Origin: an uncultured Candidatus Saccharibacteria bacterium
Lineage (GTDB): Bacteria; Patescibacteriota; Minisyncoccia; Phycocordibacterales; UBA5272
DNA length: 62,226 nucleotides
Assembly (NCBI GenBank): GCA_964577655.1
Contig: CAZNZR010000001.1
Coordinates: 1 to 62,226, forward strand
Direction: 5' to 3'
Shown here: positions 1-62,226 of the stretch, piece after piece
Position numbering within the stretch: position 1 is the first letter of the stretch
Layout: each line of letters starts with the position of its first letter
The notes under the pieces: model-generated
Databases searched by the model: none
What the model was told of the DNA's origin: nothing
What the model saw: the letters and a program-made list of their open reading frames with translations, nothing else
Program-made: the position numbers and the translations under genes

Positions 1-1814
1 TTCGAATATATCACATGCGCATAAAAGAAGGAGAGAAAAAATTAGAAAAAGTAAGTATTCATCTTAATGAGATAGAATTACTTCGTAGAGAAAATACTCC
101 GCATCTTAACTTCCTAAAGAAGCAAGTAAAAGAATTAGAAAAAAGAGAAGAAGAGATAAGATCTGTATCTTCAATGTTAAAAATATATCTTGCGAGAGAA
201 AACTCAAATATTACAGAAAAAAGAAAAGAGCTTTCTACTCATAATGTGGAAGAGAAGATAATAAGTCTCGAAAAAGAATTAGAAGACTGTAAAGATTCTA
301 CTCTTGCAATAGACAATCTCGACACAAAAAATGAAAAAATATCTATAGAAAATAATCTAATAAGTATAAAAGAACAGTTACAAATAACTAGAAAAGAGAA
401 AGATATAATATATACAGAAAAAGTAAATCTGGAGCTAGAAATAAAATTCTTAAAAAAGAAAGAGGAGGAGATACTATCAAAAAATAATCTAGATATAGAA
501 CTCTTGAAGCAAGAGATAGAAAGCTACATCTTAGATAAAAAAGAATTTGAAGCTTTCCAGGGAGATAGAGAAAAATTGTGGCAGAACATATTCTCTCTCT
601 ATGAGAGTAGAAAATATGAAGAACTAGGAAAAAATCTAAATGACATAAAGAGCTTTGAAAATTCTTTCTGGGATAAATTACGAGGCCAAGAAAAAAATGA
701 TAATTCTAATAAAAAAGACAATAACTTCAAAGAAGAGATCTTATCATTAGAAGAAAAGTTAAAATTGAAAGAAGAAAAGCTTAAAATATTATTATCAGAA
801 ATAGAAAATTTAACCGAAAATTTAGATAAAAATACACAAAAAATACAGAAGTTTAATGAAGAAGAGAAAGAGTCATTTTATAAAAAAGATAATAAGATAC
901 TTTCGATAAAGCTAGAACTAGAAAAGCTATATTCTGAAAAAGAAAATACCAGACTAAAAGAAAATATAGTAAAAGCTGAAGAAGAAAATTTTGAAAATCT
1001 ACTTCGTGAGATGAGTGTGCTTATAGGGCATGCTGCTATGAACTATAAACATTTCAATGAGAATAATTTATCAGAAGAAGAAAAAGCTTATCTGATAATA
1101 AATCAACACGAGCTACTTAAAAAAATAGAAAGAAGTAAAATAAAAATAGAAGAAAGCGGCCTAATAAACGCTGGAGATATAATAGAAGAATATAAAAATC
1201 TCTCAGAAAGAGATTCTTTCTTAGAAAGAGAAATTCTTGATCTTAATAATTCAAAAAATAATCTAGAATCTCTAATAAGAGATCTCAAAGAATCTTTGCT
1301 AGCTGACTTTGATCTAGGGCTTCAAAAGATTAATTTTAATTTTAATAATTATTTTAATGAGATATTCTCTGGCGGTAGAGCTTCTCTGTCTTTAGAGAAG
1401 AAAGAATTAAAAATAAAAGAAGATCTAGAACTAGAAGAAGATGAGGAAAAAAAGAAAGAACCTGGTATAGAGATATCTGTCTCTCTTCCTGAGAAAAAAG
1501 TAAAAGATCTTCAGATGCTCTCTGGAGGAGAGAGAGCTCTCACCTCTATTGCTCTCATATTTGCTATGAGCTCTATCAATCATCCTCCATTTATGGTCTT
1601 AGATGAGACAGATGCGGCACTTGATGAAGCAAATGCACGAAAATATGGAAAGATGATTAAGAAGCTTTCAGAAAAATCAAAATTGTTAGTCATCACTCAT
1701 AATAGAGAGACTATGAACCAGTGTGATGTTCTCTATGGAGTAACTATCGGCGCTGAAGGTTGCTCAAAATTACTCTCTATCAGGTTCGACGAAGCTACAG
1801 AATTCGCAAAGTAA
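1..1814 (+). CDS. smc: Chromosome segregation protein SMC, C-terminal ~600 aa (5' end lies outside the window)
   Basis: The frame of ORF 15..1814 stays open to nt 3. A long K/E-rich coiled coil is followed by the SMC/ABC head: signature 'LSGGERALTSIALIFAM', Walker B/D-loop 'FMVLDETDAALD', 'LLVITHNRETM'. Confidence 0.9.
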   Translation, partial: RIYHMRIKEGEKKLEKVSIHLNEIELLRRENTPHLNFLKKQVKELEKREEEIRSVSSMLKIYLARENSNITEKRKELSTHNVEEKIISLEKELEDCKDSTLAIDNLDTKNEKISIENNLISIKEQLQITRKEKDIIYTEKVNLELEIKFLKKKEEEILSKNNLDIELLKQEIESYILDKKEFEAFQGDREKLWQNIFSLYESRKYEELGKNLNDIKSFENSFWDKLRGQEKNDNSNKKDNNFKEEILSLEEKLKLKEEKLKILLSEIENLTENLDKNTQKIQKFNEEEKESFYKKDNKILSIKLELEKLYSEKENTRLKENIVKAEEENFENLLREMSVLIGHAAMNYKHFNENNLSEEEKAYLIINQHELLKKIERSKIKIEESGLINAGDIIEEYKNLSERDSFLEREILDLNNSKNNLESLIRDLKESLLADFDLGLQKINFNFNNYFNEIFSGGRASLSLEKKELKIKEDLELEEDEEKKKEPGIEISVSLPEKKVKDLQMLSGGERALTSIALIFAMSSINHPPFMVLDETDAALDEANARKYGKMIKKLSEKSKLLVITHNRETMNQCDVLYGVTIGAEGCSKLLSIRFDEATEFAK

Positions 1815-1829
1815 AAATACTTTACTATT

Positions 1830-1858
1830 TTGCATAAAATAAAATCTTAGTGTATACT
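1830..1858 (+). promoter_or_regulatory. Candidate sigma70-type promoter for topA (TTGCAT-N17-TATACT)
   Basis: TTGCAT at 1830-1835, exact 17-nt spacer, TATACT at 1853-1858. A second TGcTATAAT lies at about 1862-1870. About 85 nt upstream of the topA ATG. Confidence 0.45.
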
Positions 1859-1944
1859 CCTGTGCTATAATGAAAAGACTAATATATTTTTAGAAATTAT
1901 TTTTCTAAAAATTTGTGCGTTTAATTTATTTTAAATAACTTTTT

Positions 1945-4155
1945 ATGAAATTACTTATTGTAGAATCTCCAAGTAAAGCAAAAACTATAGAAAAATATCT
2001 CGGAGGAGATTATACTGTTCGTGCATCTATTGGTCACATTAGAGACTTGCCAAAATCTAATAAAAAAGCAGTGGATGTTGAAAATGGATTTGTCCCGACT
2101 TATGAGATAAGTAAAGGAAAAGAAAAAGTAATAAGTGAAATAAAATCTTTAGCTAAAAAAGCAAGTGAAATAATATTAGCAACTGACCAGGATCGTGAAG
2201 GAGAAGCCATAGCTTGGCATCTAGGAGAAGTATTAAATATAAAAAATCCAAAGAGAATTACTTATAATGAGATAACGAAGGAAGCTATACTAGAAGCCTT
2301 GAAGCATACAAGAGGTATAGATCTCAATCTAAAAGAAGCGCAAGAAGCAAGAAGAGTGCTAGACAGACTTGTAGGCTACGATCTATCAGGAATAATTTGG
2401 AAAAAGGTACGCTATGGACTCTCTGCAGGAAGAGTACAATCTCCTGCGCTACGCATAATAATGGAAAGAGAGCGAGAAATAAGAAATTTTATACCTGTAA
2501 AATACTTCAACATTTTTGCGGAGCTTGAGACTGTTGGTAAATTAAAAGAATCTAAAAAATATAAATTAGTATTTGAATGTGAGTTAGAGCCAGGACTAAA
2601 GCCAGAATTAGAAAGCCAAGAAGCTAAAGCTCTCTCAGAAAAAATTGTCCAAGAAGGTAAGGCTGGAAAATGGTACATAAAAGACGTAAAAGAGACTAAT
2701 GCAAAATCTAGCCCTCGCCCGCCATTTACAACTTCAACATTACAACAAACTGCTTCTAGTAGACTAGGCTTTGCACCAAAGAAAACAATGATGCTCGCAC
2801 AAAAATTATACGAAAAAGGATTTATCACTTATATGCGTACAGACTCTACTAATTTAGCATCTTCCGCTATTACTGAAATATCTTCTCTAATAACTAAAAA
2901 ATATGGAAAAGAATATTTAGAAACTAGAGCCTATAAAGCAAAATCTAAAAATGCACAGGAAGCTCATGAGGCTATTCGCCCAACACATGCTAGCACTCTA
3001 TCAGTAGGAACAAATTCTGATGAAAAAAGGCTCTATGATCTAATCTGGTCTCGCACTGTAGCAAGTCAAATGAGCGACGCAAAACTACTTCGAACAAAGA
3101 TACTAACAAATATTCAAAATAAAAAAGATTATCCTGATTTTTCTATAAATGGGTCTATAGTATTATTTGATGGGTGGCTAAAAGTTGATCCCGACGGAAA
3201 AGGAGAAGATATAAATCTTCCCAAACTTTCAAAAGATGAAAATCTAAACTTGCTTGCTATAAATAGTGTAGAAAAAGAGACTTTACCACCAGGTAGATAT
3301 TCTGAGGCAAGCCTTATAAAAGAATTGGAAAAAAGAGATATAGGAAGACCTTCGACTTACGCCTCTATAATCTCTACTATAGAAGATAGAGGCTATGTAG
3401 AAAAAATAAATAAAGCACTTTATCCTACAGATACTGGAGAGGTCGTCTCTGATTTTCTGGAAAAGAATTTTGCAAAATATATATCGGATGATTTTACAAA
3501 AGAAATGGAAAACGAACTAGATGATATAGCAAGCGGTAAGCTTACATACAAAAAATTATTAACAGATTTTTATAAACCATTTCAAAAAGAAGTTAAAGAA
3601 AAAGAAAAAATGGAAAAACAAAACAATCTAGGCGAAGCTCCAGATGAGATAAAATGTGGAAAATGTGGATCAAAAATGATAGTCAAATTATCAAAAGGAG
3701 GTAAATTCTACTCTTGTTCTCGATTCCCTGATTGCAGTGGAGCCAGGACACTCTCCGGAGATATATTGGAAGGACCAAAGGACACTGGTAAGATATGCCC
3801 AAAATGTGAAAAAGGTAGACTCATAGAAAGAGAAGGAAGATTTGGTAAATTTGTCGCCTGCTCAAATTATCCAAAATGTAAATATATAGAGCAAAGTGAA
3901 GAAGAAAAACAAAAGAAAAATACTGGTATAAAGTGTAATAAATGTGATACTGGATATATGGAAGAGAGAAGAGGAAGATTTGGAGTGTTCTATTCTTGCT
4001 CCAATTATCCTGAATGTAAAAATGCCATTAAAGCAAAGCCGACTGGAAACTATTGCAAAATGTGTGGAGAGATGATGATGGAAGGTACTAAAACTATCCC
4101 AGAGCGTTGTTCTTCTAAATCCTGCCCAAATCATAATCCGCATAAAATAAAATAA
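1945..4155 (+). CDS. topA: DNA topoisomerase I
   Basis: TOPRIM N-terminus 'LLIVESPSKAKTIEKYLG' and 'DQDREGEAIAWH'. Active-site region 'GFITYMRTDST'. Four C-terminal CxxC...CxxC zinc ribbons ('CGKCGS..CSRFPDC', 'CPKCEKG..CSNYPKC', 'CNKCDTG..CSNYPEC', 'CKMCGE'). Confidence 0.95.
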   Translation: MKLLIVESPSKAKTIEKYLGGDYTVRASIGHIRDLPKSNKKAVDVENGFVPTYEISKGKEKVISEIKSLAKKASEIILATDQDREGEAIAWHLGEVLNIKNPKRITYNEITKEAILEALKHTRGIDLNLKEAQEARRVLDRLVGYDLSGIIWKKVRYGLSAGRVQSPALRIIMEREREIRNFIPVKYFNIFAELETVGKLKESKKYKLVFECELEPGLKPELESQEAKALSEKIVQEGKAGKWYIKDVKETNAKSSPRPPFTTSTLQQTASSRLGFAPKKTMMLAQKLYEKGFITYMRTDSTNLASSAITEISSLITKKYGKEYLETRAYKAKSKNAQEAHEAIRPTHASTLSVGTNSDEKRLYDLIWSRTVASQMSDAKLLRTKILTNIQNKKDYPDFSINGSIVLFDGWLKVDPDGKGEDINLPKLSKDENLNLLAINSVEKETLPPGRYSEASLIKELEKRDIGRPSTYASIISTIEDRGYVEKINKALYPTDTGEVVSDFLEKNFAKYISDDFTKEMENELDDIASGKLTYKKLLTDFYKPFQKEVKEKEKMEKQNNLGEAPDEIKCGKCGSKMIVKLSKGGKFYSCSRFPDCSGARTLSGDILEGPKDTGKICPKCEKGRLIEREGRFGKFVACSNYPKCKYIEQSEEEKQKKNTGIKCNKCDTGYMEERRGRFGVFYSCSNYPECKNAIKAKPTGNYCKMCGEMMMEGTKTIPERCSSKSCPNHNPHKIK

Positions 4156-4193
4156 AGCCTTGCCAAAATATTTATTAATGTTATCATTAATAA

Positions 4194-5732
4194 ATGACTG
4201 ATACTCATGTAGAACCAAATAAGACATTTCTATCCCCTACTATAGATGAGATATTTTCTGCTGTTCCTATAAATAGACATTTTAACACTCTTGAAAAGAG
4301 ACTCATAGAAAAAGCTTATAATTTCTCTAAAGAAGCTCATGAGGGACAACTAAGAAATTCTGGAGAGCCCTACTTCAATCACTGCGTACAGACGACAATA
4401 AATATTGCAAAGCAAAATATGGATATTGATACTATAATCGCTGGACTTCTTCATGACTCTCTAGAAGATACAAAAGTATCTAAAGAAGAAATAGAAAAAG
4501 AATTTGGAAAAGATGTATTATTTTTAATTGAAGGAGTGACGAAGCTTGGGACAATAAAATATAAAGGTGTTGAGAGGCATGTAGAAAGTATGCGTAAATT
4601 CTTTATAGCGATGGCTGAGGATATAAGAGTTGTAGTGATTAAGCTTTGTGATAGACTTCACAATGTATCAACTCTAGAATATCTAAGAGAAGATAAGAGA
4701 AAAAGAATTGCTATCGAGACTCTAGAAATACACGCTAGACTCGCAGATCGTATAGGTATGGGAAAACTCAAAAGCCAATTAGAAGATAAAGCTTTCCCTT
4801 ACGCTTTTCCAGAAGATTATAAGAAAGTGAAAGATATGTTCGAGGCTACCAAGTCAGCATCTGAGGATTATCTATTAAAAATCTTAGAAAAAGTAAAAGA
4901 GGAATTAAATATTTTTAATATAAAATATTTAAAAATAGATCATAGACTTAAACATCTTTATTCTCTATATGAGAAATTAAAAAGAAACAATTGGGATATC
5001 CAAAAAATATATGACATAGCTGCTATGCGTATAATAGTTGAAGACATGTCTACTTGCTATCAAGTACTTGGAATAATACATGGCCTTTATAAGCCAGTAC
5101 CAGGAAGATTCAAGGATTATATAGCAATACCGAAGCCAAACGGCTATCAATCTCTTCATACTACTGTATTTGATGGAGAAGGAGGGACTTTTGAGGTGCA
5201 GATAAGAACAGAAAAGATGCATATAGAAGCCGAATATGGTATAGCCTCTCATCTACTATATAAAGAAATTGGAGACACAAAAAAAGCTAAAAATCAAAAA
5301 GAAAAAAACAAAATAAATAATCTAAAAGAAAAAGTTTCCTGGACTAAAGATCTTTTAAAAATGCAAGAGAATACGGAAGAAAATAAAAATTATCTAAAAA
5401 ATCTAAAGGAAGAATTCTTAAGCCAGAGAATATTCGTACATACTCCAAAAGGAGATATAATAGAATTACCCAACGGTGCCGGAGTACTTGATTTTGCTTA
5501 TACTGTACACTCAGACATTGGTAATCATGTATCAAGTGTAATGGTAAATGGTAAATTAGTATCCTTAGAGACTAAATTAAAAAATAGAGACATAGTAGAA
5601 ATTCACACAAAAGAAGAAGCAAAACCTACTCGTAAATGGCTAGATTATGCTTTTACATCTCTAGCAAAAAGACATATTAGAAATTATCTAAAAGAGAATG
5701 GCGGTACTATAGATAAATTTTTTATAAGCTAA
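4194..5732 (+). CDS. rel: Bifunctional (p)ppGpp synthetase/hydrolase, RelA/SpoT homologue (short form: HD + synthetase + TGS only)
   Basis: HD hydrolase motif 'LLHDSLEDT'. Synthetase motifs 'RFKDYIAIPKPNGYQSLHTTV' and 'EVQIRTEKMHIEAEYGIASHLLYKE'. TGS 'VHTPKGDIIELPNGAGVLDFAYTVHSDIG'. The protein ends about 60 aa after the TGS domain. Confidence 0.9.
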   Translation: MTDTHVEPNKTFLSPTIDEIFSAVPINRHFNTLEKRLIEKAYNFSKEAHEGQLRNSGEPYFNHCVQTTINIAKQNMDIDTIIAGLLHDSLEDTKVSKEEIEKEFGKDVLFLIEGVTKLGTIKYKGVERHVESMRKFFIAMAEDIRVVVIKLCDRLHNVSTLEYLREDKRKRIAIETLEIHARLADRIGMGKLKSQLEDKAFPYAFPEDYKKVKDMFEATKSASEDYLLKILEKVKEELNIFNIKYLKIDHRLKHLYSLYEKLKRNNWDIQKIYDIAAMRIIVEDMSTCYQVLGIIHGLYKPVPGRFKDYIAIPKPNGYQSLHTTVFDGEGGTFEVQIRTEKMHIEAEYGIASHLLYKEIGDTKKAKNQKEKNKINNLKEKVSWTKDLLKMQENTEENKNYLKNLKEEFLSQRIFVHTPKGDIIELPNGAGVLDFAYTVHSDIGNHVSSVMVNGKLVSLETKLKNRDIVEIHTKEEAKPTRKWLDYAFTSLAKRHIRNYLKENGGTIDKFFIS

Positions 5733-6849
5733 AATTTCTTATATCGAATAGATCATCTTCTCTGTTTTCACTTTCTCTTATCTCCTCTTTCCCCCTGTCA
5801 TCTTCTAATCTGAAATTATCTAATACATTTTCTTTTGTATTTTCTTTATTTAAGATAAATTCTCCTATATGTTCTTCTTTATTTTCTATCATAGGTAGTG
5901 TATTTTCAGTATTTTGTGTGGGAAGGATAGAATCTTCATTTATAATCGCATTGGCGAGCGGAGAAGAAGCCGAGAGATTCATCTCTTTTCTTATCTTATC
6001 GAACATGCCCTCGTGAGTCTTATCTGTACCAGCCCTTTTTATAAGACTAGCGAGAGAAAGTAATTCATCATAAGAAAAATAATCAATCATAATCTTTCCA
6101 CCTTTCTCTTTTGGCTCAATATGAACTCTTGTGCCAAGGCTTTCAGCTAATTTTTCTTCTAGATCGACAACTTCTGGATTTGCCATTAGAGACTTTTTAC
6201 GAACTTTTTCATAAGCTACTCGTCTAGCAAGACTTTCTGCTTCTCTCACTGTCATCTTACGCATGAGCATTTCTTTAAAAAGAGTAATTTGCTCTGCCGG
6301 CTTATCAATGAGCATAAGAAGTGGTCTTGTGTGGCCTTCTGATATTTTGCCAGAAATAAGAGCATCTAGAATATCTTGTGGAAGCATAAGAATACGCACA
6401 GTATTTGATACATACTCTCTACTTTTCCCAACTTTTTTTCCTATCTCTGCCCAAGAAAGTTTAAATTCATCTGCAAGCTGTTGAAAAGATTTAGCTCTAT
6501 CAACAGAATTAAGATCTTCTCTTTGGATATTTTCAATAATAGCCAATTCTAATTTAGATCTATCATCATCACCTATGCGCACTACACAAGGCACTTCTTT
6601 GACTCCAGCTAATTTAGCGGCCCTCAGACGTCTTTCTCCAGCTATAAGCTCATAAGTGACTGAGATAGATCCATCTTCATGTGAGTCTTCTTTTCTGGTC
6701 ACTACCAGTGGCTGAAGAACTCCGTATTGACGAATAGACTCAGATAAATCTTTTAGATTATTTTGGTCAAATTCTCTTCTAGGTTGATAAGGATTGGGAG
6801 CAATCTTATTAACCTCAATCCAAAAAACTGCATTTTGTAATTCTGCCAT
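5722..6849 (-). CDS. parB: ParB/Spo0J partition protein with a long acidic C-terminal tail
   Basis: ParB box 'GVLQPLVVTRK' and 'LIAGERRLRAAKLAG'. HTH 'SWAEIGKKVGKSREYVSNTVRIL'. Its 3' end overlaps the rel stop convergently by 11 nt. No parA is adjacent. Confidence 0.9.
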   Translation of the reverse strand: MAELQNAVFWIEVNKIAPNPYQPRREFDQNNLKDLSESIRQYGVLQPLVVTRKEDSHEDGSISVTYELIAGERRLRAAKLAGVKEVPCVVRIGDDDRSKLELAIIENIQREDLNSVDRAKSFQQLADEFKLSWAEIGKKVGKSREYVSNTVRILMLPQDILDALISGKISEGHTRPLLMLIDKPAEQITLFKEMLMRKMTVREAESLARRVAYEKVRKKSLMANPEVVDLEEKLAESLGTRVHIEPKEKGGKIMIDYFSYDELLSLASLIKRAGTDKTHEGMFDKIRKEMNLSASSPLANAIINEDSILPTQNTENTLPMIENKEEHIGEFILNKENTKENVLDNFRLEDDRGKEEIRESENREDDLFDIRNFSL

Positions 6850-6933
6850 AAATAATAGTTTTTAATTAATATTTTACTTAGCCAGTATAACATGAAAAAA
6901 AATCTAAAATATGATAAGATATGTGAATAAATT

Positions 6934-7014
6934 GCCGAAGTGGTGGAATGGTATACACGTGCGACTCAAAATCGCATGCCTCACGGCTTGTGGGTTCAAG
7001 TCCCACCTTCGGCA
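6934..7014 (+). tRNA. tRNA-Leu (anticodon CAA), type II with long variable arm
   Basis: Folded by hand. Acceptor GCCGAAG/CTTCGGC plus discriminator A. Anticodon stem TGCGA/TCGCA with loop CTCAAAA (CAA at 6967-6969). Variable arm GCC-TCAC-GGC. T arm GTGGG-TTCAAGT-CCCAC. No encoded CCA. Confidence 0.9.
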
Positions 7015-7024
7015 CAAGAATAAT

Positions 7025-7051
7025 AAAAACTGTACACAGAGTACAGTTTTT
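7025..7051. terminator. Bidirectional intrinsic terminator (after tRNA-Leu and after the convergent ORF 7084..7470)
   Basis: AAAAA-ACTGTAC-acaga-GTACAGT-TTTT: 7-bp stem, A-tract on one side and T-tract on the other. Confidence 0.6.
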
Positions 7052-7083
7052 ATTATTTTACTTTAAAAACTTGCTTAAAATGG

Positions 7084-7470
7084 TTAGTTTAGACTAGGTT
7101 TTAGAAAATCACTACTCGAAACTGAAGTGTTGTCTTTCTTTTGTTCTAAGATTTTCAATTCTACGTTATTTTTATTGTAAATCGCTAATGCTTTACTAAG
7201 TTCAGTTTGTTTTATTAATTCTATTACTTCTTCTTGTTTTTTAAGATGTGAAAGATCTGTCGGATCTGCAAATATAGCAACTCTTATATCCCCCAACACA
7301 ATTTTAAACTCTTCAATTTTTTTAGAACACCATTCCATGTATTCATTATGAGACTGAATGATTTCACGCTCTAATTTCTTAATTTGTTCATCTATTATTT
7401 CTGTTTTGCTTTTTTCCTCATTGGTATCTCTCTTACCATTTAATCCCCCACCAAATTCTCTATTATTCAT
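7084..7470 (-). CDS. Hypothetical protein (128 aa, coiled-coil-like, no recognisable motif)
   Basis: Intact ORF with its own intergenic spacers and a terminator downstream. Helical K/E-rich composition. I recognise no family. Confidence 0.5.
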   Translation of the reverse strand: MNNREFGGGLNGKRDTNEEKSKTEIIDEQIKKLEREIIQSHNEYMEWCSKKIEEFKIVLGDIRVAIFADPTDLSHLKKQEEVIELIKQTELSKALAIYNKNNVELKILEQKKDNTSVSSSDFLKPSLN

Positions 7471-7531
7471 ATTTTTATTATTTTAATATATTATAATTAT
7501 AACTCTTTTTTATTATTTTTCAATCTTTTCA

Positions 7532-7918
7532 TTATTTTTCTTTAATATATTTCTTTAAAAAACTTATAGCGGCACCATAGATTTCCTCTAAAGTACTAAG
7601 ATCTGTTGCTTTTAATACTTTTTCTATATACTCGTCATATTTATTAATAATTTCTATTTGGGATTCTTTTATATTCTTGCTTAAAACATATTTACCTTGC
7701 TTATAGATATAATCTTCGAAATGAGTAAAATATGGTTCTTTTCTTAAATCGTCCATAATGCTTTCGAAAGAACTATCTATTAAACTTAATCTAAGTGCTT
7801 GGAAAATATTGATTGCGTCGTTAATACGTTTTTTAAATTCAACAATTGTATTAATAACCTTAGGATTTTGTTTGCTCTCAAGAGAGAAATTTGGTTTCAT
7901 TATATGATTATAACACAT
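7532..7918 (-). CDS. Hypothetical protein (128 aa, all-helical composition)
   Basis: Intact ORF with no recognisable motif. Alternative start at 'MKPNFS' (7900). Confidence 0.5.
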   Translation of the reverse strand: MCYNHIMKPNFSLESKQNPKVINTIVEFKKRINDAINIFQALRLSLIDSSFESIMDDLRKEPYFTHFEDYIYKQGKYVLSKNIKESQIEIINKYDEYIEKVLKATDLSTLEEIYGAAISFLKKYIKEK

Positions 7919-8047
7919 AAAATATTGTGTTTAAATAAAAAATGATCAACTATTAATTAATATTTTGTCAATATTTATAAAAAGTGACTTTTCTTTTTAT
8001 AATTGCTATTATCTATAATATAATCAGACCTAGAGAGCTTAAAATAT

Positions 8048-8791
8048 ATGAAAATAAAATATATTTTTAGAAAAAGTAAAATTAGAATTAATATCAAAAA
8101 GATATTTTCTATTTTATTTATATTTATTTTTATTTTCTTAGCTTTATCTATCTTTATTTTCTTTTATATATCACAATACTCAAAACCATTTATTTTTAAT
8201 GATATAGAAAAAATAGAAAAAAATAAAGTAGGACTACTTCTAGGTACATCTCCTGTCACTAGTGCTGGAGATAGGAGCCTTTTCTTCATAACTCGTATGG
8301 AAGCAGCGAAAAATCTATTAGATAATAAAAAAATAGAATACATACTAGTCTCTGGAGACAATAGAAGCGTAACTTATAATGAGCCTAAATATATGAGAAA
8401 TTATTTGTTAAAATTAGGCACGGCTACTAGTAATATAATATCTGATTACGCTGGTAGAAGGACCTTAGACTCAGTCCTGAGAAGTAATCAGATATTTAAT
8501 CAAAATAAAATAACTGTAATATCTCAAAAATTTCATAATGAAAGAGCTATTTTTATAGCCAGGAAAAATGATATAGAAGCTGTAGGATTCAACGCAATTT
8601 ATCCGTATAAGAATTTTTTTTCTAATTTTAGAGTCAATACCAAGACTTTTCTACGAGAGCTTCTGGCAAGAGATATAGCTGTCTTTGATTTATTTATTGG
8701 TAAGAAACCACAAATATTAGGAGAAAATATCGAAATAAAAAATGAAAACATATTAGAAATAAAAAAACTTCTCCCGGAGGAGAAGGCTTAA
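8048..8791 (+). CDS. sanA: SanA/YdcF (DUF218) family membrane-anchored protein
   Basis: N-terminal TM helix, then blocks that I recall matching E. coli SanA: 'VGLLLGTSP', 'ILVSGDNRSVTYNEPKYMRNYL', 'DYAGRRTLDSVLRS', 'ISQKFHNERAIFIA'. Confidence 0.8.
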   Translation: MKIKYIFRKSKIRINIKKIFSILFIFIFIFLALSIFIFFYISQYSKPFIFNDIEKIEKNKVGLLLGTSPVTSAGDRSLFFITRMEAAKNLLDNKKIEYILVSGDNRSVTYNEPKYMRNYLLKLGTATSNIISDYAGRRTLDSVLRSNQIFNQNKITVISQKFHNERAIFIARKNDIEAVGFNAIYPYKNFFSNFRVNTKTFLRELLARDIAVFDLFIGKKPQILGENIEIKNENILEIKKLLPEEKA

Positions 8792-8806
8792 TATGCTAAA
8801 AATTTT

Positions 8807-8980
8807 TTAGGCTTCTTTTTTATCTCTAAAAAAGATTAGAAAAAACATCCCAATAAAAGAAGCGTAAACCATCGTTTTTGCTGTGGCAGGACTTATTCTG
8901 AGGCCAAGATTAGCATAACCATAAAAATATCCAAACCACATAAAAATAATGATCAAAATAATAATAATTTTTAAATTCAT
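8807..8980 (-). CDS. Possible small membrane protein (57 aa; not in the supplied ORF track)
   Basis: Hand translation gives MNLKIIIILIIIFMWFGYFYGYANLGLRISPATAKTMVYASFIGMFFLIFFRDKKEA*. Two hydrophobic segments. It fills an otherwise 316-nt gap. Confidence 0.3.
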   Translation of the reverse strand: MNLKIIIILIIIFMWFGYFYGYANLGLRISPATAKTMVYASFIGMFFLIFFRDKKEA

Positions 8981-9060
8981 TTTAAAAGAATTTTTTAAAT
9001 TAAAAAATTATTTACAAACAACTATATAAGTATATCACAATCAATCTTCTTTGTCAATAG

Positions 9061-9087
9061 AAAAAACCGCCCTTTTGAGAGCGGTTT
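9061..9087 (-). terminator. Intrinsic terminator downstream of ORF 9108..9707
   Basis: On the minus strand: AAACCGC-loop-GCGGTTT followed by TTTTTT (reverse complement of the A-run at 9061-9066). Confidence 0.6.
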
Positions 9088-9107
9088 CGCAACTAGTTTT
9101 TCTTTTT

Positions 9108-9707
9108 CTATTTTTCAGGCTTATATACCATCCCAAGCTGAAGAAGCTGGGACTCTTTGGTAAAATCATATCCTACTGAAGTATAAAAAGAAAAGTTTTT
9201 ATTTACTTTTCCTGTATACTTCACATTACCAATGTGTTGAGCCACATTGTCTAAGTAATGTATGAGAGTATATGCTCCAGAAAAATTTTTGCTGGCTGTG
9301 ATAGTCCCTTGCTGAACTGAAAAAAAGAATCTTGGCCTTATTTCTACTTTATTTGCTGGGTCACCAAAGCCATATCCTACCCAACTAAAGATTCCGAAAA
9401 ATTTTGTTGGATTCCAAATAAATTGACCAGAAGCATACGGCACATTGTACCAGTACCCTCCATTCACTCCAGCAGAAATGGTTTTGGAAATTTTCCTGAG
9501 ATATGTAATCTCAAGATCATCACTGCTCAGTGTGAGCATGAGTGATGATTTTTTATTTTCCAAAGTAGCATAGCCATACAGGCCGGAGGCAACTGCTCCT
9601 TTACCTGAAGCCACCTCAACTGAAGACAGCTTCATAGTGTCTTTCTGGGCGTTTGCAAGATAAAAAGAAAAAAGAATTACAAAAAACAATAAAAAATACT
9701 TTTTCAT
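9108..9707 (-). CDS. Secreted beta-strand-rich protein, possible small beta-barrel/OMP-like protein
   Basis: Signal peptide 'MKKYFLLFFVILFSFYLANA/QKD'. G/Y/F/S-rich sequence with alternating hydrophobicity throughout ('SFYTSVGYDF', 'LLQLGMVYK'). Visibly more GC-rich than the flanks. Its own terminator. Confidence 0.6.
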   Translation of the reverse strand: MKKYFLLFFVILFSFYLANAQKDTMKLSSVEVASGKGAVASGLYGYATLENKKSSLMLTLSSDDLEITYLRKISKTISAGVNGGYWYNVPYASGQFIWNPTKFFGIFSWVGYGFGDPANKVEIRPRFFFSVQQGTITASKNFSGAYTLIHYLDNVAQHIGNVKYTGKVNKNFSFYTSVGYDFTKESQLLQLGMVYKPEK

Positions 9708-9836
9708 TTCAGAAAATTTATTGATTAAAAAATGATTTACAAAACTGATTATAGTATAAACTAATTAAAATCGTTTGTCAAGGGTGAAAAAGCTTTAATT
9801 TTCAATACTTTTTTGATAGAATTTAATTATAAATTT

Positions 9837-10769
9837 ATGTCTACATCAAAATCTCTCCCAAAAATCTATGTAATCATCGGCCCTACATCTAGTGGAAAAA
9901 GTGATGTAGCTGTAGAATTAGCAAAAAAAGTAAATGGAGAGATTGTTTCTGCTGACTCTAGACAGGTCTACAAGCACTTAGACATTGGCTCTGGAAAAAT
10001 AACAAAAAAAGAAATGAAAAGCATAAAGCATTACTGTCTCGATATCGTAGACCCAGTAAAATATTCTAAAAATTATAAAAAGAATCATCAGACATTTTCT
10101 ACTCACGAATATCTCAAATATGCAAATAAAGCAATAAAAGAAATCTTAAAAAAGAAAAAGACTCCTATTATATGTGGAGGAACTGGACTATATATAGACT
10201 CAATACTTTATGGACTTCCCAAAAATGCAAAGCCGAATCCCCTACTTCGTAAAGAGCTAGAAAAAGAAGATTTAAAAAGTTTATTAAATAGGATTAAAGA
10301 ATTAAATAAAGACAAATGGAGCGAGCTAATAAAAAATGATAATCCTAGCGAAAGAAATAATAAAAGAAGATTAATAAGAATAATTGAAATACTAAACTCC
10401 AAAAAAGAAATATCGCCTCTTAATAAAATTTTAAAATACGATGTAGAATTTATTTTTTTAGAAAAGTCTAAAGAGGACTTGCGAGAAAGAATAAATCTCA
10501 GATTAAAAAAGAGGCTAGATGGAAAAGGTAAAAATAACCTAATAAACGAAGTAAAATTTTTAAGAGATAAATTAAAATTATCTGATGAATGGCTACTATC
10601 ACTCGGACTCGAGTATAAATATGTAACAGAATATCTACAAAATAAAATAACTTTAGAAAAAATGAAAGAGGAAATACAAAATAAATCTTGGCAATATGCG
10701 AAGAGGCAAATCATCTGGAATAGAAGATATAAAAATGCTATAATCTCTAATAATCAATATGCAAAATAA
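9837..10769 (+). CDS. miaA: tRNA dimethylallyltransferase
   Basis: P-loop 'IIGPTSSGKSDVAVELAK' and 'VSADSRQVYKHLDIGSGK'. The track start at 9813 is a TTG, so the ATG at 9837 (MSTSK...) is preferred. Confidence 0.9.
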   Translation: MSTSKSLPKIYVIIGPTSSGKSDVAVELAKKVNGEIVSADSRQVYKHLDIGSGKITKKEMKSIKHYCLDIVDPVKYSKNYKKNHQTFSTHEYLKYANKAIKEILKKKKTPIICGGTGLYIDSILYGLPKNAKPNPLLRKELEKEDLKSLLNRIKELNKDKWSELIKNDNPSERNNKRRLIRIIEILNSKKEISPLNKILKYDVEFIFLEKSKEDLRERINLRLKKRLDGKGKNNLINEVKFLRDKLKLSDEWLLSLGLEYKYVTEYLQNKITLEKMKEEIQNKSWQYAKRQIIWNRRYKNAIISNNQYAK

Positions 10770-12255
10770 ATACTATATAACAATTGGGCTAGAAATACAC
10801 GCTGAATTAAAGACTAATAGTAAGATGTTCTGCTCTTGTGCGAATGTACCTCTAGAAGACTCTCCCAATAAGAATGTCTGCCCTATTTGTATGGCTCATC
10901 CTGGTACACTACCAACACTCAATAAAGAAGCAATAGAAAAAATGATAAAGCTAGGAACTTATATAGGTGGAGATATTGCAGACTTCACAGAGTGGGATAG
11001 AAAGCATTATTTTTATCCTGATATGCCAAAAGCCTATCAGCTTACACAATATAAATATCCAATAATAAGTGGCGGCAAAATAAATAATTGGCCATTGACT
11101 CGTATTCATCTTGAAGAAGACACAGCAAAATCTACACATGATCAAGGAGATCACACTCTAATAGACTTTAATCGCTCTGGCGTGCCACTATCTGAGCTCG
11201 TGACAGAGCCTGTTACGTTCGAAAATATAGAAGAAGCAGCAAAAGCTTGTAGCGACTTTGCAAAAGAATATTCTCTAATATTACGGACACTAGATGTGGG
11301 AGAAGCAGAGATGAGTCGCGGACAAATGAGAATAGAAGTAAATCTGTCTGTGAGTAAAGATAAGAATAAATATGGTACAAAAGTAGAAGTGAAAAATATT
11401 AACTCATTCAAATCTGTAGAAGACTCTGTGAGATATGAAGCAAAGAGACATATAGAATTAATCGAGGAAGGTAAAGCTGATGAGATAGTTCAAGAGACTA
11501 GAGGCTTCGAAGAAAATAAAAGAATAACTTTGTCACAAAGAAAAAAGGAAACTTCTGCAGACTACAAATATTTCCCAGATCCTGATTTACCAAAATTATA
11601 CTTGTATTCTATCTTTGATATAGAAGAAATAAAAAATACTCTGCCTAAAAAATTAGAAGATATACGAAAAGATCTAAAAGATATAAATGTGAAAGAAGAA
11701 TATGTAGAATTATTACTCAATAATTACACTTTATTTAAATATTTTAATGAAATAAAAAAAGAAATAGAAAATCATGATTGGAATAGTGAAAAGAAAAATA
11801 AATTAACCAATCTCGCTGTTAACTATATAATAGTAGATGTATCCGCTATCTTACAAAAAGAAAATAAAGAAAGATTGGTACATTTTGTAGATAAAGAAGA
11901 CTTTGTACAAATCCTAGACATGCTAGATAATAATGAACTATCTAGTCGCGGAGCAAAAGACCTCATATTATTCATGATGACAGAGATGCCTTATGATACT
12001 ATGCTAGAAATGAGTGAAAATGATATGAGTGCTAGACAAATAGCAGAAATGAAAGGATTAATACAAAAAAATGATAAAGATAGTCTAATAGCTATAATAG
12101 ATACTGTAATAGCAAATAATAGTAAGCAATATGAGGAACTAAAATCTGGTAATGAGAAATTAATCATGTTCTTCGTTGGACAAGCTATGAAAGAAGCAAA
12201 AGGCTCTGGCAATCCTCAGTTATTCACAGAAATAATAAAAGAAAAAATTTCTTAA
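10759..12255 (+). CDS. gatB: Asp/Glu-tRNA(Asn/Gln) amidotransferase subunit B
   Basis: 'IGLEIHAELKTNSKMFCSC', 'CPICMAHPGTLP', 'RIHLEEDTAKS', plus a C-terminal GatB/YqeY domain. Overlaps miaA by 11 nt. No gatA or gatC nearby. Confidence 0.95.
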   Translation: MQNKYYITIGLEIHAELKTNSKMFCSCANVPLEDSPNKNVCPICMAHPGTLPTLNKEAIEKMIKLGTYIGGDIADFTEWDRKHYFYPDMPKAYQLTQYKYPIISGGKINNWPLTRIHLEEDTAKSTHDQGDHTLIDFNRSGVPLSELVTEPVTFENIEEAAKACSDFAKEYSLILRTLDVGEAEMSRGQMRIEVNLSVSKDKNKYGTKVEVKNINSFKSVEDSVRYEAKRHIELIEEGKADEIVQETRGFEENKRITLSQRKKETSADYKYFPDPDLPKLYLYSIFDIEEIKNTLPKKLEDIRKDLKDINVKEEYVELLLNNYTLFKYFNEIKKEIENHDWNSEKKNKLTNLAVNYIIVDVSAILQKENKERLVHFVDKEDFVQILDMLDNNELSSRGAKDLILFMMTEMPYDTMLEMSENDMSARQIAEMKGLIQKNDKDSLIAIIDTVIANNSKQYEELKSGNEKLIMFFVGQAMKEAKGSGNPQLFTEIIKEKIS

Positions 12256-12275
12256 AAATCTCTTTATTTTAAAGG

Positions 12276-13298
12276 TTATTTTGAAGATAATATTTTATCT
12301 AATTTTTTCTCAAAATCTTTTAGAGATTTATCGTCAAATAGTGAAAGTGTGATGATGTCCTCTTTGTTTTGTTTACTAACTTTTGCAAGATCACCCACTT
12401 TTTTATCTAATTCTTTTTGTGTTTTTATTTCATCTATTTTAGTAAAAATTACTATTTCTTTTTTCTTAGAAAGCTCGTTGCCTTTGGTACTTAGTAGTCC
12501 ATCTTCTTTATTTTTCTTATCATAATTCTTTAACTCTTCTCTCACTGTCTTGTAGGCCAGCTTTACATCAGTATTTTCAGCTGAGACTAGATGAAATAAT
12601 AGTTTTGTGCGAGAAATATGCTTTAAAAATTTAAATCCAAGACCTTTTCCTTCACTTGCTCCCTCTATAATACCCGGTATATCCGCTAAAATATATTTTT
12701 TATAACTACCAAGATTTGGCTCTAGTGTAGTGAAAGCATAATTACCTATCTTAGCATTAGTATTGGTGATAGCATTTAATAGTGACGATTTTCCAGCATT
12801 AGGAAGACCAATAAGTCCAGCATCTGCTATGAGCTTTAACTCTATCTCCAGCTCAGCATCTTCGCCTCTTTCCCCTTTTGTGAATTCTTCTGGAGCTCTA
12901 TTGGTACTAGTCTTAAAATTCTCATTACCTAGTCCACCTTTACCACCATGAAGAATTAAAATATCTTCTCCGACTTTATTACATTCGTATTTTATATTAT
13001 AAGTCTTATTATAGACAATTGCTCCTACTGGTACTCTTAAAAATAGATCTGTCGCATTACCGCCATGCATGCTTTTTTTCTTTCCAGCTTCACCAGTATT
13101 AGCTTCCCACTCTTTTTTATTCTTGTAGTCATCTAATGCTTGTTTATCTTGAACAACACGAAGATACACATCTCCGCCTTTACCACCATCACCTCCAGCT
13201 GGTCCGCCAAAAGCAATATGCTTTTCTCTTCTCCAGCGGACTACCCCTGTTCCTCCATTTCCAGCTTTTACTTTTAGTAATATATGATCAATAAGCAT
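12276..13298 (-). CDS. obg: GTPase Obg/CgtA
   Basis: Glycine-rich Obg fold 'KAGNGGTGVVRWRREKHIAFGGPAGGDGGKGGDV'. G1 'GLPNAGKSSLL' and G3 'DIPGIIEGA'. Confidence 0.95.
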   Translation of the reverse strand: MLIDHILLKVKAGNGGTGVVRWRREKHIAFGGPAGGDGGKGGDVYLRVVQDKQALDDYKNKKEWEANTGEAGKKKSMHGGNATDLFLRVPVGAIVYNKTYNIKYECNKVGEDILILHGGKGGLGNENFKTSTNRAPEEFTKGERGEDAELEIELKLIADAGLIGLPNAGKSSLLNAITNTNAKIGNYAFTTLEPNLGSYKKYILADIPGIIEGASEGKGLGFKFLKHISRTKLLFHLVSAENTDVKLAYKTVREELKNYDKKNKEDGLLSTKGNELSKKKEIVIFTKIDEIKTQKELDKKVGDLAKVSKQNKEDIITLSLFDDKSLKDFEKKLDKILSSK

Positions 13299-13347
13299 AA
13301 ATTTATTATGTTATAATAACATACCTTATATGAAAAGTATAGACTAC

Positions 13348-14796
13348 TTAAAAATTCTTTAACCTGTATGCTTTTTCGTGATCACGAATCTTTTCATGGA
13401 CTTTTGCCTCTATCTGACGAATTCTCTCTCTTGTCACTTGGAATTCTTCTCCCACTTCTTCTAGAGTATGCATGACGCCATTATATATACCAAGACCATT
13501 TCTCATCTCTACTATCTTTCTCTCTTTTTCTGAGAGATCCATGAGTATCTCATTAATCTGATCTGCAAGTATTCTCCTGCTTGCCTCCTGATCTGGAGAG
13601 AGTATTTTATCATCGCTAACAAATTCTCCCAGTGATGACTTATCATCTTCATCGCCTGTTGGCTTTTCTAAAGAAAGTGTCTCTTGATCAATATTTTCTA
13701 TGACATGTATCTTTTCCACATCTATACCCATCTCATCAGCAATCTCTTCTGCTAATGGCTCTCTTCCAAGATCTTGAGAAAGTCTCCTGACTACCTGTTT
13801 GTATTTAGCGATAGTCTCCACCATGTGGACTGGTATACGAATTGTGCGAGATTGATCTGCAAGGGCACGAGTTATACCTTGCCTTATCCACCAACAAGCA
13901 TAAGTTGAGAATTTATATCCTTTACTAAAATCATACTTTTCTACTGCCTTAAATAGACCGAGATTACCTTCTTGAATAAGATCAAGTAGAGTAAGATTTG
14001 GACTTCTACCTACATATTTTTTTGCAAATGTTACTACAAGTCTGAGATTGGCTTTAGCTAAAATATTTTTAGCTTCTTCATCACCCATCTCAATTCTCTT
14101 TGCTAGTTCTTTCTCTTCTTCACTAGAAAGTAGTGGGTATTGCCCTATCTCTTTTAGATAAATCTGAATACTATCGTGATTAACATCTTCTCTTGCAAGC
14201 TTGGCAAGATCTTCATCCATATCAAGTAGATTACTACCATCAAGAATATCTACTCCTGCAATAGACAGCTTTTCATATAATTCATCTAGAAATGTAATAT
14301 CTGTCTCTAGATCTGGAAAGATCTTTATTATGTCATCATAGGTAATAAAACCTCTCTCTTTTCCTTTTTTTATTATTTCATTTTCTTTTTCTATTTTTTC
14401 TAATGCAGATCTAGTGAGCTTCACGGGCTTCTGTTTATCTTTCTTTTTATTTTGCTTTTCAATTTTTTTCTTATTATCTTCTATTCTTTTCTGACGATCT
14501 TTTTTATCTTTAGCATTTTTAATTTCTCTTCTCTTTTTTTCTTCTATCTTTTCTTTCTCAGTAAGAACTTTCAAATTCACAAACTTATTAGTTTTTTGAT
14601 CTTTCTTTTTAAGCGCCTTTTTCGAAATATTTTTTTTATTAGTAAGCTTCTTCTTTATAGTGATTTTAGTTTTCTTTTTTGTTTGTATCTTTTTCTTTGT
14701 TTTTACTGGCCTCTTGGTAATCTTTTTCGAAATTTTTTTATTCTGTTTTTTAACAGATTTTTTGGTAAGTTTTTTAGTAAGTTTGTTTTTGGTCAT
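13348..14796 (-). CDS. rpoD: RNA polymerase primary sigma factor (sigma-70) with a Lys-rich N-terminal extension
   Basis: Region 2 '[39 protein letters not shown]', region 3, and region 4 '[20 protein letters not shown]'. The first ~130 aa are K-rich low complexity. Confidence 0.95.
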
Positions 14797-14877
14797 AAAA
14801 AATATTTTTAGCTATTTTAATATTAAAATTTATTAAAAACTAGCGAAGGCAAAACACGCTCTTGTCAAATTTTATAT

Positions 14878-14906
14878 ATTATACTTTATACAAAAAAAAT
14901 ATGCAA
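14878..14906 (-). promoter_or_regulatory. Candidate rpoD promoter (TTGCAT-N17-TATAAT) inside the dnaG-rpoD spacer
   Basis: Read on the minus strand: TTGCAT (14906..14901), 17-nt spacer ATTTTTTTTGTATAAAG, TATAAT (14883..14878). About 80 nt upstream of the rpoD ATG. Confidence 0.5.
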
Positions 14907-14975
14907 GTCTTTTCTTAAGATCTTATCTGTAACGAAGCTTTACTGTACGAAAATTGGCGCTAGAGCGAGCTTTGT

Positions 14976-16727
14976 TTATATTTTAATATTCTTTAGATTT
15001 TGAATTTCTTTGTGAATATAAGATAATCTTTTGATTTCGTCCTCGCTCTCTTCTTTTTTAATTCGTGATTTGATTGATTCAGATTCTTCCTGTAAAAGCT
15101 CTATCTTATAGCTTCTTACTAGATCGGATAAAAGATTATCAATAAATTTTTTCTCATTATCATTAAATATGTTGTTATTAGCGGTCTCTTTTTGAATCTT
15201 AATTATTTCTTTTTCTATTATTTCTTGAGATAATTCTTTCTGGTTGTCAATAAAATTTTCCTTAAAATCAATTAAAGAAAATTCTTCTTTTGGAATGTTG
15301 TCTTCTTTCTCTCCAAAAAATCTGTGTATAAATTTATCTTGATCAATATTTCTCCAGCCTAAAATAGCTAAGATAGATATAAGAATTTTATTTTTTTTGG
15401 AAATCTGTAACATATATTCTTTTTCTTCTTTCTTTTCTTCGGTATCTATCTTTACTTTTTTAAAATCATCAAAAATCGCCTGCGCGCTAATATCTAATTT
15501 TTGAGATAAGGATTTTAAGAAATAATCTTTATCAGTATTATGCTCTAAAGCTCTCCAATAAGGAGCTATCTCTTTTATTATTCTAATATTTCTTTCTCTT
15601 TCATCTTTTGTTTTAAGTAGACCATTTGCCACCAAATACTCTATAATATGTTGCCTCTTTTCCAATAATTCTTCCCACGCCCGTCCTCCATATTCTTTAA
15701 TAAGATCAGCCGTATCTTTTACTCCTATTTTTTTTGGTACTACAAAAGCGTCTAATCCTCCAAAGAGTGAAAGAAGGGCGCATTTTTTCATAGCTTGCTC
15801 CCCAGCCTCATCTTGATCAAAAGCTAATAATACTTTTTCAGCAAATCTTTTAAGAATCTTAATGTGTTCATCTGTGACACTAGTCCCAGATGTAGCTACA
15901 ATATTTGTAATACCAGCTTGATAACTCATTATCATATCCATTTGCCCTTCAACAAGAATTATTTCTTTCTTTTCAGCAATACTCTTTTTAGCTAGATCAT
16001 AGCCAAATAATATTTTACTTTTATGATAAATGGGGGTCTCTGGCGAATTGATATATTTTCCCATTTTTCCATCGTCGAACTTTGGAAGTATTCTTGCGGA
16101 AAAACCTACCACATTACCAAAAGTATTCTTAATAGGAAACATTATTCTTCCTCTAAATCTGTCGAAATATTTCTCTTCACCATCCTTTTTTATAACCACT
16201 CCCGCTTCTATCATTTCTTCAGGAGTAAATCCTTCTTTAGATAAACTTATAAATAAATCCCTCCAACCATTTTCACCTCCAAGAGAAAATCCTATATCAA
16301 AGGCTTTTATGGTCTCTCCATTAAGCCCTCTACTGTCTAAATAAATTTTTGCTTCAGGAGAATTTTCTAGATTTCTTTTGTAATGAATAGTGGCTTTCTG
16401 TAAAAGGGATATGAGATTTGTCTCTTTATCTTTTTGTTCTTTTTTGTATGGGGCTAGCTTTATACCAGCTCTATCAGCTAATATGTTTAGCGCCTCAAAA
16501 AAAGGAACACTTTCCATCTTTTCTACAAAAGAAAATATATCGCCATGTGAAGAGCAGCCAAAACAATGATATGTTCCACGATCGGGAGACACAAAAAAAC
16601 TTGGAGATTTCTCATTATGAAATGGGCATCTACCTTTATATTGACTTCCGGCTTTTTCAAGTCTGACATAAGTAGATACAACATCTAGTATGGATAGTGT
16701 CTGCTTGATCTGATCTTTAGGATTCAT
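14976..16727 (-). CDS. dnaG: DNA primase
   Basis: Zinc finger 'CPFHNEKSPSFFVSPDRGTYHCFGCSSHGD'. TOPRIM 'ILVEGQMDMI' and 'AFDQDEAGEQA'. Start reassigned to 'MNPKDQIK' (16727). The 39 codons upstream in the track ORF are hydrophobic junk that overlaps a promoter. Confidence 0.9.
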   Translation of the reverse strand: MNPKDQIKQTLSILDVVSTYVRLEKAGSQYKGRCPFHNEKSPSFFVSPDRGTYHCFGCSSHGDIFSFVEKMESVPFFEALNILADRAGIKLAPYKKEQKDKETNLISLLQKATIHYKRNLENSPEAKIYLDSRGLNGETIKAFDIGFSLGGENGWRDLFISLSKEGFTPEEMIEAGVVIKKDGEEKYFDRFRGRIMFPIKNTFGNVVGFSARILPKFDDGKMGKYINSPETPIYHKSKILFGYDLAKKSIAEKKEIILVEGQMDMIMSYQAGITNIVATSGTSVTDEHIKILKRFAEKVLLAFDQDEAGEQAMKKCALLSLFGGLDAFVVPKKIGVKDTADLIKEYGGRAWEELLEKRQHIIEYLVANGLLKTKDERERNIRIIKEIAPYWRALEHNTDKDYFLKSLSQKLDISAQAIFDDFKKVKIDTEEKKEEKEYMLQISKKNKILISILAILGWRNIDQDKFIHRFFGEKEDNIPKEEFSLIDFKENFIDNQKELSQEIIEKEIIKIQKETANNNIFNDNEKKFIDNLLSDLVRSYKIELLQEESESIKSRIKKEESEDEIKRLSYIHKEIQNLKNIKI

Positions 16728-16781
16728 AATAATTATATCTATTCTACCAAAAATACAAGAAATAATGAAAAGAAAAACTAC

Positions 16782-16810
16782 TTGACAATTAAATAGTATT
16801 ATGCTATACT
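16782..16810 (+). promoter_or_regulatory. Near-consensus extended -10 promoter (TTGACA-N17-TGcTATACT)
   Basis: TTGACA at 16782-16787, 17-nt spacer, TG at 16802-16803, TATACT at 16805-16810. It points at the small ORF 16848..17042. Confidence 0.55.
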
Positions 16811-16847
16811 GTATATGGTTTATATTCTTAAATTTCAAAAACAAAAA

Positions 16848-17042
16848 ATGAAAGAAGTAATAAAAAAGGCTGTGATAAGCCTAGCCCTTTTAGCGATCCA
16901 GCTTTGTTATGTGGTAGCTATATACCACTTAGCTAAAACAATGAGTCCTGAAATGAATATGGCTCTATATTTCATTGGGCTTGTAGGGTCAGTATTTATA
17001 TTTTATATGATATTTCTAGTCCTTAATAAGACTGCTGGATAA
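16848..17042 (+). CDS. Small two-TM membrane protein (64 aa)
   Basis: Bracketed by the consensus promoter (16782-16810) and the terminator (17047-17080). Two hydrophobic helices. Start moved to MKEVIKK because the predicted TSS lies at about 16817. Confidence 0.45.
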   Translation: MKEVIKKAVISLALLAIQLCYVVAIYHLAKTMSPEMNMALYFIGLVGSVFIFYMIFLVLNKTAG

Positions 17043-17046
17043 CTGA

Positions 17047-17080
17047 CAAAAAATCCCAATTGCTTGATTGGGATTTTTTC
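17047..17080. terminator. Bidirectional intrinsic terminator (small ORF on +, rpoC on -)
   Basis: AAAAAATCCCAAT-tgcttg-ATTGGGATTTTTT: 8-10 bp stem flanked by A and T tracts. Confidence 0.7.
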
Positions 17081-17108
17081 TTTTATAAAATGTTTCTTAA
17101 AATTTATT

Positions 17109-20100
17109 TTATTCTTCTATTTCTTTTTCTTCCACACCTGTTCCAGCAGGGATAAGTTTACCTATAATCACATTTTCTTTTAGCCCTTGAAGTTTATCAA
17201 CTTGCCCTCTAGTAGAAGCATTGATAAGGACTTTGGTAGTATGCTGGAATGAAGCAGAAGAAAGCCAAGAGTTTGTGGTCAAAGCTACTTCTGAAATACC
17301 TAAGATAAGATTAATTCCTTTAGCCGAAGAGCCTCCTTGGTCTTTTACTCTATCATTTTCAATTCTAAAGTCAGATATTTCTACTACTTCTCCAGGAGTA
17401 AATATAGTATCTCCAGCTTCTTTAATCTTTACTCTTGATAACATCTGCTTAATGATAAGCTCCATATGCTTTCTAGATATAGAAGCTCCTTGAAGTTCAT
17501 ATACTTTATTCAATTCATTTACAATATATTCTTCCGCAGTATCTTTACCAGCCAAATCATATAAATCTTCTATATTTAGAGATCCGTCTGTTAAAGCTTG
17601 GCCCTTCTTTATCTTATCCCCTACTTTTACTATTGGTCTTCTGGAGTAGGCCATGTCATATTCTATTTTCATTCCTTTTTTCTTTGCTTGTGCATATGAT
17701 CCATCATCATCACTCATAACAACTATTTTCTTTTCTTTTCCATCTCTCCTAATCTCTATAACCTCACCATTAGATAATGATATGACTCCAGGATTCTTAG
17801 GAGATCTCCTCTCAAATATTTCTGCGACACGAGGAAGACCTGTCGTGATATCGAGACCTGAGGCAGATCCACCTTTAGAATATCCTCCTTTTACTGAAGA
17901 CACTGTAAGCTGTGTCCCTGGCTCTCCAATAGCCTGAGCAGCTATAATACCAACTGCTTCACCAACTTTTACCAATTCATTTCTAGCAAGATCGAGACCA
18001 TAACATCTCTGACATACTCCGTGTATTGATTCACAGGAAAGCGGAGAATATACATAGGACTCTTCTATTCCAGAATCCTCTATTAATCTTACATCCTCCT
18101 TCTTTACTAGATGTCCTTTTTTAAATAAAAGCTTACCATCTTTGTTAATAAAATCTTGAGCCAAAACTCTTCCTTTTATGCTTTTAGCGAGTGGGATCTC
18201 TATACCTAACACATTTTCTGTCTTCATTAATTTGCAATTCTTTGTTCCACAATTTTCTTCTGAGACTATAACATCCTGTGATACATCTACTAATCTTCTA
18301 GTCAAATATCCAGCTTCTGCTGTCTTTAAGGCTGTGTCAGAAGCTCCTTTTCTAGCGCCATAAGTAGTAATAAAGTATTCTATAGGAGACAATCCTTCTT
18401 TGTTAGAAGATATAATAGGAAAATCAATATTTCTTCCAGAAGAATTGATAATAATTCCTCTCATACCAGCCAATTGTATAAGCTGCTTAACAGATCCTCT
18501 GGCTCCAGAAGTTACAAGATTATAAACTGAGCCATACTTTTCTATAGCCTTAGTAGACATAAGACTTTCTATCTCTTTTCTAATAGTATTCCAATTCTCT
18601 ATAACTTTCTGATATCTTTCTTCTTCCGATAAAAGCCCAGACTCATAAAATTCTTGTATTTTTAACTCTCCTTTTCTACCTTTTTCTATTATTTCTTTTT
18701 TTTCTTCAGGAACTTTAACAGCATCTATACCCCAAGTAGTACCAGAGACCGTAGCATATTTAAATCCAAAAGATTTTATTTTATCTATTATTTTTGGAGC
18801 AGCTTCAAAACCATATTGCATAATTATTTTGTCGATAATTTTATTCATATTATTTCCTCCAACTTGCTCATTAATATACTCAAAATCATCAGGTAAAATA
18901 GAATTAAATCTTAATCTGCCAACAGTAGTTTCAAATCGCTTTCCTTCAAATTTATTATATTTTTCTTTTCCTGTAGGTACAACTAATATTTTTGCTCTTA
19001 TATCAATTATTCCAAATTCGTGTGCTGTGATAGCTTCATTTGGAGATGGGAAATATTTACCTTCTCCTTTTGCGCCCGGCAATTCTGTAGTAAGCCAAAA
19101 ACATCCAAGAAGCATGTCCATGCGAGGATTAACAATGGAATCACCTGTCCCGGGTCTTAGTAAATTTCTATCTGCTGCCATAAGCTCTCTAGCTTCTTTC
19201 TGAGCCTCTTCTGATAAAGGAAGATGAACAGCCATTTGGTCACCATCGAAGTCAGCGTTGAATCCAATACACACTAAAGGATGAAGCTGAATAGCATTAC
19301 CTTCTATCATTTTAGGCTTAAAGGCTTGAATACCTAATCTATGTAGAGTTGGGGCACGATTGAGAAGTACATATTTACCTTCTATTACTTCTTCTAATAT
19401 TTCCCATACTTCTGGAATACCATCTTCAATTAGCTTATTCGCACCTCTAATATTAAAAGTAAATTCTCTTTCTAATAATTTAGAAATTACGAAAGGCTTG
19501 AAAAGTTCAAGAACCATATGTTTAGGAAGGCCACATTCATCTATCGCAAGATCTGGACCAATCACAATAACAGAACGAGCAGAATAATCTACACGCTTTC
19601 CGAGAAGATTTTGTCTGAAAAGACCAGATTTAGATCTTATACCGTCAGATAAAGACTTTAATTGTCTTTTTTGTCCAATTATAGTAGTAGCTTCTTGACC
19701 TCTTCTCATAGAATTATCTATAAGCGCATCAACAGCTTCTTGAAGAATTCTTTTTTCGTTTCTCAAAATAACCTCTGGAGCATTTATCTCTTTTAATTTT
19801 AATAATCTATTATTTCTGTTTATAACTCTTCTGTAAAGATCATTGACATCACTTGTAGCATATCTACCTCCTTCGAGAGCTACCATAGGACGAATTCCTG
19901 GTGGGATAACTGGAAGAGCTGTGATGAACATCCATTCTGGTCTTATGTTAGCACTCTTAAATGCTCGAACTAAAGAAAGTCGTTTTTCTTGTTTTTCTTT
20001 TTCTAAACTAGAAATTTTTTCTAACCTTTTCTCTATTTCTTTTTCCAGATCATCAAGATTAATATTTTTAAAAACATTATATATGGCTTCTGGACCTATC

Positions 20101-20735
20101 TCTGCTTCAAAAGCAATGCTGTATCTCATGGAAAATCTGTGGTAAGTTATCTCATCTAAGATTTTTCTTTCTCTAATGTCTTCTATCTCTTTCTTTGTGG
20201 AGAGCATTAATTCTTTTAGTTTTTCTTTGGTCTTCTCGTCTGTGGCTGCTTTTATTTTAGCTTTAAATTCACTTTCGAGATTCTTAAGTATTTCTTCTTT
20301 TTCCCTCTGATTAACTTTGGTAATTATATAATTTGCAAAATAAACTACCTTTTCTACCTCTCCTGCCGGCTCTCCAAGTATAAGAGCAATACGAGAAGGA
20401 ACATTCCTTAAGAACCAAATGTGAGCAACTGGAGTTGCTAGCTCAATATGTCCCATTCTCTCTCTTCGAACTATAGACTTAGTAACCTGTACTCCACATT
20501 TCTCACAAACTATATCCTTATATCTTATCCTTCTATATTTCCCACAGTAACATTCATAATCCTTTTCTGGCCCAAATATTTTCTCATCAAAAAGTCCAGA
20601 TCTTTCGCTTCTTCCTGTACGATAATTAATCGTTTCTGGCTTTGTGACTTCTCCAAAACTCCAAGATCTAATAGCTTCTGGTGAGGCAATTTTTAATTGC
20701 AAAGCTTCAAATTCTGTTGTATCAATTGTTTTCAT
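17109..20735 (-). CDS. rpoC: DNA-directed RNA polymerase subunit beta'
   Basis: Zn motif 'YECYCGKYRRIRYKDIVCEKCGV'. Catalytic 'NADFDGDQMAVH'. Trigger-loop and bridge-helix regions. Confidence 0.97.
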   Translation of the reverse strand: MKTIDTTEFEALQLKIASPEAIRSWSFGEVTKPETINYRTGRSERSGLFDEKIFGPEKDYECYCGKYRRIRYKDIVCEKCGVQVTKSIVRRERMGHIELATPVAHIWFLRNVPSRIALILGEPAGEVEKVVYFANYIITKVNQREKEEILKNLESEFKAKIKAATDEKTKEKLKELMLSTKKEIEDIRERKILDEITYHRFSMRYSIAFEAEIGPEAIYNVFKNINLDDLEKEIEKRLEKISSLEKEKQEKRLSLVRAFKSANIRPEWMFITALPVIPPGIRPMVALEGGRYATSDVNDLYRRVINRNNRLLKLKEINAPEVILRNEKRILQEAVDALIDNSMRRGQEATTIIGQKRQLKSLSDGIRSKSGLFRQNLLGKRVDYSARSVIVIGPDLAIDECGLPKHMVLELFKPFVISKLLEREFTFNIRGANKLIEDGIPEVWEILEEVIEGKYVLLNRAPTLHRLGIQAFKPKMIEGNAIQLHPLVCIGFNADFDGDQMAVHLPLSEEAQKEARELMAADRNLLRPGTGDSIVNPRMDMLLGCFWLTTELPGAKGEGKYFPSPNEAITAHEFGIIDIRAKILVVPTGKEKYNKFEGKRFETTVGRLRFNSILPDDFEYINEQVGGNNMNKIIDKIIMQYGFEAAPKIIDKIKSFGFKYATVSGTTWGIDAVKVPEEKKEIIEKGRKGELKIQEFYESGLLSEEERYQKVIENWNTIRKEIESLMSTKAIEKYGSVYNLVTSGARGSVKQLIQLAGMRGIIINSSGRNIDFPIISSNKEGLSPIEYFITTYGARKGASDTALKTAEAGYLTRRLVDVSQDVIVSEENCGTKNCKLMKTENVLGIEIPLAKSIKGRVLAQDFINKDGKLLFKKGHLVKKEDVRLIEDSGIEESYVYSPLSCESIHGVCQRCYGLDLARNELVKVGEAVGIIAAQAIGEPGTQLTVSSVKGGYSKGGSASGLDITTGLPRVAEIFERRSPKNPGVISLSNGEVIEIRRDGKEKKIVVMSDDDGSYAQAKKKGMKIEYDMAYSRRPIVKVGDKIKKGQALTDGSLNIEDLYDLAGKDTAEEYIVNELNKVYELQGASISRKHMELIIKQMLSRVKIKEAGDTIFTPGEVVEISDFRIENDRVKDQGGSSAKGINLILGISEVALTTNSWLSSASFQHTTKVLINASTRGQVDKLQGLKENVIIGKLIPAGTGVEEKEIEE

Positions 20736-20790
20736 AATTTTATTTTAAATTATTTTTATTTTACTAATTTTTATCTTTGTCGAATTTTGT

Positions 20791-23700
20791 CTAATCTTTT
20801 AATTCAATAACTTTTTCCTCACCTAATAATTTTTCTCTTTTGCTTCTTATTTTCTTTTCTTCTTCTATAAGAGGTACCACATCTAATCCTAGACCTCGCA
20901 AAGTATTAAGAAGAACACTGAAAGAAGCTGGAGTATTTGGCTCTTTTATTTCTTCATTTTTTATAATACTATTAAACGCATCAGATCTACCGACTATGTC
21001 ATCTGATTTTATAGTTAATATTTCTCTAAGAGTATGAGCTGCCCCATATCCTTCAAGAGCCCATACTTCCATTTCTCCAAATCTTTGACCACCGTTTTGT
21101 GATTTACCACCGAGTGGTTGCTGGGTAATAAGAGAGTAAGGACCAATACTTCTTGCGTGAATTTTATCTTCTACCATATGATGAAGCTTCAACATATACA
21201 TCACGCCTATAGCCACCTTTTCACCAAAAGGATCACCGGTCCTACCATCAAATAACTCTACTGTGCCAGATTCATCAAATCCCGATTTCCTTAATTCTTC
21301 TTTTATCTCCTCATCTCCTGCACCATTAAATACGGGCACTATAGCTTGATAGCCTAAAGTCTGCGCAGCTAATCCTAAATGCATTTCTAATATCTGACCA
21401 ATATTCATACGGCTTGGAATACCTAGAGGACTTAAGATAATATCAATAGGCTCTCCATCTGCCGTAAATGGCATCTCCTCTATGGGCAATATTCTTGAGA
21501 TTACACCTTTATTACCATGTCTTCCTGCTAACTTATCACCAACAGAAATATCTCTCAATTGAGCCACTTCGATATGGATTCTCTTGATCACTCCACTTTC
21601 TAATTGATCTCCTCTCTCTCTAGAAAATACTTTTATACTTATAACCCTTCCCCTCTTTCCATTATCAAGTCTTAATGATGTATCTTTCACATCTCTTATT
21701 TTTTCTCCAAAAATACTTCTCAATAGTCTCTCTTCTGGAGTGAGCTCCGTTTCTCCTTTTGGAGTAATCTTTCCTACTAAAATATCTCCCGCTCTGACAT
21801 CAGCACCTATTCTGACTATTCCATCTTCATCAAGATTTTTTAATTTCGCTTCTCCTACATTTGGAATATCATGAGTAGTTACTTCAGCTCCAAGCTTAGT
21901 ATCACGAACATTACAAATAAATTCCTCTACATGGATAGAAGAAAATTTTTTCTGCCGAACAAGTCTCTCAGAGATAATTATGGCGTCTTCATAGTTAGCC
22001 CCATTCCAGCTTAAAAAGGCAACTCTAATATTATGGCCTAGAGCAATTTGCCCACCTCTTGTAGAAGATGAATCTGCTATTACTTGTCCCTTTTTCACCT
22101 TGTCTCCTATATTTACTATTGGTCTATGATAAAAAACTGTAAAATTATTTGTACGAGAAAAATTAACAAGCTGATATTCTTTGTCTTTATTTTTATCTGT
22201 AATTATTATCTTGTTAGAATCTACATACTTAACTTCTCCCGATTCTTCTGCCAATACTATTCTTCCGATATGTCTAGCGGCTTCTTCTTCTACTCCTGTA
22301 GCCACATAAGGGGCTTCGCTTAAGATAAGTGGAACTGCTTGACGTTGCATGTTACTTCCCAGAGAAGCACGAACTGCTTCATCATGCTCTAAAAATGGAA
22401 TCATGTTAGTAGCTATAGAATAAGCTTGATTGGTAGCAACATCTATATATTCAACCTCGTCCTTAGAGACTATAGTCGGAGAACCTCCTTTTCTGGCTTG
22501 TACAAAATCATCTTTAATATTCCCATTCTCATCATAATTTACCGCCGCATGAGCTATAACAGTAGCTTCTTCTTGTAAAGCGTTTAAATAAAATATTTCT
22601 TTTGTTATTTTACCATTTTTTACTTTTACATAAGGAGTTTCTATTATTCCAAATTCATTTATCTTTGCATAAGTTGCCAATCTCAAAATAAGTCCCACAT
22701 TGGCTCCGTCAGGAGTCTGAATGGGACAAACTCTACCATAGTGTGAAGTATGCACATCACGAACTTCAAATCCAGCTCTTTCTTTTGACAATCCTCCTGG
22801 ACCTAAAGCTGAAAGAGTTCTTAGGCTTTCAATTTCAGCTAAAAGATTCTCCTGATTCATAAGATGAGATAGCTGATTTACTGTAAAGAATTCTTTTATT
22901 CTCGCTTGTAAAGGTCTTTGATTTACTATATTTATAGGCAAGGTAGTGTCAGTATCAACAACTGTCATTTTTTCTTGAATATATCTCTTTACTTGGAACA
23001 TTCCCTTTTTTACTTTCATGCCAAGCATCTCCCCTACAAATCTAACCCTCCTTGATGCTAAATGATCAATATCATCAGCTTCGGCATCTGGATTATTATT
23101 AAGCTCTATTAAATGATTAATTATTAATACTAAATCCTCTTTAGAGAGAGTCAATCTCTTCATTTCTTTTGCATCTAGTGACAAATTAAATCTTTTATTA
23201 AATCTTAATCTTCCAATAGGAGAAAGATCATAGCGCTCTTTTGAAAAAAGAGATAAGATGTACGACTTGGCATTATCTACTGTTGCAAGGTCTCCATCCC
23301 TAAGCTTTTTATATACATCTATATAGGCTTCGTCTGCTGTCTTTATAGGATCCTTCGCGACTAGATTCATTATATAGGCTTTAGCAAGTTCTTTACCTTC
23401 AAATGCTTTTTCTATATCTTTATCTTGATGATAACCTAGAGCTCTAAGAAGAGAAACTATGGAGAATTTTCTCTTCTTATCTATTTTTACAAACATATCA
23501 TTGTCGTCATCGGTTAATATTTCCACCCAAGCACCTCTATTAGGAACTATTTTTGCTGAAAAATATTTCTTTCCACTTATCTCTTCTGAATCAAAAAATT
23601 CACCAGCACTTCTAGCAAGTTGAGGAACTATAACTCTCTCCACACCGTTTACGATAAATGTCCCATGCACTGTCATTAGAGGAAAAGACGCTAGAAAAAT

Positions 23701-24048
23701 CTCTTGTTCTTTTTCAGTATTAAGAATTTTATTACGAAGAAGAATGGTTGCCCTTAGTGGAGCTTCGTAAGTAAGCTTATTTTCTTTAGCATATTCTTCA
23801 GTATATTTTGGCTCTGAGAGCTCAAAAGATTTTATCTCTAGTTCAAATTTCTTTTCCGTATAATCTTTTATTGGGTTTAATTCTTTTAAGATTATATCAA
23901 GATCTTCTTCTACAAGCTTTTTGAAAGAAGATATTTGATTTTCCACAAGATTGGGAAGGTCAATGAAAGGCTTTTTAAATTTAGCAAATGTTTTTTTGGG
24001 TAGATTTGCCACTAGCAGATTCTCATTAGTATTTTTTGTTTTGGACAT
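20791..24048 (-). CDS. rpoB: DNA-directed RNA polymerase subunit beta
   Basis: 'GRHGNKGVISRILP', 'MNIGQILEMHLG', 'GGQRFGEMEVWALEGYGAAHTLRE', and the Rif region 'SQLSHLMNQENLLAEIESLRTLSALGPGGL'. Confidence 0.97.
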   Translation of the reverse strand: MSKTKNTNENLLVANLPKKTFAKFKKPFIDLPNLVENQISSFKKLVEEDLDIILKELNPIKDYTEKKFELEIKSFELSEPKYTEEYAKENKLTYEAPLRATILLRNKILNTEKEQEIFLASFPLMTVHGTFIVNGVERVIVPQLARSAGEFFDSEEISGKKYFSAKIVPNRGAWVEILTDDDNDMFVKIDKKRKFSIVSLLRALGYHQDKDIEKAFEGKELAKAYIMNLVAKDPIKTADEAYIDVYKKLRDGDLATVDNAKSYILSLFSKERYDLSPIGRLRFNKRFNLSLDAKEMKRLTLSKEDLVLIINHLIELNNNPDAEADDIDHLASRRVRFVGEMLGMKVKKGMFQVKRYIQEKMTVVDTDTTLPINIVNQRPLQARIKEFFTVNQLSHLMNQENLLAEIESLRTLSALGPGGLSKERAGFEVRDVHTSHYGRVCPIQTPDGANVGLILRLATYAKINEFGIIETPYVKVKNGKITKEIFYLNALQEEATVIAHAAVNYDENGNIKDDFVQARKGGSPTIVSKDEVEYIDVATNQAYSIATNMIPFLEHDEAVRASLGSNMQRQAVPLILSEAPYVATGVEEEAARHIGRIVLAEESGEVKYVDSNKIIITDKNKDKEYQLVNFSRTNNFTVFYHRPIVNIGDKVKKGQVIADSSSTRGGQIALGHNIRVAFLSWNGANYEDAIIISERLVRQKKFSSIHVEEFICNVRDTKLGAEVTTHDIPNVGEAKLKNLDEDGIVRIGADVRAGDILVGKITPKGETELTPEERLLRSIFGEKIRDVKDTSLRLDNGKRGRVISIKVFSRERGDQLESGVIKRIHIEVAQLRDISVGDKLAGRHGNKGVISRILPIEEMPFTADGEPIDIILSPLGIPSRMNIGQILEMHLGLAAQTLGYQAIVPVFNGAGDEEIKEELRKSGFDESGTVELFDGRTGDPFGEKVAIGVMYMLKLHHMVEDKIHARSIGPYSLITQQPLGGKSQNGGQRFGEMEVWALEGYGAAHTLREILTIKSDDIVGRSDAFNSIIKNEEIKEPNTPASFSVLLNTLRGLGLDVVPLIEEEKKIRSKREKLLGEEKVIELKD

Positions 24049-24163
24049 ATAAAAAATAAATAAAAACTAAAAAATATAGAGAATACAAAAGAAAATTTGA
24101 TTTTGTAAGACAAGAGAATACCTGCAAAATCGTGTTTCTATTTGCATTTTAAATATTTAAATT

Positions 24164-24187
24164 AATAATAATTTCGAAATTATTATT
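24164..24187. repeat. Perfect 24-bp palindrome AATAATAATTTCGAAATTATTATT in the rpoB 5' leader
   Basis: Checked base by base: the sequence equals its own reverse complement (12+12, centred on TCGA). It lies between the candidate rpoB promoter and the rpoB ATG. Confidence 0.9.
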
Positions 24188-24254
24188 GACTTGAGTCACC
24201 CACAAAACTCAACCTGAAGGGATAGAAGATAAGCATCTCGTCAATATTGCATTT

Positions 24255-24283
24255 AATATATCATATGCTAGTAAAAAATGCAA
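24255..24283 (-). promoter_or_regulatory. Candidate rpoBC promoter (TTGCAT-N17-TATATT)
   Basis: On the minus strand: TTGCAT (24283..24278), 17-nt spacer, TATATT (24260..24255). It sits immediately downstream of the aquaporin terminator and gives a ~200-nt leader. Confidence 0.45.
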
Positions 24284-24284
24284 G

Positions 24285-24316
24285 AAAAATCCCCTGAGGG
24301 TAATCAGGGGATTTTT
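24285..24316. terminator. Strong symmetric intrinsic terminator after the aquaporin gene
   Basis: AAAAATCCCCTGA-gggtaa-TCAGGGGATTTTT. Confidence 0.75.
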
Positions 24317-24327
24317 CTAGTTTTAGA

Positions 24328-25014
24328 TTAGGACTGTTCGTGATGATGATACTCTCTACCAAATACAAATATATGTACAAAATACGCGAGTACAGCTCCC
24401 ACAAGAGGAGCTAAAATAAATAATCCTAGCGAGTCTAAATGCTGTCCTGAGACTAAAGCTGGACCTATAGACCTTGCGGGATTTATTGATGCTCCCGTTA
24501 AAGGAATAGCTACTATATGAGCTGCAAATAAAGCAAGCCCTACTGCTATTGGAGTAGAAGTTGCAGACCAAGTGCTTCGAGTTGTAGCTAATACTACGAG
24601 ACAAAGTATCATAGTCATAAATATCTCTACGAGAGCAGCGGCCATTACAGATACTCCGCCATTGAGAGCATTAGTAGCGAAGCCTGCATTTATGATTAAT
24701 GTACTGTTGGCAAGGTTAGTAACTATTGCGTATAAAATTACAGCTCCAAATATTGCTCCGATTATCTGAGCAAGAATATATCCTAAGACTTTATTCCAAG
24801 GAAATTTACCTGCCAACGCTAAAGCAATAGTGACAGCCGGATTAACATGTCCACCAGAAATATGTCCTGTTAAATATGCCACTATCGCAAGAGCTAGACC
24901 AAAGGCAACTGCAATACCAAGCACTCCTAGAGTGCCTCCGGCAAAAATAGCCGCTCCACACCCGATAAGGACGAGAAGGGCTGTACCAATAAGTTCTGCT
25001 ATATAAGCTTTCAT
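24328..25014 (-). CDS. aqpZ: Aquaporin / MIP-family channel
   Basis: Two NPA boxes ('HVNPAVT', 'SINPARS') and six hydrophobic helices. Start moved to 'MKAYIAELIG' (25014). The channel could be water- or glycerol-selective. Confidence 0.9.
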   Translation of the reverse strand: MKAYIAELIGTALLVLIGCGAAIFAGGTLGVLGIAVAFGLALAIVAYLTGHISGGHVNPAVTIALALAGKFPWNKVLGYILAQIIGAIFGAVILYAIVTNLANSTLIINAGFATNALNGGVSVMAAALVEIFMTMILCLVVLATTRSTWSATSTPIAVGLALFAAHIVAIPLTGASINPARSIGPALVSGQHLDSLGLFILAPLVGAVLAYFVHIFVFGREYHHHEQS

Positions 25015-25098
25015 AATAATTAATTTAATTAAATAAATTACTAACATTAAAACTAATAATAATAGCTAGTAATACTATTATTATATCACGATATATAT

Positions 25099-26157
25099 CT
25101 ATCCCATTATCCCTCCACCAATTAGTATATTATTTTTATAAAAAACTAATGATTGTCCTTTTGTGTATATTATGCTCCTTTCACCTTTAAAATAGTCGAA
25201 TTCTATTTCAAGCTCTTTCGCTTTCTTTTTTTCTTTTATACTCTTTATTTTTATTTTTACTAGATTTGCATGATATCTCTCTGCTATAGAATATATATTC
25301 CCTTTCTCTAAGCTCTTTAATAGATTAATATTTTCAAGAAAAATCTTATTTTCTTTTTGTGCTTTCAAATTTTCTGAGACATATAAAATATTAGTTTTTA
25401 TATCTTTATTAATAATATATTTACCGTTAATCTTTTCACCTATCGTATAAAAAAATACGCCATCATGCTCTCCAATATTTTTATTAAAATCAATATCTGT
25501 TATATTACCCTTTTTATTCTTTATAAATTCTTTTAGAAAATCTTTCACATCTATCTTACCGATAAAGCATAGCCCTTGAGAATCTTTTTTCTTTGCTGTG
25601 GCTAGATTATTTTTGAGAGCGATATCTCTAATTTCTGATTTTAATAGATGACCTACTGGAAATATTATTTTAGAAAGTTGCTTTTTATTAAGTGTCCAAA
25701 GGAAATAGCTTTGATCTTTAGTGAGATCTTTTCCTTTTTGTAAATTCTCATCTTTTATTTGTGCATAATGACCTGTGGCCACATAATCAGCTCCATTCTT
25801 GAGTGCCCAATCTAAAAACGCTCCAAATTTTACTTCTTTATTACAAAATACATCCGGATTTGGTGTGCGACCAGCTTTGTATTCCCTTATCATGTAGTCT
25901 ATTACTCCTTCTTTGTATTCTTTTTCCAGATCAAGAGTAATAAAAGGGATCTCTAGCTCACTACACACTCTCATAGCGTCCCTTCTATCTTCTTTCCATG
26001 TACATTCAATAAAATCAGGCTGCCAGACTTTTATAAATACTCCAGTCACATCATATCCTTTTTGCTTCAACAATAAGGCAGCAACAGAAGAATCCACTCC
26101 TCCCGACATTCCTACAAATACTTTTTTCTTTTTATTCTTTGAATTATTTTTTTGCAT
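25099..26157 (-). CDS. mnmA: tRNA-specific 2-thiouridylase
   Basis: PP-loop 'VGMSGGVDSSVAALLL', 'TPNPDVFCNKEVKF', 'ATGHYA', 'KDQSYFL', 'DSQGLCFIG'. Confidence 0.93.
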   Translation of the reverse strand: MQKNNSKNKKKKVFVGMSGGVDSSVAALLLKQKGYDVTGVFIKVWQPDFIECTWKEDRRDAMRVCSELEIPFITLDLEKEYKEGVIDYMIREYKAGRTPNPDVFCNKEVKFGAFLDWALKNGADYVATGHYAQIKDENLQKGKDLTKDQSYFLWTLNKKQLSKIIFPVGHLLKSEIRDIALKNNLATAKKKDSQGLCFIGKIDVKDFLKEFIKNKKGNITDIDFNKNIGEHDGVFFYTIGEKINGKYIINKDIKTNILYVSENLKAQKENKIFLENINLLKSLEKGNIYSIAERYHANLVKIKIKSIKEKKKAKELEIEFDYFKGERSIIYTKGQSLVFYKNNILIGGGIMG

Positions 26158-26158
26158 T

Positions 26159-26713
26159 TTAACTTGCTCTCATTAACTTTTTATACACTTCTACCAGAGC
26201 TCTCGTATCAGCGAGTGCGGTATGCGCTTTTGCATTTTCTACTTTTAATAATTCACACAAAAACTTTAAAGAGAATTTATCAGCTTGTGGCGCATCATAA
26301 AGTCTAGCAAAAGCGATAGAAATGGTATCGAGCTTTCCATAGTGCATATTATTTTCAACTCCGGTCTTCTGATAAGCCTTAGCTACAAAATTATAATCAA
26401 AAACTAAATTATGAGAAACAAAAGTACAACTTTCTGCTTTTTTATTAAAATCTTCTAAAACATTTTTAAGTGGAGAAGCAAAAATCCAATCGGCTTCATT
26501 GTATCCATTGATACGAAGTGCTTCTTCTTCTGCTAGATCAAGTCTTTCCGGCTTTATCTTCCATTCGTATTCGCCTAATATTTCTATACTAGGACCCTTA
26601 CCTTCTCTTTCTATTTGTTTTACAACAATAAGAGCGAGCTCTATTATTTCATGTTTTTCAAAATCTGTACCCGTAGTCTCCACATCTACAAATGCTAAAT
26701 TGTGTACTTTCAT
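26159..26713 (-). CDS. DEDD-family 3'-5' exonuclease (DnaQ/epsilon-like)
   Basis: ExoI 'FVDVETTG', ExoII 'FVSHNLVFDYNF', ExoIII 'HTALADTRAL'. Confidence 0.8.
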   Translation of the reverse strand: MKVHNLAFVDVETTGTDFEKHEIIELALIVVKQIEREGKGPSIEILGEYEWKIKPERLDLAEEEALRINGYNEADWIFASPLKNVLEDFNKKAESCTFVSHNLVFDYNFVAKAYQKTGVENNMHYGKLDTISIAFARLYDAPQADKFSLKFLCELLKVENAKAHTALADTRALVEVYKKLMRAS

Positions 26714-26744
26714 ATTTTTTCTAAACTAGTATAGCATAAATAAT

Positions 26745-27893
26745 CTATCTATTTCTTAAATATTTGTTGATATTATCAAGATGAGTATTATAATCTTTCG
26801 CGTAATACATATTTCCATCATTGCCTGTAATATAATAAATATATCCAGTCTTTATAGGATTCATCGCGGCTTTGATTGCTACAAGTCCTGGATTATTTAT
26901 CGGAGTCTTAGTAAAACCTTTGTTTTTATATGTACTAGTAGCCGCATCTATCTGAAGAGGATATCCTAGCTTTAATCTAGTCCATAAAGCTCCAGAGACT
27001 ATACGCATATCTTTTTCATTATTAGCTTCTCCTTCAAGATAACTCGCCATAGTTATAATATCTTTTACAGAAAGAGTGGTGGTGCCTATTTCGTTTATAA
27101 GAGTAAATCTTTTAGAGAGATTCATAGAGCTAGATTCGGTATTGAAAATACTTTGCATATTAAATTCTTTCATGTCTAGAGAATAAATAAGAGGATATTT
27201 CTCTTCTTCTAGATTATTTGATTCAGCTTTTAAGTTTTCAAAAAGATTCTTAAGATTAATATAAAAATGATTTTTTAACTGAGATACTACCTTATAAAGG
27301 TTAGTATTTGGTAAGAAAAAATAAGTCTCTGGATAGATATATCCTTCTTCATCCTTTATATTAAGTAATATGTTGGACTTCGAAAAATCATCTATAACCT
27401 GATCTTTATTAACCTCTTGAGAAAAAGCTTTATTTATAATTTCACTTATTTCTTCATTGGTGCTTCCTTCTGGAATTGTAATCCTGACTGGAGGTATTGC
27501 GTATTTGGCTTTAATTATTTTATGAGCTATAGAAATAATATTATCGCCCTTTTCAAATCTGTATATACCGGCCTGGGCAGAACTGTCTCCCCCAAAAATT
27601 TTCATATAAAGCTTAAACGGTAACTTGTAATAGATAATATTTTTAGATTCTAGATCTCTTGCTATTTCTTCTATACTTTCCCCGTGATTGATCTGAAATA
27701 GATTTTCTGAGTCCTGATAATTAGTCGAGGAAAGAAATATTTTATAAAAGAAAAATAATAAAATTAAGACTGCGACAATAGAAATAATTTTTAATTTATT
27801 ACGAATTAGTAAATCTAAAAAAGTCTCCTCTTTTCTTTCTTCCTCTAGCTTCTTGATTATAAGAAAATTTTTAAAATCATCTCCTTTTTGCAT
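26745..27893 (-). CDS. mltG: Endolytic murein transglycosylase MltG/YceG
   Basis: N-terminal TM anchor. 'AGIYRF' and the YceG catalytic block 'IITMASYLEGEA'. C-terminal 'NNPGLVAIKAAMNP...YYFV-like YYIT'. Confidence 0.85.
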   Translation of the reverse strand: MQKGDDFKNFLIIKKLEEERKEETFLDLLIRNKLKIISIVAVLILLFFFYKIFLSSTNYQDSENLFQINHGESIEEIARDLESKNIIYYKLPFKLYMKIFGGDSSAQAGIYRFEKGDNIISIAHKIIKAKYAIPPVRITIPEGSTNEEISEIINKAFSQEVNKDQVIDDFSKSNILLNIKDEEGYIYPETYFFLPNTNLYKVVSQLKNHFYINLKNLFENLKAESNNLEEEKYPLIYSLDMKEFNMQSIFNTESSSMNLSKRFTLINEIGTTTLSVKDIITMASYLEGEANNEKDMRIVSGALWTRLKLGYPLQIDAATSTYKNKGFTKTPINNPGLVAIKAAMNPIKTGYIYYITGNDGNMYYAKDYNTHLDNINKYLRNR

Positions 27894-27972
27894 AATTATT
27901 AATAATTTTTATTGAAATACAATATAGCATATTACACCTTTAAAAGTAAGTAAAAAAGTGAAATCAAAAAAA

Positions 27973-29490
27973 CTAAACAGGAAGATTTGCTGGAGAAGAG
28001 GACTTTACAGAATCAACACGAGGAAGAGTAGGGGTAGCAGCTACCTCACCTGGGAAATGATATAAAGTTGCGAGTTCTTCAACATTTAAAATAAAGCCTC
28101 CCTTGTTCATTGTAGGCTTGAATGGATGAATAAGAATATTATATAGATTCATAGCGAAAGACTTTTTATAACTAGCAAAAGGATAAAATATATTATCAAA
28201 TAGTTTTTCTTTTTCGTCACTCATACCTTTCACAAGAGAAAAGAGTCCGCTTCTTCCCTTATATCCACCATAAAGATTTTCTTTTCGCCAAGGCACATAT
28301 CTCTTAAAAGGATCTTGCCAAGGATAGTCAAAAGGGTCAGCTACATAACCAGGAACAAAAGTGTTAAACCCGTCTTCATTAAATGGCCTAACGAGCCCCA
28401 TTACCATAGGTATTCTACTTCCAAAATTATCATATGAGTCAGCCATATATATAGTCCTCATAATACAAATAACTTGTGGCTTACTAATCTTTCTTTGTAT
28501 AAGCTCTATATTTTTCTTTGCGTCATCTTCTCTCTCTTGAACTGGAATTGATTTATTAGTTACTATATCCATCGAATATTCTAATTCGTTGCCATCTTTA
28601 TCTTTTTTAGAGTTGCCCCACTCATCTTTCTCATTAGCACCCTTCTTTTTTAATATCGGCTTCTTTTTAAATCTGTCTATCTCTATTTTGACTAGATCTT
28701 TTATGGTCTTCTTTCCTTCAGTCTTGCCTCCCTTTTTTTTACCACCATTGATATCTATACTATATATATCATTCCATTTATTTGCGTCTCTTATTATTAT
28801 CTGGTGGAAAAAATACTCTCCCTTACCTATAGCTCCCATCTGCTCTATAAGATAAGTAAGAGGATCATGCTTAAATATTTCTTTAGGATCTTTATCTAGC
28901 CCCCAATCCTTATAAGTCTTTATTGGATACATATCAGCTGTATAAGTATATTTATCTATTTTATTTTCTTTCTCATCTCCAACTTCTAGATCTTCAGTCT
29001 TTTTCACAAGATTCCAAGTTGTACCCCAAAATGCTGGCATCTTTTTATCATTATGGTCTATTTTTATAGGAACATTATTCATATAATCTTCTTTCGTCTC
29101 CACTATCTCTACTGTTGGATATTGAGAATAAATAGCAGCTTCTACTCTTGGCTTAAATTTCTTTTCTACTCTGATATAAAAATGTATTACTCCTTCTAGA
29201 GAAGCTATTTCTAGTGATGCAGTATTCGGCATAGCGCCAAGCCAATTCTCTTTTCTCCAATTACCAAGACCTCCTCCTTCAATAAGACTTCTCAAAAATA
29301 ATTCTGTAGCTTCTGGGCTCTTATTAATTTCTCTCGGTAGCTTAATTTCTAAGAATACCCAATCTAGCTTTTTCTGATAATCAGTATTTATATAAAGCAT
29401 CCAAAATTTCCATGTCCACGCTAAAAGAAGAGTAAAAAGTGCACAATAAATTAAAAATAATCCTATATCTATTATTAACTGAAGACTCAT
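27973..29490 (-). CDS. Conserved-looking membrane protein of unknown function (505 aa)
   Basis: N-terminal TM segment(s). Blocks 'FLEIKLPREINKSPEATELFLRSL', 'ASLEIASLEGVIHFYIRV', 'AAIYSQYPTVEIVE'. C-terminal 'ELATLYHFPGE'. No NTP-binding motif. Confidence 0.6.
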   Translation of the reverse strand: MSLQLIIDIGLFLIYCALFTLLLAWTWKFWMLYINTDYQKKLDWVFLEIKLPREINKSPEATELFLRSLIEGGGLGNWRKENWLGAMPNTASLEIASLEGVIHFYIRVEKKFKPRVEAAIYSQYPTVEIVETKEDYMNNVPIKIDHNDKKMPAFWGTTWNLVKKTEDLEVGDEKENKIDKYTYTADMYPIKTYKDWGLDKDPKEIFKHDPLTYLIEQMGAIGKGEYFFHQIIIRDANKWNDIYSIDINGGKKKGGKTEGKKTIKDLVKIEIDRFKKKPILKKKGANEKDEWGNSKKDKDGNELEYSMDIVTNKSIPVQEREDDAKKNIELIQRKISKPQVICIMRTIYMADSYDNFGSRIPMVMGLVRPFNEDGFNTFVPGYVADPFDYPWQDPFKRYVPWRKENLYGGYKGRSGLFSLVKGMSDEKEKLFDNIFYPFASYKKSFAMNLYNILIHPFKPTMNKGGFILNVEELATLYHFPGEVAATPTLPRVDSVKSSSPANLPV

Positions 29491-29583
29491 AAATCTATAA
29501 TAAAATTATATCATAAAATAAAAACGCCTAATATAAAGGCATTTTTATTTATGTTTAGCAATATTCTGCCTATACTATTATTT

Positions 29584-30624
29584 CTACTTAATAGAATATT
29601 TGCCGTCTTTATCTTTTTTAAAATACTTTGGATCTTGAAGATTAATTATAACAGTATTTGCTTTGACAAGTCTTTTTGCTAATACCTTTTCTACTATATC
29701 TGTCTTAGACATAGGCTTGCTATTTTCTTTTAAGATTTGAGTTATAACATCTCTTACAACTCCTGCTGCATGACCCCACTCTTTTAATCCATACATACCT
29801 CGTCCGACAAGGACAAATCTTTTATCTTTAATTAATTCATTGTGACATGTCGCTATATTTGTCTTTTTCTTAAATACTTTAGTGATTTCATTTGCAACAT
29901 CTTTAAAGTGCATAGGCTTACCGTTCTTTCTGACCACAAGATAAGCATAATCTTTGACTCCTCTTGCTTTTATATGAGGAGAGGTAACTTTACCCCATTC
30001 TCCAAGATCATTCTTATCAACCATCTTTGATATAGATAGATATCTGTGAATTATGTCTTTATTATTTTTGTATTCATCAACGAGCTGATCTAGATTTGAT
30101 ACAAATTTTTCTAAAATAACTTCTTCTTGCAAAAGTTCATCATCCCCTATTGATGAATGTAAAGTATTTAGTGAATCTCTTATATGGTCCGAAAGAAGAT
30201 CGTCAATACTCCAGTGAGAATGAAAATCATCCGATTCTTTTATTTTAGTGAAATGTCCTCCTATTACAAGATAAAGATTAATATGATTTTGAATTACCTT
30301 ATCTTTTGAAATGTGATTCATTAAAGTGTCCTCATGAACTACAGAGCCTAGTCTTTGCATTATGTCTTTTAGTTCATCAAAAACAAAAGTGCTCTCTCTG
30401 TATTCAGGAGATTTTTTTATGGTAGCAAGAGCAAAATTTTCAATCTGTCGTACTCTTTCGCGAGTAATATCATAATTTTTTCCTATAGCCTCGAGAGTCA
30501 TTCTCTTTTCGCTCTCAAGACCATAGCGATTCGTAACTATATCTCTCATTCTAGGATTTAAAGAAGAAAGAAGCTTCTTTGAAATCTGCTTTGGCTTAAA
30601 TGATATTGTTGATATTTCCGTCAT
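29584..30624 (-). CDS. DNA-binding protein: sigma-70 region-4-like HTH plus HARE-HTH/winged-helix domains
   Basis: 'MTLEAIGKNYDITRERVRQIENFAL' is region 4.2-like. 'KPMHFKDVANEI...FVLVGRGMYGLKEWG' is the HARE-HTH pattern seen in RpoE delta. A further C-terminal wHTH-like 'MSKTDIVEKVLAKR'. No sigma region 2. Confidence 0.6.
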   Translation of the reverse strand: MTEISTISFKPKQISKKLLSSLNPRMRDIVTNRYGLESEKRMTLEAIGKNYDITRERVRQIENFALATIKKSPEYRESTFVFDELKDIMQRLGSVVHEDTLMNHISKDKVIQNHINLYLVIGGHFTKIKESDDFHSHWSIDDLLSDHIRDSLNTLHSSIGDDELLQEEVILEKFVSNLDQLVDEYKNNKDIIHRYLSISKMVDKNDLGEWGKVTSPHIKARGVKDYAYLVVRKNGKPMHFKDVANEITKVFKKKTNIATCHNELIKDKRFVLVGRGMYGLKEWGHAAGVVRDVITQILKENSKPMSKTDIVEKVLAKRLVKANTVIINLQDPKYFKKDKDGKYSIK

Positions 30625-30726
30625 ATATTTATAATTAAATAATTAATAAAAGCTCACTAAACTTATTTTCTTTATAACTCTATACTACTACAACTTGACA
30701 AAAAAGTCAAAATCGATAATCCCCAG

Positions 30727-33700
30727 CTAAATAACTATATTTATCAGCCTATTTTTGACGATTATAATTTTCTTAATTTGCGCTTCACTAGTAATATATT
30801 TTTGATACACTTCTGTACTTTTTACCGATTCTTCCACTTCTTCATCACTACTATCTGGCTTTATAATAAAAGTCCCTCTCATTTTTCCTGAAATCTGTAT
30901 ACTCATCTCTATCTCTTCTTTTTTAATTTTTGATACATCTACTTCTGGCCATTCTGATAAATGAACAGAGATTTTATTCTCTAAAATATTTTGATATATC
31001 TCTTCAGAGATATGCACTGCAAATGGAGAAAGTATCTGGATAAATTTAGTGAAAGTATTTTTAGATATACTATTACCCTTCTTGATCTCTTCTTCAAAAG
31101 TATTGAGGCAGATCATAAGCTGAGCTATAGCAGTATTGAATCCGAATTTTTCTATATCTTCACCGACTTTTTTGATAGTCTCATTTATGATCCTTTCTGT
31201 TTCTTTACTGTCTTCTACCTCTTCATTTAAATTTATTTTTTCTGCGAGACTGTAAACTCGTTCTAAAAATCTAGATACTCCTGCCATGCTATTTGTATTC
31301 CAAGCAATAGACTTTTCAAATGGACCCATGAACATCTCATAAGTTCTCATCGCATCACATCCATATTCTTTTATCACATCATCTGGATTTACTACATTAC
31401 CATATCTTTTGCTCATCTTCTTACCATCTTCGGCCATGATTAATCCTACAGTTTGTAATTTAGAAAATGGTTCATCGTAATTTACGAGTCCTTTATCAAA
31501 TAAAAATTTATGCCAAAATCTAGCGTATATCAGATGACGAGTAGCATGCTCTGCACCTCCTACATAAAAGTCTACAGGACTCCACTCCTTTTCTAATTCT
31601 TTATTTACAAATTTTTCATCATTCTTTGGATCAATATATCTGAGGTAATACCAAGAGCTTCCCGCCCATTGCGGCATAGTATTTGTCTCTCTAAAGAATT
31701 TTTTGATTTCTAAATTCTTATTCTTTTTAGCTAAAACATTTATCCATTTATTATTTTCTAAATAAGTAATCTTCTCTATTTCAAATCCAAATTTTTCTAG
31801 AATATTTTTTAATTCATTTTCATTGTAAAATGAAAAGAATCTATATCCCCCTTTTCTTTCCTCTTCCAGTTCACCTTCTCCATTTTTTAGTCTTAGATAT
31901 AGATAGCCATTATCATTTAAAGCTAAATTAATTTTAGTTATAATTTTTTCGAAATTATATCTTTCAGAATGTAATAATGATGCCATAGATAAGACTCCAT
32001 CATATTTTTCATTATGAAAATCGTCTAATAGCGGATCAATTTTTATAAATTCAAGACCTTTATCTATATTTATTTTAGAAAATGAATCTACAATATCTGA
32101 AGCAATAATATCAACTCCTTCATTTTTAAGATAACTAGCATCTCTACCGGAAGCAGAACCAATCTCTAAAACTTTTTTTCCTTTTAATTTTTCCACAATA
32201 AAATCAGATTCCTCTTTCCATTCTCCAGATACTTCTTGTACTGTTTCTGAAATATATGTCTCAAAATTTTCCTTATATGTATTTATAGTTTTTAATTCTC
32301 TCTCAGAATGAGCTCCAGATATACTTTCAAATTCTCCTTCATTATTTATAAATCCATAAACTTCTACCCAATCTTTTATATTTGAAAGTGGAGACTCTCC
32401 ATTATCCGTCGGCTCATAATTTTCTACATTTGGAAGAATTACAGGTAAATCTTTATCAGCTACCGCATAACTTTTCCTGTTCTCATCAAACACAATAGGA
32501 AATGGTTCTCCCCAATATCTCTGCCGCGCAAATACCCAATCTTTCAATTTATATTTTGAAACTTCTTTACCATCAACATGACCAACTATTTCGGGTATAG
32601 CGTCTTCTGATAATAATCCATTAACCCATGAGGCAGAATTATAAACTTTTCCATATCCTGTATATATTTTATCTATAGGTTCACCTATTGGTCTTTCTAT
32701 TACATCCCTAATCTCCAAATTATATTTCTTCGCGAATTCATAATCTCTCTCATCGTGAGCTGGTACAGCCATGATTGCGCCAGTACCATAGTCACTCAAA
32801 ATATAATTCGCAATATAAATTGGAACTTCTTCTCCATTCGCAGGATTGATAGCTTTAATACCTGTATCAATTCCTTCTTTTTCTAATTTAGACATGTCAA
32901 AGTCTATCGTCCTCTCTTTTTCTTCTTGCTCTAGCTTTATTATAAATTTCTTTATATCATCACTCGCATCCCAGCCATTCTCTATCCACTCTTTTGCGAG
33001 ATTGTAGGATATAGCCATAAATGTACAACCAAACAAAGTGTCAGCACGAGTTGTAAAGACTTTTAAAAATAAAGGCTGAAATCTATAAACATAAACAATA
33101 GATTCATTTGTAACATAATCTCCGTAATATTTTTTATATCTTTCCAATCTTTCTTCTATAGAATTATCTTTTTCATGTCCAGGATAATCTAAGGGTAATT
33201 CTCCTAATTTAAATTCTGAGATTTCTATTATTCTAGCTTTAGTAAATTCTTTTTGGTTTTCCTGCTTTCCATCTGCCCAATCGATTAGACTTACAACGTC
33301 CCCGACAATGATATTCTTTTTTTCTCCAATTCTAAAAGTGACATTCTTTTTTCCTTCTTTAATTAAAGAAACTAATTCTGGTCTAAATTTAAATGATTCT
33401 AAATTAATACTTCCTTCAACTTTAATCTGAAAATCTATTTCACTTCCTTCACTTTTTCCAATCCAATTTCTCTGAAGCTCTTTAATATGTGACTCCCAAT
33501 TAAGTTTATCAAGATCAGCTAAAAGTCTATCAGCATAATCTGTGATACGAATAGTCCATTGTCTTAATTTTTTCTTTTCTACAATTGTACCGCAACGCTC
33601 ACAAGTATTACCATCAAGATCTTCGTTCGCAAGTCCAGTCTTGCAAGTAGGACACCAATTAATAGGATCAAATGATTCATAGGCTAGCCCATCTTTATAC

Positions 33701-34146
33701 ATCTGCTTCCACATCCATTGTGTCCATTTATAATATTTTGGATCAGTAGTATTTATTTCACGATCCCAATCATAATTAAGCCCGAGCATCTCTATTTGCT
33801 CTTTATATCTTGCTACATTTTTACTTGTAGCGATATTAGGATTAATTTTATTTTTTATAGCAAATTGCTCTGCAGGAAGTCCAAATGCGTCCCAGCCCAT
33901 AGGGTGAAGTACATTGTATCCTTGCATCTTTTTCATTCTAGAGTATACATCTGTAGCAATATATCCTTTTGGATGACCAACGTGAAGTCCTTCACCTGAT
34001 GGATAAGGAAACATATCAAGAATATAAAATTTACCTTTTGTACTAGAAAAGTCATTAGAGGTCTTGTTGGTCCCGTTCTCCTTCCAAAACTTCTGCCACT
34101 TTTTTTCTATTTCGCTATAGTCTAATTTTGAATTTAATTTGGTCAT
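30727..34146 (-). CDS. leuS: Leucyl-tRNA synthetase carrying two large in-frame insertions (ASCH-like and SAM-methyltransferase-like)
   Basis: HIGH 'HVGHPKGY', KMSKS 'KKMSKRYGN'. Editing motifs 'TTRADTLFG' and 'GTGAIMAVPAHDERDYEFAKKY'. 'RETNTMPQWAGSSWYYLRY'. At 1139 aa it is far longer than the roughly 800-870 aa I recall as typical for bacterial LeuRS. Confidence 0.95.
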   Translation of the reverse strand: MTKLNSKLDYSEIEKKWQKFWKENGTNKTSNDFSSTKGKFYILDMFPYPSGEGLHVGHPKGYIATDVYSRMKKMQGYNVLHPMGWDAFGLPAEQFAIKNKINPNIATSKNVARYKEQIEMLGLNYDWDREINTTDPKYYKWTQWMWKQMYKDGLAYESFDPINWCPTCKTGLANEDLDGNTCERCGTIVEKKKLRQWTIRITDYADRLLADLDKLNWESHIKELQRNWIGKSEGSEIDFQIKVEGSINLESFKFRPELVSLIKEGKKNVTFRIGEKKNIIVGDVVSLIDWADGKQENQKEFTKARIIEISEFKLGELPLDYPGHEKDNSIEERLERYKKYYGDYVTNESIVYVYRFQPLFLKVFTTRADTLFGCTFMAISYNLAKEWIENGWDASDDIKKFIIKLEQEEKERTIDFDMSKLEKEGIDTGIKAINPANGEEVPIYIANYILSDYGTGAIMAVPAHDERDYEFAKKYNLEIRDVIERPIGEPIDKIYTGYGKVYNSASWVNGLLSEDAIPEIVGHVDGKEVSKYKLKDWVFARQRYWGEPFPIVFDENRKSYAVADKDLPVILPNVENYEPTDNGESPLSNIKDWVEVYGFINNEGEFESISGAHSERELKTINTYKENFETYISETVQEVSGEWKEESDFIVEKLKGKKVLEIGSASGRDASYLKNEGVDIIASDIVDSFSKINIDKGLEFIKIDPLLDDFHNEKYDGVLSMASLLHSERYNFEKIITKINLALNDNGYLYLRLKNGEGELEEERKGGYRFFSFYNENELKNILEKFGFEIEKITYLENNKWINVLAKKNKNLEIKKFFRETNTMPQWAGSSWYYLRYIDPKNDEKFVNKELEKEWSPVDFYVGGAEHATRHLIYARFWHKFLFDKGLVNYDEPFSKLQTVGLIMAEDGKKMSKRYGNVVNPDDVIKEYGCDAMRTYEMFMGPFEKSIAWNTNSMAGVSRFLERVYSLAEKINLNEEVEDSKETERIINETIKKVGEDIEKFGFNTAIAQLMICLNTFEEEIKKGNSISKNTFTKFIQILSPFAVHISEEIYQNILENKISVHLSEWPEVDVSKIKKEEIEMSIQISGKMRGTFIIKPDSSDEEVEESVKSTEVYQKYITSEAQIKKIIIVKNRLINIVI

Positions 34147-34222
34147 AATGATCTAATATTACTACTTATAATATAGATATAATATATCAAAAATAAATAG
34201 AAAATACATATTAAATGTGTAT

Positions 34223-34251
34223 TTGACAAAATATATTAATTATAATAATAT
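34223..34251 (+). promoter_or_regulatory. Candidate promoter for ORF 34282 (TTGACA-N17-TAATAT)
   Basis: TTGACA at 34223-34228 and TAATAT at 34246-34251, in the divergent leuS/34282 spacer. Confidence 0.35.
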
Positions 34252-34281
34252 ATAGATATTGTTCACTTAAAATAAACAAAA

Positions 34282-34932
34282 ATGGAAATCTATCTTGGTG
34301 CCAGTATGGCAATCCTTGCAGAAATCATAGGGCTAGGCCCTGCTGAAAACGAAAAGTTTGCTGCTTATCTAGGTTTTGTAAAAAGAGAAAATTATCTGCC
34401 ACCTTTAGTTGTACAAACGGAATGTGGTGAGGTATTTGTTTGCGAATTTAATTCTGGAGAATTCCAGGATTCTCCAGACGGTGTTAAATTTGAAAAGAGC
34501 TACATTACACCTCAAGATTTTCAAAAAACTAACATGGAATATCTATTGGGGCGTTTATTGAAAGATAAAAAACAAATACATTTCAACTTAGGAGAATCTT
34601 GGGATGAGGAAAGATTTTTTTCGTGGAGATCAGAGGTGCCGGATTACATTAATTCCTTATCAAAGGATATTTTATCTACAGCAATAACACTAACGGACGG
34701 ATATGAAATAGCTAGGCGAATGGAATTACTTTACGAATTAGAGTTATTTGAAAGAATCTACAGAAATACAAAAGAAGATGAGATTTATGCGGATTGGAAA
34801 TCAGGGAGAAAAGATTCTTTGGAAATCATTTACAAGCAAATACCCTGGCTATATCAAAAAGAAATCGACAAAAATAAAAATGTTGGGTTCTCAAATAAAA
34901 AGCCGAGTTTAGATTTCTATGATAAAAGTTAG
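34282..34932 (+). CDS. Hypothetical cytoplasmic protein (216 aa), monocistronic
   Basis: Intact ORF between a candidate promoter and a clean terminator. I recognise no motif. Confidence 0.55.
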   Translation: MEIYLGASMAILAEIIGLGPAENEKFAAYLGFVKRENYLPPLVVQTECGEVFVCEFNSGEFQDSPDGVKFEKSYITPQDFQKTNMEYLLGRLLKDKKQIHFNLGESWDEERFFSWRSEVPDYINSLSKDILSTAITLTDGYEIARRMELLYELELFERIYRNTKEDEIYADWKSGRKDSLEIIYKQIPWLYQKEIDKNKNVGFSNKKPSLDFYDKS

Positions 34933-34950
34933 TTTATTCTGTCGACATTA

Positions 34951-34976
34951 AAAGATTGGTTCATCCAATCTTTTTT
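34951..34976 (+). terminator. Intrinsic terminator
   Basis: AAAGATTGG-ttcat-CCAATCTTTTTT. Confidence 0.7.
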
Positions 34977-35038
34977 ATTTTAATCTTTTCATGCTAAAAT
35001 GAATTTGAAATTTATTCTCTCCTTTATATTTTAATATT

Positions 35039-35419
35039 ATGAAAAATAAACTAGAAAAGTTTGCTTTAAAAATTATAAAGAACATAGGTTCTGTTTGGTC
35101 TATTGTTATTCATACTGTAATATTTCTATTTTTTATAATTCTAATATTACTGGGATACAATGCAGAAAAGGTGATGCTTATACTCACTACGATAGTCTCA
35201 CTAGAAGCTATATATTTATCTCTTTTTATTCAGATGACTGTAAATAAACACTCAGAACACATAGAAGATATCAGTGAAGATATTGATGATATTCAGGAAG
35301 ATATTGAAGAGATCAGTGAAGATGTGGATGATATTCAAGAAGATATCGATGAGATGCAAGAAGATATTGAAGAATTAAGTGAAGAAGAGGTAGAGACAAA
35401 CAAAAAAGCCAGTGACTAG
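35039..35419 (+). CDS. Small 2-TM membrane protein (DUF1003 / low-affinity iron-permease-like core) with an acidic repeat tail
   Basis: 'IGSVWSIVIHTVIFLFFII' and 'LTTIVSLEAIYLSLFIQMTVNKH' resemble the DUF1003 core. The C-terminus is three 14-aa E/D-rich repeats. Confidence 0.6.
   Translation: MKNKLEKFALKIIKNIGSVWSIVIHTVIFLFFIILILLGYNAEKVMLILTTIVSLEAIYLSLFIQMTVNKHSEHIEDISEDIDDIQEDIEEISEDVDDIQEDIDEMQEDIEELSEEEVETNKKASD
35264..35389 (+). repeat. 3 x 42-nt imperfect tandem repeat (coding; EDISEDIDDIQEDI / EEISEDVDDIQEDI / DEMQEDIEELSEEE)
   Basis: Units start at 35264, 35306 and 35348. Units 1 and 2 differ at only a few positions. Confidence 0.85.
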
Positions 35420-35480
35420 GTTAAATTTTTTATAAGTCACCAGCTTTTATAAATCTTTCAATCAGCTCGCCCGTCGAGCT

Positions 35481-35500
35481 AAAACAGGTTTCTGTTTTTT
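35481..35500. terminator. Bidirectional terminator, preceded by a GC-rich hairpin (35464-35480)
   Basis: AAAACAG-gttt-CTGTTTTTT. Just upstream is AGCTCG-cccgt-CGAGCT. It serves ORF 35039 (+) and the holin-like gene (-). Confidence 0.5.
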
Positions 35501-35570
35501 AAATACCTCCTTCCAGAATTTTTCTGTCCATAAAGAAAAATTTAATACTACAAACATAGCAAAAATATCT

Positions 35571-35894
35571 TTATAAATCAAATTTAGAAAATACCCAATT
35601 AAATACCGCGAAAACTAATCCAAAAATAGCAGCTTGCCAAAATGATGCAAAAATAAATCCGGGAGTAAGACTACTAACAATCATCAAAAGAATAACATTT
35701 AAAATGAGATGAAATAATCCTAAAGTTAAAAAATTAATCGGCCAAGTAACAAGCTTTAAAATAGGCTTTATTGTCCAATTAATTATAGTCAATATTAAAG
35801 TAAAAATAACTAGAGCTGTCCAGCCTGAATAATAAACTCCAACTACTTTTGCTGATAAAATAACTGCAACGAAACTCAAAATAAAATGTATCAT
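35571..35894 (-). CDS. Phage-holin-4-2 / YvlD (DUF360) family membrane protein
   Basis: Family-typical 'IKPILKLVTWPINFLTLGLFHLILNVILLMIV' and 'GFIFASFWQAAIFGLVF'. The longest ORF runs to 35942, but that start would overlap the dsbA-like promoter, so M17 (35894) is preferred. Confidence 0.7.
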   Translation of the reverse strand: MIHFILSFVAVILSAKVVGVYYSGWTALVIFTLILTIINWTIKPILKLVTWPINFLTLGLFHLILNVILLMIVSSLTPGFIFASFWQAAIFGLVFAVFNWVFSKFDL

Positions 35895-35929
35895 ATATCT
35901 TTTATATATTAATATTACCATAAAAATCA

Positions 35930-35938
35930 TGTTATAAT
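35930..35938 (+). promoter_or_regulatory. Extended -10 element TGtTATAAT upstream of the DsbA-like gene
   Basis: TG at 35930-35931 and TATAAT at 35933-35938, 26 nt before the ATG at 35964. No good -35. Confidence 0.4.
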
Positions 35939-35963
35939 CCATAGATAATTAATCTTAAAATTT

Positions 35964-36743
35964 ATGAAAAACTTTTTTAAAAATCAGATAGCAATAGCTA
36001 TCTTAGGAGGCGCTCTACTTATAGCTTTAGGAATATTAGGCTATGCTCTTCTTAATAATAATTCTAATAGTAAATCAAGTGCTCTAGACTCAATAATGAA
36101 TCAAGATAGAATATTTGCTGGAGCAGAATTTAAAAATAAAGAATATATACTAGGTAACGAGAAAAATGAGATAACAGTCGTAGTATACTCTGATTTTGAA
36201 TGTCCATTTTGTAAAATGCTTCAAGAAAATGTAATAGAAAAGCTTCAGGAAAAATATAAGACCAAAAATGATCTAAGCGAAGGAAAGATAGGTATAGTAT
36301 ATAGACATTTCGCTCAGAGCTATCACGATAAAGCTCCTATTGAAATAAATGCTTCTCTGTGTGCAAGAGAATTATATGGACAAAATGTATATAAGAATTT
36401 TATAAGTAGAATATACAATATAAGTCCTACTAATAATGGTCTGGATCTAGCGCTTTTACCAGAGATAGTAGAATACTCTGTAAATAAAGCAAAAGAAGCT
36501 AAGCAAGAAGTTAGAAAAGATTTTGCGAAAGAAGAATTTATAAATTGCTTTAATAAAATGACTTATAATCAAGAATTTATAGATAACTCAAGTGATGCGA
36601 TCACTGCTGGACTCGAAGGCACTCCTTACAGCTTAATAATCTATAAAGATAGAAATGAAAATATAGTCATTTCTAAAATATCTGGATTAAAAGAAGTCTC
36701 TTACTTTGAAAGGATTATAGATAAATTATTAAAAATTAAATAA
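35964..36743 (+). CDS. Membrane-anchored DsbA-family thiol:disulfide oxidoreductase
   Basis: TM anchor, then a thioredoxin-fold active site 'YSDFECPFCKM' (CPFC). C-terminal 'GLEGTPYSLI' contains the cis-Pro region. Confidence 0.8.
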   Translation: MKNFFKNQIAIAILGGALLIALGILGYALLNNNSNSKSSALDSIMNQDRIFAGAEFKNKEYILGNEKNEITVVVYSDFECPFCKMLQENVIEKLQEKYKTKNDLSEGKIGIVYRHFAQSYHDKAPIEINASLCARELYGQNVYKNFISRIYNISPTNNGLDLALLPEIVEYSVNKAKEAKQEVRKDFAKEEFINCFNKMTYNQEFIDNSSDAITAGLEGTPYSLIIYKDRNENIVISKISGLKEVSYFERIIDKLLKIK

Positions 36744-36745
36744 GA

Positions 36746-37063
36746 CTATATCCCTAGTTGAATTCGTAATTCCTCACTTGGCTCCCATGGCTCACTAAAA
36801 TCGAGCTCTACTTGAGCTTCGCCAAGGTTTAAAGAGTTTACTTTTAATTCTACATCTTCTATTATCTTATCAGCAAAAGGACACATAATACTGGTCAAAG
36901 TCATGATGATTTTAATATATTCATATATCTTGAAATCTTCTAAATATTCCCCTATCTCTATCTTTTTTATAAGTCCTAAGTCTACAATACTTATCCCAAG
37001 CTCTGGATCAGATACGGATTTTAAAGATTCTAAGATTTTTTCTTTAATTTCTTCTTTTTGCAT
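36746..37063 (-). CDS. sufT: DUF59 / MIP18-family Fe-S assembly protein (SufT-like)
   Basis: 'LKSVSDPELGISIVDLGLI' with a conserved Cys in 'TSIMCPFADKI'. It is the last gene of the suf operon. Confidence 0.8.
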   Translation of the reverse strand: MQKEEIKEKILESLKSVSDPELGISIVDLGLIKKIEIGEYLEDFKIYEYIKIIMTLTSIMCPFADKIIEDVELKVNSLNLGEAQVELDFSEPWEPSEELRIQLGI

Positions 37064-37067
37064 AAAA

Positions 37068-37433
37068 TTATTTTACTAATGTTCCTTGATGAAAAATTAT
37101 TTTTAATTTTTCATTATAATTTTTCCAAATAGAGCTTCGTAGTGATGAAACTATAGTTTTATTTTTTACATCTATTTTTTTAACTTTATAAGTCACTAAA
37201 AATATTTCTGATGATAATTCTTTTACTTTTAAATTAAAGGCTTTCCATTCAAAGTATTTTTGTCGAGGTAAATCTTTTAACACTTCTGCTTTAGTAATTG
37301 TAGTTCCATTAGAAGTAAACTCTATAAAATCATCTGATATTAAGTCATTCAATCTTCTTTTATCTTTTCTAACTTTTGGATCTAATAATTCTATTTCTAG
37401 ATCTTTGACTTTTTTAATTAGTTTTTTATTCAT
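37068..37433 (-). CDS. NTF2-like (DUF4440/SnoaL-like) protein embedded in the suf operon
   Basis: Pattern 'LNDLISDDFIEFTSNGTTITKAEVL...' and terminal 'KIIFHQGT' are typical of the DUF4440 cone fold. Its ATG overlaps the sufC stop by 8 nt. Confidence 0.55.
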   Translation of the reverse strand: MNKKLIKKVKDLEIELLDPKVRKDKRRLNDLISDDFIEFTSNGTTITKAEVLKDLPRQKYFEWKAFNLKVKELSSEIFLVTYKVKKIDVKNKTIVSSLRSSIWKNYNEKLKIIFHQGTLVK

Positions 37434-38121
37434 ATTTTTTATTCAAAATCAACTTTCCTTCTTTCATCTCGTATACTCTATCGAGAGTTATGAGATCTTC
37501 TAAATTTTCTCTATGAGATACAATACAAAATCCAGTACCCTCTTTTTTGAAATCATTTATGATTTTGAATACTTTTTGTATAGCAGTCTTGTCTACTCCA
37601 CTATCTATCTCATCCATGAATACAAAGTTAGGCTTTAGAGCAAAAAGATGGAGCATTTCAGCTTGCTTTTTCTCACCACCAGAAAATCCAACATTAAGAT
37701 CTCTCTTTAAAAATTCTTTACTGATCTCATATTTTTCACAAAAATTTTCTAACTCTTTATTAAATTCTAACACCGATAGATTATTCTTCTCAGATATATT
37801 TTTATAGCTTCTGTATAGAAATTGTAAAAGATTTACACCTTCTATTTCTGGCACATGCTGAAGTGATAAATAAAGTCCAGATTTTGCAATTTCAAAAGTT
37901 TTTAAATTTGAAAGATCTTTTTGATCTAAAAATATTTGTCCACTTTCTATCTCATAATTAGGATGCTTAAAAATAGCAGCCAAAAGAGAGGATTTTCCTG
38001 ACCCATTCTTTCCTGTTAAAGCAATAGCTTCTCCACTAGAGACCTCAAAACTAGCTCCAGAGATTATCTCTTTCTCACTATCTATTATTTTTACTTTTAA
38101 ATCTTTAATTTCTAATTTCAT
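37426..38121 (-). CDS. sufC: Fe-S cluster assembly ATPase SufC
   Basis: Walker A 'GKNGSGKSSL', signature 'FSGGEKKQAEMLHL', Walker B 'FVFMDEIDSGVD', H-loop 'IVSHR'. Confidence 0.9.
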   Translation of the reverse strand: MKLEIKDLKVKIIDSEKEIISGASFEVSSGEAIALTGKNGSGKSSLLAAIFKHPNYEIESGQIFLDQKDLSNLKTFEIAKSGLYLSLQHVPEIEGVNLLQFLYRSYKNISEKNNLSVLEFNKELENFCEKYEISKEFLKRDLNVGFSGGEKKQAEMLHLFALKPNFVFMDEIDSGVDKTAIQKVFKIINDFKKEGTGFCIVSHRENLEDLITLDRVYEMKEGKLILNKKYE

Positions 38122-38123
38122 AT

Positions 38124-38510
38124 TTATTTTATATTCTTTAAAGCGCTCTCAAGGCATTTGTAAGAAAGTAGCGCACAATTTGCTCTAGATGGAGATATTT
38201 TTACCCCTAAAAGATCATAAATCACTGCGGGAGTCCAAAGCTTCAAGTCTTGAACTGAAAGCTTATCATTTTTTATTTTTTCTGTCATCATACTCATTCC
38301 GGCTTGAGATATAGCGCAGCCATTACCACTCCAAGACACTTCCCTTACCTTTTCATTTTCTATATCAAGATAAAGCTCTGCCGAATCTCCACAATCTACA
38401 TTTTCTCCATGGCCAATACAGCTACACACAGGAAAATCTTTCTCTATTTTATTTTTAGGATTTCTATAATGCTCCAATATATTCTCTTCGTACAAAAAGT
38501 CATTGTTCAT
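38124..38510 (-). CDS. sufU: SufU/IscU-type Fe-S scaffold / sulfur acceptor
   Basis: 'ILEHYRNPKNK', 'NVDCGDSAELYL', 'GNGCAISQAGMSMM', 'SRANCALLSYKCL'. Confidence 0.85.
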   Translation of the reverse strand: MNNDFLYEENILEHYRNPKNKIEKDFPVCSCIGHGENVDCGDSAELYLDIENEKVREVSWSGNGCAISQAGMSMMTEKIKNDKLSVQDLKLWTPAVIYDLLGVKISPSRANCALLSYKCLESALKNIK

Positions 38511-38514
38511 AAAT

Positions 38515-39783
38515 TTATTTCCCGAAAATTTCTTTTATTTTTTTAATTGCTTCTATCAAGCTATCAATATCTTTTTCTTCGTTATATACATGAAATGAAG
38601 CCCTGGTTAAGCCAGATGGCACATCAAAATAAGTCATGAGAGGTTCAGCACAATGATGTCCGACTCTGACAGAAATATTATAGCGAGAGAGTATATCAGC
38701 AATATCATGAGGATGAACTTCTTTATCGTTTACAAAAATCTGAAAAGATACTATTCCGACATTACTCTTAGCATCTCTCGCAAAAATATTCACTTTAAAT
38801 TTTTCGTCTTCTAAAGATTTTAGATTTTTAGAAAGATAAGAGACTAGATTCTGAGTATGGTCTAGAGATATTTCTCTTATCCCTTCTAAGAATAGTACAG
38901 CCTCTCCAGCACCTATCACTCCGGCAATATTTGGAGTTCCAGCTTCAAAGACTTTGATATCACTTCTAGGCTTAAAATCTTCTTTCTCAACATGTGATAC
39001 TATCCCGCCACCGACTATACTAGGATTCATATTTCTTGATAATTCTCTTTTTATAAATAACACTCCTACTCCAGTAGGCCCAAAAGCTTTATGGAAAGAA
39101 AAATATCCAGCATCTATATAATTTCTCATTTTACCCATATCTATACTCACATGTCCAAAAGCTGCAGTCATATCAGAAATTATAAAAACTTTAGGATTAA
39201 TCTTTTTTATCTCATCGACCATCTTCTCAAGATCATTGATACCTCCTAGTACATTAGACACTAGCGATATAGATACTATCTTAGTCTTTTCTGACACTAG
39301 ATTCCTAATCTCTTCTATATCTAATTCAAATTTATCATTAAGTTCTAAAAATTTTAATTTTAATTTTTTATTTCTAGCTAATTTTTGAAGTGGTAGTAGT
39401 GAGGAGTGATGTTCGGCAATACTCGTCAATATCTCATCTCCCTCATTTAAGAATTTATATTCGTCATCATGAAGAGATATCATGTCTATTAAGATATTGC
39501 TAGAGCTAGTAGCTCCGCTAGTCCAGATAAGATCTTCTTCGTCGCAATTGAGATAATCTGCCAAAATCTTTCTAGAATTATTGTATTCTTCTGTAGCCTT
39601 CAAAGATACTTTAGAGATAGCTCTATCTATATTACTTCGAAATCCAAAATAATATTCACTCATCTTTTCTACGACAGAGTCTGGCGTCAGAGAAGAAGCA
39701 GAAGAATCTAAATATATTAATTCTTCATTATTTTCTTTTCTATAATTCTCAAAAATTTTAAATTCTTTTTTTATATCTTGCAT
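38515..39783 (-). CDS. sufS: Cysteine desulfurase SufS (class V aminotransferase)
   Basis: PLP lysine 'FSFHKAFGPTGVGVL' and catalytic Cys 'RVGHHCAEP'. Start moved to 'MQDIKKEF' (39783). Confidence 0.9.
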   Translation of the reverse strand: MQDIKKEFKIFENYRKENNEELIYLDSSASSLTPDSVVEKMSEYYFGFRSNIDRAISKVSLKATEEYNNSRKILADYLNCDEEDLIWTSGATSSSNILIDMISLHDDEYKFLNEGDEILTSIAEHHSSLLPLQKLARNKKLKLKFLELNDKFELDIEEIRNLVSEKTKIVSISLVSNVLGGINDLEKMVDEIKKINPKVFIISDMTAAFGHVSIDMGKMRNYIDAGYFSFHKAFGPTGVGVLFIKRELSRNMNPSIVGGGIVSHVEKEDFKPRSDIKVFEAGTPNIAGVIGAGEAVLFLEGIREISLDHTQNLVSYLSKNLKSLEDEKFKVNIFARDAKSNVGIVSFQIFVNDKEVHPHDIADILSRYNISVRVGHHCAEPLMTYFDVPSGLTRASFHVYNEEKDIDSLIEAIKKIKEIFGK

Positions 39784-39906
39784 ATTTATGAAATTAAAAA
39801 TTCTCAAGCATTCCATGAATTATAATAGCTGTTTTCATATTTAAGTATTATACACTAATTATCTAAGAAATACACCCAAGGCTTTATTGGGGCGAAAAAT
39901 AAAAAA

Positions 39907-40305
39907 TTATACTAATAATTTTTTTATCTCTTCTATTGAAAATTTTACTTCTTTAGCAAAATTGAATCCCTTATTATCTGTTAAAGGAATCAGATGGACA
40001 TGTACATGAGACACTTCTAACCCTTCTATTCCAATAAAGATTTTCTCAAAATTTAATTTGTCTTTTAATTTTTCTTCCAAAATCTTTGCTACCTTTTTAG
40101 CTGTTAGCATTAATTCTAAATATTTCTCCTCACTAAGATTAAAAATATAATCCTCCTCTTTTTCTTCCTCTTTGAATTTAGGAACAACTAAAGTGTGTCC
40201 ATCTCGTACAGGATTGATATCAAGAAAAGCAATAAAATTCTCATCTTCATAAAAGATATCAGCCGGAATTTCTCTGTTTATAATTCTAGTAAAAATAGAA
40301 GACAT
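39907..40305 (-). CDS. HIT-family (histidine triad) nucleotide hydrolase
   Basis: 'EIPADIFYEDENFIAFLDINPVRDGHTLVVPK' and the triad 'HVHVHLIP'. Start set to 'MSSIFTR' (40305). The upstream 35 codons of the track ORF are the antisense reading of tRNA-Tyr. Confidence 0.85.
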   Translation of the reverse strand: MSSIFTRIINREIPADIFYEDENFIAFLDINPVRDGHTLVVPKFKEEEKEEDYIFNLSEEKYLELMLTAKKVAKILEEKLKDKLNFEKIFIGIEGLEVSHVHVHLIPLTDNKGFNFAKEVKFSIEEIKKLLV

Positions 40306-40311
40306 ATTTTG

Positions 40312-40395
40312 TGCGCCGGGCAAGATTTGAACTTGCGTAGCCCGAAGGGCGACAGATTTACAGTCTGTTGTAATTGACCACTCTACCACCGACGC
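40312..40395 (-). tRNA. tRNA-Tyr (anticodon GTA), type II with long variable arm
   Basis: Hand fold of the reverse complement. Acceptor GCGTCGG/CCGGCGC (one G-U) plus A. Anticodon stem ACAGA/TCTGT with loop CTGTAAA. Variable arm GCCC-ttc-GGGC. T arm GCAAG-TTCAAAT-CTTGC. Confidence 0.9.
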
Positions 40396-40449
40396 ATACC
40401 AAAAAATCAATTTAAATATAAATATTTTAATTAATTTCTTAGTTCTGAA

Positions 40450-40458
40450 ATTATATCA
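40450..40458 (-). promoter_or_regulatory. Extended -10 element TGaTATAAT upstream of tRNA-Tyr
   Basis: The minus strand reads TGATATAAT, about 55 nt upstream of the tRNA 5' end. The -35 is weak. Confidence 0.35.
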
Positions 40459-40470
40459 TAAAATTAAAAT

Positions 40471-40500
40471 AAAACAAAAAGACCGGCTTTCGCCTGGTCT
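40471..40500 (-). terminator. Intrinsic terminator after ORF 40522..40971
   Basis: On the minus strand: AGACCAGGCG-aaag-CCGGTCT followed by TTTTTGTTTT. Confidence 0.6.
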
Positions 40501-40521
40501 TATTTAATTAGTCGCTCTCTT

Positions 40522-40971
40522 TCAGTTTTTCTTGGGAAGAAGAGATTTTAGAAAAGAAAAAATAGTCTTTTTGTCTAATTCTGAAAACTTTTTTTCATCA
40601 GAAAACTGAGGGAGATCAGAAAGTTTTTTCCCTAAAGCTTTCTGTACTTCTTCTATTTTCTGCCTATACTTCTTTGGATGATGCTCTAAATGTGAGAAAT
40701 ATTTTTCCAAAAGCATTGGAGCATATCTTTCTTTTATCTCTTTAGAATAAAGACTAAAAAATAATTCCTCAAAAACATGTAAATGTTCATAAAGAAAAGT
40801 CTTTCTTTCTCCTCTTCCAAAAACGAGTTTATCGATAAAAAAAACTAGATACTTATCTTTGTCTTGCGACTTTTTAATATCTTTAAAAAGCATAAGAGTC
40901 CTAGACTTAAAAAGCTCTGGGAACCCTCTTTCGAGATAAGTCTCTAGCATTGCCGAACGAACTTTGTTCAT
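40522..40971 (-). CDS. Hypothetical protein (149 aa, helical)
   Basis: Intact ORF with its own terminator and no recognisable motif. It is the only CDS I checked that ends in TGA. Confidence 0.5.
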   Translation of the reverse strand: MNKVRSAMLETYLERGFPELFKSRTLMLFKDIKKSQDKDKYLVFFIDKLVFGRGERKTFLYEHLHVFEELFFSLYSKEIKERYAPMLLEKYFSHLEHHPKKYRQKIEEVQKALGKKLSDLPQFSDEKKFSELDKKTIFSFLKSLLPKKN

Positions 40972-41063
40972 CTTAAAAATTTTTTTAAAATTAAAAAATA
41001 AATTGCCTAGTCCAGTATAACATAAAAATAAATATTAGTCAAAGAAATTATTATTTCCAGTTA

Positions 41064-43760
41064 TTATTTTTTAAGAACTCTTTTAAGATATTGTCCAGTA
41101 TAAGACTCCTTCACATTAGCAATATATTCTGGAGTGCCTTGAGCTATAATCTTTCCTCCATTAACACCGCCTTCTGGGCCAATATCAATAACATGATCTG
41201 CGCTTTTTACTATATCTAAATTATGTTCTATTAATACTATTGTATTGCCATGATCGACTAATTTATTCAAAATGTGAAGAAGCTTTTTCACATCTTCGTA
41301 ATGAAGACCGATAGAAGGCTCATCAAGAAGATAAACAGTCTTCTCTGTGTGCTTACGATAAAGCTCACTAGAGATCTTAACTCTCTGCGCTTCACCCCCT
41401 GAGAGTGTAGTAGCGCTTTGGCCAAGCTCGAGATATCCAAGACCTACATCAGAAAGACTCTTTACTCTATCATACACAGCAGGTATATCTACAAAAAATT
41501 TTAAAGCTTCTTCAACTGTCATTTTTAAAATATCATAAATATTTTTATTTTTATATTTTACTTCTAATGTCTCTTTCATAAATCTCTTCCCATTACACAC
41601 ATCACAAGTCACATATACAGTCGGCAAGAAATGCATCTCTACAGCTATCTCTCCATTTCCTTCACAAGCTTCACATCTACCACCCTTTCTATTAAAAGAA
41701 AATCTTGAGTGAGTCCACCCTCTTATTCTCGCCTCTTCTGTATTAGCAAACAATTCTCTTATCGGAGTCCATGCTCCAGTATATGTTGCTGGATTACTTC
41801 TTGGAGTACGGCCAATTGGTGATTGGTCAATCATCACCACACGAGAAATATATTCTGTCCCGCTAATATCTTCACAATTATAAACTTTAGCAGTACGATA
41901 TTTTCTCTCGAGTCTAGCTAATAGATTTTTATAGAGAATCTCATACATGAAGCTACTCTTACCAGATCCTGATACACCAGTCACCACATTGAATTTTCCA
42001 AGAGGTACCTTCACATTCATATTTTTAATGTTGAACACATTTCCATTTTTAATAGATATGTGGGCACCATTACCTTCTCGTCTTTTTTTAGGAACTTCTA
42101 TATTCTCTTCGCCTCGCAGATACGCTAGAGTTAATGATTTTGATTTATTTGTCTTAGCTGTCAATAAATCTTCTAGATAGTCTGCGACTATTATCTCTCC
42201 TCCATGAACTCCTGCTTTTGGACCTATATCAACTATATAGTCACTCGCAAATATAGTATCTTCATCATGCTCCACAACTATAATAGTATTACCCATATTA
42301 CGAAGTTGTGTGAGGGTTTTTATAAGTCTATCATTATCTCTCTGATGAAGACCGATGGTTGGCTCATCAAGCACATATAGTGCTCCGACTAACTTGCTAC
42401 CTAATTGTGATGCAAGACGAATTCTCTGTGCTTCTCCTCCAGAGAGTGTATCGGCTTTTCTATTGAGAGCAAGATAATTGAGCCCCACATTAAGCATGAA
42501 TTCGAGTCTAGACTCTATCTCTTTTAGGACAACATTAGTTATCTCTAATTCTTTTTTAGTAAAAATATTTTGCAACTTTTCAAAATATTTTTTTGCATCT
42601 TCAATGGATAGATTAGTGACATCTACTATATTTATTCTATCTTCTTTCTTATTTCCTAGAAATACATTAAGCGCCTCTTTACGCAACCTCTTACCTTTAC
42701 AATCTGGACACTCATCTAAAGCTCCAAAATATTTTGTGCCGAGCCCATTACAAGTAGTACATGCTCCATATGGAGAGTTAAAAGAAAATAATCGAGGCTC
42801 TATCTCTGGAAATGAAAATCCACAATTAGAACAAGCAAACTTATTACTCATAATAAATTTTTCTTTTTCACCTTTCTCATTAGTCATTTCTATCTCTACT
42901 AGTCCGTCTGCTTCATGAAGGGCTCTCTCTATAGACTCAGAAAGTCTAACTAGTGAATCTTTTTTGGAAGCTAGAAGCTTTAATTCATCTATCAATATAA
43001 AATCAACAACAAAAGAAATATCATGCTTTTTGGTTTTTGATAGCTCTATCCTTTCTCTTAAATTGTATTTATTTCCATCTATGATTACTTCTTTATATCC
43101 TTTGCCGAGCATATCATAGAGCATTTGATAATACTCGCCTTTTCTACCGCGGACCACAGGAGCTAATATTCTTACTCCTAGATCTGAAAACTTTATTCCT
43201 TGAATACTCTTCACTTCTTTCTCGAATTTGCGATAATCAATCTTTTTTACTTTTTCCAAAATAAAATTAATTATTTCTTCATTAGATAATTTCTCTATCT
43301 TTTGACCACACTCAGTGCAATAAGGTTTGCCAACTCTAGCATAGAGTACACGAAGATAATCATATATCTCTGTAATAGTAGCTACTGTACTTCTCGGATT
43401 CCTGCCTGCGCTCTTTTGATCAATAGAAATAGCTGGCGAAAGACCGACTATCTCATCTACATCAGGCTTTTGCATCTGATTTAGGAACTGCCGTGCATAC
43501 GCTGAGAGACTCTCAACATATCTTCTTTGTCCTTCTGCAAAAATAGTATCGAATGCTAATGAGCTCTTTCCACTACCAGATAGACCAGTCATCACTATCA
43601 TCTTGTGACGTGGCATCTCTACAGTAACATTTTTTAAATTATGAGTTCTCGCACCACGAACAATAATCTTATCAAGATCTTTCTGTTCTTTTCCTTGTCC
43701 TGCTACAGCTTTAGCGGAGGAGGATTTAGATTTTACTTCTTTTTCTGAATTTTTTGACAT
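41064..43760 (-). CDS. uvrA: Excinuclease ABC subunit A
   Basis: Two ABC modules ('GLSGSGKSSLAFDT', 'GVSGSGKSSFMYE', two 'LSGGEAQR' signatures) and Zn modules 'CSNCGFSF...CTTCNGLG' and 'CEACEGNG...CDVCNGKR'. Confidence 0.95.
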   Translation of the reverse strand: MSKNSEKEVKSKSSSAKAVAGQGKEQKDLDKIIVRGARTHNLKNVTVEMPRHKMIVMTGLSGSGKSSLAFDTIFAEGQRRYVESLSAYARQFLNQMQKPDVDEIVGLSPAISIDQKSAGRNPRSTVATITEIYDYLRVLYARVGKPYCTECGQKIEKLSNEEIINFILEKVKKIDYRKFEKEVKSIQGIKFSDLGVRILAPVVRGRKGEYYQMLYDMLGKGYKEVIIDGNKYNLRERIELSKTKKHDISFVVDFILIDELKLLASKKDSLVRLSESIERALHEADGLVEIEMTNEKGEKEKFIMSNKFACSNCGFSFPEIEPRLFSFNSPYGACTTCNGLGTKYFGALDECPDCKGKRLRKEALNVFLGNKKEDRINIVDVTNLSIEDAKKYFEKLQNIFTKKELEITNVVLKEIESRLEFMLNVGLNYLALNRKADTLSGGEAQRIRLASQLGSKLVGALYVLDEPTIGLHQRDNDRLIKTLTQLRNMGNTIIVVEHDEDTIFASDYIVDIGPKAGVHGGEIIVADYLEDLLTAKTNKSKSLTLAYLRGEENIEVPKKRREGNGAHISIKNGNVFNIKNMNVKVPLGKFNVVTGVSGSGKSSFMYEILYKNLLARLERKYRTAKVYNCEDISGTEYISRVVMIDQSPIGRTPRSNPATYTGAWTPIRELFANTEEARIRGWTHSRFSFNRKGGRCEACEGNGEIAVEMHFLPTVYVTCDVCNGKRFMKETLEVKYKNKNIYDILKMTVEEALKFFVDIPAVYDRVKSLSDVGLGYLELGQSATTLSGGEAQRVKISSELYRKHTEKTVYLLDEPSIGLHYEDVKKLLHILNKLVDHGNTIVLIEHNLDIVKSADHVIDIGPEGGVNGGKIIAQGTPEYIANVKESYTGQYLKRVLKK

Positions 43761-43833
43761 TCTATTATCATAACATTTTTGTCTATATTTTTGAAGACTA
43801 ATGTAGTACTATCTTCTTCAATAAAATTAGAAT

Positions 43834-43862
43834 TTGACAAATATATAAATATATTATAAACT
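43834..43862 (+). promoter_or_regulatory. Candidate promoter for the ClpP-like gene (TTGACA-N17-TAAACT)
   Basis: TTGACA at 43834-43839 and TAAACT at 43857-43862, 44 nt upstream of the ATG. Confidence 0.4.
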
Positions 43863-43905
43863 ACATACAGTAAACAATTATTCTTTAAAATAAAACAAAT
43901 TAATA

Positions 43906-44571
43906 ATGAAACTAGGAAAACTTTTTACACTATTTAAAAAGATCTTTTCTAAATTGGTGTTCCATTCTTATAAAGGAAAAATCTTTAATAGTGCGTCAGA
44001 AAGAAAAAAGCTTTTTGATTTACTATCTCCATTAGGAGTATTCCCAATCAATTATGAACTTTCTGAATCCACTATAAACGAACTCAGGCATGCTATTACA
44101 TTATCAATAATGAAATATAATCATAAAACAATATATTTACTTATTGATTCTGGTGGTGGTGGAATTAACACAACATTTAAATTTTATGATTTTCTGAAAG
44201 GTTTAAATTCTGTAAAAATTGTGGGCATAGTAAATGGAAAATGTATGTCTGCTGCAATACTAATTCTTGCTGCTTGTCATAAGAGATTATCTTTCGAACA
44301 TAGCTCCTTTTTGTTACATGGAATAAGAAAAGAAAAAGTCTCCATAAGCAGCTTATCAAAAAATCTTGATGAAATATTTGCAAAAGAAAAAGAAAGCTTT
44401 AAAGAAATGTTTTCTTTTTATGATTCTACTATTCTTTCTAGCTTCCCTATTTCAGCACATGATTATCATGAATTTTCACATGACGGGAATGAATTTGAAA
44501 GACTTTTCCATAGCAAAAAAGCATTGGAGCTTGGTATTATAGATGAAATAATTCAAAAATTTCCTTTTTAG
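43906..44571 (+). CDS. Divergent ClpP/crotonase-fold serine protease-like protein
   Basis: 'IYLLIDSGGGGINTTFKFYDFL' aligns with ClpP 'IYLYINSPGG..AGMSIYDTM'. 'GKCMSAAILILAA' supplies the Ser and 'SSFLLHG' the His. C-terminal 'ALELGIIDEI'. Confidence 0.65.
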   Translation: MKLGKLFTLFKKIFSKLVFHSYKGKIFNSASERKKLFDLLSPLGVFPINYELSESTINELRHAITLSIMKYNHKTIYLLIDSGGGGINTTFKFYDFLKGLNSVKIVGIVNGKCMSAAILILAACHKRLSFEHSSFLLHGIRKEKVSISSLSKNLDEIFAKEKESFKEMFSFYDSTILSSFPISAHDYHEFSHDGNEFERLFHSKKALELGIIDEIIQKFPF

Positions 44572-44576
44572 AAATC

Positions 44577-44611
44577 CAAAATCCCTTCGCGTGGTGCGAA
44601 GGGATTTTTTC
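44577..44611. terminator. Strong bidirectional intrinsic terminator
   Basis: AAAATCCCTTCGC-gtggt-GCGAAGGGATTTTTT, lying between the convergent genes 43906..44571 (+) and 44659..45288 (-). Confidence 0.75.
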
Positions 44612-44658
44612 TTTGGTCAAATTTTATTGATCAAATATATTTAATAAATTAAAAAATA

Positions 44659-45288
44659 TTACTTTGTCTCGAGACTTCTAAAAATATCTTTAGCTAGATT
44701 TTGAGATACTTCATCAGTCGCTTTTACATTTTCTACTATAGCGAGCCAAGTCTCTCCTCCTTCATTCTTCACAGACTTTAGATAATATTCAGTATTTGAA
44801 CTTTCATCTAATACATACTTCATATCAGAAGCTTCTTCGCCTGTAAACTCTAGACTCTGAACTTTAAGAGTTGTAGATGCTGCACCTAAAACTTCTTTGA
44901 TATAATCTTCTACTGTATATCCCCTTCCCCCTTCATAAGTAAAGTAAAGAGTTACAAAATTATTTTTTTCTACATCAAAAGCTTTGAACCAATTCATTTG
45001 CTTTCCTGTACCTCTCTCTACCTTCATATCTTTTGGATATAAAAAGGAGAGATTAAGTATCCACTTTCCTTCAAAGACAGCTTCTACTTTATCTTCGAAT
45101 TTAATATAGTCGGACTCATTGGCTAGATCTACCTTCTCTAAAAGAGAAGATTCTGAGTCTTTAGATTTTGAGGACTTTAATGAAAAACCTTTATAATTGT
45201 CGAGAACTCTCCAAAGAGCCAAGATTACAACTATTAAAATAAGTATAATAATTATTAATTTTCTATTCTTTTTGTAAAATGATTTCAT
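44659..45288 (-). CDS. Hypothetical membrane-anchored (extracytoplasmic) protein, 209 aa
   Basis: N-terminal 'KLIIIILILIVVILALW' anchor followed by a mixed alpha/beta soluble domain. No motif recognised. Confidence 0.55.
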   Translation of the reverse strand: MKSFYKKNRKLIIIILILIVVILALWRVLDNYKGFSLKSSKSKDSESSLLEKVDLANESDYIKFEDKVEAVFEGKWILNLSFLYPKDMKVERGTGKQMNWFKAFDVEKNNFVTLYFTYEGGRGYTVEDYIKEVLGAASTTLKVQSLEFTGEEASDMKYVLDESSNTEYYLKSVKNEGGETWLAIVENVKATDEVSQNLAKDIFRSLETK

Positions 45289-45380
45289 ATTTGTATTTAA
45301 TAAATAAAATTATTTATTGCTTTTAAGTTTAGCATATTTAAGAAAAATCTAGTATTTACAAGCTTATTAAAGATGGTATT

Positions 45381-47444
45381 CTATTTTTTAGTATTTTTAT
45401 TTTTTAAGTATTTAATCTCATCTCGTAGTATAGCCGCCGTCTCAAAATCTAGCACTTTTACTGCTTCTGCCATTTGTTTTTCTTTTAATTTAATTAATTT
45501 ATTTGGATTCTTTTCAAATAATTTTCTATCTGTAGATAATTCTAATTCTACACTTTTTTCATGATCTTTTTTGAGAGCTTCTGTGATATCGTGAATATTT
45601 TTTGAAATAGTCTTGGGAGTAATATTGTGCTTTTTATTATAAGCTAGCTGAGTAGTCCTTCTTCTTTCTGTCTCACCTATCGCTCTCTCCATTGAGCCAG
45701 TCATCCTATCGGCATAAAGAATTACTCTCCCGTCTACATTTCTTGCTGCTCTTCCTATAGTCTGAATAAGAGAAGTCTCACTTCTTAGGAATCCTTCTTT
45801 GTCGGCATCTAGAATGCCTATCAATGATACTTCTGGAAGATCTAGACCTTCTCTTAAAAGATTTACTCCGACAAGACAGTCAAATTCTCCTTTTCGGAGT
45901 CTAGTCAAAATCTCTATTCTTTGTAGTGTCTCTACATCACTATGAAGATATTCTGCTTTTATCTTTCTCTCTCTTAGATATTCCGCTAGACTCTCAGCCA
46001 TTTTTTTGGTCAAAGTTGTAGCCAAGACTCTTCTGCCAGCTTTTATTTCTTTTTCTGCTTCTTTTATAAAATCAAAAATTTGCCCAAGATACTTTCCTTT
46101 TTCTATGACTGGCTTTACCTCTAATTTTGGATCTATTAGACCTGTTGGGCGAATTATCTGCTCTATTATCTCATTAGAATTATTTCTCTCATATTCTGCT
46201 GGAGTTGCAGATACATATATTACATCGTTTATTTTTTTCTCAAATTCGTCATACTTAAGCGGTCTATTATCTTTTGCAGAAGGTAGACGAAATCCAAAAT
46301 CTACCAAAGTCTGCTTCCGAGCTTGATCGCCGTTATACATAGCTCTAAGTTGTGGAAGAGTCACATGACTTTCATCTATCACAGTTAAAAAGTCTCTACC
46401 ATTTGCAGAAAAATATTCGAGTAAAGTATCTGGCGCTTCACCTTCCTTTTTATTTGAAAAATGTCTACTATAATTCTCTATTCCAGAGCAATAGCCGAAC
46501 TCTTTTATGCTAGCAAGATCATATTGAGTCCTTCTTTTTAATCTTTCTATTTCTAGTAATTTATTATTTCCATTTTTTGTTTCTTTTTCTAATTCCTTTA
46601 TTCTTAATTTAAGTTCTGCTTGTATAGACTTTATAGCTCTATCTTGAGCAATCTTGTCTGAAATAAAATGCTTTGCTGGGAATATAAAATAATCTTGTAC
46701 CTCTTCTATCTCCCTCATTGATACTGGATCTGTCACTACGAGTCTATCTATAACTCCATTCTGAATATCAATCTGTAACATGAGTGTATCACTCATAGGC
46801 ATGATATCTATCCTATTACCGATAGTCCTGAATGTACCACTTGATAGATCGGCATTTGTCCTCTCATAATGTATCTCCACAAACATTTTCATCAGATCTA
46901 CTTTTGATATTCTCTGACCTACATAAAGCCTCTTATTAACTTTTTCATATTCTACTGGACTACCAAGTCCATATATACAAGATACAGAAGCAACTATTAT
47001 CACATCGTCACGAGTGAGTAGAGATTGAGTACTAGCATGTCTTAGCCTATCTATCTCTTCATTTATCTGAGCATCTTTTTCAATATATGTATCTGTCATG
47101 GGTATGTATGCCTCTGGCTGATAATAATCATAATAAGATACAAAATAATGCACTGTATTTTCTGGGAAAAAGGTCTTGAATTCTTGAGCGAGTTGAGCAG
47201 CGAGAGTTTTATTGTGAGCAATAACTAAAGTAGGCTTTTGAATTTTCTCTATCACATTCGCAATAGTAAAAGTCTTTCCAGTACCTGTAGCGCCTAGTAG
47301 AGTTAGTTTTTTCTTGTTATTCGTGGCGTTACGCGAAGAATGATTATTCTCTAGACTTTTTACCAATTCTAATATAGCCTTTGGCTGATCACCTGCTGGC
47401 TTCATATTTGAGACTATTTTAAATTTATTGGATTTATTTATCAT
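45381..47444 (-). CDS. uvrB: Excinuclease ABC subunit B
   Basis: 'PAGDQPKAI', Walker A 'GATGTGKTFT', 'DESHVTLPQ', helicase motifs 'LVGVNLLREGLDLPEVSL' and 'QTIGRAARN'. C-terminal UVR domain 'MAEAVKVLDFETAAILRDEI'. Confidence 0.95.
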   Translation of the reverse strand: MINKSNKFKIVSNMKPAGDQPKAILELVKSLENNHSSRNATNNKKKLTLLGATGTGKTFTIANVIEKIQKPTLVIAHNKTLAAQLAQEFKTFFPENTVHYFVSYYDYYQPEAYIPMTDTYIEKDAQINEEIDRLRHASTQSLLTRDDVIIVASVSCIYGLGSPVEYEKVNKRLYVGQRISKVDLMKMFVEIHYERTNADLSSGTFRTIGNRIDIMPMSDTLMLQIDIQNGVIDRLVVTDPVSMREIEEVQDYFIFPAKHFISDKIAQDRAIKSIQAELKLRIKELEKETKNGNNKLLEIERLKRRTQYDLASIKEFGYCSGIENYSRHFSNKKEGEAPDTLLEYFSANGRDFLTVIDESHVTLPQLRAMYNGDQARKQTLVDFGFRLPSAKDNRPLKYDEFEKKINDVIYVSATPAEYERNNSNEIIEQIIRPTGLIDPKLEVKPVIEKGKYLGQIFDFIKEAEKEIKAGRRVLATTLTKKMAESLAEYLRERKIKAEYLHSDVETLQRIEILTRLRKGEFDCLVGVNLLREGLDLPEVSLIGILDADKEGFLRSETSLIQTIGRAARNVDGRVILYADRMTGSMERAIGETERRRTTQLAYNKKHNITPKTISKNIHDITEALKKDHEKSVELELSTDRKLFEKNPNKLIKLKEKQMAEAVKVLDFETAAILRDEIKYLKNKNTKK

Positions 47445-47597
47445 TACTAAATGATATCAAAAAAAGACAAATAAAAAAAGAAGATGAGCTCCTTGAACAA
47501 TTCTAAGACAAAATCAACCTTAAAAATATTTAAAAGTTAATCAATAAGAACAATTTAACTAATTAACACTATTCTTTTGTGGATTAAAAGTCAATCT

Positions 47598-48029
47598 CTA
47601 TAAAATCTTTTCTTTTTTAGACCTTAGACCCACCTTCATCAAAGGATGATTTTTAGCTATTTCTAATTGGCGAAAATGTTCTTTTTCTAAATCTATTTTA
47701 TAGTGAACTGCTATTCTTATAATCAAATACAAAATATCAGAAAGTTCATCTGCTATCTTTTCTTTTGATCCCCTATAATCTTCAAATATCATCCCCTGCT
47801 TTACATAAGACTCTATTTTTTCTTTTGTCATTTTTATAGGTTTTTTATATCTGCCTTTCATATAATACCCTTCTTCTGTCATAATATTTTTTGCCAGATC
47901 TCCAACTTGCTTTGTTAGCTCTATCATAGCCCCTTCCACGCCCCATTTTCTTTTCTCGACTTTTTGAAATCTGTTTACTACCCGTAAAGTCTCCACGACC
48001 AACTCTCTAAAGGTTCTTTCTTTTTTCAT
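47598..48029 (-). CDS. MazG-like nucleotide pyrophosphohydrolase family protein
   Basis: Four-helix MazG pattern: 'IELTKQVGDLAKNIM' ... 'KIADELSDILYLIIRIAVHYKIDLEKE'. Confidence 0.7.
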   Translation of the reverse strand: MKKERTFRELVVETLRVVNRFQKVEKRKWGVEGAMIELTKQVGDLAKNIMTEEGYYMKGRYKKPIKMTKEKIESYVKQGMIFEDYRGSKEKIADELSDILYLIIRIAVHYKIDLEKEHFRQLEIAKNHPLMKVGLRSKKEKIL

Positions 48030-48066
48030 ATATTTATATAGATTAAATTATTTTAATAATATATCA

Positions 48067-49434
48067 TTATTTTTTATATCTCTCTAAAACCTCTTTTTTA
48101 AACTCAAAAAATCTATCTTCTATTATAGACTGTCTAATATCTTTTACTAGATGAACTATAAAATGAAGATTGTGTATGGAGGCAATCGTAGCGGCAATCA
48201 TCTCTTTACTTCTAAATAGGTGTGCCAAGTATGACTTAGTATAATTGTGAGCGTAGCATGACGGATCATCACATGCAGGACTCATATCATTTTTGTATTT
48301 ACTATTGAAAATATTTATTCTGCCATCTCTAGTATAAAGACTACCATTTCTTGCGAGTCTGGTAGGAGATACACAATCAAAAGTATCTATACCATTCTCT
48401 ACTCCATAAAATAAATCCTCTATCTCACCTATTCCTAAAAAGTGGCGCGGCTTTTCTTCTGGAAGACTTTCATTTGTGATCTTCAATATCTTTGTCATAT
48501 CTTCTTTTGTAAAGCTACCTCCAATTCCAAATCCATCAAAATACTTTTCCTCTTCTTTTCCGTCTTTATTTTTAATTTTTATATACATTTCTCCAAGTGT
48601 CTTGGCGGACTCTTTTCGCAGATCTTCATATGCTCCACCCTGCACTACTGCATAAAGTGCTTGCATTTCCCCTGTTGCACTACTAGCACCTAATTTGTGA
48701 TGATGCTCCAGACTCCTTCTCGCCCATCTATGTGTTCTTTCTAACGCTTCTATTTGATAATCTTTATTTGCAAATGGACTGGTGCATTCATCAAATGCAA
48801 AAAATATATCGGCTCCGAGATCGTGCTGAATCTCCATTGATTTTTCTGGTGTAAAAAAATGCTTACTTCCATCAAATACACTCCTAAACTCTACTCCATT
48901 TTCAGAAATTTTTACAAGAGATTGTGGCTTAGAAAGATTTAAATTATCTTGAAAATTTTTTTGTGAATTAAGGTTTAAACTCGAAAGAAAAGTTTTGATT
49001 TTTTTAATAAAATTATTTTTTTTGTGAGTATTTTTCTTTTCTAAATTCTTTTCAATATTTTGATTTGACAAATCTTCACGAGTTGCTATCTTTGATACCC
49101 CTACCCCCATTGCAGAACCAAGAGAAAATACTTGAAAGCCTCCACTATCTGTAAAAGTTGGCCCATTGTAATTCATCATATTTGCAAAGCCTCCATGGTC
49201 TTTTACTATTTCACTTCCTGGCTCTAGATAAAGATGATAGGTATTTGCAAGTACCGCATCACTTCCTACATATTTCACAAAATCTTCAGGTAAAATACTT
49301 TTTACTGTCGCCTTAGTCCCTACAGGAATAAAAGCTGGAGTTTCTATATCTCCATGAGATGTGTGTATAACACCCGCTCTCGCAAGTGGCGCTTCACTGG
49401 ACTTTTTAATTATTTCAAAACTAAATTTAGACAT
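48067..49434 (-). CDS. tgt: tRNA-guanine transglycosylase (queuine tRNA-ribosyltransferase) with a low-complexity insertion
   Basis: 'ARAGVIHTSHGDIETPAFIPVGT', 'ANTYHLYLEPG', 'FTDSGGFQVFSL', 'FAFDECT', 'GIDTFDCVSPTR', 'SYLAHLFRS'. Confidence 0.9.
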   Translation of the reverse strand: MSKFSFEIIKKSSEAPLARAGVIHTSHGDIETPAFIPVGTKATVKSILPEDFVKYVGSDAVLANTYHLYLEPGSEIVKDHGGFANMMNYNGPTFTDSGGFQVFSLGSAMGVGVSKIATREDLSNQNIEKNLEKKNTHKKNNFIKKIKTFLSSLNLNSQKNFQDNLNLSKPQSLVKISENGVEFRSVFDGSKHFFTPEKSMEIQHDLGADIFFAFDECTSPFANKDYQIEALERTHRWARRSLEHHHKLGASSATGEMQALYAVVQGGAYEDLRKESAKTLGEMYIKIKNKDGKEEEKYFDGFGIGGSFTKEDMTKILKITNESLPEEKPRHFLGIGEIEDLFYGVENGIDTFDCVSPTRLARNGSLYTRDGRINIFNSKYKNDMSPACDDPSCYAHNYTKSYLAHLFRSKEMIAATIASIHNLHFIVHLVKDIRQSIIEDRFFEFKKEVLERYKK

Positions 49435-49631
49435 GTGTGCTTGTAAATTAATAATTAAATTTATAATATCATAAAAACTCTTGATTTTAAAGGATTATTT
49501 TAATTAAAATGTTTTTCTTAAATTTTACCTTGACAAATCTCTCTCTCTGCTAGACTTTCTAATAGATTTTTAGAGTAGTCAATACTAACAAAATTCGTTC
49601 TAAACAATTTCTTAAATAAAAAAACAAAAAG

Positions 49632-49832
49632 ATGAAAACTTTAAAGAAACAAATTTTTTTGTTCACAGTATTGCTTTTATTTTTCGAATCCTTAAGCTTT
49701 TTATTTACAGGTTTGATATCTTGGAATTTACAGCCTACTAATTGGACATCTCTTGGAATGGTGTCATTTATTGTGCTATCAATAACGAGCATTGTCACCT
49801 CTGGAATATTAGCAGGAACGGAAGAAAAATAA
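49632..49832 (+). CDS. Possible small two-TM membrane protein (66 aa)
   Basis: Two hydrophobic helices, followed directly by a strong terminator. Preferred over the overlapping minus-strand ORF 49559..49798. Confidence 0.4.
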   Translation: MKTLKKQIFLFTVLLLFFESLSFLFTGLISWNLQPTNWTSLGMVSFIVLSITSIVTSGILAGTEEK

Positions 49833-49833
49833 T

Positions 49834-49864
49834 CAAAAAAACATGGAGAAGTCCATGTTTTTTT
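49834..49864. terminator. Bidirectional intrinsic terminator
   Basis: AAAAAAACATGG-agaagt-CCATGTTTTTTT. Overlaps the stop codon of the convergent transketolase C-subunit gene. Confidence 0.7.
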
Positions 49865-50903
49865 ATAAACTTATCATTTCTTCAGCTTTAGAGATTATAT
49901 TCTGAGAAGATAAATCATCTTCCAATCCAAGCCTTTCTACTTTCACATGTAGCTCCTTACCTTTTTCTGAAACTATCTCAGAAATCAAAGAACCGAGACC
50001 ACCAATTTTAGAATGCTCTTCTACTGTAAGAATATTCTTATTATGTTCTGCGAAATTCTGAATAAATATTTTAATTTTCTGATTAGTATATTCATTGTTT
50101 GATGATATCAAAGACATATTAAGAACTGTCACTTTATAATTTCTATTTTCTAATTCTTTAGCTGCTAAAATAGCATTATATAAAACTGGACCACAAGCTA
50201 TAATAGCTATAGAAAAAGCTGAATCTATATTCTTAGATATATATACTATTTCGGGTAATGGACTCCACTCTTTTAGATTACCGTCTTTTTCAAAAAACTC
50301 TCTACTAAATATTTCTGGAAAGACAGAATCATTTAGTCTAAAATAAGAGAAATTATTGTTCTGATTTTTAAACAAACCTTTCTCATTAACTTTCAATAAA
50401 TATTCTGCTTCATTAGCATCTGCTGGAATAAATATATTAATCTTTCCAAGATTACGCATTAAAGCTATATCATTGCCAATTTCTTTATTAGAAACAAAAA
50501 CTAAAGATTCTGATATATTTTTCTTATGGAGATTTGGAGTGAGCATATTTAAGATGATTACACTAATACTTTCTTTAAGATATTTCTTCTGTAAATACAC
50601 TAAACCAGAATAGATTTTTATAAAATTATATTTAAGACTATCATAAATATTTTTAAAATCACTATTAAAAGCCTCGTTTAAAATAAACACCTTTTTTTCT
50701 TCTTCTTGAGATATGGTAGATGCTATGTGGACAATGTCTTCTGCTGGAAATAAATATTTATCGTCACTTATAGACTCTTCTTTGGTATCGACTTTTATTA
50801 TTTTATTTCTCTCTCTATCAAAATTCATAAGAGTAGATAGCGCTCTTTCTATTTGATTACTTTTTTGTTTGTCATCTTCTAAAAATAGATTGGGACTCAG
50901 CAT
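49863..50903 (-). CDS. Transketolase-like protein, C-terminal (Pyr + C-domain) subunit, divergent
   Basis: 'DIALMRNLGKINIFIPADANEAEYLL' and 'IIACGPVLYNAILAAKELENRNYKVTVLNM...VEEHSKIGGLGSLISEIV' match the transketolase/DXS C-terminal half. The 'GEDGATHQ' block is missing. Confidence 0.7.
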   Translation of the reverse strand: MLSPNLFLEDDKQKSNQIERALSTLMNFDRERNKIIKVDTKEESISDDKYLFPAEDIVHIASTISQEEEKKVFILNEAFNSDFKNIYDSLKYNFIKIYSGLVYLQKKYLKESISVIILNMLTPNLHKKNISESLVFVSNKEIGNDIALMRNLGKINIFIPADANEAEYLLKVNEKGLFKNQNNNFSYFRLNDSVFPEIFSREFFEKDGNLKEWSPLPEIVYISKNIDSAFSIAIIACGPVLYNAILAAKELENRNYKVTVLNMSLISSNNEYTNQKIKIFIQNFAEHNKNILTVEEHSKIGGLGSLISEIVSEKGKELHVKVERLGLEDDLSSQNIISKAEEMISL

Positions 50904-50907
50904 ATAT

Positions 50908-51570
50908 TTAATTTATGTTTGCTAATATTACACTAGACTTTTCAAGCTTTTTAGCATAAGTTATCGCGTCACATACAGAGACTACACTACCAGCATTAAT
51001 AACTAGAGTGTCGAAGCCGAGATTAATCAGCTTACCATTTAATTTATTTTCTTTATTTATGGCTTCATTGCTAGACTTAGTATAAGCTATTAAGATGATT
51101 CTGTTCATTTTATTCTTTAAAATAAATTCTAAAGAAGAAAAATTAGATAATATATCTAACTCACTAAGAATTATAAAATAATATTTTGGGTGGCGATCAT
51201 TCATGTCTCTAGCAACTATATAATCACCCATGGCTTCGCTTAAAGTATTACCTCTTTCATTAAAATTATTATCTATTAAATATTTTGTTAAATCGTTAAA
51301 ATCAGTATATCCAGCGTGGACTTCTACAATATTCTTAACGATATTAGAATAATTATTAAGACAAAATACTTGATCTCTATTTTTCCAAAGCTTATTTTTA
51401 GGATCATGATTAAGAGATTTGAAATATAAACCAGCTAATATAGGAGTCAATGATCTAAGATTGCGAGAAAATTCTATTCCAAGACTAGCAAAATTACTGT
51501 CTATAGAGATATTTACATCATCTACAACTCTGTTTAAAGCTTCGATCTCTTCTTCTGATAAGGTCTTCAT
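50908..51570 (-). CDS. Transketolase-like protein, N-terminal subunit, highly degenerate
   Basis: Position and weak colinearity with TktN ('LAGLYFKSLNHDPKNKLWKNRDQVF' versus 'LALYF..DP..P.W..RDRF'). It lacks the GSGHPGG and GDG-X(25-30)-N ThDP motifs. Confidence 0.55.
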   Translation of the reverse strand: MKTLSEEEIEALNRVVDDVNISIDSNFASLGIEFSRNLRSLTPILAGLYFKSLNHDPKNKLWKNRDQVFCLNNYSNIVKNIVEVHAGYTDFNDLTKYLIDNNFNERGNTLSEAMGDYIVARDMNDRHPKYYFIILSELDILSNFSSLEFILKNKMNRIILIAYTKSSNEAINKENKLNGKLINLGFDTLVINAGSVVSVCDAITYAKKLEKSSVILANIN

Positions 51571-51607
51571 ATCATATATGATTATATCATAAAAGAAAGA
51601 GGAGGAA

Positions 51608-52309
51608 TTATGCTAAAGATTTAAAATTAGAGATAAATTTAGACTCATCTAATTCTTTAATAAGATAAGAACCTACTACTACAGCATCTGCTCCCACCCG
51701 ATTAATATTTGATATATTTTCATTATTAACCCCACCATCTAATTGAATATATATAGTGTCTTGAAAATTGGACTTGAATCCCCTTATTAGATCTATCGCC
51801 CTTTTTTCAAATTCTTGCCCCTGAATACCTATGTTATTTATACCCATAATCTGTAAATCTATTTTAGGATTTTCTTCTAAAAAATGAATTATTTCTTCCT
51901 TATAAGTCTCTAAGAAATCTATCTTTGCACATATAGATAGCTTTATAAAATTCCGACTCGCTTCTGCAATAATTATTTTAAGATCGAGGGAAAAAAGTAT
52001 ATCATCGACGTGAACCACTACCAACTTAGGATTTATGGAAAGTAGCTCTAAAAATCTATCTTTTATATCACTCGACATTAAATGATACTCTATATCAAAA
52101 TAATTTTTACAAGAATTAATAAAGTCAATTTCTAGCGTTGATCGTCCGCTTGGAATCCATGTCTTACTCTCTACAAATACTCCATCACAAATATCTATCT
52201 GAACCAGATTAAAATTGAGAGCATATTTCTTTTTTATATTTATTAAAAATGTAAGTTTTTCTTGCACCCCTTTAAAATCATTTTCCAAAATTGCTGGTAT
52301 TATATTCAT
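51608..52309 (-). CDS. rpe: Ribulose-phosphate 3-epimerase-like TIM-barrel protein (divergent)
   Basis: 'IIPAILENDF', 'QIDICDGVFV', 'EYHLMS', 'VVVHVD', 'IQLDGGVN', 'GADAVVVGSYL' are colinear with Rpe. The first metal-binding His position reads Gln. Confidence 0.7.
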   Translation of the reverse strand: MNIIPAILENDFKGVQEKLTFLINIKKKYALNFNLVQIDICDGVFVESKTWIPSGRSTLEIDFINSCKNYFDIEYHLMSSDIKDRFLELLSINPKLVVVHVDDILFSLDLKIIIAEASRNFIKLSICAKIDFLETYKEEIIHFLEENPKIDLQIMGINNIGIQGQEFEKRAIDLIRGFKSNFQDTIYIQLDGGVNNENISNINRVGADAVVVGSYLIKELDESKFISNFKSLA

Positions 52310-52321
52310 AATATATGCTGA

Positions 52322-52930
52322 TTAGTTATCTTCTACTATCTTTCGCATATCTGCTAACATATCAAGCTCAGCCAATTCTTCTTTTGAGACTTTCGTGTCT
52401 ATATTTGCTTCTATATTATCTATCTCTTCTACTCTTCTCTCGTGCCTTGTCTCTTTTCCATTATCTTTTTCAATAAATTTCGTAAATAGAAAAGTGCGAA
52501 TCGCTTCTTTTGTAAAATTCTCACTTACAAATCTAGCTCCGATTGATAATATATTTGCATTATTGTGCTCTCGAAGGAGCTTAACCAATTCTATATTTTC
52601 ACTATTTATAACACCAGCCCTAATACCTTTATATTTATCAGCAACCATCGCTTCTCCTTCTCCAGACCCGCCAAATACTATAGCGAAATTATTTTTCTCT
52701 CCTGCGTATATGTCCCCTGATAAAGCCCCGGCGCAAACTGAAATGAATTTTGGATAATCGTCTCCTTCTTCGTATTTATAAGCACCAAAATCTATGATAT
52801 CTATATTTGATATTACTTGCCCATTCTTTTCTAGCTGTCTTTGTATCTCATCTTTCTCTATCTCTAAAAATAGCTTTATATTTTCCTTCATCTCAAAACC
52901 AGCATGATCTGTAGCTAAATAAATTTTCAT
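52322..52930 (-). CDS. rpiB: Ribose-5-phosphate isomerase B (RpiB/LacAB family, Glu-type active site)
   Basis: 'MKIYLATDHAGFEMKENI'. 'FGGSGEGEAMVADKYKGIRAGV' resembles the mycobacterial 'GGSGNGE' variant rather than 'CGTGIG'. Confidence 0.85.
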   Translation of the reverse strand: MKIYLATDHAGFEMKENIKLFLEIEKDEIQRQLEKNGQVISNIDIIDFGAYKYEEGDDYPKFISVCAGALSGDIYAGEKNNFAIVFGGSGEGEAMVADKYKGIRAGVINSENIELVKLLREHNNANILSIGARFVSENFTKEAIRTFLFTKFIEKDNGKETRHERRVEEIDNIEANIDTKVSKEELAELDMLADMRKIVEDN

Positions 52931-52962
52931 ATAGATTCATTATACTATACTTTATGAAAACA

Positions 52963-53673
52963 TTATCTAATAGCTACTATTTCTACATATTTTTCCATAA
53001 TTTCTTTAAATTCTTGCATTTCTTTTTCAGAATAAGCTGTCTTATTCACAAACTCTGGATTATTTAATTCTTTTTTTGGTTCAAATCTTTGTAAGAAATA
53101 TCTTTTGGAACCTTTTATCATTTCTCCTATTTTTTGAAAATCTTCTTTTTTTAACTGATCAGCTACAACTGTAGTACGAAATTCGTAATCAAAATTTTTA
53201 TTTAAATTAGCATAATTTTTAATAATATTTATACTTTCCAGAATATTTTTTACATCAAATTTTGAATTGGTTATTTCTTGATACCTACCCATATGTCCCT
53301 TTATGTCCATAGCTATATAATCTACATTATTTTCTCTTAAAATTTCACTTAAAAATACAGAATTACTTCCTTGTGTATCGAGCTTGATTAAAAAACCTAG
53401 ATCTTTAATCTTTTTTATAAAAAGATTAAGATCTTTATGGACTGTGGGCTCTCCACCTGTTATAACTACAGCATCTAAAAAATTCTTTCTCTCTTTAAGA
53501 AAATTAAAAAAAACTTCTTCTTGTAATAGGTTATCAGTGAATCGCTCATGAATTACAAGGTCTGGATTATAGCAAAAATCGCAACGAAAATTACAACCAA
53601 GAGTAAAAACTATGCAAGCTATTTTACCTGGATAATCTATAAGAGTATTTTTTTGGAGACCAGCTAATATCAT
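52963..53673 (-). CDS. nrdG: Anaerobic ribonucleotide reductase activating protein (radical SAM)
   Basis: 'CNFRCDFCYNP' CX3CX2C cluster and 'VVITGGEPT'. Lies directly downstream of nrdD. Confidence 0.9.
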   Translation of the reverse strand: MILAGLQKNTLIDYPGKIACIVFTLGCNFRCDFCYNPDLVIHERFTDNLLQEEVFFNFLKERKNFLDAVVITGGEPTVHKDLNLFIKKIKDLGFLIKLDTQGSNSVFLSEILRENNVDYIAMDIKGHMGRYQEITNSKFDVKNILESINIIKNYANLNKNFDYEFRTTVVADQLKKEDFQKIGEMIKGSKRYFLQRFEPKKELNNPEFVNKTAYSEKEMQEFKEIMEKYVEIVAIR

Positions 53674-53678
53674 TTTAA

Positions 53679-55832
53679 TTAATGTTTTACTATTGCTTCA
53701 GTAGAAAACATCTTTCTTTTTGTAAATTCATTTTTCTTAGCATCATTCCAAAGATGGACCGGTCTCAAAAAGCCTACGACTCTACTATAAACTTCACAAT
53801 CTTTTTTACAAGTATTACAAATCTTATGCTCTCCGGATAAATATCCACAACTATCACAGACGGAAAATGTGGGTGTGATACTAAAATATGGAAGACGATA
53901 ATTTGTGCAGATCCTTTTTACAAGATTAGCAACCACTTGAGAATCATGGATCTGCTCACCCAAAAAAAGATGTATGACTGTACCGCCTGTATATAGGGTT
54001 TGAAGTTTATCTTGAAGATTAAGACTTAAAAATATATCGTCGGTATAAAATACTGGAAGCTGAGAAGAGTTTGAGTAAAATGGTATTCCATCATTTTGAG
54101 ATGCGGTCTTTATCAAAGGATAAAGTTCTGTGTCTTTCTTAGCTAATCTGTAAGTAACCCCTTCTGCTGGAGTAGCTTCTAGATTGTAGAGATTACCAGT
54201 CTCTTCTTGAAAATCTACCAAAATCTCTCGCATAAAAGTCAAGATTTCTTCCGCGAAGAGATTTCCTCTTTCTGTACCAATATCAACACCTAACAAATTT
54301 TCTGCAGCCTCATTAAGACCAATGAGCCCTATTGTAGAAAAATGATTAACCCAATATTTTCCAAAATTATTTTTTATATTTCTTAGGTAGAATTTTGTAT
54401 ATGGATAAAGATTTTTGTCAGTAAAATCTTCTATAACTTTTCTTTTTATCTCTAGGCTTTCTTTTGCTAGACACATCATATCTTTAAGTCTAGATTTAAA
54501 TTCTTCTTTATCTCTAGATAGATAGCCGAGTCGTGGCATATTTATTGTTACCACTCCTATACTGCCAGTCAAAGCATTGGCACCAAATAATCCTCCCCCT
54601 CTCCTAGTAAGCTCATTAAGATCGAGTCTTAACCTACAACACATACTTCGAGCGTCTTCGGGCTTCATATCTGAATTCATAAAATTAGAAAAATAAGGAA
54701 CTCCATATTTAGCAGTTATATCCCAAAGACCTTTTAAATTTGCATTTTCAAAATCAAAATCTTTTGTAATATTTACTGTTGGAATAGGAAAAGAAAACAC
54801 TCTTCCAGAAGCATCTCCTTTTGCCATCACTTCAAAAAATGCTTTATTAAAAATGTTCATTTCATCTTGAAAATCAGAATATGTCTTGTCTTGTATTTTG
54901 CCTCCAATTATTACCGGTGTGTCTTTAAAATTAGGAGAAACTAATAAATCTAAAGTAATATTAGAAAAAGGAGTCTGAAATCCAACTCTAGTCGGAACGT
55001 TCATGTTAAAAATAAATTCTTGCAAAGATTGCTTTACCTCTTCGTAATTTAATTTGTCATATCTTATAAATGGAGCGAGTAAAGTATCAAAATTAGATAA
55101 GGCTTGAGCTCCCGCAGCTTCTCCTTGCATGGTGTAAATAAAATTCACCACCTGACCGAGTGCGGTACGAAAATGTTTTGGAGGAAGAGAAGAGACTTTT
55201 CCAGGCACCCCATGAAATCCTTCACACAGGAGATCAAAAAGATCCCAGCCAACACAATAAATAGCAAGAGTATTGAGATCGTGAAGATGAAAGTCAGCAT
55301 TAAGATGCGCATCTCTTATCTCTTTTGGATAAAGATTATTGAGCCAATATGTTCTACTTATCTCAGAAGCAATGTGATTATTGAGACCTTGGAGAGAATA
55401 ATCCATGTTGCTATTTTCTTTAACAAGCCAATTATTCTTAGAAGTATATTGATCTATAAGATCTATACTATTCTGAGCATTCATTTCGCGTAATATGCGA
55501 TGCTGATCTCTGTATAATATATATGCTCTAGCTGTCTTTTTGTATTTAGAGCTCATAAGCACATCTTCCACCACATCCTGCACTTCTTCTATGCTAAAAG
55601 TTTTTTTATTTCTCTCTAATAAATTTAGAATAACTTTCTGAGCTAGAAATGCTGCTTTTTTTTCATTATATTCTCCTGTAGCACTTCCAGCTTTTTGTAT
55701 TGCAATATTTATTTTTTCTTGGGAAAACTTTTGCCTTCTTCCATCTCTTTTTTTAACAAAAAAAGTTTCAGTATTAATATTTATTTTATTAAGATTATTT
55801 CTAGATTTATTTTTAGAGTTTTTTTGAGGCAT
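53679..55832 (-). CDS. nrdD: Anaerobic (class III) ribonucleoside-triphosphate reductase
   Basis: N-terminal ATP cone 'VKKRDGRRQKFSQEKINIAIQKA', 'CCRLRL', C-terminal Zn site 'CDSCGY...CNTCK', and glycyl-radical motif 'SRVVGFLRP'. Confidence 0.95.
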   Translation of the reverse strand: MPQKNSKNKSRNNLNKININTETFFVKKRDGRRQKFSQEKINIAIQKAGSATGEYNEKKAAFLAQKVILNLLERNKKTFSIEEVQDVVEDVLMSSKYKKTARAYILYRDQHRILREMNAQNSIDLIDQYTSKNNWLVKENSNMDYSLQGLNNHIASEISRTYWLNNLYPKEIRDAHLNADFHLHDLNTLAIYCVGWDLFDLLCEGFHGVPGKVSSLPPKHFRTALGQVVNFIYTMQGEAAGAQALSNFDTLLAPFIRYDKLNYEEVKQSLQEFIFNMNVPTRVGFQTPFSNITLDLLVSPNFKDTPVIIGGKIQDKTYSDFQDEMNIFNKAFFEVMAKGDASGRVFSFPIPTVNITKDFDFENANLKGLWDITAKYGVPYFSNFMNSDMKPEDARSMCCRLRLDLNELTRRGGGLFGANALTGSIGVVTINMPRLGYLSRDKEEFKSRLKDMMCLAKESLEIKRKVIEDFTDKNLYPYTKFYLRNIKNNFGKYWVNHFSTIGLIGLNEAAENLLGVDIGTERGNLFAEEILTFMREILVDFQEETGNLYNLEATPAEGVTYRLAKKDTELYPLIKTASQNDGIPFYSNSSQLPVFYTDDIFLSLNLQDKLQTLYTGGTVIHLFLGEQIHDSQVVANLVKRICTNYRLPYFSITPTFSVCDSCGYLSGEHKICNTCKKDCEVYSRVVGFLRPVHLWNDAKKNEFTKRKMFSTEAIVKH

Positions 55833-55887
55833 AGATTTAATTATTTATTAGAGAAAAATAAAAAACATAACACAATTATAAAAAATT

Positions 55888-55908
55888 AAAAAACGCCCAC
55901 TCGTTTTT
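55888..55908 (-). terminator. Weak hairpin between gap and nrdD (possible terminator or attenuator)
   Basis: On the minus strand: AAAACG-agtggg-CGTTTTTT. Only a 6-bp stem. Confidence 0.35.
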
Positions 55909-56016
55909 CTAGTCTCATTCTAACACGCTTTTAAAAAGGCTATTCAAAAATAATAAAAAGCTCTTCTAAATCAATAAAATCTTATCCACAGGGATTGACG
56001 CTAAAAGCGTATTATT

Positions 56017-57093
56017 TTAGATTATCTTTGCGACTTTTATCACATGCTCTACGAGAGTATTTGTATAGCCGATCTCATTATCATACCAAGCGAGAACTTT
56101 CACAAGATTTCCATCTACAACTTTTGTCATCTTTAGATCCGCAATACTTGCAAATTTTAATCCTAAGATATCTGCACTTACCAACTCTTCGTTGCTCACA
56201 GCAAAAATATTTTTCCATCTGTCTGTATGGGATGCGTTCTCTAAAATTCTATTTATTTCTTCTGCAGTAGTATTTCTCTTTGCAATAAAAGTTATGTCTG
56301 CTATAGATCCTGCTACACTAGGCACTCTTATAGATATACCATCAAATAATCCCTCCAATTTTGTAAAAGCTTTTGTGACAGCAATGGCTGCACCAGTTGT
56401 AGAAGGCACAATATTCTGCGCACCAGCTCTACCTTCCCGCCAATCTTTTTTATTAGGACCATCTACCATAGACTGAGATGCTGTATAAGAATGCACAGTA
56501 TTGAGTATCGCCTTTTCTATACCGATAGCTTCATCAAGTATAGCTATCACTGGTGAAGCAGAATTAGTCGTACAAGACGCATTACTTGTGATATCTGACT
56601 CTTTTAATTTTTCTTCATTGAGACCCATGAGCACAGTCTCTGATCTATACATGCTATTCTTATCATCCTTAGCTGGAGCTGATATCACCACTTTTTTTGC
56701 GCCACTCTCAATATGGAAATGTGACTTATCAGCGGAGACAAATAACCCTGTGCACTCTACTACAATATCAACACCTAAATTTTTCCAAACTTTATTTTGA
56801 ATAAAATCATTGCTGTCTTTTACAGAGATAAATCTTATTTTCTTTTTAGCGCCTGCCACCGTTTCTGTTTCCAAATATTTTTCTTGTTCGCTTACAATTT
56901 TACTTTCGACTTTTTTAAAAATTTTCTGTCTATAAACTGAATCATGATTAAGCAAATAGATCATATTATCTAGATCTCCCAGATCATTAATAGCTACAAT
57001 ATCTATATTTTTCATTGCTTCAGGGTTAGTAAGAGCGAGCTTCAAAAAAGCTCTGCCTATTCTTCCAAATCCATTAATAGCAACTTTTTTCAT
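56017..57093 (-). CDS. gap: Glyceraldehyde-3-phosphate dehydrogenase, type I
   Basis: 'KVAINGFGRIGR', catalytic 'SNASCTTNS', 'WYDNEIGY'. Confidence 0.95.
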   Translation of the reverse strand: MKKVAINGFGRIGRAFLKLALTNPEAMKNIDIVAINDLGDLDNMIYLLNHDSVYRQKIFKKVESKIVSEQEKYLETETVAGAKKKIRFISVKDSNDFIQNKVWKNLGVDIVVECTGLFVSADKSHFHIESGAKKVVISAPAKDDKNSMYRSETVLMGLNEEKLKESDITSNASCTTNSASPVIAILDEAIGIEKAILNTVHSYTASQSMVDGPNKKDWREGRAGAQNIVPSTTGAAIAVTKAFTKLEGLFDGISIRVPSVAGSIADITFIAKRNTTAEEINRILENASHTDRWKNIFAVSNEELVSADILGLKFASIADLKMTKVVDGNLVKVLAWYDNEIGYTNTLVEHVIKVAKII

Positions 57094-57108
57094 GAGTAAA
57101 TTAAAAAA

Positions 57109-57525
57109 TTATTGAGTATATACTCCAATATAAAAATTCTTTAACATTCCTTCAATCTTCTTATTTCCACCATGTTGGCTACTAAATAAATCATTTCCAT
57201 TTTTTCCGCAGATGGCTAATATCTGTTCTCTTCCTCCTGGGTGCTTATCTACATAGCTAGTCAGATCATATACATTACCAAAAATATTAGACCAACAACT
57301 ACTTGCTGAATTATGACTACTTAGGTCAGATAAGGAAAAACTTTTTACTTCTGAGCCAACATTTGAGCTAGATGTGGAGATGTTATTATACAATTTCTCA
57401 GTATCATATTGCTGATATTCTGTATCAGTATATTCATAAGAATCTATCTCTTCTCTTCTATTAAAGAAGAAAGCTAACAATATAATTACTAATAAAGTAA
57501 GTATTAACAAAATTTTCTTTTTCAT
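57109..57525 (-). CDS. Membrane-anchored cytochrome b5-like heme-binding domain protein
   Basis: N-terminal anchor 'KKKILLILTLLVIILLAFFF'. b5 core 'VYDLTSYVDKHPGGREQILAICGKNGNDLFSSQHGG' has both axial His positions (HPGG and ...QHG). Confidence 0.75.
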   Translation of the reverse strand: MKKKILLILTLLVIILLAFFFNRREEIDSYEYTDTEYQQYDTEKLYNNISTSSSNVGSEVKSFSLSDLSSHNSASSCWSNIFGNVYDLTSYVDKHPGGREQILAICGKNGNDLFSSQHGGNKKIEGMLKNFYIGVYTQ

Positions 57526-57586
57526 ATTTTTATATATTATCTATATATAAAATAATAACATGAATTTATATAAATAAAATTAAAAA

Positions 57587-59314
57587 TTAAAACTTTCTTA
57601 AAAAAGATATATTTCTATTAAATTCTATATCCACATCTTCAATTAGGGGTACTTTTTTGCCAGGATTAAATATATTATTAGGATCAAAAATAGCTTTTAC
57701 TTTTTTAAAAAGACTAAGCATTTCTTCATCATACATATAATTCAAAAATGGGGTGCGTATTAATCCATCATTATGCTCTGCTGTAATAGAGCCTTTATAG
57801 TTCTTTACTAGACTATATATTTCATGACTTGCGTCTTTGATAATTTTAATATTTTTTATTTTATTTTCTTCAGTTTCAAAATTCATCAAAGGGATAATAT
57901 GTATATTACCCTCTCCTACATGTCCAGCTATAGTATAAAATAATTTATATTTTTCTAAAATCGGCACAAGCTCTGATAAAAACAATGACAAATCCTCTCC
58001 TTTAACAGCAATATCATCTACAAAAGGAGCCGTATGAAGACCATTTACTTTATTTCTTAAAAGATTAAAACTTTCTCTACGCATGATCCAATATTTCTCG
58101 GCCTCTATCTCCGTCTTTACTATCTCTGTAGAGACTTTACTTACTGTTCGCCTTATATCTTTTTCACACTTGTTTACAATATCGTAAAGTAGAATATCAT
58201 CATCGCCTTCGAATTCGGCTAAAAGTACTAACTTAGGAATACCAAATCTCAAAAGTAAAAAGGCTTCTTTCCAAAAAGAAAAAATAAGTCTAAAAAGATT
58301 TACCTTTTGCCCTTTGTTTTTCTTATGTATAAATATATTTCTTATAAGTAAAGGGAAAAATTTCATCGAGACTTTAAAAGTGTGCTCATCATAACTCTCA
58401 AAGCTGGAAGGCTTATAGTTCATGACTATATCTCTCGCTACTTTAATATCAGTCAAATCTTTTAAAAAAATTAATAATAATTTAGAATGTTTTTCTACCT
58501 TCTCTAAAGAGAGATGTATCTTAGAGACCAGCGCTAAAGTCCCTTGCGAGCCAACAATAAGCCTGGACAAATCAAAGACTTTTTCATCATTAATATCATA
58601 TATCACATCCCAGAGATAATAGCCTGCTGAATTTTTGGATACTTGGGGCTTATTACGATTTATAATATTCTTATTATTTTCATTCATAAGAAGTTCATAC
58701 ATTTCTTTGTATATTTTATCTTCTCGGCTAGCTTTGGATAAATCTAAATCAGACAGCCTAGCCTCTAAATCTTTAATCTTTATCGGAGAAAAATTGACTA
58801 TCTCACCATTAGAAAGCACACATTCTAAACCTTTAATATAATTAATAGTCTTTCCAAATCTCAAGCTCTTTTCCCCGCCAGAATTGTTCACTACCATACC
58901 ACCAATTGCACAAATCTCTCTTGAAGCTGGATAGCTGGGAAGAATTAGTTGATGCTTTAAGGTCTCCTTTTCAAAATCTCTATAAAATACACCTGGCTCT
59001 ACCACAGATTCTTTCTTTTCCTTTTCAATAGAAATTATTTTATTTAAATATTTTGTGAATGATAATACTACAGAATCAGTGACTGCTCCACCAGACATAT
59101 CTGTCCCACCACTTCTACAAGATATACTTAGATTTTTAGAATTATTGACTAAAGAACATACGAGTCTAATCTCATTCTTACTTTTTGGATAAATAACTAC
59201 CTTTGGAAACTTTTGGAAAAGGCTAGTATCTCGACTATTCTTTAACAGAATATTTTCATCAGTAGAATAATCAATGTTATTTTCTTTAAGTTTATCTAAA
59301 AAAGATTGTGGCAT
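57587..59314 (-). CDS. FAD-linked oxidase/dehydrogenase (GlcD / D-lactate dehydrogenase-like)
   Basis: FAD_binding_4 pattern 'PKVVIYPKSKNEIRLVCSLV...SCRSGGTDMSGGAV' and 'AIGGMVVNNSGG'. C-terminal 'ITAEHNDGLIR' and 'FDPNNIFNPGK'. Confidence 0.85.
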   Translation of the reverse strand: MPQSFLDKLKENNIDYSTDENILLKNSRDTSLFQKFPKVVIYPKSKNEIRLVCSLVNNSKNLSISCRSGGTDMSGGAVTDSVVLSFTKYLNKIISIEKEKKESVVEPGVFYRDFEKETLKHQLILPSYPASREICAIGGMVVNNSGGEKSLRFGKTINYIKGLECVLSNGEIVNFSPIKIKDLEARLSDLDLSKASREDKIYKEMYELLMNENNKNIINRNKPQVSKNSAGYYLWDVIYDINDEKVFDLSRLIVGSQGTLALVSKIHLSLEKVEKHSKLLLIFLKDLTDIKVARDIVMNYKPSSFESYDEHTFKVSMKFFPLLIRNIFIHKKNKGQKVNLFRLIFSFWKEAFLLLRFGIPKLVLLAEFEGDDDILLYDIVNKCEKDIRRTVSKVSTEIVKTEIEAEKYWIMRRESFNLLRNKVNGLHTAPFVDDIAVKGEDLSLFLSELVPILEKYKLFYTIAGHVGEGNIHIIPLMNFETEENKIKNIKIIKDASHEIYSLVKNYKGSITAEHNDGLIRTPFLNYMYDEEMLSLFKKVKAIFDPNNIFNPGKKVPLIEDVDIEFNRNISFLRKF

Positions 59315-59318
59315 GAAT

Positions 59319-60365
59319 TTATTTTAACGCAATCTTACTTATTTCTACTCTTGTCCAAGAATTTTCTTCGCTTTTGATTCTTATATTCCAATTATATATT
59401 TGGATTATATCTTTTACTATAGCAAAGCCGATACCAGTCCCAGATATCTGACTTTCTACATTAGACCCTCTCCAGAATCTATCCCCAACTTTAGCGATTT
59501 CTTTTCTATTAATACCCACTCCTGTATCAAAAAATATCAACTTAAGATGACTCTTACCAAAAACCTTGTGCTCAGATATAGATATCTTAACCTGTCCCTT
59601 TTCTGTAAATTTGAAACTATTAGAAAGTATATTATTAAATATTCTCTCCAGATGAAGCGGATTGGCCCTGATTAACTTTTCCCCGTCTAGATTTACTTCA
59701 ACTAGAGTCTCTACCTCTGGTTTTTTTATATAAGATAAATCTTCCAATACTTTTTCTAAAATTTTTCGTAATTTAGATATGGTAATATCTTCTACCTTAT
59801 CTTCTCCATATTTTATCCTTGCTTCAAAAAGCAAATCTTCTATAAGAGTCTTAATATTCTGAGTCTCTACCAATATAGAAGCTGTGCTAGCTTTAGATTT
59901 ATTAATAAAATGTTCATCATGTTGCCCTAATTCTTCTTTCTCTATTTTACTTAACAATATTTCTCCCTGCATATTTATAATAGATAATGGTGTACGAAGC
60001 TCATGGGAGATATTTTCAGCAAATCTTTTTTGAATATTAGAAAGATATTCTATCGGAGTAAGCATCTTCTTTACAAGTCTATCAAAAAAGAAAATAGAAA
60101 GAGAAAAAACTACAACATCTGATACTATAAGTAGAAATATCGTCTGACTTCTAAAATCAGCAAAAAGCTTCTCCACATTAACATAAGTCGCCACATCAGA
60201 ATTACGAAATACAGGAGAGATCTGATATATCAGATCTAAAGTAAGTAATTTATATATAGCGAAAGAAAAAAACCCTAAAATAAAAAAGAGAAAAAGAGAG
60301 GCTATAATATCAAGCTTAAATCTTGTCGATATAAAGAGATTATTATTAAGATTTTTATTTTTCAT
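59319..60365 (-). CDS. Sensor histidine kinase (two TM helices, short outer loop)
   Basis: H-box 'FAENISHELRTPLS', N-box 'NNILSNSFKF', G-boxes 'DTGVGI' and 'GTGIGFAIVKDI'. Confidence 0.85.
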   Translation of the reverse strand: MKNKNLNNNLFISTRFKLDIIASLFLFFILGFFSFAIYKLLTLDLIYQISPVFRNSDVATYVNVEKLFADFRSQTIFLLIVSDVVVFSLSIFFFDRLVKKMLTPIEYLSNIQKRFAENISHELRTPLSIINMQGEILLSKIEKEELGQHDEHFINKSKASTASILVETQNIKTLIEDLLFEARIKYGEDKVEDITISKLRKILEKVLEDLSYIKKPEVETLVEVNLDGEKLIRANPLHLERIFNNILSNSFKFTEKGQVKISISEHKVFGKSHLKLIFFDTGVGINRKEIAKVGDRFWRGSNVESQISGTGIGFAIVKDIIQIYNWNIRIKSEENSWTRVEISKIALK

Positions 60366-60396
60366 CTATTATTAATTATAACTCATTTAAAATTAT

Positions 60397-61161
60397 CTAA
60401 TCTAGTATGAGCCTATAGCCAGCGTGACGAATAGTCTCTACTCTACCTTTAAAATTATTCTTAAGGAGCTTACTTCTCAGATTATGAACATGCACATCCA
60501 CAAATCTGCTACTTGGCTTCTCATCTTCTTTCCATATTTTTTCTAAGATTGTCTCTTTACTTACAGGCTTGCCAGAAGAATCTAAAAGGATTTTAAAAAT
60601 ATTAGATTCTTTATTAGTAAGATCTATTTTTATTTCCTTTTCTTTATTTTTAAATATTATCTCTCCTAGACTCAAATTAAAAGAAAAATCTTTACTGTGA
60701 GCCCCACCTTGATAATCATTTTTCTGAGATAAATCTGATTCTGTATTATACATATTAGAAACTCCGGCTATATTATTCTGTAATATATTTCGTCTATATA
60801 AAGAGTGTATTCTAGCTACTAGCTCTTTCACATTAAAAGGCTTAACCATATAATCATCCGCACCGGCCGCCAAGCCAAAGACTTTATCTTCTACAGTATC
60901 TTTTGCGGTTAGTATTATTATTCCACTCTTTATACCAAGATTCTTAATTTCTCGCATAGTCTCTACTCCGTCTTGCATAGGCATCATCCTATCTAGGATT
61001 ATCACATCATACTCTTCGCCGTTTTTCTTTTTTAAATCTTTTACTTTAGAAAGAGCTTGGACACCATTAAAAGCCACATCAACACTGAAATTATTTTCTG
61101 TTAAGTATATTTTTATAGTCTCATTTAACTTTACATTATCCTCTACAACTAATATTTTCAT
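60397..61161 (-). CDS. OmpR-family response regulator
   Basis: Receiver 'MKILVVEDN', 'DVIILDRMMP', 'IIILTAKD', 'DDYMVKPF'. Winged helix 'VDVHVHNLRSKL...TIRHAGYRL'. Long linker insertion. Confidence 0.9.
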   Translation of the reverse strand: MKILVVEDNVKLNETIKIYLTENNFSVDVAFNGVQALSKVKDLKKKNGEEYDVIILDRMMPMQDGVETMREIKNLGIKSGIIILTAKDTVEDKVFGLAAGADDYMVKPFNVKELVARIHSLYRRNILQNNIAGVSNMYNTESDLSQKNDYQGGAHSKDFSFNLSLGEIIFKNKEKEIKIDLTNKESNIFKILLDSSGKPVSKETILEKIWKEDEKPSSRFVDVHVHNLRSKLLKNNFKGRVETIRHAGYRLILD

Positions 61162-61234
61162 ATTATTAATTATAGCAAATGTTAAGAAAATAAAAAGTGA
61201 CGACTTAACATATTACACTGATTAAGTGTAAATT

Positions 61235-62212
61235 TTATTCTTCTTCACTTGTACCAAATTCCCCTTTAAAATTGGTAAGAGCTTCTACTATCGGATCCAT
61301 CTCTCCGAGCATTATTTTTGGTAAGTTATGCCAAGACTCTTTTATCCTGTGATCAGTTATTCTATCTTGAGGGAAATTATAAGTGCGAATTTTTTCACTT
61401 CTATCCCCTGTGCCGACCTGCTCCCTCTTTGCTTCTACATTTTCTTTATTAAATTTTTCTTCTTCTTGACTATCGAGTCTCGCTTGAAGCATCTCCATCG
61501 CTCTCTCCCTATTTTTTAGCTGACTTCTCTCTATGGTACATTTAACGGCTATACCTGTAGGCTTGTGAATAAGTCTCACCGCTGTCTCTACTTTATTTAC
61601 ATTCTGACCTCCAGCTCCACCAGCCCTACTTGTCTCCATCTCAATATCAGCTGGATTAATAGTTATCTTCTTTATTTTTCTTATTGGCATTACTGATACT
61701 ACTACAGTAGAAGTATGCACACGGCCGTTCTTCTCCGTGTCTGGTACACGCTGCACGCGATGCACACCCATCTCATATTTAAAATTGTCCCACGCTGTTG
61801 CGCCTTTAATCTCAAAAGATACATCTTTATATCCACCAACATCAGATACACTCTCGTCTAATTTTTCAAAGCTACATTTATTTTTTAATGCATAATTCTG
61901 ATACATATTAGCTAGCTCTGCTGCAAAAAGTGAAGACTCATCTCCTCCTGCTCCAGCTGCTATTTCTAGTATCATAGCTTTTGGTTTTTCATCTTCTATT
62001 TTTTCTTTATCAAGTAATTCTGACATTTCTTTCCAAAGATTTTCTTTTTGCTCTCCTATATTTTTTAATTCCTCTTCTGCTATGCCCTTCATGTCAGGGT
62101 CAGATAATAGAGAATTAGCCTCTTCTTCTTTTTTTAAGAGGTCTTCGTATGCTGGATAAGATGTATACTTAGTCTTATCATTTTCTCTAAAGTCTTCTAA
62201 TGTATAGGCCAT
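61235..62212 (-). CDS. prfA: Peptide chain release factor 1
   Basis: '[24 protein letters not shown]' (GGQ). The RF1-type tripeptide region '[18 protein letters not shown]' is PxT with no SPF. Confidence 0.9.
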
Positions 62213-62226
62213 ATATTTATATTAAT

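What the first reader, a model, noticed from the sequence alone, without database searches (positions are those of the whole stretch)
31702..32349. A class I SAM-methyltransferase module inserted in-frame inside leucyl-tRNA synthetase
ORF 30727..34146 is clearly LeuRS, with HVGH, KMSKR, intact CP1 editing motifs and 'SSWYYLRY'. At 1139 aa it is roughly 280 aa longer than the bacterial enzymes I remember. E. coli and Thermus LeuRS have only a short loop or Zn knuckle between 'DLPVxLP...' and 'R(E/D)TDTMD'. At that position, residues ~600-815 here read like a complete Rossmann methyltransferase. Motif I is 'KKVLEIGSASGRDASYL'. The acidic end of beta2 is 'VDIIASD'. A motif IV-like block is 'YDGVLSMASLLH', followed by 'LNDNGYLYLRL' and 'YRFFSFYNENELKNILEKFGFEI'. 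There are no stop codons or frameshifts, and the flanks are colinear LeuRS, so this is one polypeptide. I know of no described aaRS with an embedded methyltransferase. An obvious hypothesis is a synthetase-tethered tRNA(Leu) modification activity, or methylation of another bound substrate.
Basis: partly seen in the sequence, partly recalled or inferred. Interest (0 to 1): 0.85.

Follow-up and report, generated by a model that had tools for sequence, protein, structure and literature searches.

The report
Swappable methyltransferase cassette inside leucyl-tRNA synthetase
A complete small methyltransferase enzyme really is spliced in-frame into the leucine-charging enzyme of an ultra-small (CPR-type) bacterium. 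It is one of several interchangeable enzyme "cassettes" that near-identical strains gain and lose in this essential gene, and what it does is still unknown.

Summary
ORF 30727-34146 (minus strand, 1139 aa) is a bacterial-type LeuRS. Residues 610-813 (window 31708-32319) are a whole class I SAM-methyltransferase fold (Pfam E 2.8e-12; AF2 pLDDT 95.5; Foldseek E 5e-14). The domain replaces a 10-residue surface loop.

- A second insert, an ASCH domain (aa 243-360).
- Two sister-strain contigs with 97-99.7% identical flanking DNA carry leuS alleles without the methyltransferase. One has a NUDIX domain in CP1 and the other has no large insert.
- Related Parcubacteria-type LeuRS have three insertion hot spots holding NUDIX, ASCH, hydrolase, DUF559 or methyltransferase cassettes. 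These differ even between LeuRS whose cores are at least 95% identical.

The methyltransferase type is rare: five sequences found, and 2 of 185,579 GTDB species representatives. It derives from a free-standing ~200-aa family whose nearest relatives methylate small molecules and which is often fused to NUDIX, GNAT or HIT domains.

The insert is under purifying selection (dN/dS 0.18), but the family's invariant GCGSG SAM loop is altered in every embedded copy.

I read it as a dispensable, recombining accessory enzyme domain, more likely acting on a small ligand than on tRNA-Leu. The tRNA hypothesis is neither supported nor excluded. I found no published description.

The parts
30727..34146 (-). 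leuS ORF, 1139 aa: bacterial-type leucyl-tRNA synthetase carrying two inserted domains
   Evidence: ORF. TIGR00396 916 bits against a cutoff of 548. Aligns to T. thermophilus LeuRS 1h3n in four colinear blocks, E 4.6e-177.
33421..34146 (-). N-terminal catalytic half (aa 1-242), with HVGH (33973-33984) and the ZN1 Cys knuckle CPTC...CERCG (33589-33654)
   Evidence: It is 98.7-100% identical in protein to the sister-strain alleles P0008 and P0027.
33067..33420 (-). Insert 1 (hot spot A, just before CP1): ASCH domain, aa 243-360
   Evidence: Pfam PF04266 at E 4.4e-8, 34 bits against GA 21. Absent from the sister alleles L001 and L088; DNA identity drops at window 33430. Homologous to ASCH cassettes at hot spot C of other LeuRS. 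GC3 is 0.144 against 0.25-0.26 in the core.
32320..33066 (-). CP1 editing domain plus the following catalytic-core segment (aa 361-609). Hot spot B inside it is empty here (98 aa; a NUDIX sits there in about half of relatives)
   Evidence: PF13603 at E 2.6e-53. Insert-length table. Only 86-92% DNA identity to the sister strains, against 97-99.7% in the flanks.
31708..32319 (-). Insert 2 (hot spot C): complete class I SAM-methyltransferase domain, aa 610-813, replacing a 10-aa loop between GEFESI and EIKKFFR
   Evidence: Pfam Methyltransf_23 at E 2.8e-12. AF2 pLDDT 95.5. Foldseek 3e23/3h2b at E 5e-14 to 4e-13. Junction compared with L001. GC3 0.118.
32296..32316 (-). N-terminal linker motif GAHSERE (aa 611-617), specific to the embedded clade
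   Evidence: G, H, S, R and E are invariant in all 5 embedded copies and absent from free-standing homologues.
32137..32172 (-). Motif I (SAM loop) VLEIGSASGRDA, aa 659-670. A variant of the family's GCGSG
   Evidence: G57 and G59 are 100% conserved in 107 free-standing homologues. The embedded copies read GSASG, GSGFC or GSAFC.
32095..32109 (-). End of beta-2, IIASD (aa 680-684), with the conserved acidic residue D684
   Evidence: D is invariant in both free-standing and embedded copies.
31969..32004 (-). Motif IV block YDGVLSMASLLH (aa 715-726)
   Evidence: D716 and ASLLH are retained. The family's Trp (98%) is replaced by L, I or V in all embedded copies.
30727..31707 (-). C-terminal catalytic half (SSWYYLRY, KMSKR), anticodon-binding domain, C-terminal domain and stop codon (aa 814-1139). 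No leucine-specific domain
   Evidence: High DNA identity resumes at the 3' end of the methyltransferase insert: 99.3% to L001 from window 31711 and 92.9% to L088 from 31704.

Best explanation
SHOWN. A whole ~200-aa class I SAM-methyltransferase has been spliced in-frame into a surface loop of the LeuRS catalytic domain. It belongs to a family of free-standing small methyltransferases common in CPR/DPANN organisms. The loop corresponds to T. thermophilus LeuRS residues 477-492. The domain replaces a 10-residue loop. The LeuRS catalytic, editing and anticodon-binding motifs are intact. The insert is an accessory, strain-variable cassette. Sister strains with 97-99.7% identical flanking DNA carry leuS alleles without it. 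Related LeuRS hold NUDIX, ASCH, alpha/beta-hydrolase, DUF559 or methyltransferase domains at three fixed hot spots.

INFERRED. The cassettes are exchanged by homologous recombination through the conserved LeuRS sequence that flanks them. The domain is therefore dispensable for leucylation. It is nevertheless a selected, folded, working module, and probably still binds SAM or a related ligand through an altered motif I. Held beside the synthetic site, it most likely acts on a small nucleotide-like or amino-acid-like ligand. Candidates are a by-product, a damaged metabolite or an adenylate-mimicking inhibitor of LeuRS. I think this more likely than a dedicated tRNA-Leu modification enzyme. The substrate is unknown.
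For: Fold and identity.

Origin: the insert aligns end to end with free-standing 202-210-aa methyltransferases.

Rarity of the embedded type: only 1 LeuRS-like cluster among the top 150 of 48,278 profile hits in 1.84 billion representatives, and 2 loci in 185,579 GTDB species representatives.

Strain variability:
- Window vs L001: flanks are 98.4-99.6% identical. The centre of leuS, from window 33430 to 31711 (aa ~240-812), is divergent and carries a different insert set.
- L088 is a third allele with the same breakpoints.
- 5 of 13 LeuRS pairs with at least 95% identical cores differ in insert state.

Hot spots and their contents. The same NUDIX and ASCH subtypes occur at different hot spots.

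Foreign or recombinant origin:
- GC3 is 0.12-0.14 in the inserts against 0.25-0.26 in the core.
- In the P0032/P0387 pair, dS is 0.78 in the methyltransferase against 0.05-0.37 in the flanks.

Selection for function:
- dN/dS is 0.175.
- Insert identity between embedded copies (47-57%) equals that of the LeuRS core.
- 66 positions are invariant among the embedded copies, 32 of them clade-specific.
- Y16, R60, D61, D76, D108, ASLLH, G148 and W193 (insert numbering) are all retained.

Small-ligand leaning:
- The nearest characterised relatives are small-molecule N-/O-methyltransferases.
- Free-standing relatives are fused to NUDIX (4 cases), GNAT, HIT and a chloramphenicol-phosphotransferase-like domain.
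- The insert is acidic.
- GNAT and HIT enzymes are known immunity factors against aminoacyl-adenylate-mimic antibiotics, and a Parcubacteria HIT protein confers microcin C resistance (PMC7157772).
Against: - There is no biochemical evidence of any activity.
- Motif I is altered in every embedded copy (G57A or G59C, C56S, D53E), and the family's Trp is lost. SAM binding could therefore be weakened or gone.
- Generic class I methyltransferase folds cannot be assigned a substrate from sequence or fold. The tRNA methyltransferases Trm9 and METTL6 are fold neighbours at similar scores.
- Purifying selection could partly reflect only the need not to misfold an essential host enzyme.
- The position of the domain relative to the active site and the tRNA could not be modelled. 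In the full-length AF2 model the insert has pLDDT 27-55.
- The genomic context of free-standing homologues is uninformative.
Confidence: 0.45

Rival explanations
1. The embedded domain is a synthetase-tethered tRNA methyltransferase that uses LeuRS as its tRNA-Leu recognition module. It would methylate a base or ribose of bound tRNA-Leu, or the aminoacyl moiety of Leu-tRNA.
For: - It is covalently tethered inside the catalytic domain of a tRNA-binding enzyme.
- There is a precedent for a class I methyltransferase borrowing an aaRS for tRNA recognition: the METTL6-SerRS-tRNA complex, PDB 8p7b, is among the fold hits (PMC11479938).
- Trm9 is also a fold neighbour.
- The 32 clade-specific invariant positions include 5 Lys and 2 Arg, which could form a new binding surface.
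- Strain-variable tRNA modification could be an immunity trait.
Against: - No tRNA-methyltransferase family model is matched at any curated threshold.
- The nearest sequence relatives are small-molecule methyltransferases.
- The domain is acidic, net charge -10.
- It is absent from strains about 99% identical in the flanks.
- The same loop holds NUDIX or ASCH in other lineages.
- Motif I is degenerate.
Confidence: 0.2
2. The domain is a catalytically inert methyltransferase fold kept as a structural, ligand-sensing (SAM/SAH) or protein-interaction module that modulates LeuRS.
For: - G57 and G59 of the SAM loop are 100% conserved in 107 free-standing homologues. Every embedded copy has lost one of them, and the loop varies among copies (GSASG, GSGFC, GSAFC).
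- W111, D53 and C56 are also replaced.
- Embedded copies match fewer and weaker Pfam methyltransferase models than free-standing ones.
- The 32 clade-specific invariant residues suggest a new interface.
Against: - The ribose-binding Asp (D684), D716, the ASLLH block and the other family invariants are all kept.
- From my own knowledge, not tested here: active methyltransferases with atypical motif I exist, for example catechol O-methyltransferase with GAYCG.
- dN/dS is 0.175, and divergence is as slow as in the LeuRS core.
Confidence: 0.17
3. The domain is a functionally independent passenger. It is an ordinary housekeeping small-molecule methyltransferase that happens to be expressed from inside a permissive loop of an abundant essential protein, with no functional link to LeuRS. 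The fusion would be driven by genome streamlining, or the cassette would be selfish.
For: - The same permissive loops accept unrelated domains.
- Inserts come and go quickly.
- Free-standing versions are common in the same kinds of organisms.
Against: - The LeuRS-embedded methyltransferase, NUDIX and ASCH domains form their own subclades. They reappear at different LeuRS hot spots rather than being random draws.
- The embedded methyltransferase has 32 clade-specific invariant residues and conserved linkers.
- Only LeuRS appeared as a large-protein host among the top hits.
Confidence: 0.15
4. The arrangement is an artefact: a chimeric assembly, a frameshifted pseudogene, or an intein-like element that is removed from the mature protein.
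For: The sequence is metagenome-derived. The insert has a lower GC content than its flanks.
Against: - The ORF is uninterrupted.
- Five distinct sequences from ENA, Logan, JGI and NCBI share the same junctions and linkers. One was seen on 6 contigs.
- The insert is under purifying selection.
- Pfam finds no Hint or endonuclease domain. The junction residues (ESI|SGAH ... NLE|IKK) lack the intein Cys/Ser ... His-Asn-Cys/Ser/Thr signature.
Confidence: 0.02

Closest known systems
Natural insertion modules of bacterial LeuRS: the CP1 editing domain, the ZN1 domain, the leucine-specific domain, and (from my memory of the T. thermophilus structure papers) a second Zn knuckle at about residues 439-487
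   Same: All are discrete modules inserted in loops of the Rossmann-fold catalytic domain, and LeuRS tolerates their presence or absence between lineages. The methyltransferase sits where T. thermophilus has residues 477-492. The upstream Cys pair (HCEACG) is visible in that alignment and is absent here.
   Different: Those modules serve aminoacylation or editing and are fixed within lineages. This one is an unrelated enzyme fold with its own cofactor site, and it varies between strains of one species.
Isoleucyl-tRNA synthetase with an N-acetyltransferase domain (NCBIfam NF040702, ileS_w_GNAT)
   Same: It is a class Ia synthetase carrying an accessory small-molecule-modifying enzyme domain in the same polypeptide. 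It is recognised as an 'exception' model by NCBI (listed).
   Different: The host is IleRS and the enzyme fold is GNAT. I could not examine its insertion site or its variability. The window protein scores only 67 bits against that model's cutoff of 1999, so it is not a member.
METTL6-SerRS-tRNA(Ser) complex (PDB 8p7b; PMC11479938)
   Same: A class I SAM-methyltransferase is physically coupled to an aminoacyl-tRNA synthetase. It is a fold neighbour of the insert. It is the best precedent for the tRNA-modification reading.
   Different: The complex is non-covalent, eukaryotic and involves a class II synthetase. METTL6 has dedicated tRNA-binding elements. Sequence identity to the insert is only 14-15%.
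RPA2492 of Rhodopseudomonas palustris (PDB 3e23, SAM complex) and the free-standing ~200-aa methyltransferase family of Parcubacteria and DPANN archaea
   Same: These are full-length homologues of the insert: profile E 6e-38, Foldseek E 5e-14, and 34-41% identity to P0001-P0003.
   Different: They are free-standing, have an invariant GCGSG motif and a conserved Trp, and have no known function. The embedded clade has 32 invariant residues of its own plus the GAHSERE linker.
Immunity enzymes against aminoacyl-adenylate-mimic antibiotics: MccE (GNAT), MccF, and MccH (HIT) (PMC7157772)
   Same: They are small enzymes that inactivate synthetase inhibitors, and Parcubacteria encode active MccH-like proteins. 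Free-standing relatives of the insert are fused to GNAT and HIT domains.
   Different: No methyltransferase is known in this role. Those enzymes are separate proteins, not inserts in the target synthetase. The link here is by association only.

Membership tests
Bacterial-type leucyl-tRNA synthetase (TIGR00396 leuS_bact) | Whole-protein score above the curated equivalog cutoff | tested here: met
   916.4 bits against a cutoff of 548.4, E 1.6e-275.
Bacterial-type leucyl-tRNA synthetase (TIGR00396 leuS_bact) | Class I signature motifs HIGH and KMSKS | tested here: met
   HVGH at aa 55-58 and KMSKR at aa 910-914.
Bacterial-type leucyl-tRNA synthetase (TIGR00396 leuS_bact) | CP1 editing domain inserted after ZN1, with the Thr-rich and GTG...AHD motifs | tested here: met
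   PF13603 at E 2.6e-53. FTTRADTLFG and GTGAIMAVPAHDERD are present. Colinear with 1h3n.
Class I (Rossmann-like, seven-strand) SAM-dependent methyltransferase | Profile match above the curated threshold | tested here: met
   Methyltransf_23 at 47.1 bits against GA 27; Methyltransf_11 at 22.0 against 21.2.
Class I (Rossmann-like, seven-strand) SAM-dependent methyltransferase | Seven-stranded beta sheet flanked by helices, superposable on solved SAM-bound enzymes | tested here: met
   AF2 pLDDT 95.5 with strands at 50-54, 71-76, 91-94, 107-113, 135-147, 180-188 and 193-200. Foldseek TM 0.70-0.80 to 3e23 and 3h2b.
Class I (Rossmann-like, seven-strand) SAM-dependent methyltransferase | Motif I glycine-rich loop GxGxG | tested here: inconclusive
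   It reads GSASG here, with the middle Gly replaced by Ala. Other embedded copies read GSGFC or GSAFC. Free-standing relatives read GCGSG with 100% conserved glycines.
Class I (Rossmann-like, seven-strand) SAM-dependent methyltransferase | Acidic residue at the end of beta-2 that binds the SAM ribose | tested here: met
   D684 (IIASD) is invariant in all embedded and 99% of free-standing sequences.
Class I (Rossmann-like, seven-strand) SAM-dependent methyltransferase | SAM binding and methyl transfer | not testable with these tools
   This needs recombinant protein, with ITC or DSF using SAM/SAH and methyltransfer assays.
Dedicated tRNA methyltransferase families (TrmD, Trm5, TrmB, TrmL, Trm9/CmoM, METTL6-type) | Match to a family-specific profile at its curated threshold | tested here: not met
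   No tRNA-methyltransferase model appears among the Pfam or NCBIfam hits for the insert or the whole protein. Trm9 and METTL6 are only generic fold neighbours at 14-21% identity.
TehB tellurite/selenite methyltransferase | Score above the curated equivalog cutoff | tested here: not met
   The best score is 28.5 bits against a cutoff of 303 (NF008992). PF03848 scores 20.4, exactly at its domain GA, over a partial match only.
Intein / homing element | Hint domain, N-terminal Cys/Ser, C-terminal His-Asn followed by Cys/Ser/Thr | tested here: not met
   No Hint or LAGLIDADG hit. The junctions read ...GEFESI|SGAHSE... and ...NKNLE|IKKFFR.
MADS defence system protein mad2 (PADLOC) | Full-length match to the 492-position model, and system context | tested here: not met
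   Only positions 277-426 of 492 (the methyltransferase domain) match, at E 5.6e-11. There are no partner genes nearby.

The most novel reading that the evidence does not exclude
LeuRS of Parcubacteria-type (CPR) bacteria may be a platform for swappable 'on-target' immunity cassettes. In this reading the small enzyme domains (NUDIX, ASCH, serine hydrolase, methyltransferase) are held next to the synthetic and editing sites. There they destroy or modify LeuRS-directed toxins, such as leucyl-adenylate mimics, or attacks on tRNA-Leu. Strains would exchange them by recombination in an arms race. The methyltransferase cassette would inactivate such a ligand by methylation, or protect tRNA-Leu by modifying it.
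Probability: 0.15. Interest if true: 0.9.

Novelty: new variant of a known kind. Interest (0 to 1): 0.7.

Why it matters
Aminoacyl-tRNA synthetases are among the most conserved enzymes known. Their accessory domains are usually fixed features of large lineages. Here an essential synthetase carries whole foreign enzymes inside its catalytic and editing domains. Near-identical strains differ in which ones they carry: methyltransferase plus ASCH, NUDIX, or none.

If the cassettes are functionally coupled to LeuRS, three things could follow:
- a new layer of translation quality control;
- a metabolite-repair function;
- a defence against synthetase-targeting toxins in organisms that depend on hosts for nucleotides and amino acids.

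The three natural alleles in one genetic background are a ready-made experiment. Even if the domains are only passengers, the three loops are naturally validated permissive sites for engineering LeuRS fusions. The pattern is also an unusually clear case of recombination-driven domain shuffling inside an essential gene.

Tried and rejected
1. Full-length AF2 with 90 LeuRS sequences. The core is confident (pLDDT above 90). Both inserts are modelled poorly (27-55) because only 3 sequences cover them. This gives no information on where the methyltransferase sits relative to the active site or the tRNA.
2. I tried to deepen that alignment by adding free-standing methyltransferases (alignment A3). 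MAFFT smeared them across the whole LeuRS, so I discarded it.
3. Searching with the insert alone in the word-indexed protein database did not return the embedded copies. They were found through the whole-protein search and the exhaustive HMMER search.
4. The metagenome DNA-pattern scan returned only free-standing relatives at 36% identity or less.
5. The gene neighbourhoods of free-standing homologues (P0141, P0003) were uninformative: isolated genes among housekeeping or unannotated genes.
6. PADLOC gave only a generic methyltransferase-domain match to mad2. The phage collection gave two weak hits at 28-29% identity. Neither supports a defence-system or phage origin.
7. The window holds no second copy of the methyltransferase.
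8. I considered and rejected the intein, frameshift and assembly-chimera readings.
9. Eight literature searches found no description of methyltransferase, NUDIX or ASCH inserts in LeuRS. The library lacks most subscription journals, so absence is not proof.
10. I could not establish from the tools where the hot-spot C loop lies relative to bound tRNA in solved LeuRS-tRNA complexes, because no coordinates were available.
Full report
**1. The observation**

The window holds an uninterrupted 1139-codon ORF at 30727-34146 on the minus strand. It is a bacterial-type leucyl-tRNA synthetase. NCBIfam TIGR00396 scores 916 bits against a cutoff of 548. Pfam finds the class I catalytic domain, the LeuRS editing domain (E 2.6e-53) and the anticodon-binding domain. 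HVGH, KMSKR, the CP1 motifs and SSWYYLRY are all present.

Pfam also finds Methyltransf_23 at aa 642-792, E 2.8e-12, 47 bits against a gathering score of 27.

Alignment to T. thermophilus LeuRS (1h3n, E 4.6e-177) gives four colinear blocks:
- query 11-242 = Tt 7-237
- query 361-590 = Tt 243-476
- query 819-906 = Tt 493-580
- query 910-1139 = Tt 637-876

This shows two inserts, at aa 243-360 and 591-818. It also shows that the leucine-specific domain (Tt 581-636) is missing.

**2. What the insert is**

Comparison with a sister-strain allele fixes the boundaries. Residues S610 to L813 (window 31708-32319) replace a 10-residue loop (ENKNIKVEGK) between GEFESI and EIKKFFRETN. There are no flanking repeats.

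The insert aligns from end to end with free-standing methyltransferases of 202-210 aa at 34-41% identity. These belong to a large family found in Parcubacteria, Nanoarchaeota and Woesearchaeota.

With a 110-sequence alignment, AlphaFold2 predicts the insert at pLDDT 95.5 and pTM 0.92 as a seven-strand class I methyltransferase. The best Foldseek hits in the PDB are the SAM complex of RPA2492 (3e23, E 5e-14) and cg3271 (3h2b, TM 0.8). After them come small-molecule methyltransferases: toxoflavin, glycine/sarcosine, bacillithiol, TehB and DhpI. The tRNA enzymes Trm9 and METTL6 appear at similar scores.

A family profile hits 3e23 at E 6e-38 over its full length. The next hits are phosphoethanolamine N-methyltransferases at about 1e-23. 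No curated family cutoff is reached for TehB, UbiG or others, and no tRNA-methyltransferase family is matched.

**3. How common it is, and whether it is real**

The whole-protein search found the window's own protein (P0004) and two other LeuRS with a methyltransferase at the same point: P0032 (1205 aa) and P0035 (1159 aa). The exhaustive HMMER search of 1.84 billion representatives returned 48,278 methyltransferase hits. Only one LeuRS-like cluster (P0241) was in the top 150. P0387 (1218 aa) is in the same 90% cluster as P0032 and was seen on 6 contigs.

Among 185,579 GTDB species representatives, only two loci carry the embedded type. They are L006, an intact 1218-aa ORF, and L007.

The five embedded copies share the linkers G-x-H-S-[ED]-R-E and KWIN-x-x-A-[KR]-K and are 48-62% identical. 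That is about as conserved as the LeuRS core between the same proteins, which is 52-66%. This excludes a chimeric assembly. The junctions and Pfam results exclude an intein.

**4. The wider pattern: three hot spots and strain-level turnover**

I mapped insert lengths in the 120 closest LeuRS. Those few that carry source names are called Parcubacteria or Paceibacterota. Three hot spots appear:
- **Site A**, just before CP1, has a baseline of 13-28 aa. It is occupied in 10 of 120 by ASCH, alpha/beta or serine hydrolase, or DUF559.
- **Site B**, inside CP1, has a baseline of about 95 aa. It is occupied in 53 of 120; every site-B insert checked with Pfam (5 proteins) is a NUDIX domain.
- **Site C**, after GEFES, has a baseline of 50 aa. 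It is occupied in 17 of 120 by methyltransferase, NUDIX or ASCH.

The same NUDIX and ASCH subtypes occur at different sites:
- P0017 site C against P0032 site B: 39% identity, E 1e-29.
- P0047 site C against P0014 site B: 32% identity, E 4e-27.
- The window's site A ASCH against P0019 site C: 33% identity, E 1e-12.

Turnover is fast. 5 of 13 LeuRS pairs with at least 95% identical cores differ in insert state, as do 13 of 32 pairs at 90-95%.

The clearest case involves this window.
- Contig L001 (Logan DRR379934) is syntenic with it. DNA identity is 98.4-99.6% over window 35588-33430, 31711-26159 and 26135-21264.
- Its leuS (P0008, 995 aa) has no ASCH and no methyltransferase, and carries a NUDIX in CP1.
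- Only window 33430-31711 (aa ~240-812, from the start of site A to the end of site C) is divergent. The CP1 pieces there are 86-89% identical.
- A third contig, L088 (JGI), is 97.4-99.7% identical in the flanks and has the same breakpoints (33430 and 31704). It carries none of the large inserts.

Both inserts in the window have GC3 of 0.12-0.14 against 0.25-0.26 in the LeuRS core. In the P0032/P0387 pair, the cores are 94-98% identical with dS 0.05-0.37. The methyltransferase is only 77% identical, with dS 0.78.

Together these results indicate allelic replacement by homologous recombination through the conserved LeuRS segments. They also show that the methyltransferase is dispensable for the essential function.

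**5. Is the domain functional?**

Evidence for function:
- dN/dS is 0.175.
- Divergence is as slow as in the LeuRS core.
- 66 of 206 positions are invariant among the five embedded copies. 32 of these are clade-specific, including the GAHSERE linker.
- Family invariants are retained: Y16, R60, D61, the ribose-binding Asp (D684), D716, ASLLH, G148 and W193.

Evidence against full activity:
- In 107 free-standing homologues the SAM loop is GCGSG with 100% conserved glycines. Every embedded copy has lost one of them: GSASG in three, GSGFC in one, GSAFC in one.
- D53E, C56S and the loss of the family Trp are universal in the embedded clade.

From my own knowledge, some active methyltransferases have atypical loops, for example catechol O-methyltransferase. 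This does not prove inactivation, but it does show a shift at the cofactor site.

**6. What it most likely does**

Several points lean towards a small nucleotide-like or amino-acid-like substrate rather than tRNA:
- The nearest characterised relatives methylate small molecules.
- Free-standing relatives are fused to NUDIX (P0217, P0284, P0346, P0375), GNAT (P0310), HIT (P0372) and a chloramphenicol-phosphotransferase-like domain (P0370).
- The insert is acidic, pI 5.0, net charge -10.
- The loop it occupies holds NUDIX or ASCH in other lineages.

GNAT and HIT enzymes are known immunity factors against adenylate-mimic synthetase inhibitors. A Parcubacteria HIT protein confers microcin C resistance (PMC7157772). 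That makes an 'on-target detoxification' reading conceivable, but the link is only by association.

It cannot be excluded, but nothing found here specifically supports it.

My estimates for the main readings:

| Reading | Probability |
|---|---|
| Accessory, probably active, small-ligand methyltransferase | about 0.45 |
| tRNA-directed | about 0.2 |
| Inert or sensing module | about 0.17 |
| Unlinked passenger | about 0.15 |
| Artefact | about 0.02 |

**7. Novelty**

Accessory domains in synthetases are well known, and NCBI even has a model for an IleRS with a GNAT domain. I found no description of a methyltransferase embedded in a synthetase, nor of NUDIX, ASCH or hydrolase cassettes in LeuRS. 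I treat it as a new variant of a known kind. The most unusual aspect is the strain-level, recombination-driven swapping of whole enzyme domains inside an essential gene.

**8. Limits**

- The window's organism is inferred only from the named relatives of its LeuRS and from its gene content.
- The spatial relation of the insert to the active sites and the tRNA is unknown.
- No activity has been measured.
- The sister 'strains' are metagenomic contigs from different samples.

Noticed in passing
window 33067-33420 (-), aa 243-360 of the same LeuRS: A second in-frame insert, an ASCH domain (Pfam E 4.4e-8), sits just before the CP1 editing domain. Both sister-strain alleles lack it. It is homologous (33% identity, E 1e-12) to ASCH cassettes that occupy the methyltransferase's loop in other LeuRS.
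   Followed up: partly
L001 1443-4430 (P0008) and about 53 of the 120 closest LeuRS: A ~150-aa insert sits inside the CP1 editing domain (hot spot B) in about half of the related LeuRS, including the sister strain of this window; it is a NUDIX hydrolase domain in all five such proteins scanned with Pfam. NUDIX cassettes at hot spots B and C are each other's closest relatives. Their function in an editing domain is unexplained.
   Followed up: partly
P0014, P0114, P0116 (relatives of the window LeuRS): Hot spot A can also hold alpha/beta or serine hydrolase domains (PF12695, PF06821) or a DUF559/Vsr-like endonuclease domain (PF04480, E 4.8e-32). P0114 carries ASCH and a hydrolase in tandem.
   Followed up: no
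window ~26135-26159, against L001 9005-9568: The sister strain L001 has an extra 187-aa GNAT acetyltransferase gene between the RNase_T-family exonuclease gene and mnmA. The window lacks it. This is another strain-level indel of a small enzyme gene.
   Followed up: partly
window 37068-37433 (-): A 121-aa DUF4440 ORF lies between the suf-type ABC ATPase gene and the FeS_assembly_P gene. The corresponding position in sister contig L088 lacks it: about 400 nt here against 46 nt there.
   Followed up: partly
L088 7460-10203: In the third sister contig, leuS is called as a 767-aa product followed by an overlapping 174-aa ORF. This suggests a frameshift, either a sequencing error or a pseudogenised allele.
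   Followed up: no
P0217, P0284, P0346, P0375, P0310, P0372, P0370 (free-standing relatives of the insert): The free-standing methyltransferase family is repeatedly fused to NUDIX, GNAT, HIT and chloramphenicol-phosphotransferase-like domains, and also occurs as tandem methyltransferase pairs. This hints at a shared role in modifying nucleotides or xenobiotics.
   Followed up: partly
window 39907-40305 (-) and tRNA-Tyr 40311-40395 (-): A 132-aa HIT-family gene lies immediately downstream of tRNA-Tyr(GTA). The mechanical ORF call (167 aa, TTG start) runs over the tRNA. HIT proteins of Parcubacteria have been shown to detoxify microcin C (PMC7157772).
   Followed up: no
window 29584-30624 (-): The gene downstream of leuS encodes a 346-aa protein with a Sigma70 region 4 domain at its N-terminus and a HARE-HTH domain. 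This is an unusual pairing. The gene is conserved in the sister strains.
   Followed up: no
window 30727-34146 (-), aa 552-560 and 906-910: This LeuRS lacks the leucine-specific domain. It also lacks the Cys pair (HCEACG in T. thermophilus) upstream of the insertion loop. The ZN1 knuckle (CPTC...CERCG) is retained and invariant among relatives.
   Followed up: partly

Follow-up and report, generated by a model that had tools for sequence, protein, structure and literature searches.

Bacterial aminoacyl-tRNA synthetases are usually viewed as architecturally fixed. A named precedent for an extra enzymatic domain within the body of a class Ia synthetase is the curated NCBIfam family NF040702 ([quoted passage not shown]), whose additional domain is an acetyl-handling one; a literature search on IleRS and GNAT retrieved no paper on its members, only an unrelated biosynthesis paper. 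ASCH domains are members of the PUA-like fold class, and Escherichia coli YqfB (PDB 1TE7, 9KYF–9KYH) is an ASCH protein with N4-acetylcytidine amidohydrolase activity. The K21A, T24A, and R26A mutants of YqfB have no activity and E74A is slowed 100- to 1000-fold, while Asp27 and His70 show 100% conservation within the YqfB clade (PMC6972931). The ASCH octapeptide has been defined as G-x-K-x-x-[E/T/S]-x-R, and ac4C in tRNA was lowered by all 19 of the 19 ASCH proteins tested, tRNA deacetylation requiring the Lys plus the Glu/Thr; YqfB and isolated ASCH domains did not bind tRNA, archaeal members gain this ability via a fused HTH, and these archaeal proteins combining ASCH with a tRNA-binding HTH (AAAD_HTH) were reported as tRNA ac4C erasers (bioRxiv 10.64898/2026.02.27.708502). 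Literature searches on ASCH with LeuRS or tRNA synthetases, on insertions in CPR LeuRS, on Nudix with LeuRS or aaRS, and on acetylcytidine with Patescibacteria found nothing relevant.

Here we describe an ASCH domain nested in the leucyl-tRNA synthetase (LeuRS) of an uncultured Paceibacterota (CPR) bacterium, encoded on a 62,226-nucleotide stretch of DNA (hereafter, the window). The domain shares with E. coli YqfB the fold, the “GKTR” octapeptide, the Lys/Thr/Arg/Glu/Tyr residues relevant in mutagenesis, and a similar size (about 105–117 aa); however, the two are only 21–28% identical, the LeuRS insert has an extra loop, DWADGKQENQKEF, and it is part of a distinct Patescibacteria clade and is nested in a synthetase, whereas YqfB is free-standing. 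As in the archaeal AAAD_HTH proteins, GKTR members included, an ASCH catalytic domain is covalently joined to a tRNA-binding module, but the partner there is a small C-terminal HTH and here it is a whole class Ia synthetase into which the putatively catalytic ASCH domain is nested. Compared with NF040702 by its family description, the extra domain is an ASCH hydrolase and not a GNAT, lies inside CP1, and varies with strain and site.

Host Gene and Position of the Insertion

The LeuRS gene (30727..34146; this and all other features below are on the minus strand) is a continuous open reading frame for a housekeeping synthetase of 1139 aa and is surrounded by core chromosomal genes. The NCBIfam equivalog TIGR00396 identified the product as bacterial LeuRS (916.4 bits against a cut-off of 548.4), LeuRS structures were matched at E = 4.6e-177, and the HVGH (HIGH-type) and KMSK motifs and two editing residues, T366 (in FTTRADT) and D465 (in AHDERD), occupy columns that are invariant in 74 relatives. 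The labels “leucine--tRNA ligase” and “class I tRNA ligase family protein” conceal the extra domains of such proteins in current annotation.

Alignment to Thermus thermophilus (Tt) LeuRS (1h3n) paired residues 11–242 with Tt 7–237 and residues 361–590 with Tt 243–476, which leaves about 117–118 insert residues in place of five in the Thermus enzyme. Correspondingly, NWIGKSEG and FTTRADT are spaced 136 aa apart in the window, in comparison to 24–29 aa in those of the 120 closest LeuRS that have no insert. The first strand of the CP1 hairpin, KSEGSEIDFQIKV (aa 231–243; 33418..33456), immediately precedes the insert and pairs with Tt LeuRS as far as residue 237; the second strand together with the Thr-rich editing motif, FLKVFTTRADT (aa 360–370; 33037..33069), lies directly downstream and aligns from Tt residue 243. 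Confident strands at aa 231–243 and 360–365 bracket the insert in the full-length structural model. The editing-domain profile PF13603 picks up again at profile position 23 (aa 361), and the remainder of the CP1 editing domain (aa 361–523; 32578..33066) scores 180.7 bits. A reading made from the sequence only had placed an insertion of about 115 residues (33073–33417, aa 244–358) at the start of CP1. The insertion is real and comprises about 117 residues (aa 244–360; 33067..33417); translation verified both flanks that had been quoted, and the position can be sharpened to the tip of the first β-hairpin of the editing domain, with the Thr-rich editing motif following a few residues downstream.

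The insert was also found in three other independent assemblies (P0002–P0004; 85% identity) and in a Paceibacterota genome from GTDB (L014; 73% identity). An assembly artefact or a chance match is ruled out by the continuous reading frame and by the presence of the insert, with its frame intact, in five independent assemblies. The pattern scan of GTDB was carried out with a four-sequence alignment (A4); the 12-sequence alignment A3 held no sufficiently conserved stretch. When the insert alone served as query, a word-index homology search returned no relatives, although the protein itself was in the database, and this was taken as a limit of sensitivity. The insert junctions read KV/EGS and PLF/LKV, and the only repeat nearby, the 9-nt GAAGGAAGT (EGS codons), is present in two copies on the upstream side only. 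No Hint/intein domain was found in LeuRS with Pfam and no terminal repeats occur at both insert ends, and an intein was therefore rejected.

Identity of the Inserted Domain

Pfam ASCH (PF04266; threshold 21.2 bits) matched aa 253–359 with 34.2 bits in the full protein and with 40.5 bits in the isolated segment (E = 4.7e-10, profile positions 2–102 of 103), and all 75 members of the family of the insert (75/75) match ASCH as well. The profile of this family retrieved the YqfB structures 9kyf (E = 1.5e-10) and 1te7 (2.9e-10) over their full length. The AlphaFold2 model of the insert (pLDDT 85, pTM 0.72) had YqfB (9kyf) as its best Foldseek match, with a probability of 1.0 and TM-scores of 0.77–0.79 (target-normalised) and 0.68–0.70 (query-normalised); every one of the 21 matches with E < 0.01 was an ASCH-fold structure, with YqfB, PH0355, 3s9x, EF3133, and ZmASCH at the top. 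The ASCH signature residues are in place as well (G265-x-K267-x-x-T270-x-R272). The Pfam match, the family profile, the comparison of models, and the signature residues all agree that a genuine ASCH domain belonging to the YqfB-type (GKTR) subgroup is nested in frame in the CP1 hairpin of LeuRS, which bears out the earlier suggestion of an ASCH/PUA-like module with the layout of E. coli YqfB.

With a pI of 5.56 the domain is acidic, a property that speaks against RNA binding of its own. In the full-length AlphaFold2 model (74 LeuRS) the backbone is confident, and pLDDT falls below 50 in the ASCH region at aa 246–306 and in the methyltransferase region described below; this model therefore does not show how the ASCH domain is oriented towards the editing site or the path of the tRNA.

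Predicted Active Site and Selection

The octapeptide GKKNVTFR (G265, K267, T270, R272; aa 265–272; 33331..33354) fits the ASCH definition in its YqfB-type “GKTR” form. According to the profile alignment, K267, T270, and R272 pair with K21, T24, and R26 of YqfB, with Thr and not Glu in the octapeptide. E325 of the GHE motif (aa 323–325; 33172..33180) and Y341 (33124..33126; the invariant column Y98 of alignment A1) pair with Glu74, the proposed general acid, and Tyr89 of YqfB on the basis of sequence alignment alone. Among 75 family members the Lys of the octapeptide is invariant, and the Thr and Arg are conserved in at least 90%; Lys, Thr, and Arg are all invariant in 11 synthetase-embedded copies and in one free-standing relative, and the Tyr, too, is invariant among the embedded copies, which are 30–85% identical. 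The GHE motif is kept in the ASCH clade of the window and in the copy embedded in IleRS; the second clade embedded in LeuRS does not conserve it.

The match to YqfB is incomplete. Neither Asp27 nor His70 has an identical counterpart: Ile follows R272, and H70 is aligned to Asp, the His of the family itself being three positions downstream. The NCBIfam equivalog for YqfB, NF003443 (PRK04980), scored 13.4 bits against a cut-off of 93, which indicates that the insert is not an ortholog of YqfB but represents a separate GKTR clade, and its substrate could differ from ac4C.

Comparison of the window with a related locus (L002) gave a dN/dS of 0.075 for the ASCH domain and 0.074 for the N-terminal core. 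Purifying selection on the insert is as strong as on the core of the synthetase. Together, the retained YqfB-type Lys/Thr/Arg/Glu/Tyr and this core-strength selection suggest an active enzyme, and the insert is a candidate amidohydrolase that would strip cytidine or cytosine of an N4-acyl (acetyl) group. N4-acylcytidine deacylation would be its most likely function, with either the free nucleoside or a synthetase-bound tRNA as the putative substrate.

Free-Standing Relatives

An exhaustive search found 180 relatives of the insert, mostly stand-alone proteins of 105–118 aa named as ASCH proteins of Paceibacterota, Patescibacteria, and Levybacteria. They have the same length as the insert and share with it the motifs GxKxxT[WFI]R, GHE, and YYG, and one of them (P0284, from a Paceibacterota MAG) is 48% identical to it in a local BLAST alignment. 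The insert derives from this Patescibacteria family of small stand-alone proteins; the relatives are genes of their own, whereas the window copy has no start or stop of its own and is expressed inside LeuRS.

The neighbourhoods of the free-standing genes were sampled in nine independent contexts of distant relatives (28–48% identity), and in six of the nine the ASCH gene directly adjoins a gene for nucleotide house-cleaning or salvage, namely NUDIX (three contexts, one also with an HD/YfbR-like nucleotidase), NTPase_I-T, a phosphoribosyltransferase, or an AAA_18 kinase-like protein. At one locus (L011) the free-standing ASCH gene is part of a MetRS-GNAT-ASCH cluster, where the GNAT and ASCH genes overlap.

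Insertion Sites and Exchange of LeuRS Alleles

A census of inserts in the 120 nearest LeuRS, based on landmark spacing and domain mapping, revealed three permissive surface sites in CPR LeuRS that take up ASCH, NUDIX, methyltransferase, or α/β-hydrolase domains: site A at the first hairpin of CP1, site B in late CP1, and site D just before RETNTMPQWAG. NUDIX is the commonest partner insert, and 42 of the 120 LeuRS were scored as having NUDIX at site B only. ASCH occupies site A in six LeuRS and site D in four, and an eleventh ASCH-bearing LeuRS (P0030) has an insert that the landmark script was unable to place and that matches the site-D copies in sequence. Methyltransferases at site D were found in three of the 120.

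The window LeuRS itself contains a second nested domain at site D, a class I SAM-methyltransferase (aa ~591–818; 31693..32376; Methyltransf_23, 47–51 bits), which stands in place of Tt LeuRS residues 477–492 and forms part of the context of the ASCH module, outside it. It is missing both from a conspecific allele (L001) and from L002. The window is the only one of the 11 ASCH-bearing LeuRS to have both inserts, and the other two methyltransferase carriers have NUDIX; the constant co-occurrence for which the sequence-only reading had proposed a check is thus not seen. Nor is its “three-activity” LeuRS a fixed design, this being one allele among several interchangeable ones.

The conspecific locus L001 illustrates this exchange. 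Its flanks are 98.4–99.2% identical to those of the window, and LeuRS codons 1–120 and 808–1007 have 100% nucleotide identity, whereas the central block is only 84–95% identical and encodes NUDIX in place of ASCH plus methyltransferase. Strains exchange whole LeuRS alleles, with homologous recombination taking place through the conserved flanks of the synthetase. At the same time, the ASCH insert behaves as an autonomous accessory cassette: between L014 and the window, the ASCH domains are 73% identical and the LeuRS backbones 36–53%. The same ASCH clade is also borne by a Saccharibacteria IleRS, at the homologous CP1 hairpin, and in each of the two synthetases the editing-domain profile picks up again at position 23. 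Searches of viral contigs, phage genomes, plasmids, and PADLOC gave no match to the ASCH insert, and an origin from a mobile element, a phage, or a defence system is unsupported by them.

Discussion

The explanation that we consider best as a whole, and which we judge about equally liable to stand or to fall, is that LeuRS carries a YqfB-type ASCH cassette acting as an N4-acyl-cytidine/cytosine amidohydrolase with a house-cleaning or salvage role. The domain keeps the residues of YqfB chemistry and would remove N4-acyl (acetyl) groups from cytidine or cytosine; it may thereby clean up or salvage modified pyrimidine nucleosides, a task that its free-standing relatives also seem to perform, and LeuRS would be no more than its well-expressed carrier. 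Such a role is suggested because the free-standing genes adjoin those of nucleotide enzymes, NUDIX is the commonest partner insert, the domain is acidic, and it occupies two different sites in LeuRS. Taken as the physiological role in itself, pyrimidine nucleoside clean-up with LeuRS as carrier only is the most likely one, at somewhat short of an even chance. Why only tRNA synthetases have been found as hosts so far is left unexplained by the carrier model, as is the recurrence of the insert at the homologous hairpin of LeuRS and a Saccharibacteria IleRS, just before the Thr-rich editing motif; this recurrence favours a tRNA-linked role.

A tRNA-directed eraser, in which the LeuRS body would bind the tRNA and the ASCH domain would remove N4-acetyl or another N4-acyl group from a cytidine of tRNA-Leu on the enzyme, is the main alternative, though a somewhat less probable one. 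The lowering of tRNA ac4C by all 19 ASCH proteins of the preprint fits with it, as does the failure of YqfB and isolated ASCH domains to bind tRNA, archaeal members gaining this binding from a fused module of the kind that LeuRS would supply here to a domain in which K267 and T270 are present. The placement of the clade at the homologous CP1 hairpin of LeuRS and a Saccharibacteria IleRS and the free-standing member in the MetRS-GNAT-ASCH cluster, with its overlapping GNAT and ASCH genes, point in the same direction. Position 12 of tRNA-Leu is the eukaryotic ac4C site; however, tRNA-Leu(CAA), the only tRNA-Leu in the window, has G and not C at this position, which makes ac4C12 an unlikely target for it. 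In addition, no ac4C writer was seen among the 20 larger ORFs scanned of the 62-kb window, other LeuRS have ASCH at site D instead, strains of the species can do without it, and the free-standing relatives keep company with enzymes of free nucleotides.

A broader proposal would regard LeuRS and IleRS of CPR as docking platforms for strain-variable, laterally exchanged cassettes (ASCH deacylase, NUDIX, methyltransferase, α/β-hydrolase) that act on the tRNA or aminoacyl-tRNA being held; we consider this unlikely.

It is quite improbable that the domain is an amidohydrolase for some other synthetase-linked amide, that is, a strain-variable protective cassette reversing N-acetylation of Leu/Ile-tRNA by GNAT toxins or detoxifying an acylated nucleoside-type inhibitor. 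Allele polymorphism at about 99% genome identity together with lateral cassette transfer resembles conflict-driven loci, the hosts are LeuRS and IleRS, the CP1 sites of which bind aminoacylated 3′ ends, and GNAT genes occur both in overlap with the free-standing ASCH gene of L011 and in L001, the matching spot of the window having none. Against this, the pocket residues fit a cytosine-N4-acyl hydrolase, the insert had no match in PADLOC or among the viral contigs, phage genomes, and plasmids, and the GNATs examined resemble RimL-type enzymes, unlike known tRNA-acetylating toxins; the presence and absence of GNAT is a single comparison, and it runs opposite to a simple writer/eraser pairing.

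A non-catalytic PUA-like RNA-binding add-on that would hold tRNA-Leu (e.g., its acceptor/CCA end) near the editing site and might compensate for the absent leucine-specific domain we regard as very doubtful. The ASCH domain does belong to the PUA-like fold class, the insert adjoins the Thr-rich editing motif, and the equivalent of Tt LeuRS residues 580–637 is missing from the window LeuRS. However, the short C-terminal spacing is uniform in 120/120 LeuRS relatives, with or without ASCH, and the leucine-specific domain is missing from all of them, so that nothing is compensated and this part of the proposal was rejected. Nor would pure binding need the catalytic Lys, Thr, Arg, and Tyr that are invariant in embedded copies of 30–85% identity, and the acidic pI of 5.56 and the conspecific allele without ASCH count against it as well. 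Finally, a functionless passenger, an assembly chimera, or an intein-like selfish element is hardly credible, for although the insert is dispensable within the species and sits in an essential gene, as inteins do, its dN/dS is 0.075, its frame is intact in five independent assemblies, and neither a Hint/intein Pfam match in LeuRS nor flanking repeats at both boundaries were found.

Conclusion

Overall, an essential LeuRS is found to hold a second, and even a third, nested enzyme within its editing and catalytic body, and the set of nested enzymes varies between strains that are otherwise about 99% identical. These alleles constitute a natural experiment on the surface sites of LeuRS and IleRS that tolerate insertions of 110–230 residues. 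The ASCH family has recently been proposed to include tRNA N4-acetylcytidine erasers, and the nested copy is a ready construct for the question of tRNA coupling. Should LeuRS and IleRS act as docking platforms, erasure of ac4C or reversal of acylation damage by toxins or phages would amount to tRNA repair or immunity at the CP1 hairpin. If, instead, the preferred salvage role with LeuRS as carrier is true, the locus would illustrate how genome-reduced, scavenging CPR bacteria package their house-cleaning enzymes.

The Host Synthetase and the Position of the Insert

The ORF of 1139 aa at window positions 30727-34146 (minus strand) is a bacterial leucyl-tRNA synthetase (LeuRS), with a score of 916 bits on the NCBIfam model TIGR00396 (cut-off 548) and an E value of 4.6e-177 against LeuRS crystal structures. 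The columns of the HVGH, KMSK and Thr-rich motifs and of the editing Asp are invariant across 74 relatives and, judged by these motifs, the host enzyme looks fully functional. It lies among core chromosomal genes (rpoB, rpoC, sigA, dnaG, topA, uvrA, uvrB, gatB, relA/spoT, mnmA, and nrdD).

The alignment with the LeuRS of Thermus thermophilus breaks cleanly (query residues 11-242 match 7-237, and 361-590 match 243-476), so that about 118 window residues stand where T. thermophilus has 5. The spacing from NWIGKSEG to FTTRADT is 136 aa, vs. 24-29 aa in those of the 120 nearest LeuRS that carry no insert. The insert (aa 244-360; 33067-33417, minus strand) interrupts the CP1 editing domain at the tip of its first beta-hairpin: in the full-length model confident strands lie on either side (aa 231-243 and 360-365), and from aa 361 the Pfam editing-domain profile matches again, starting with profile position 23. 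The sequence-only reading had placed the insert at 33073-33417, which corresponds to aa 244-358, and the flanking peptides that it named, KSEGSEIDFQIKV and FLKVFTTRADT, were borne out by translation.

Several other features of the region were observed. The leucine-specific domain is absent from the window LeuRS and from all 120 relatives, T. thermophilus residues 580-637 being without counterpart (region 30727-31430, aa ~906-910). The LeuRS region is flanked by two conserved ORFs, for which no Pfam families were found: the 505-aa ORF (27973-29490, minus strand) is syntenic both in L001, the locus of a conspecific strain, and in L002, a second LeuRS locus, and the 216-aa ORF (34282-34932, plus strand) is syntenic in L001 and has no syntenic counterpart in L002. 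The 126-aa protein at 35039-35419 (plus strand) has a membrane-like N-terminal segment and a tail that is repetitive and highly acidic (EDISEDIDDIQEDIEEISEDVDDIQEDIDEMQEDIEE); only faint DUF1003 and DUF948 matches were obtained for its conserved neighbor in L001.

An ASCH Domain Related to YqfB

The insert is an ASCH domain by identity, fold and motif class, and it is nested within the synthetase. This had been proposed from the sequence and is now supported by the Pfam match, the profile match to YqfB (the N4-acetylcytidine amidohydrolase of Escherichia coli), the predicted fold and the octapeptide. Pfam ASCH (PF04266; threshold 21.2 bits) covers aa 253-359 with profile positions 2-102 of 103, scoring 40.5 bits on the isolated segment and 34.2 on the full protein. 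When 1.84 billion representatives were searched exhaustively with HMMER (E <= 1e-3), 180 relatives were recovered, mostly free-standing proteins of 105-118 aa, with source names indicating ASCH proteins of Paceibacterota, Patescibacteria, and Levybacteria. The profile of a 75-sequence alignment of these relatives matched YqfB over its full length (1.5e-10 for 9kyf and 2.9e-10 for 1te7). In the AlphaFold2 model of the insert (mean pLDDT 85, pTM 0.72), the top Foldseek match was again YqfB 9kyf (probability 1.0, target-normalised TM 0.77-0.79), followed by more ASCH-fold structures.

In the same alignment K24 and Y98 (K267 and Y341 in LeuRS numbering) are invariant, and F11, T27, R29, and F113 (F254, T270, R272, and F356) are present in at least 90% of sequences. 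The octapeptide of the insert, GKKNVTFR, has the Thr-containing “GKTR” form, which defines YqfB-type enzymes, “GKER” being commoner (bioRxiv 10.64898/2026.02.27.708502). The profile alignment pairs K267, T270, and R272 with K21, T24, and R26 of YqfB, E325 of the GHE motif with E74, and Y341 with Y89. In YqfB, activity is abolished by the mutations K21A, T24A, and R26A, slowed 100- to 1000-fold by E74A and slowed about 3-fold by Y89A (PMC6972931). The insert thus shares fold, motif class and key residues with YqfB, its closest characterized protein; however, YqfB is free-standing, and the profile alignment revealed no counterparts of D27 and H70, both conserved in the YqfB clade. Since, in addition, the YqfB equivalog model gave 13.4 bits on the insert protein (cut-off 93), we regard the insert as a YqfB-like domain of a separate clade and not as a YqfB ortholog. 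Judged from sequence comparison, it is conserved and subject to purifying selection: when the window was compared with L002, the ASCH segment had a dN/dS of 0.075, the N-terminal catalytic core one of 0.074 and CP1 one of 0.056.

Insertion Sites and Exchange of Cassettes

The architecture of the 120 nearest LeuRS, all of which appear to belong to CPR bacteria (the few with source names are Paceibacterota or Parcubacteria), was surveyed by landmark spacing and domain mapping. Three permissive sites were revealed: A in the CP1 hairpin, B between AHDERD and KDWVFARQRYWG, and D directly ahead of RETNTMPQWAG. An insert was undetectable in 56 of the 120; NUDIX at site B only was found in 42, ASCH at site A in 6, ASCH at site D in 4 plus P0030 (the landmark script gave no site for this protein, whose insert agrees in sequence with the copies at site D), a methyltransferase at site D in 3 and an alpha/beta-hydrolase at site A in 2, some counts overlapping because combinations occur. 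NUDIX domains were seen late in CP1 (site B) in about half of these LeuRS, some having two, and P0113 (1286 aa) has additional endonuclease-like domains (PF04480 and PF18741). P0144, a 916-aa LeuRS with ASCH at site A, stands for 246 sequences clustered at 90% identity, which come from many contigs and several sources; in at least one lineage, therefore, LeuRS with a nested ASCH are abundant.

The second nested domain of the window protein, at site D, is a class I SAM-methyltransferase (31693-32376, minus strand, aa ~591-818; Methyltransf_23, 47-51 bits). Its match to mad2 of a methylation-associated defence system (PADLOC, E = 7e-11) is probably due to the general resemblance among methyltransferases. 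P0029 has the same cassette, joined by an identical junction peptide (NGAHSERELKTI...), alongside NUDIX. Regular co-occurrence of the two inserts, which the sequence-only reading had proposed to test, was not observed: ASCH at site A together with the methyltransferase at site D was found in the window protein only, among the 120 LeuRS. The “three-activity enzyme” suggested from the sequence does exist as an arrangement of domains, but as one allele that is exchanged for others and not as a fixed design.

Across more than 8 kb of flanking DNA, the L001 locus (Logan DRR379934) and the window share 98.4-99.2% identity, but the LeuRS of L001 carries NUDIX at site B and neither ASCH nor methyltransferase. 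When the two genes were compared (L001 1443-4430, window 30727-34146), codons 1-120 and 808-1007 had 100% nucleotide identity and the central block 84-95%. A mosaic of this kind is what allelic replacement leaves behind when homologous recombination proceeds via conserved synthetase sequence, and the insert is a polymorphic cassette. The partial sequence P0024, whose best local match to the window is 95% identical over 22% of the query, has no domain-sized insert. L001 also has an additional RimL-like GNAT gene (187 aa, 9005-9568) between RNase T and mnmA, missing from the window (~26135-26159); in this single comparison the strain without the ASCH allele has the GNAT.

The ASCH cassette moves laterally. 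In L014 (GTDB genome DALYDX01, Ca. Paceibacterota) the site-A ASCH is 73% identical to that of the window, lineage-specific loop included, with a LeuRS backbone identity of 36-53%; P0104 has a closer backbone (51-67%), yet carries an ASCH of another clade at site A (34%). Embedded ASCH domains fall into at least three groups in an unsupported NJ tree, one group spanning sites A and D. The same family is furthermore nested in the isoleucyl-tRNA synthetase (IleRS) of an uncultured Ca. Saccharibacteria bacterium (L015; CAZUDH01, CAZUDH010000001.1, ORF 1832-5092), which scores 801.6 bits on TIGR00392 (cut-off 621) and 30.2 bits on Pfam ASCH, with intact GKTR, GHE, and YYG motifs. Here the ASCH directly precedes WTTTPWTLP, and position 23 is once more where the editing-domain profile resumes; two paralogous class Ia enzymes from two CPR phyla thus have structurally homologous insertion points.

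Possible Function

Like YqfB, the insert would be an active amidohydrolase that strips cytidine or cytosine of an N4-acyl (acetyl) group. We tentatively favor the reading that it does the job of its free-standing relatives, cleaning up or recycling modified pyrimidine nucleosides, while LeuRS would provide expression and a tolerant loop. This is suggested by the acidic surface of the domain (pI 5.56), the high activity that YqfB-type enzymes show on free nucleosides, the occurrence of ASCH at two different LeuRS sites, its dispensability within the species and the gene neighborhoods of free-standing relatives. Among nine independent contexts, a nucleotide house-cleaning or salvage gene directly adjoins ASCH in six. 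The arrangements include HD_3 (YfbR-like)-NUDIX-ASCH (L003/L004), ASCH-cupin-NUDIX (L008), NUDIX-ASCH with a 7-nt gap (L018), NTPase_I-T-ASCH (L019/L020), ASCH-phosphoribosyltransferase with overlapping genes (L016/L017) and ASCH-AAA_18 kinase-like with a SpoU methylase upstream (L005-L007); L009/L010 and L012/L013 are uninformative. Within LeuRS, too, NUDIX is the most frequent companion insert. The remaining context is MetRS-GNAT (RimL-like)-ASCH-TatD (L011, 1480-4624), where GNAT and ASCH overlap by 20 nt and could be an acetyl writer/eraser pair; the tRNA of MetRS carries ac4C34 in other bacteria.

It is somewhat less probable that the synthetase hands its bound tRNA to the ASCH pocket for deacetylation. 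A 2026 preprint reports that tRNA ac4C was lowered by every ASCH protein tested and that fused modules supply the tRNA binding (bioRxiv 10.64898/2026.02.27.708502); the closest architectural analogue is an archaeal fusion of ASCH with an HTH, for which a role as tRNA eraser is reported. The hosts of nested ASCH found so far are tRNA synthetases, and the insert recurs at the homologous hairpin beside the Thr-rich editing motif in LeuRS and IleRS. However, tRNA-Leu(CAA) of the window (6934-7015, plus strand; wobble base C34) has G at position 12, so that the eukaryote-type ac4C12 site is unavailable in that isoacceptor, and no writer gene was seen among the 20 larger ORFs scanned in the window. 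An amidohydrolase for another amide, e.g., N-acetyl-aminoacyl-tRNA, is improbable, a non-catalytic RNA-binding add-on marginally more so, and a passenger, artefact or intein hardly credible.

Searches of the available literature returned no account of LeuRS or IleRS with nested ASCH, NUDIX or methyltransferase domains, nor of the exchange of such domains between strains; the NCBIfam IleRS-with-GNAT family offers, by its name, an earlier example of a class Ia synthetase that contains an acetyl-handling domain. Both components, the ASCH domain and LeuRS, are known, and the nesting of one in the other is a new variation on both.
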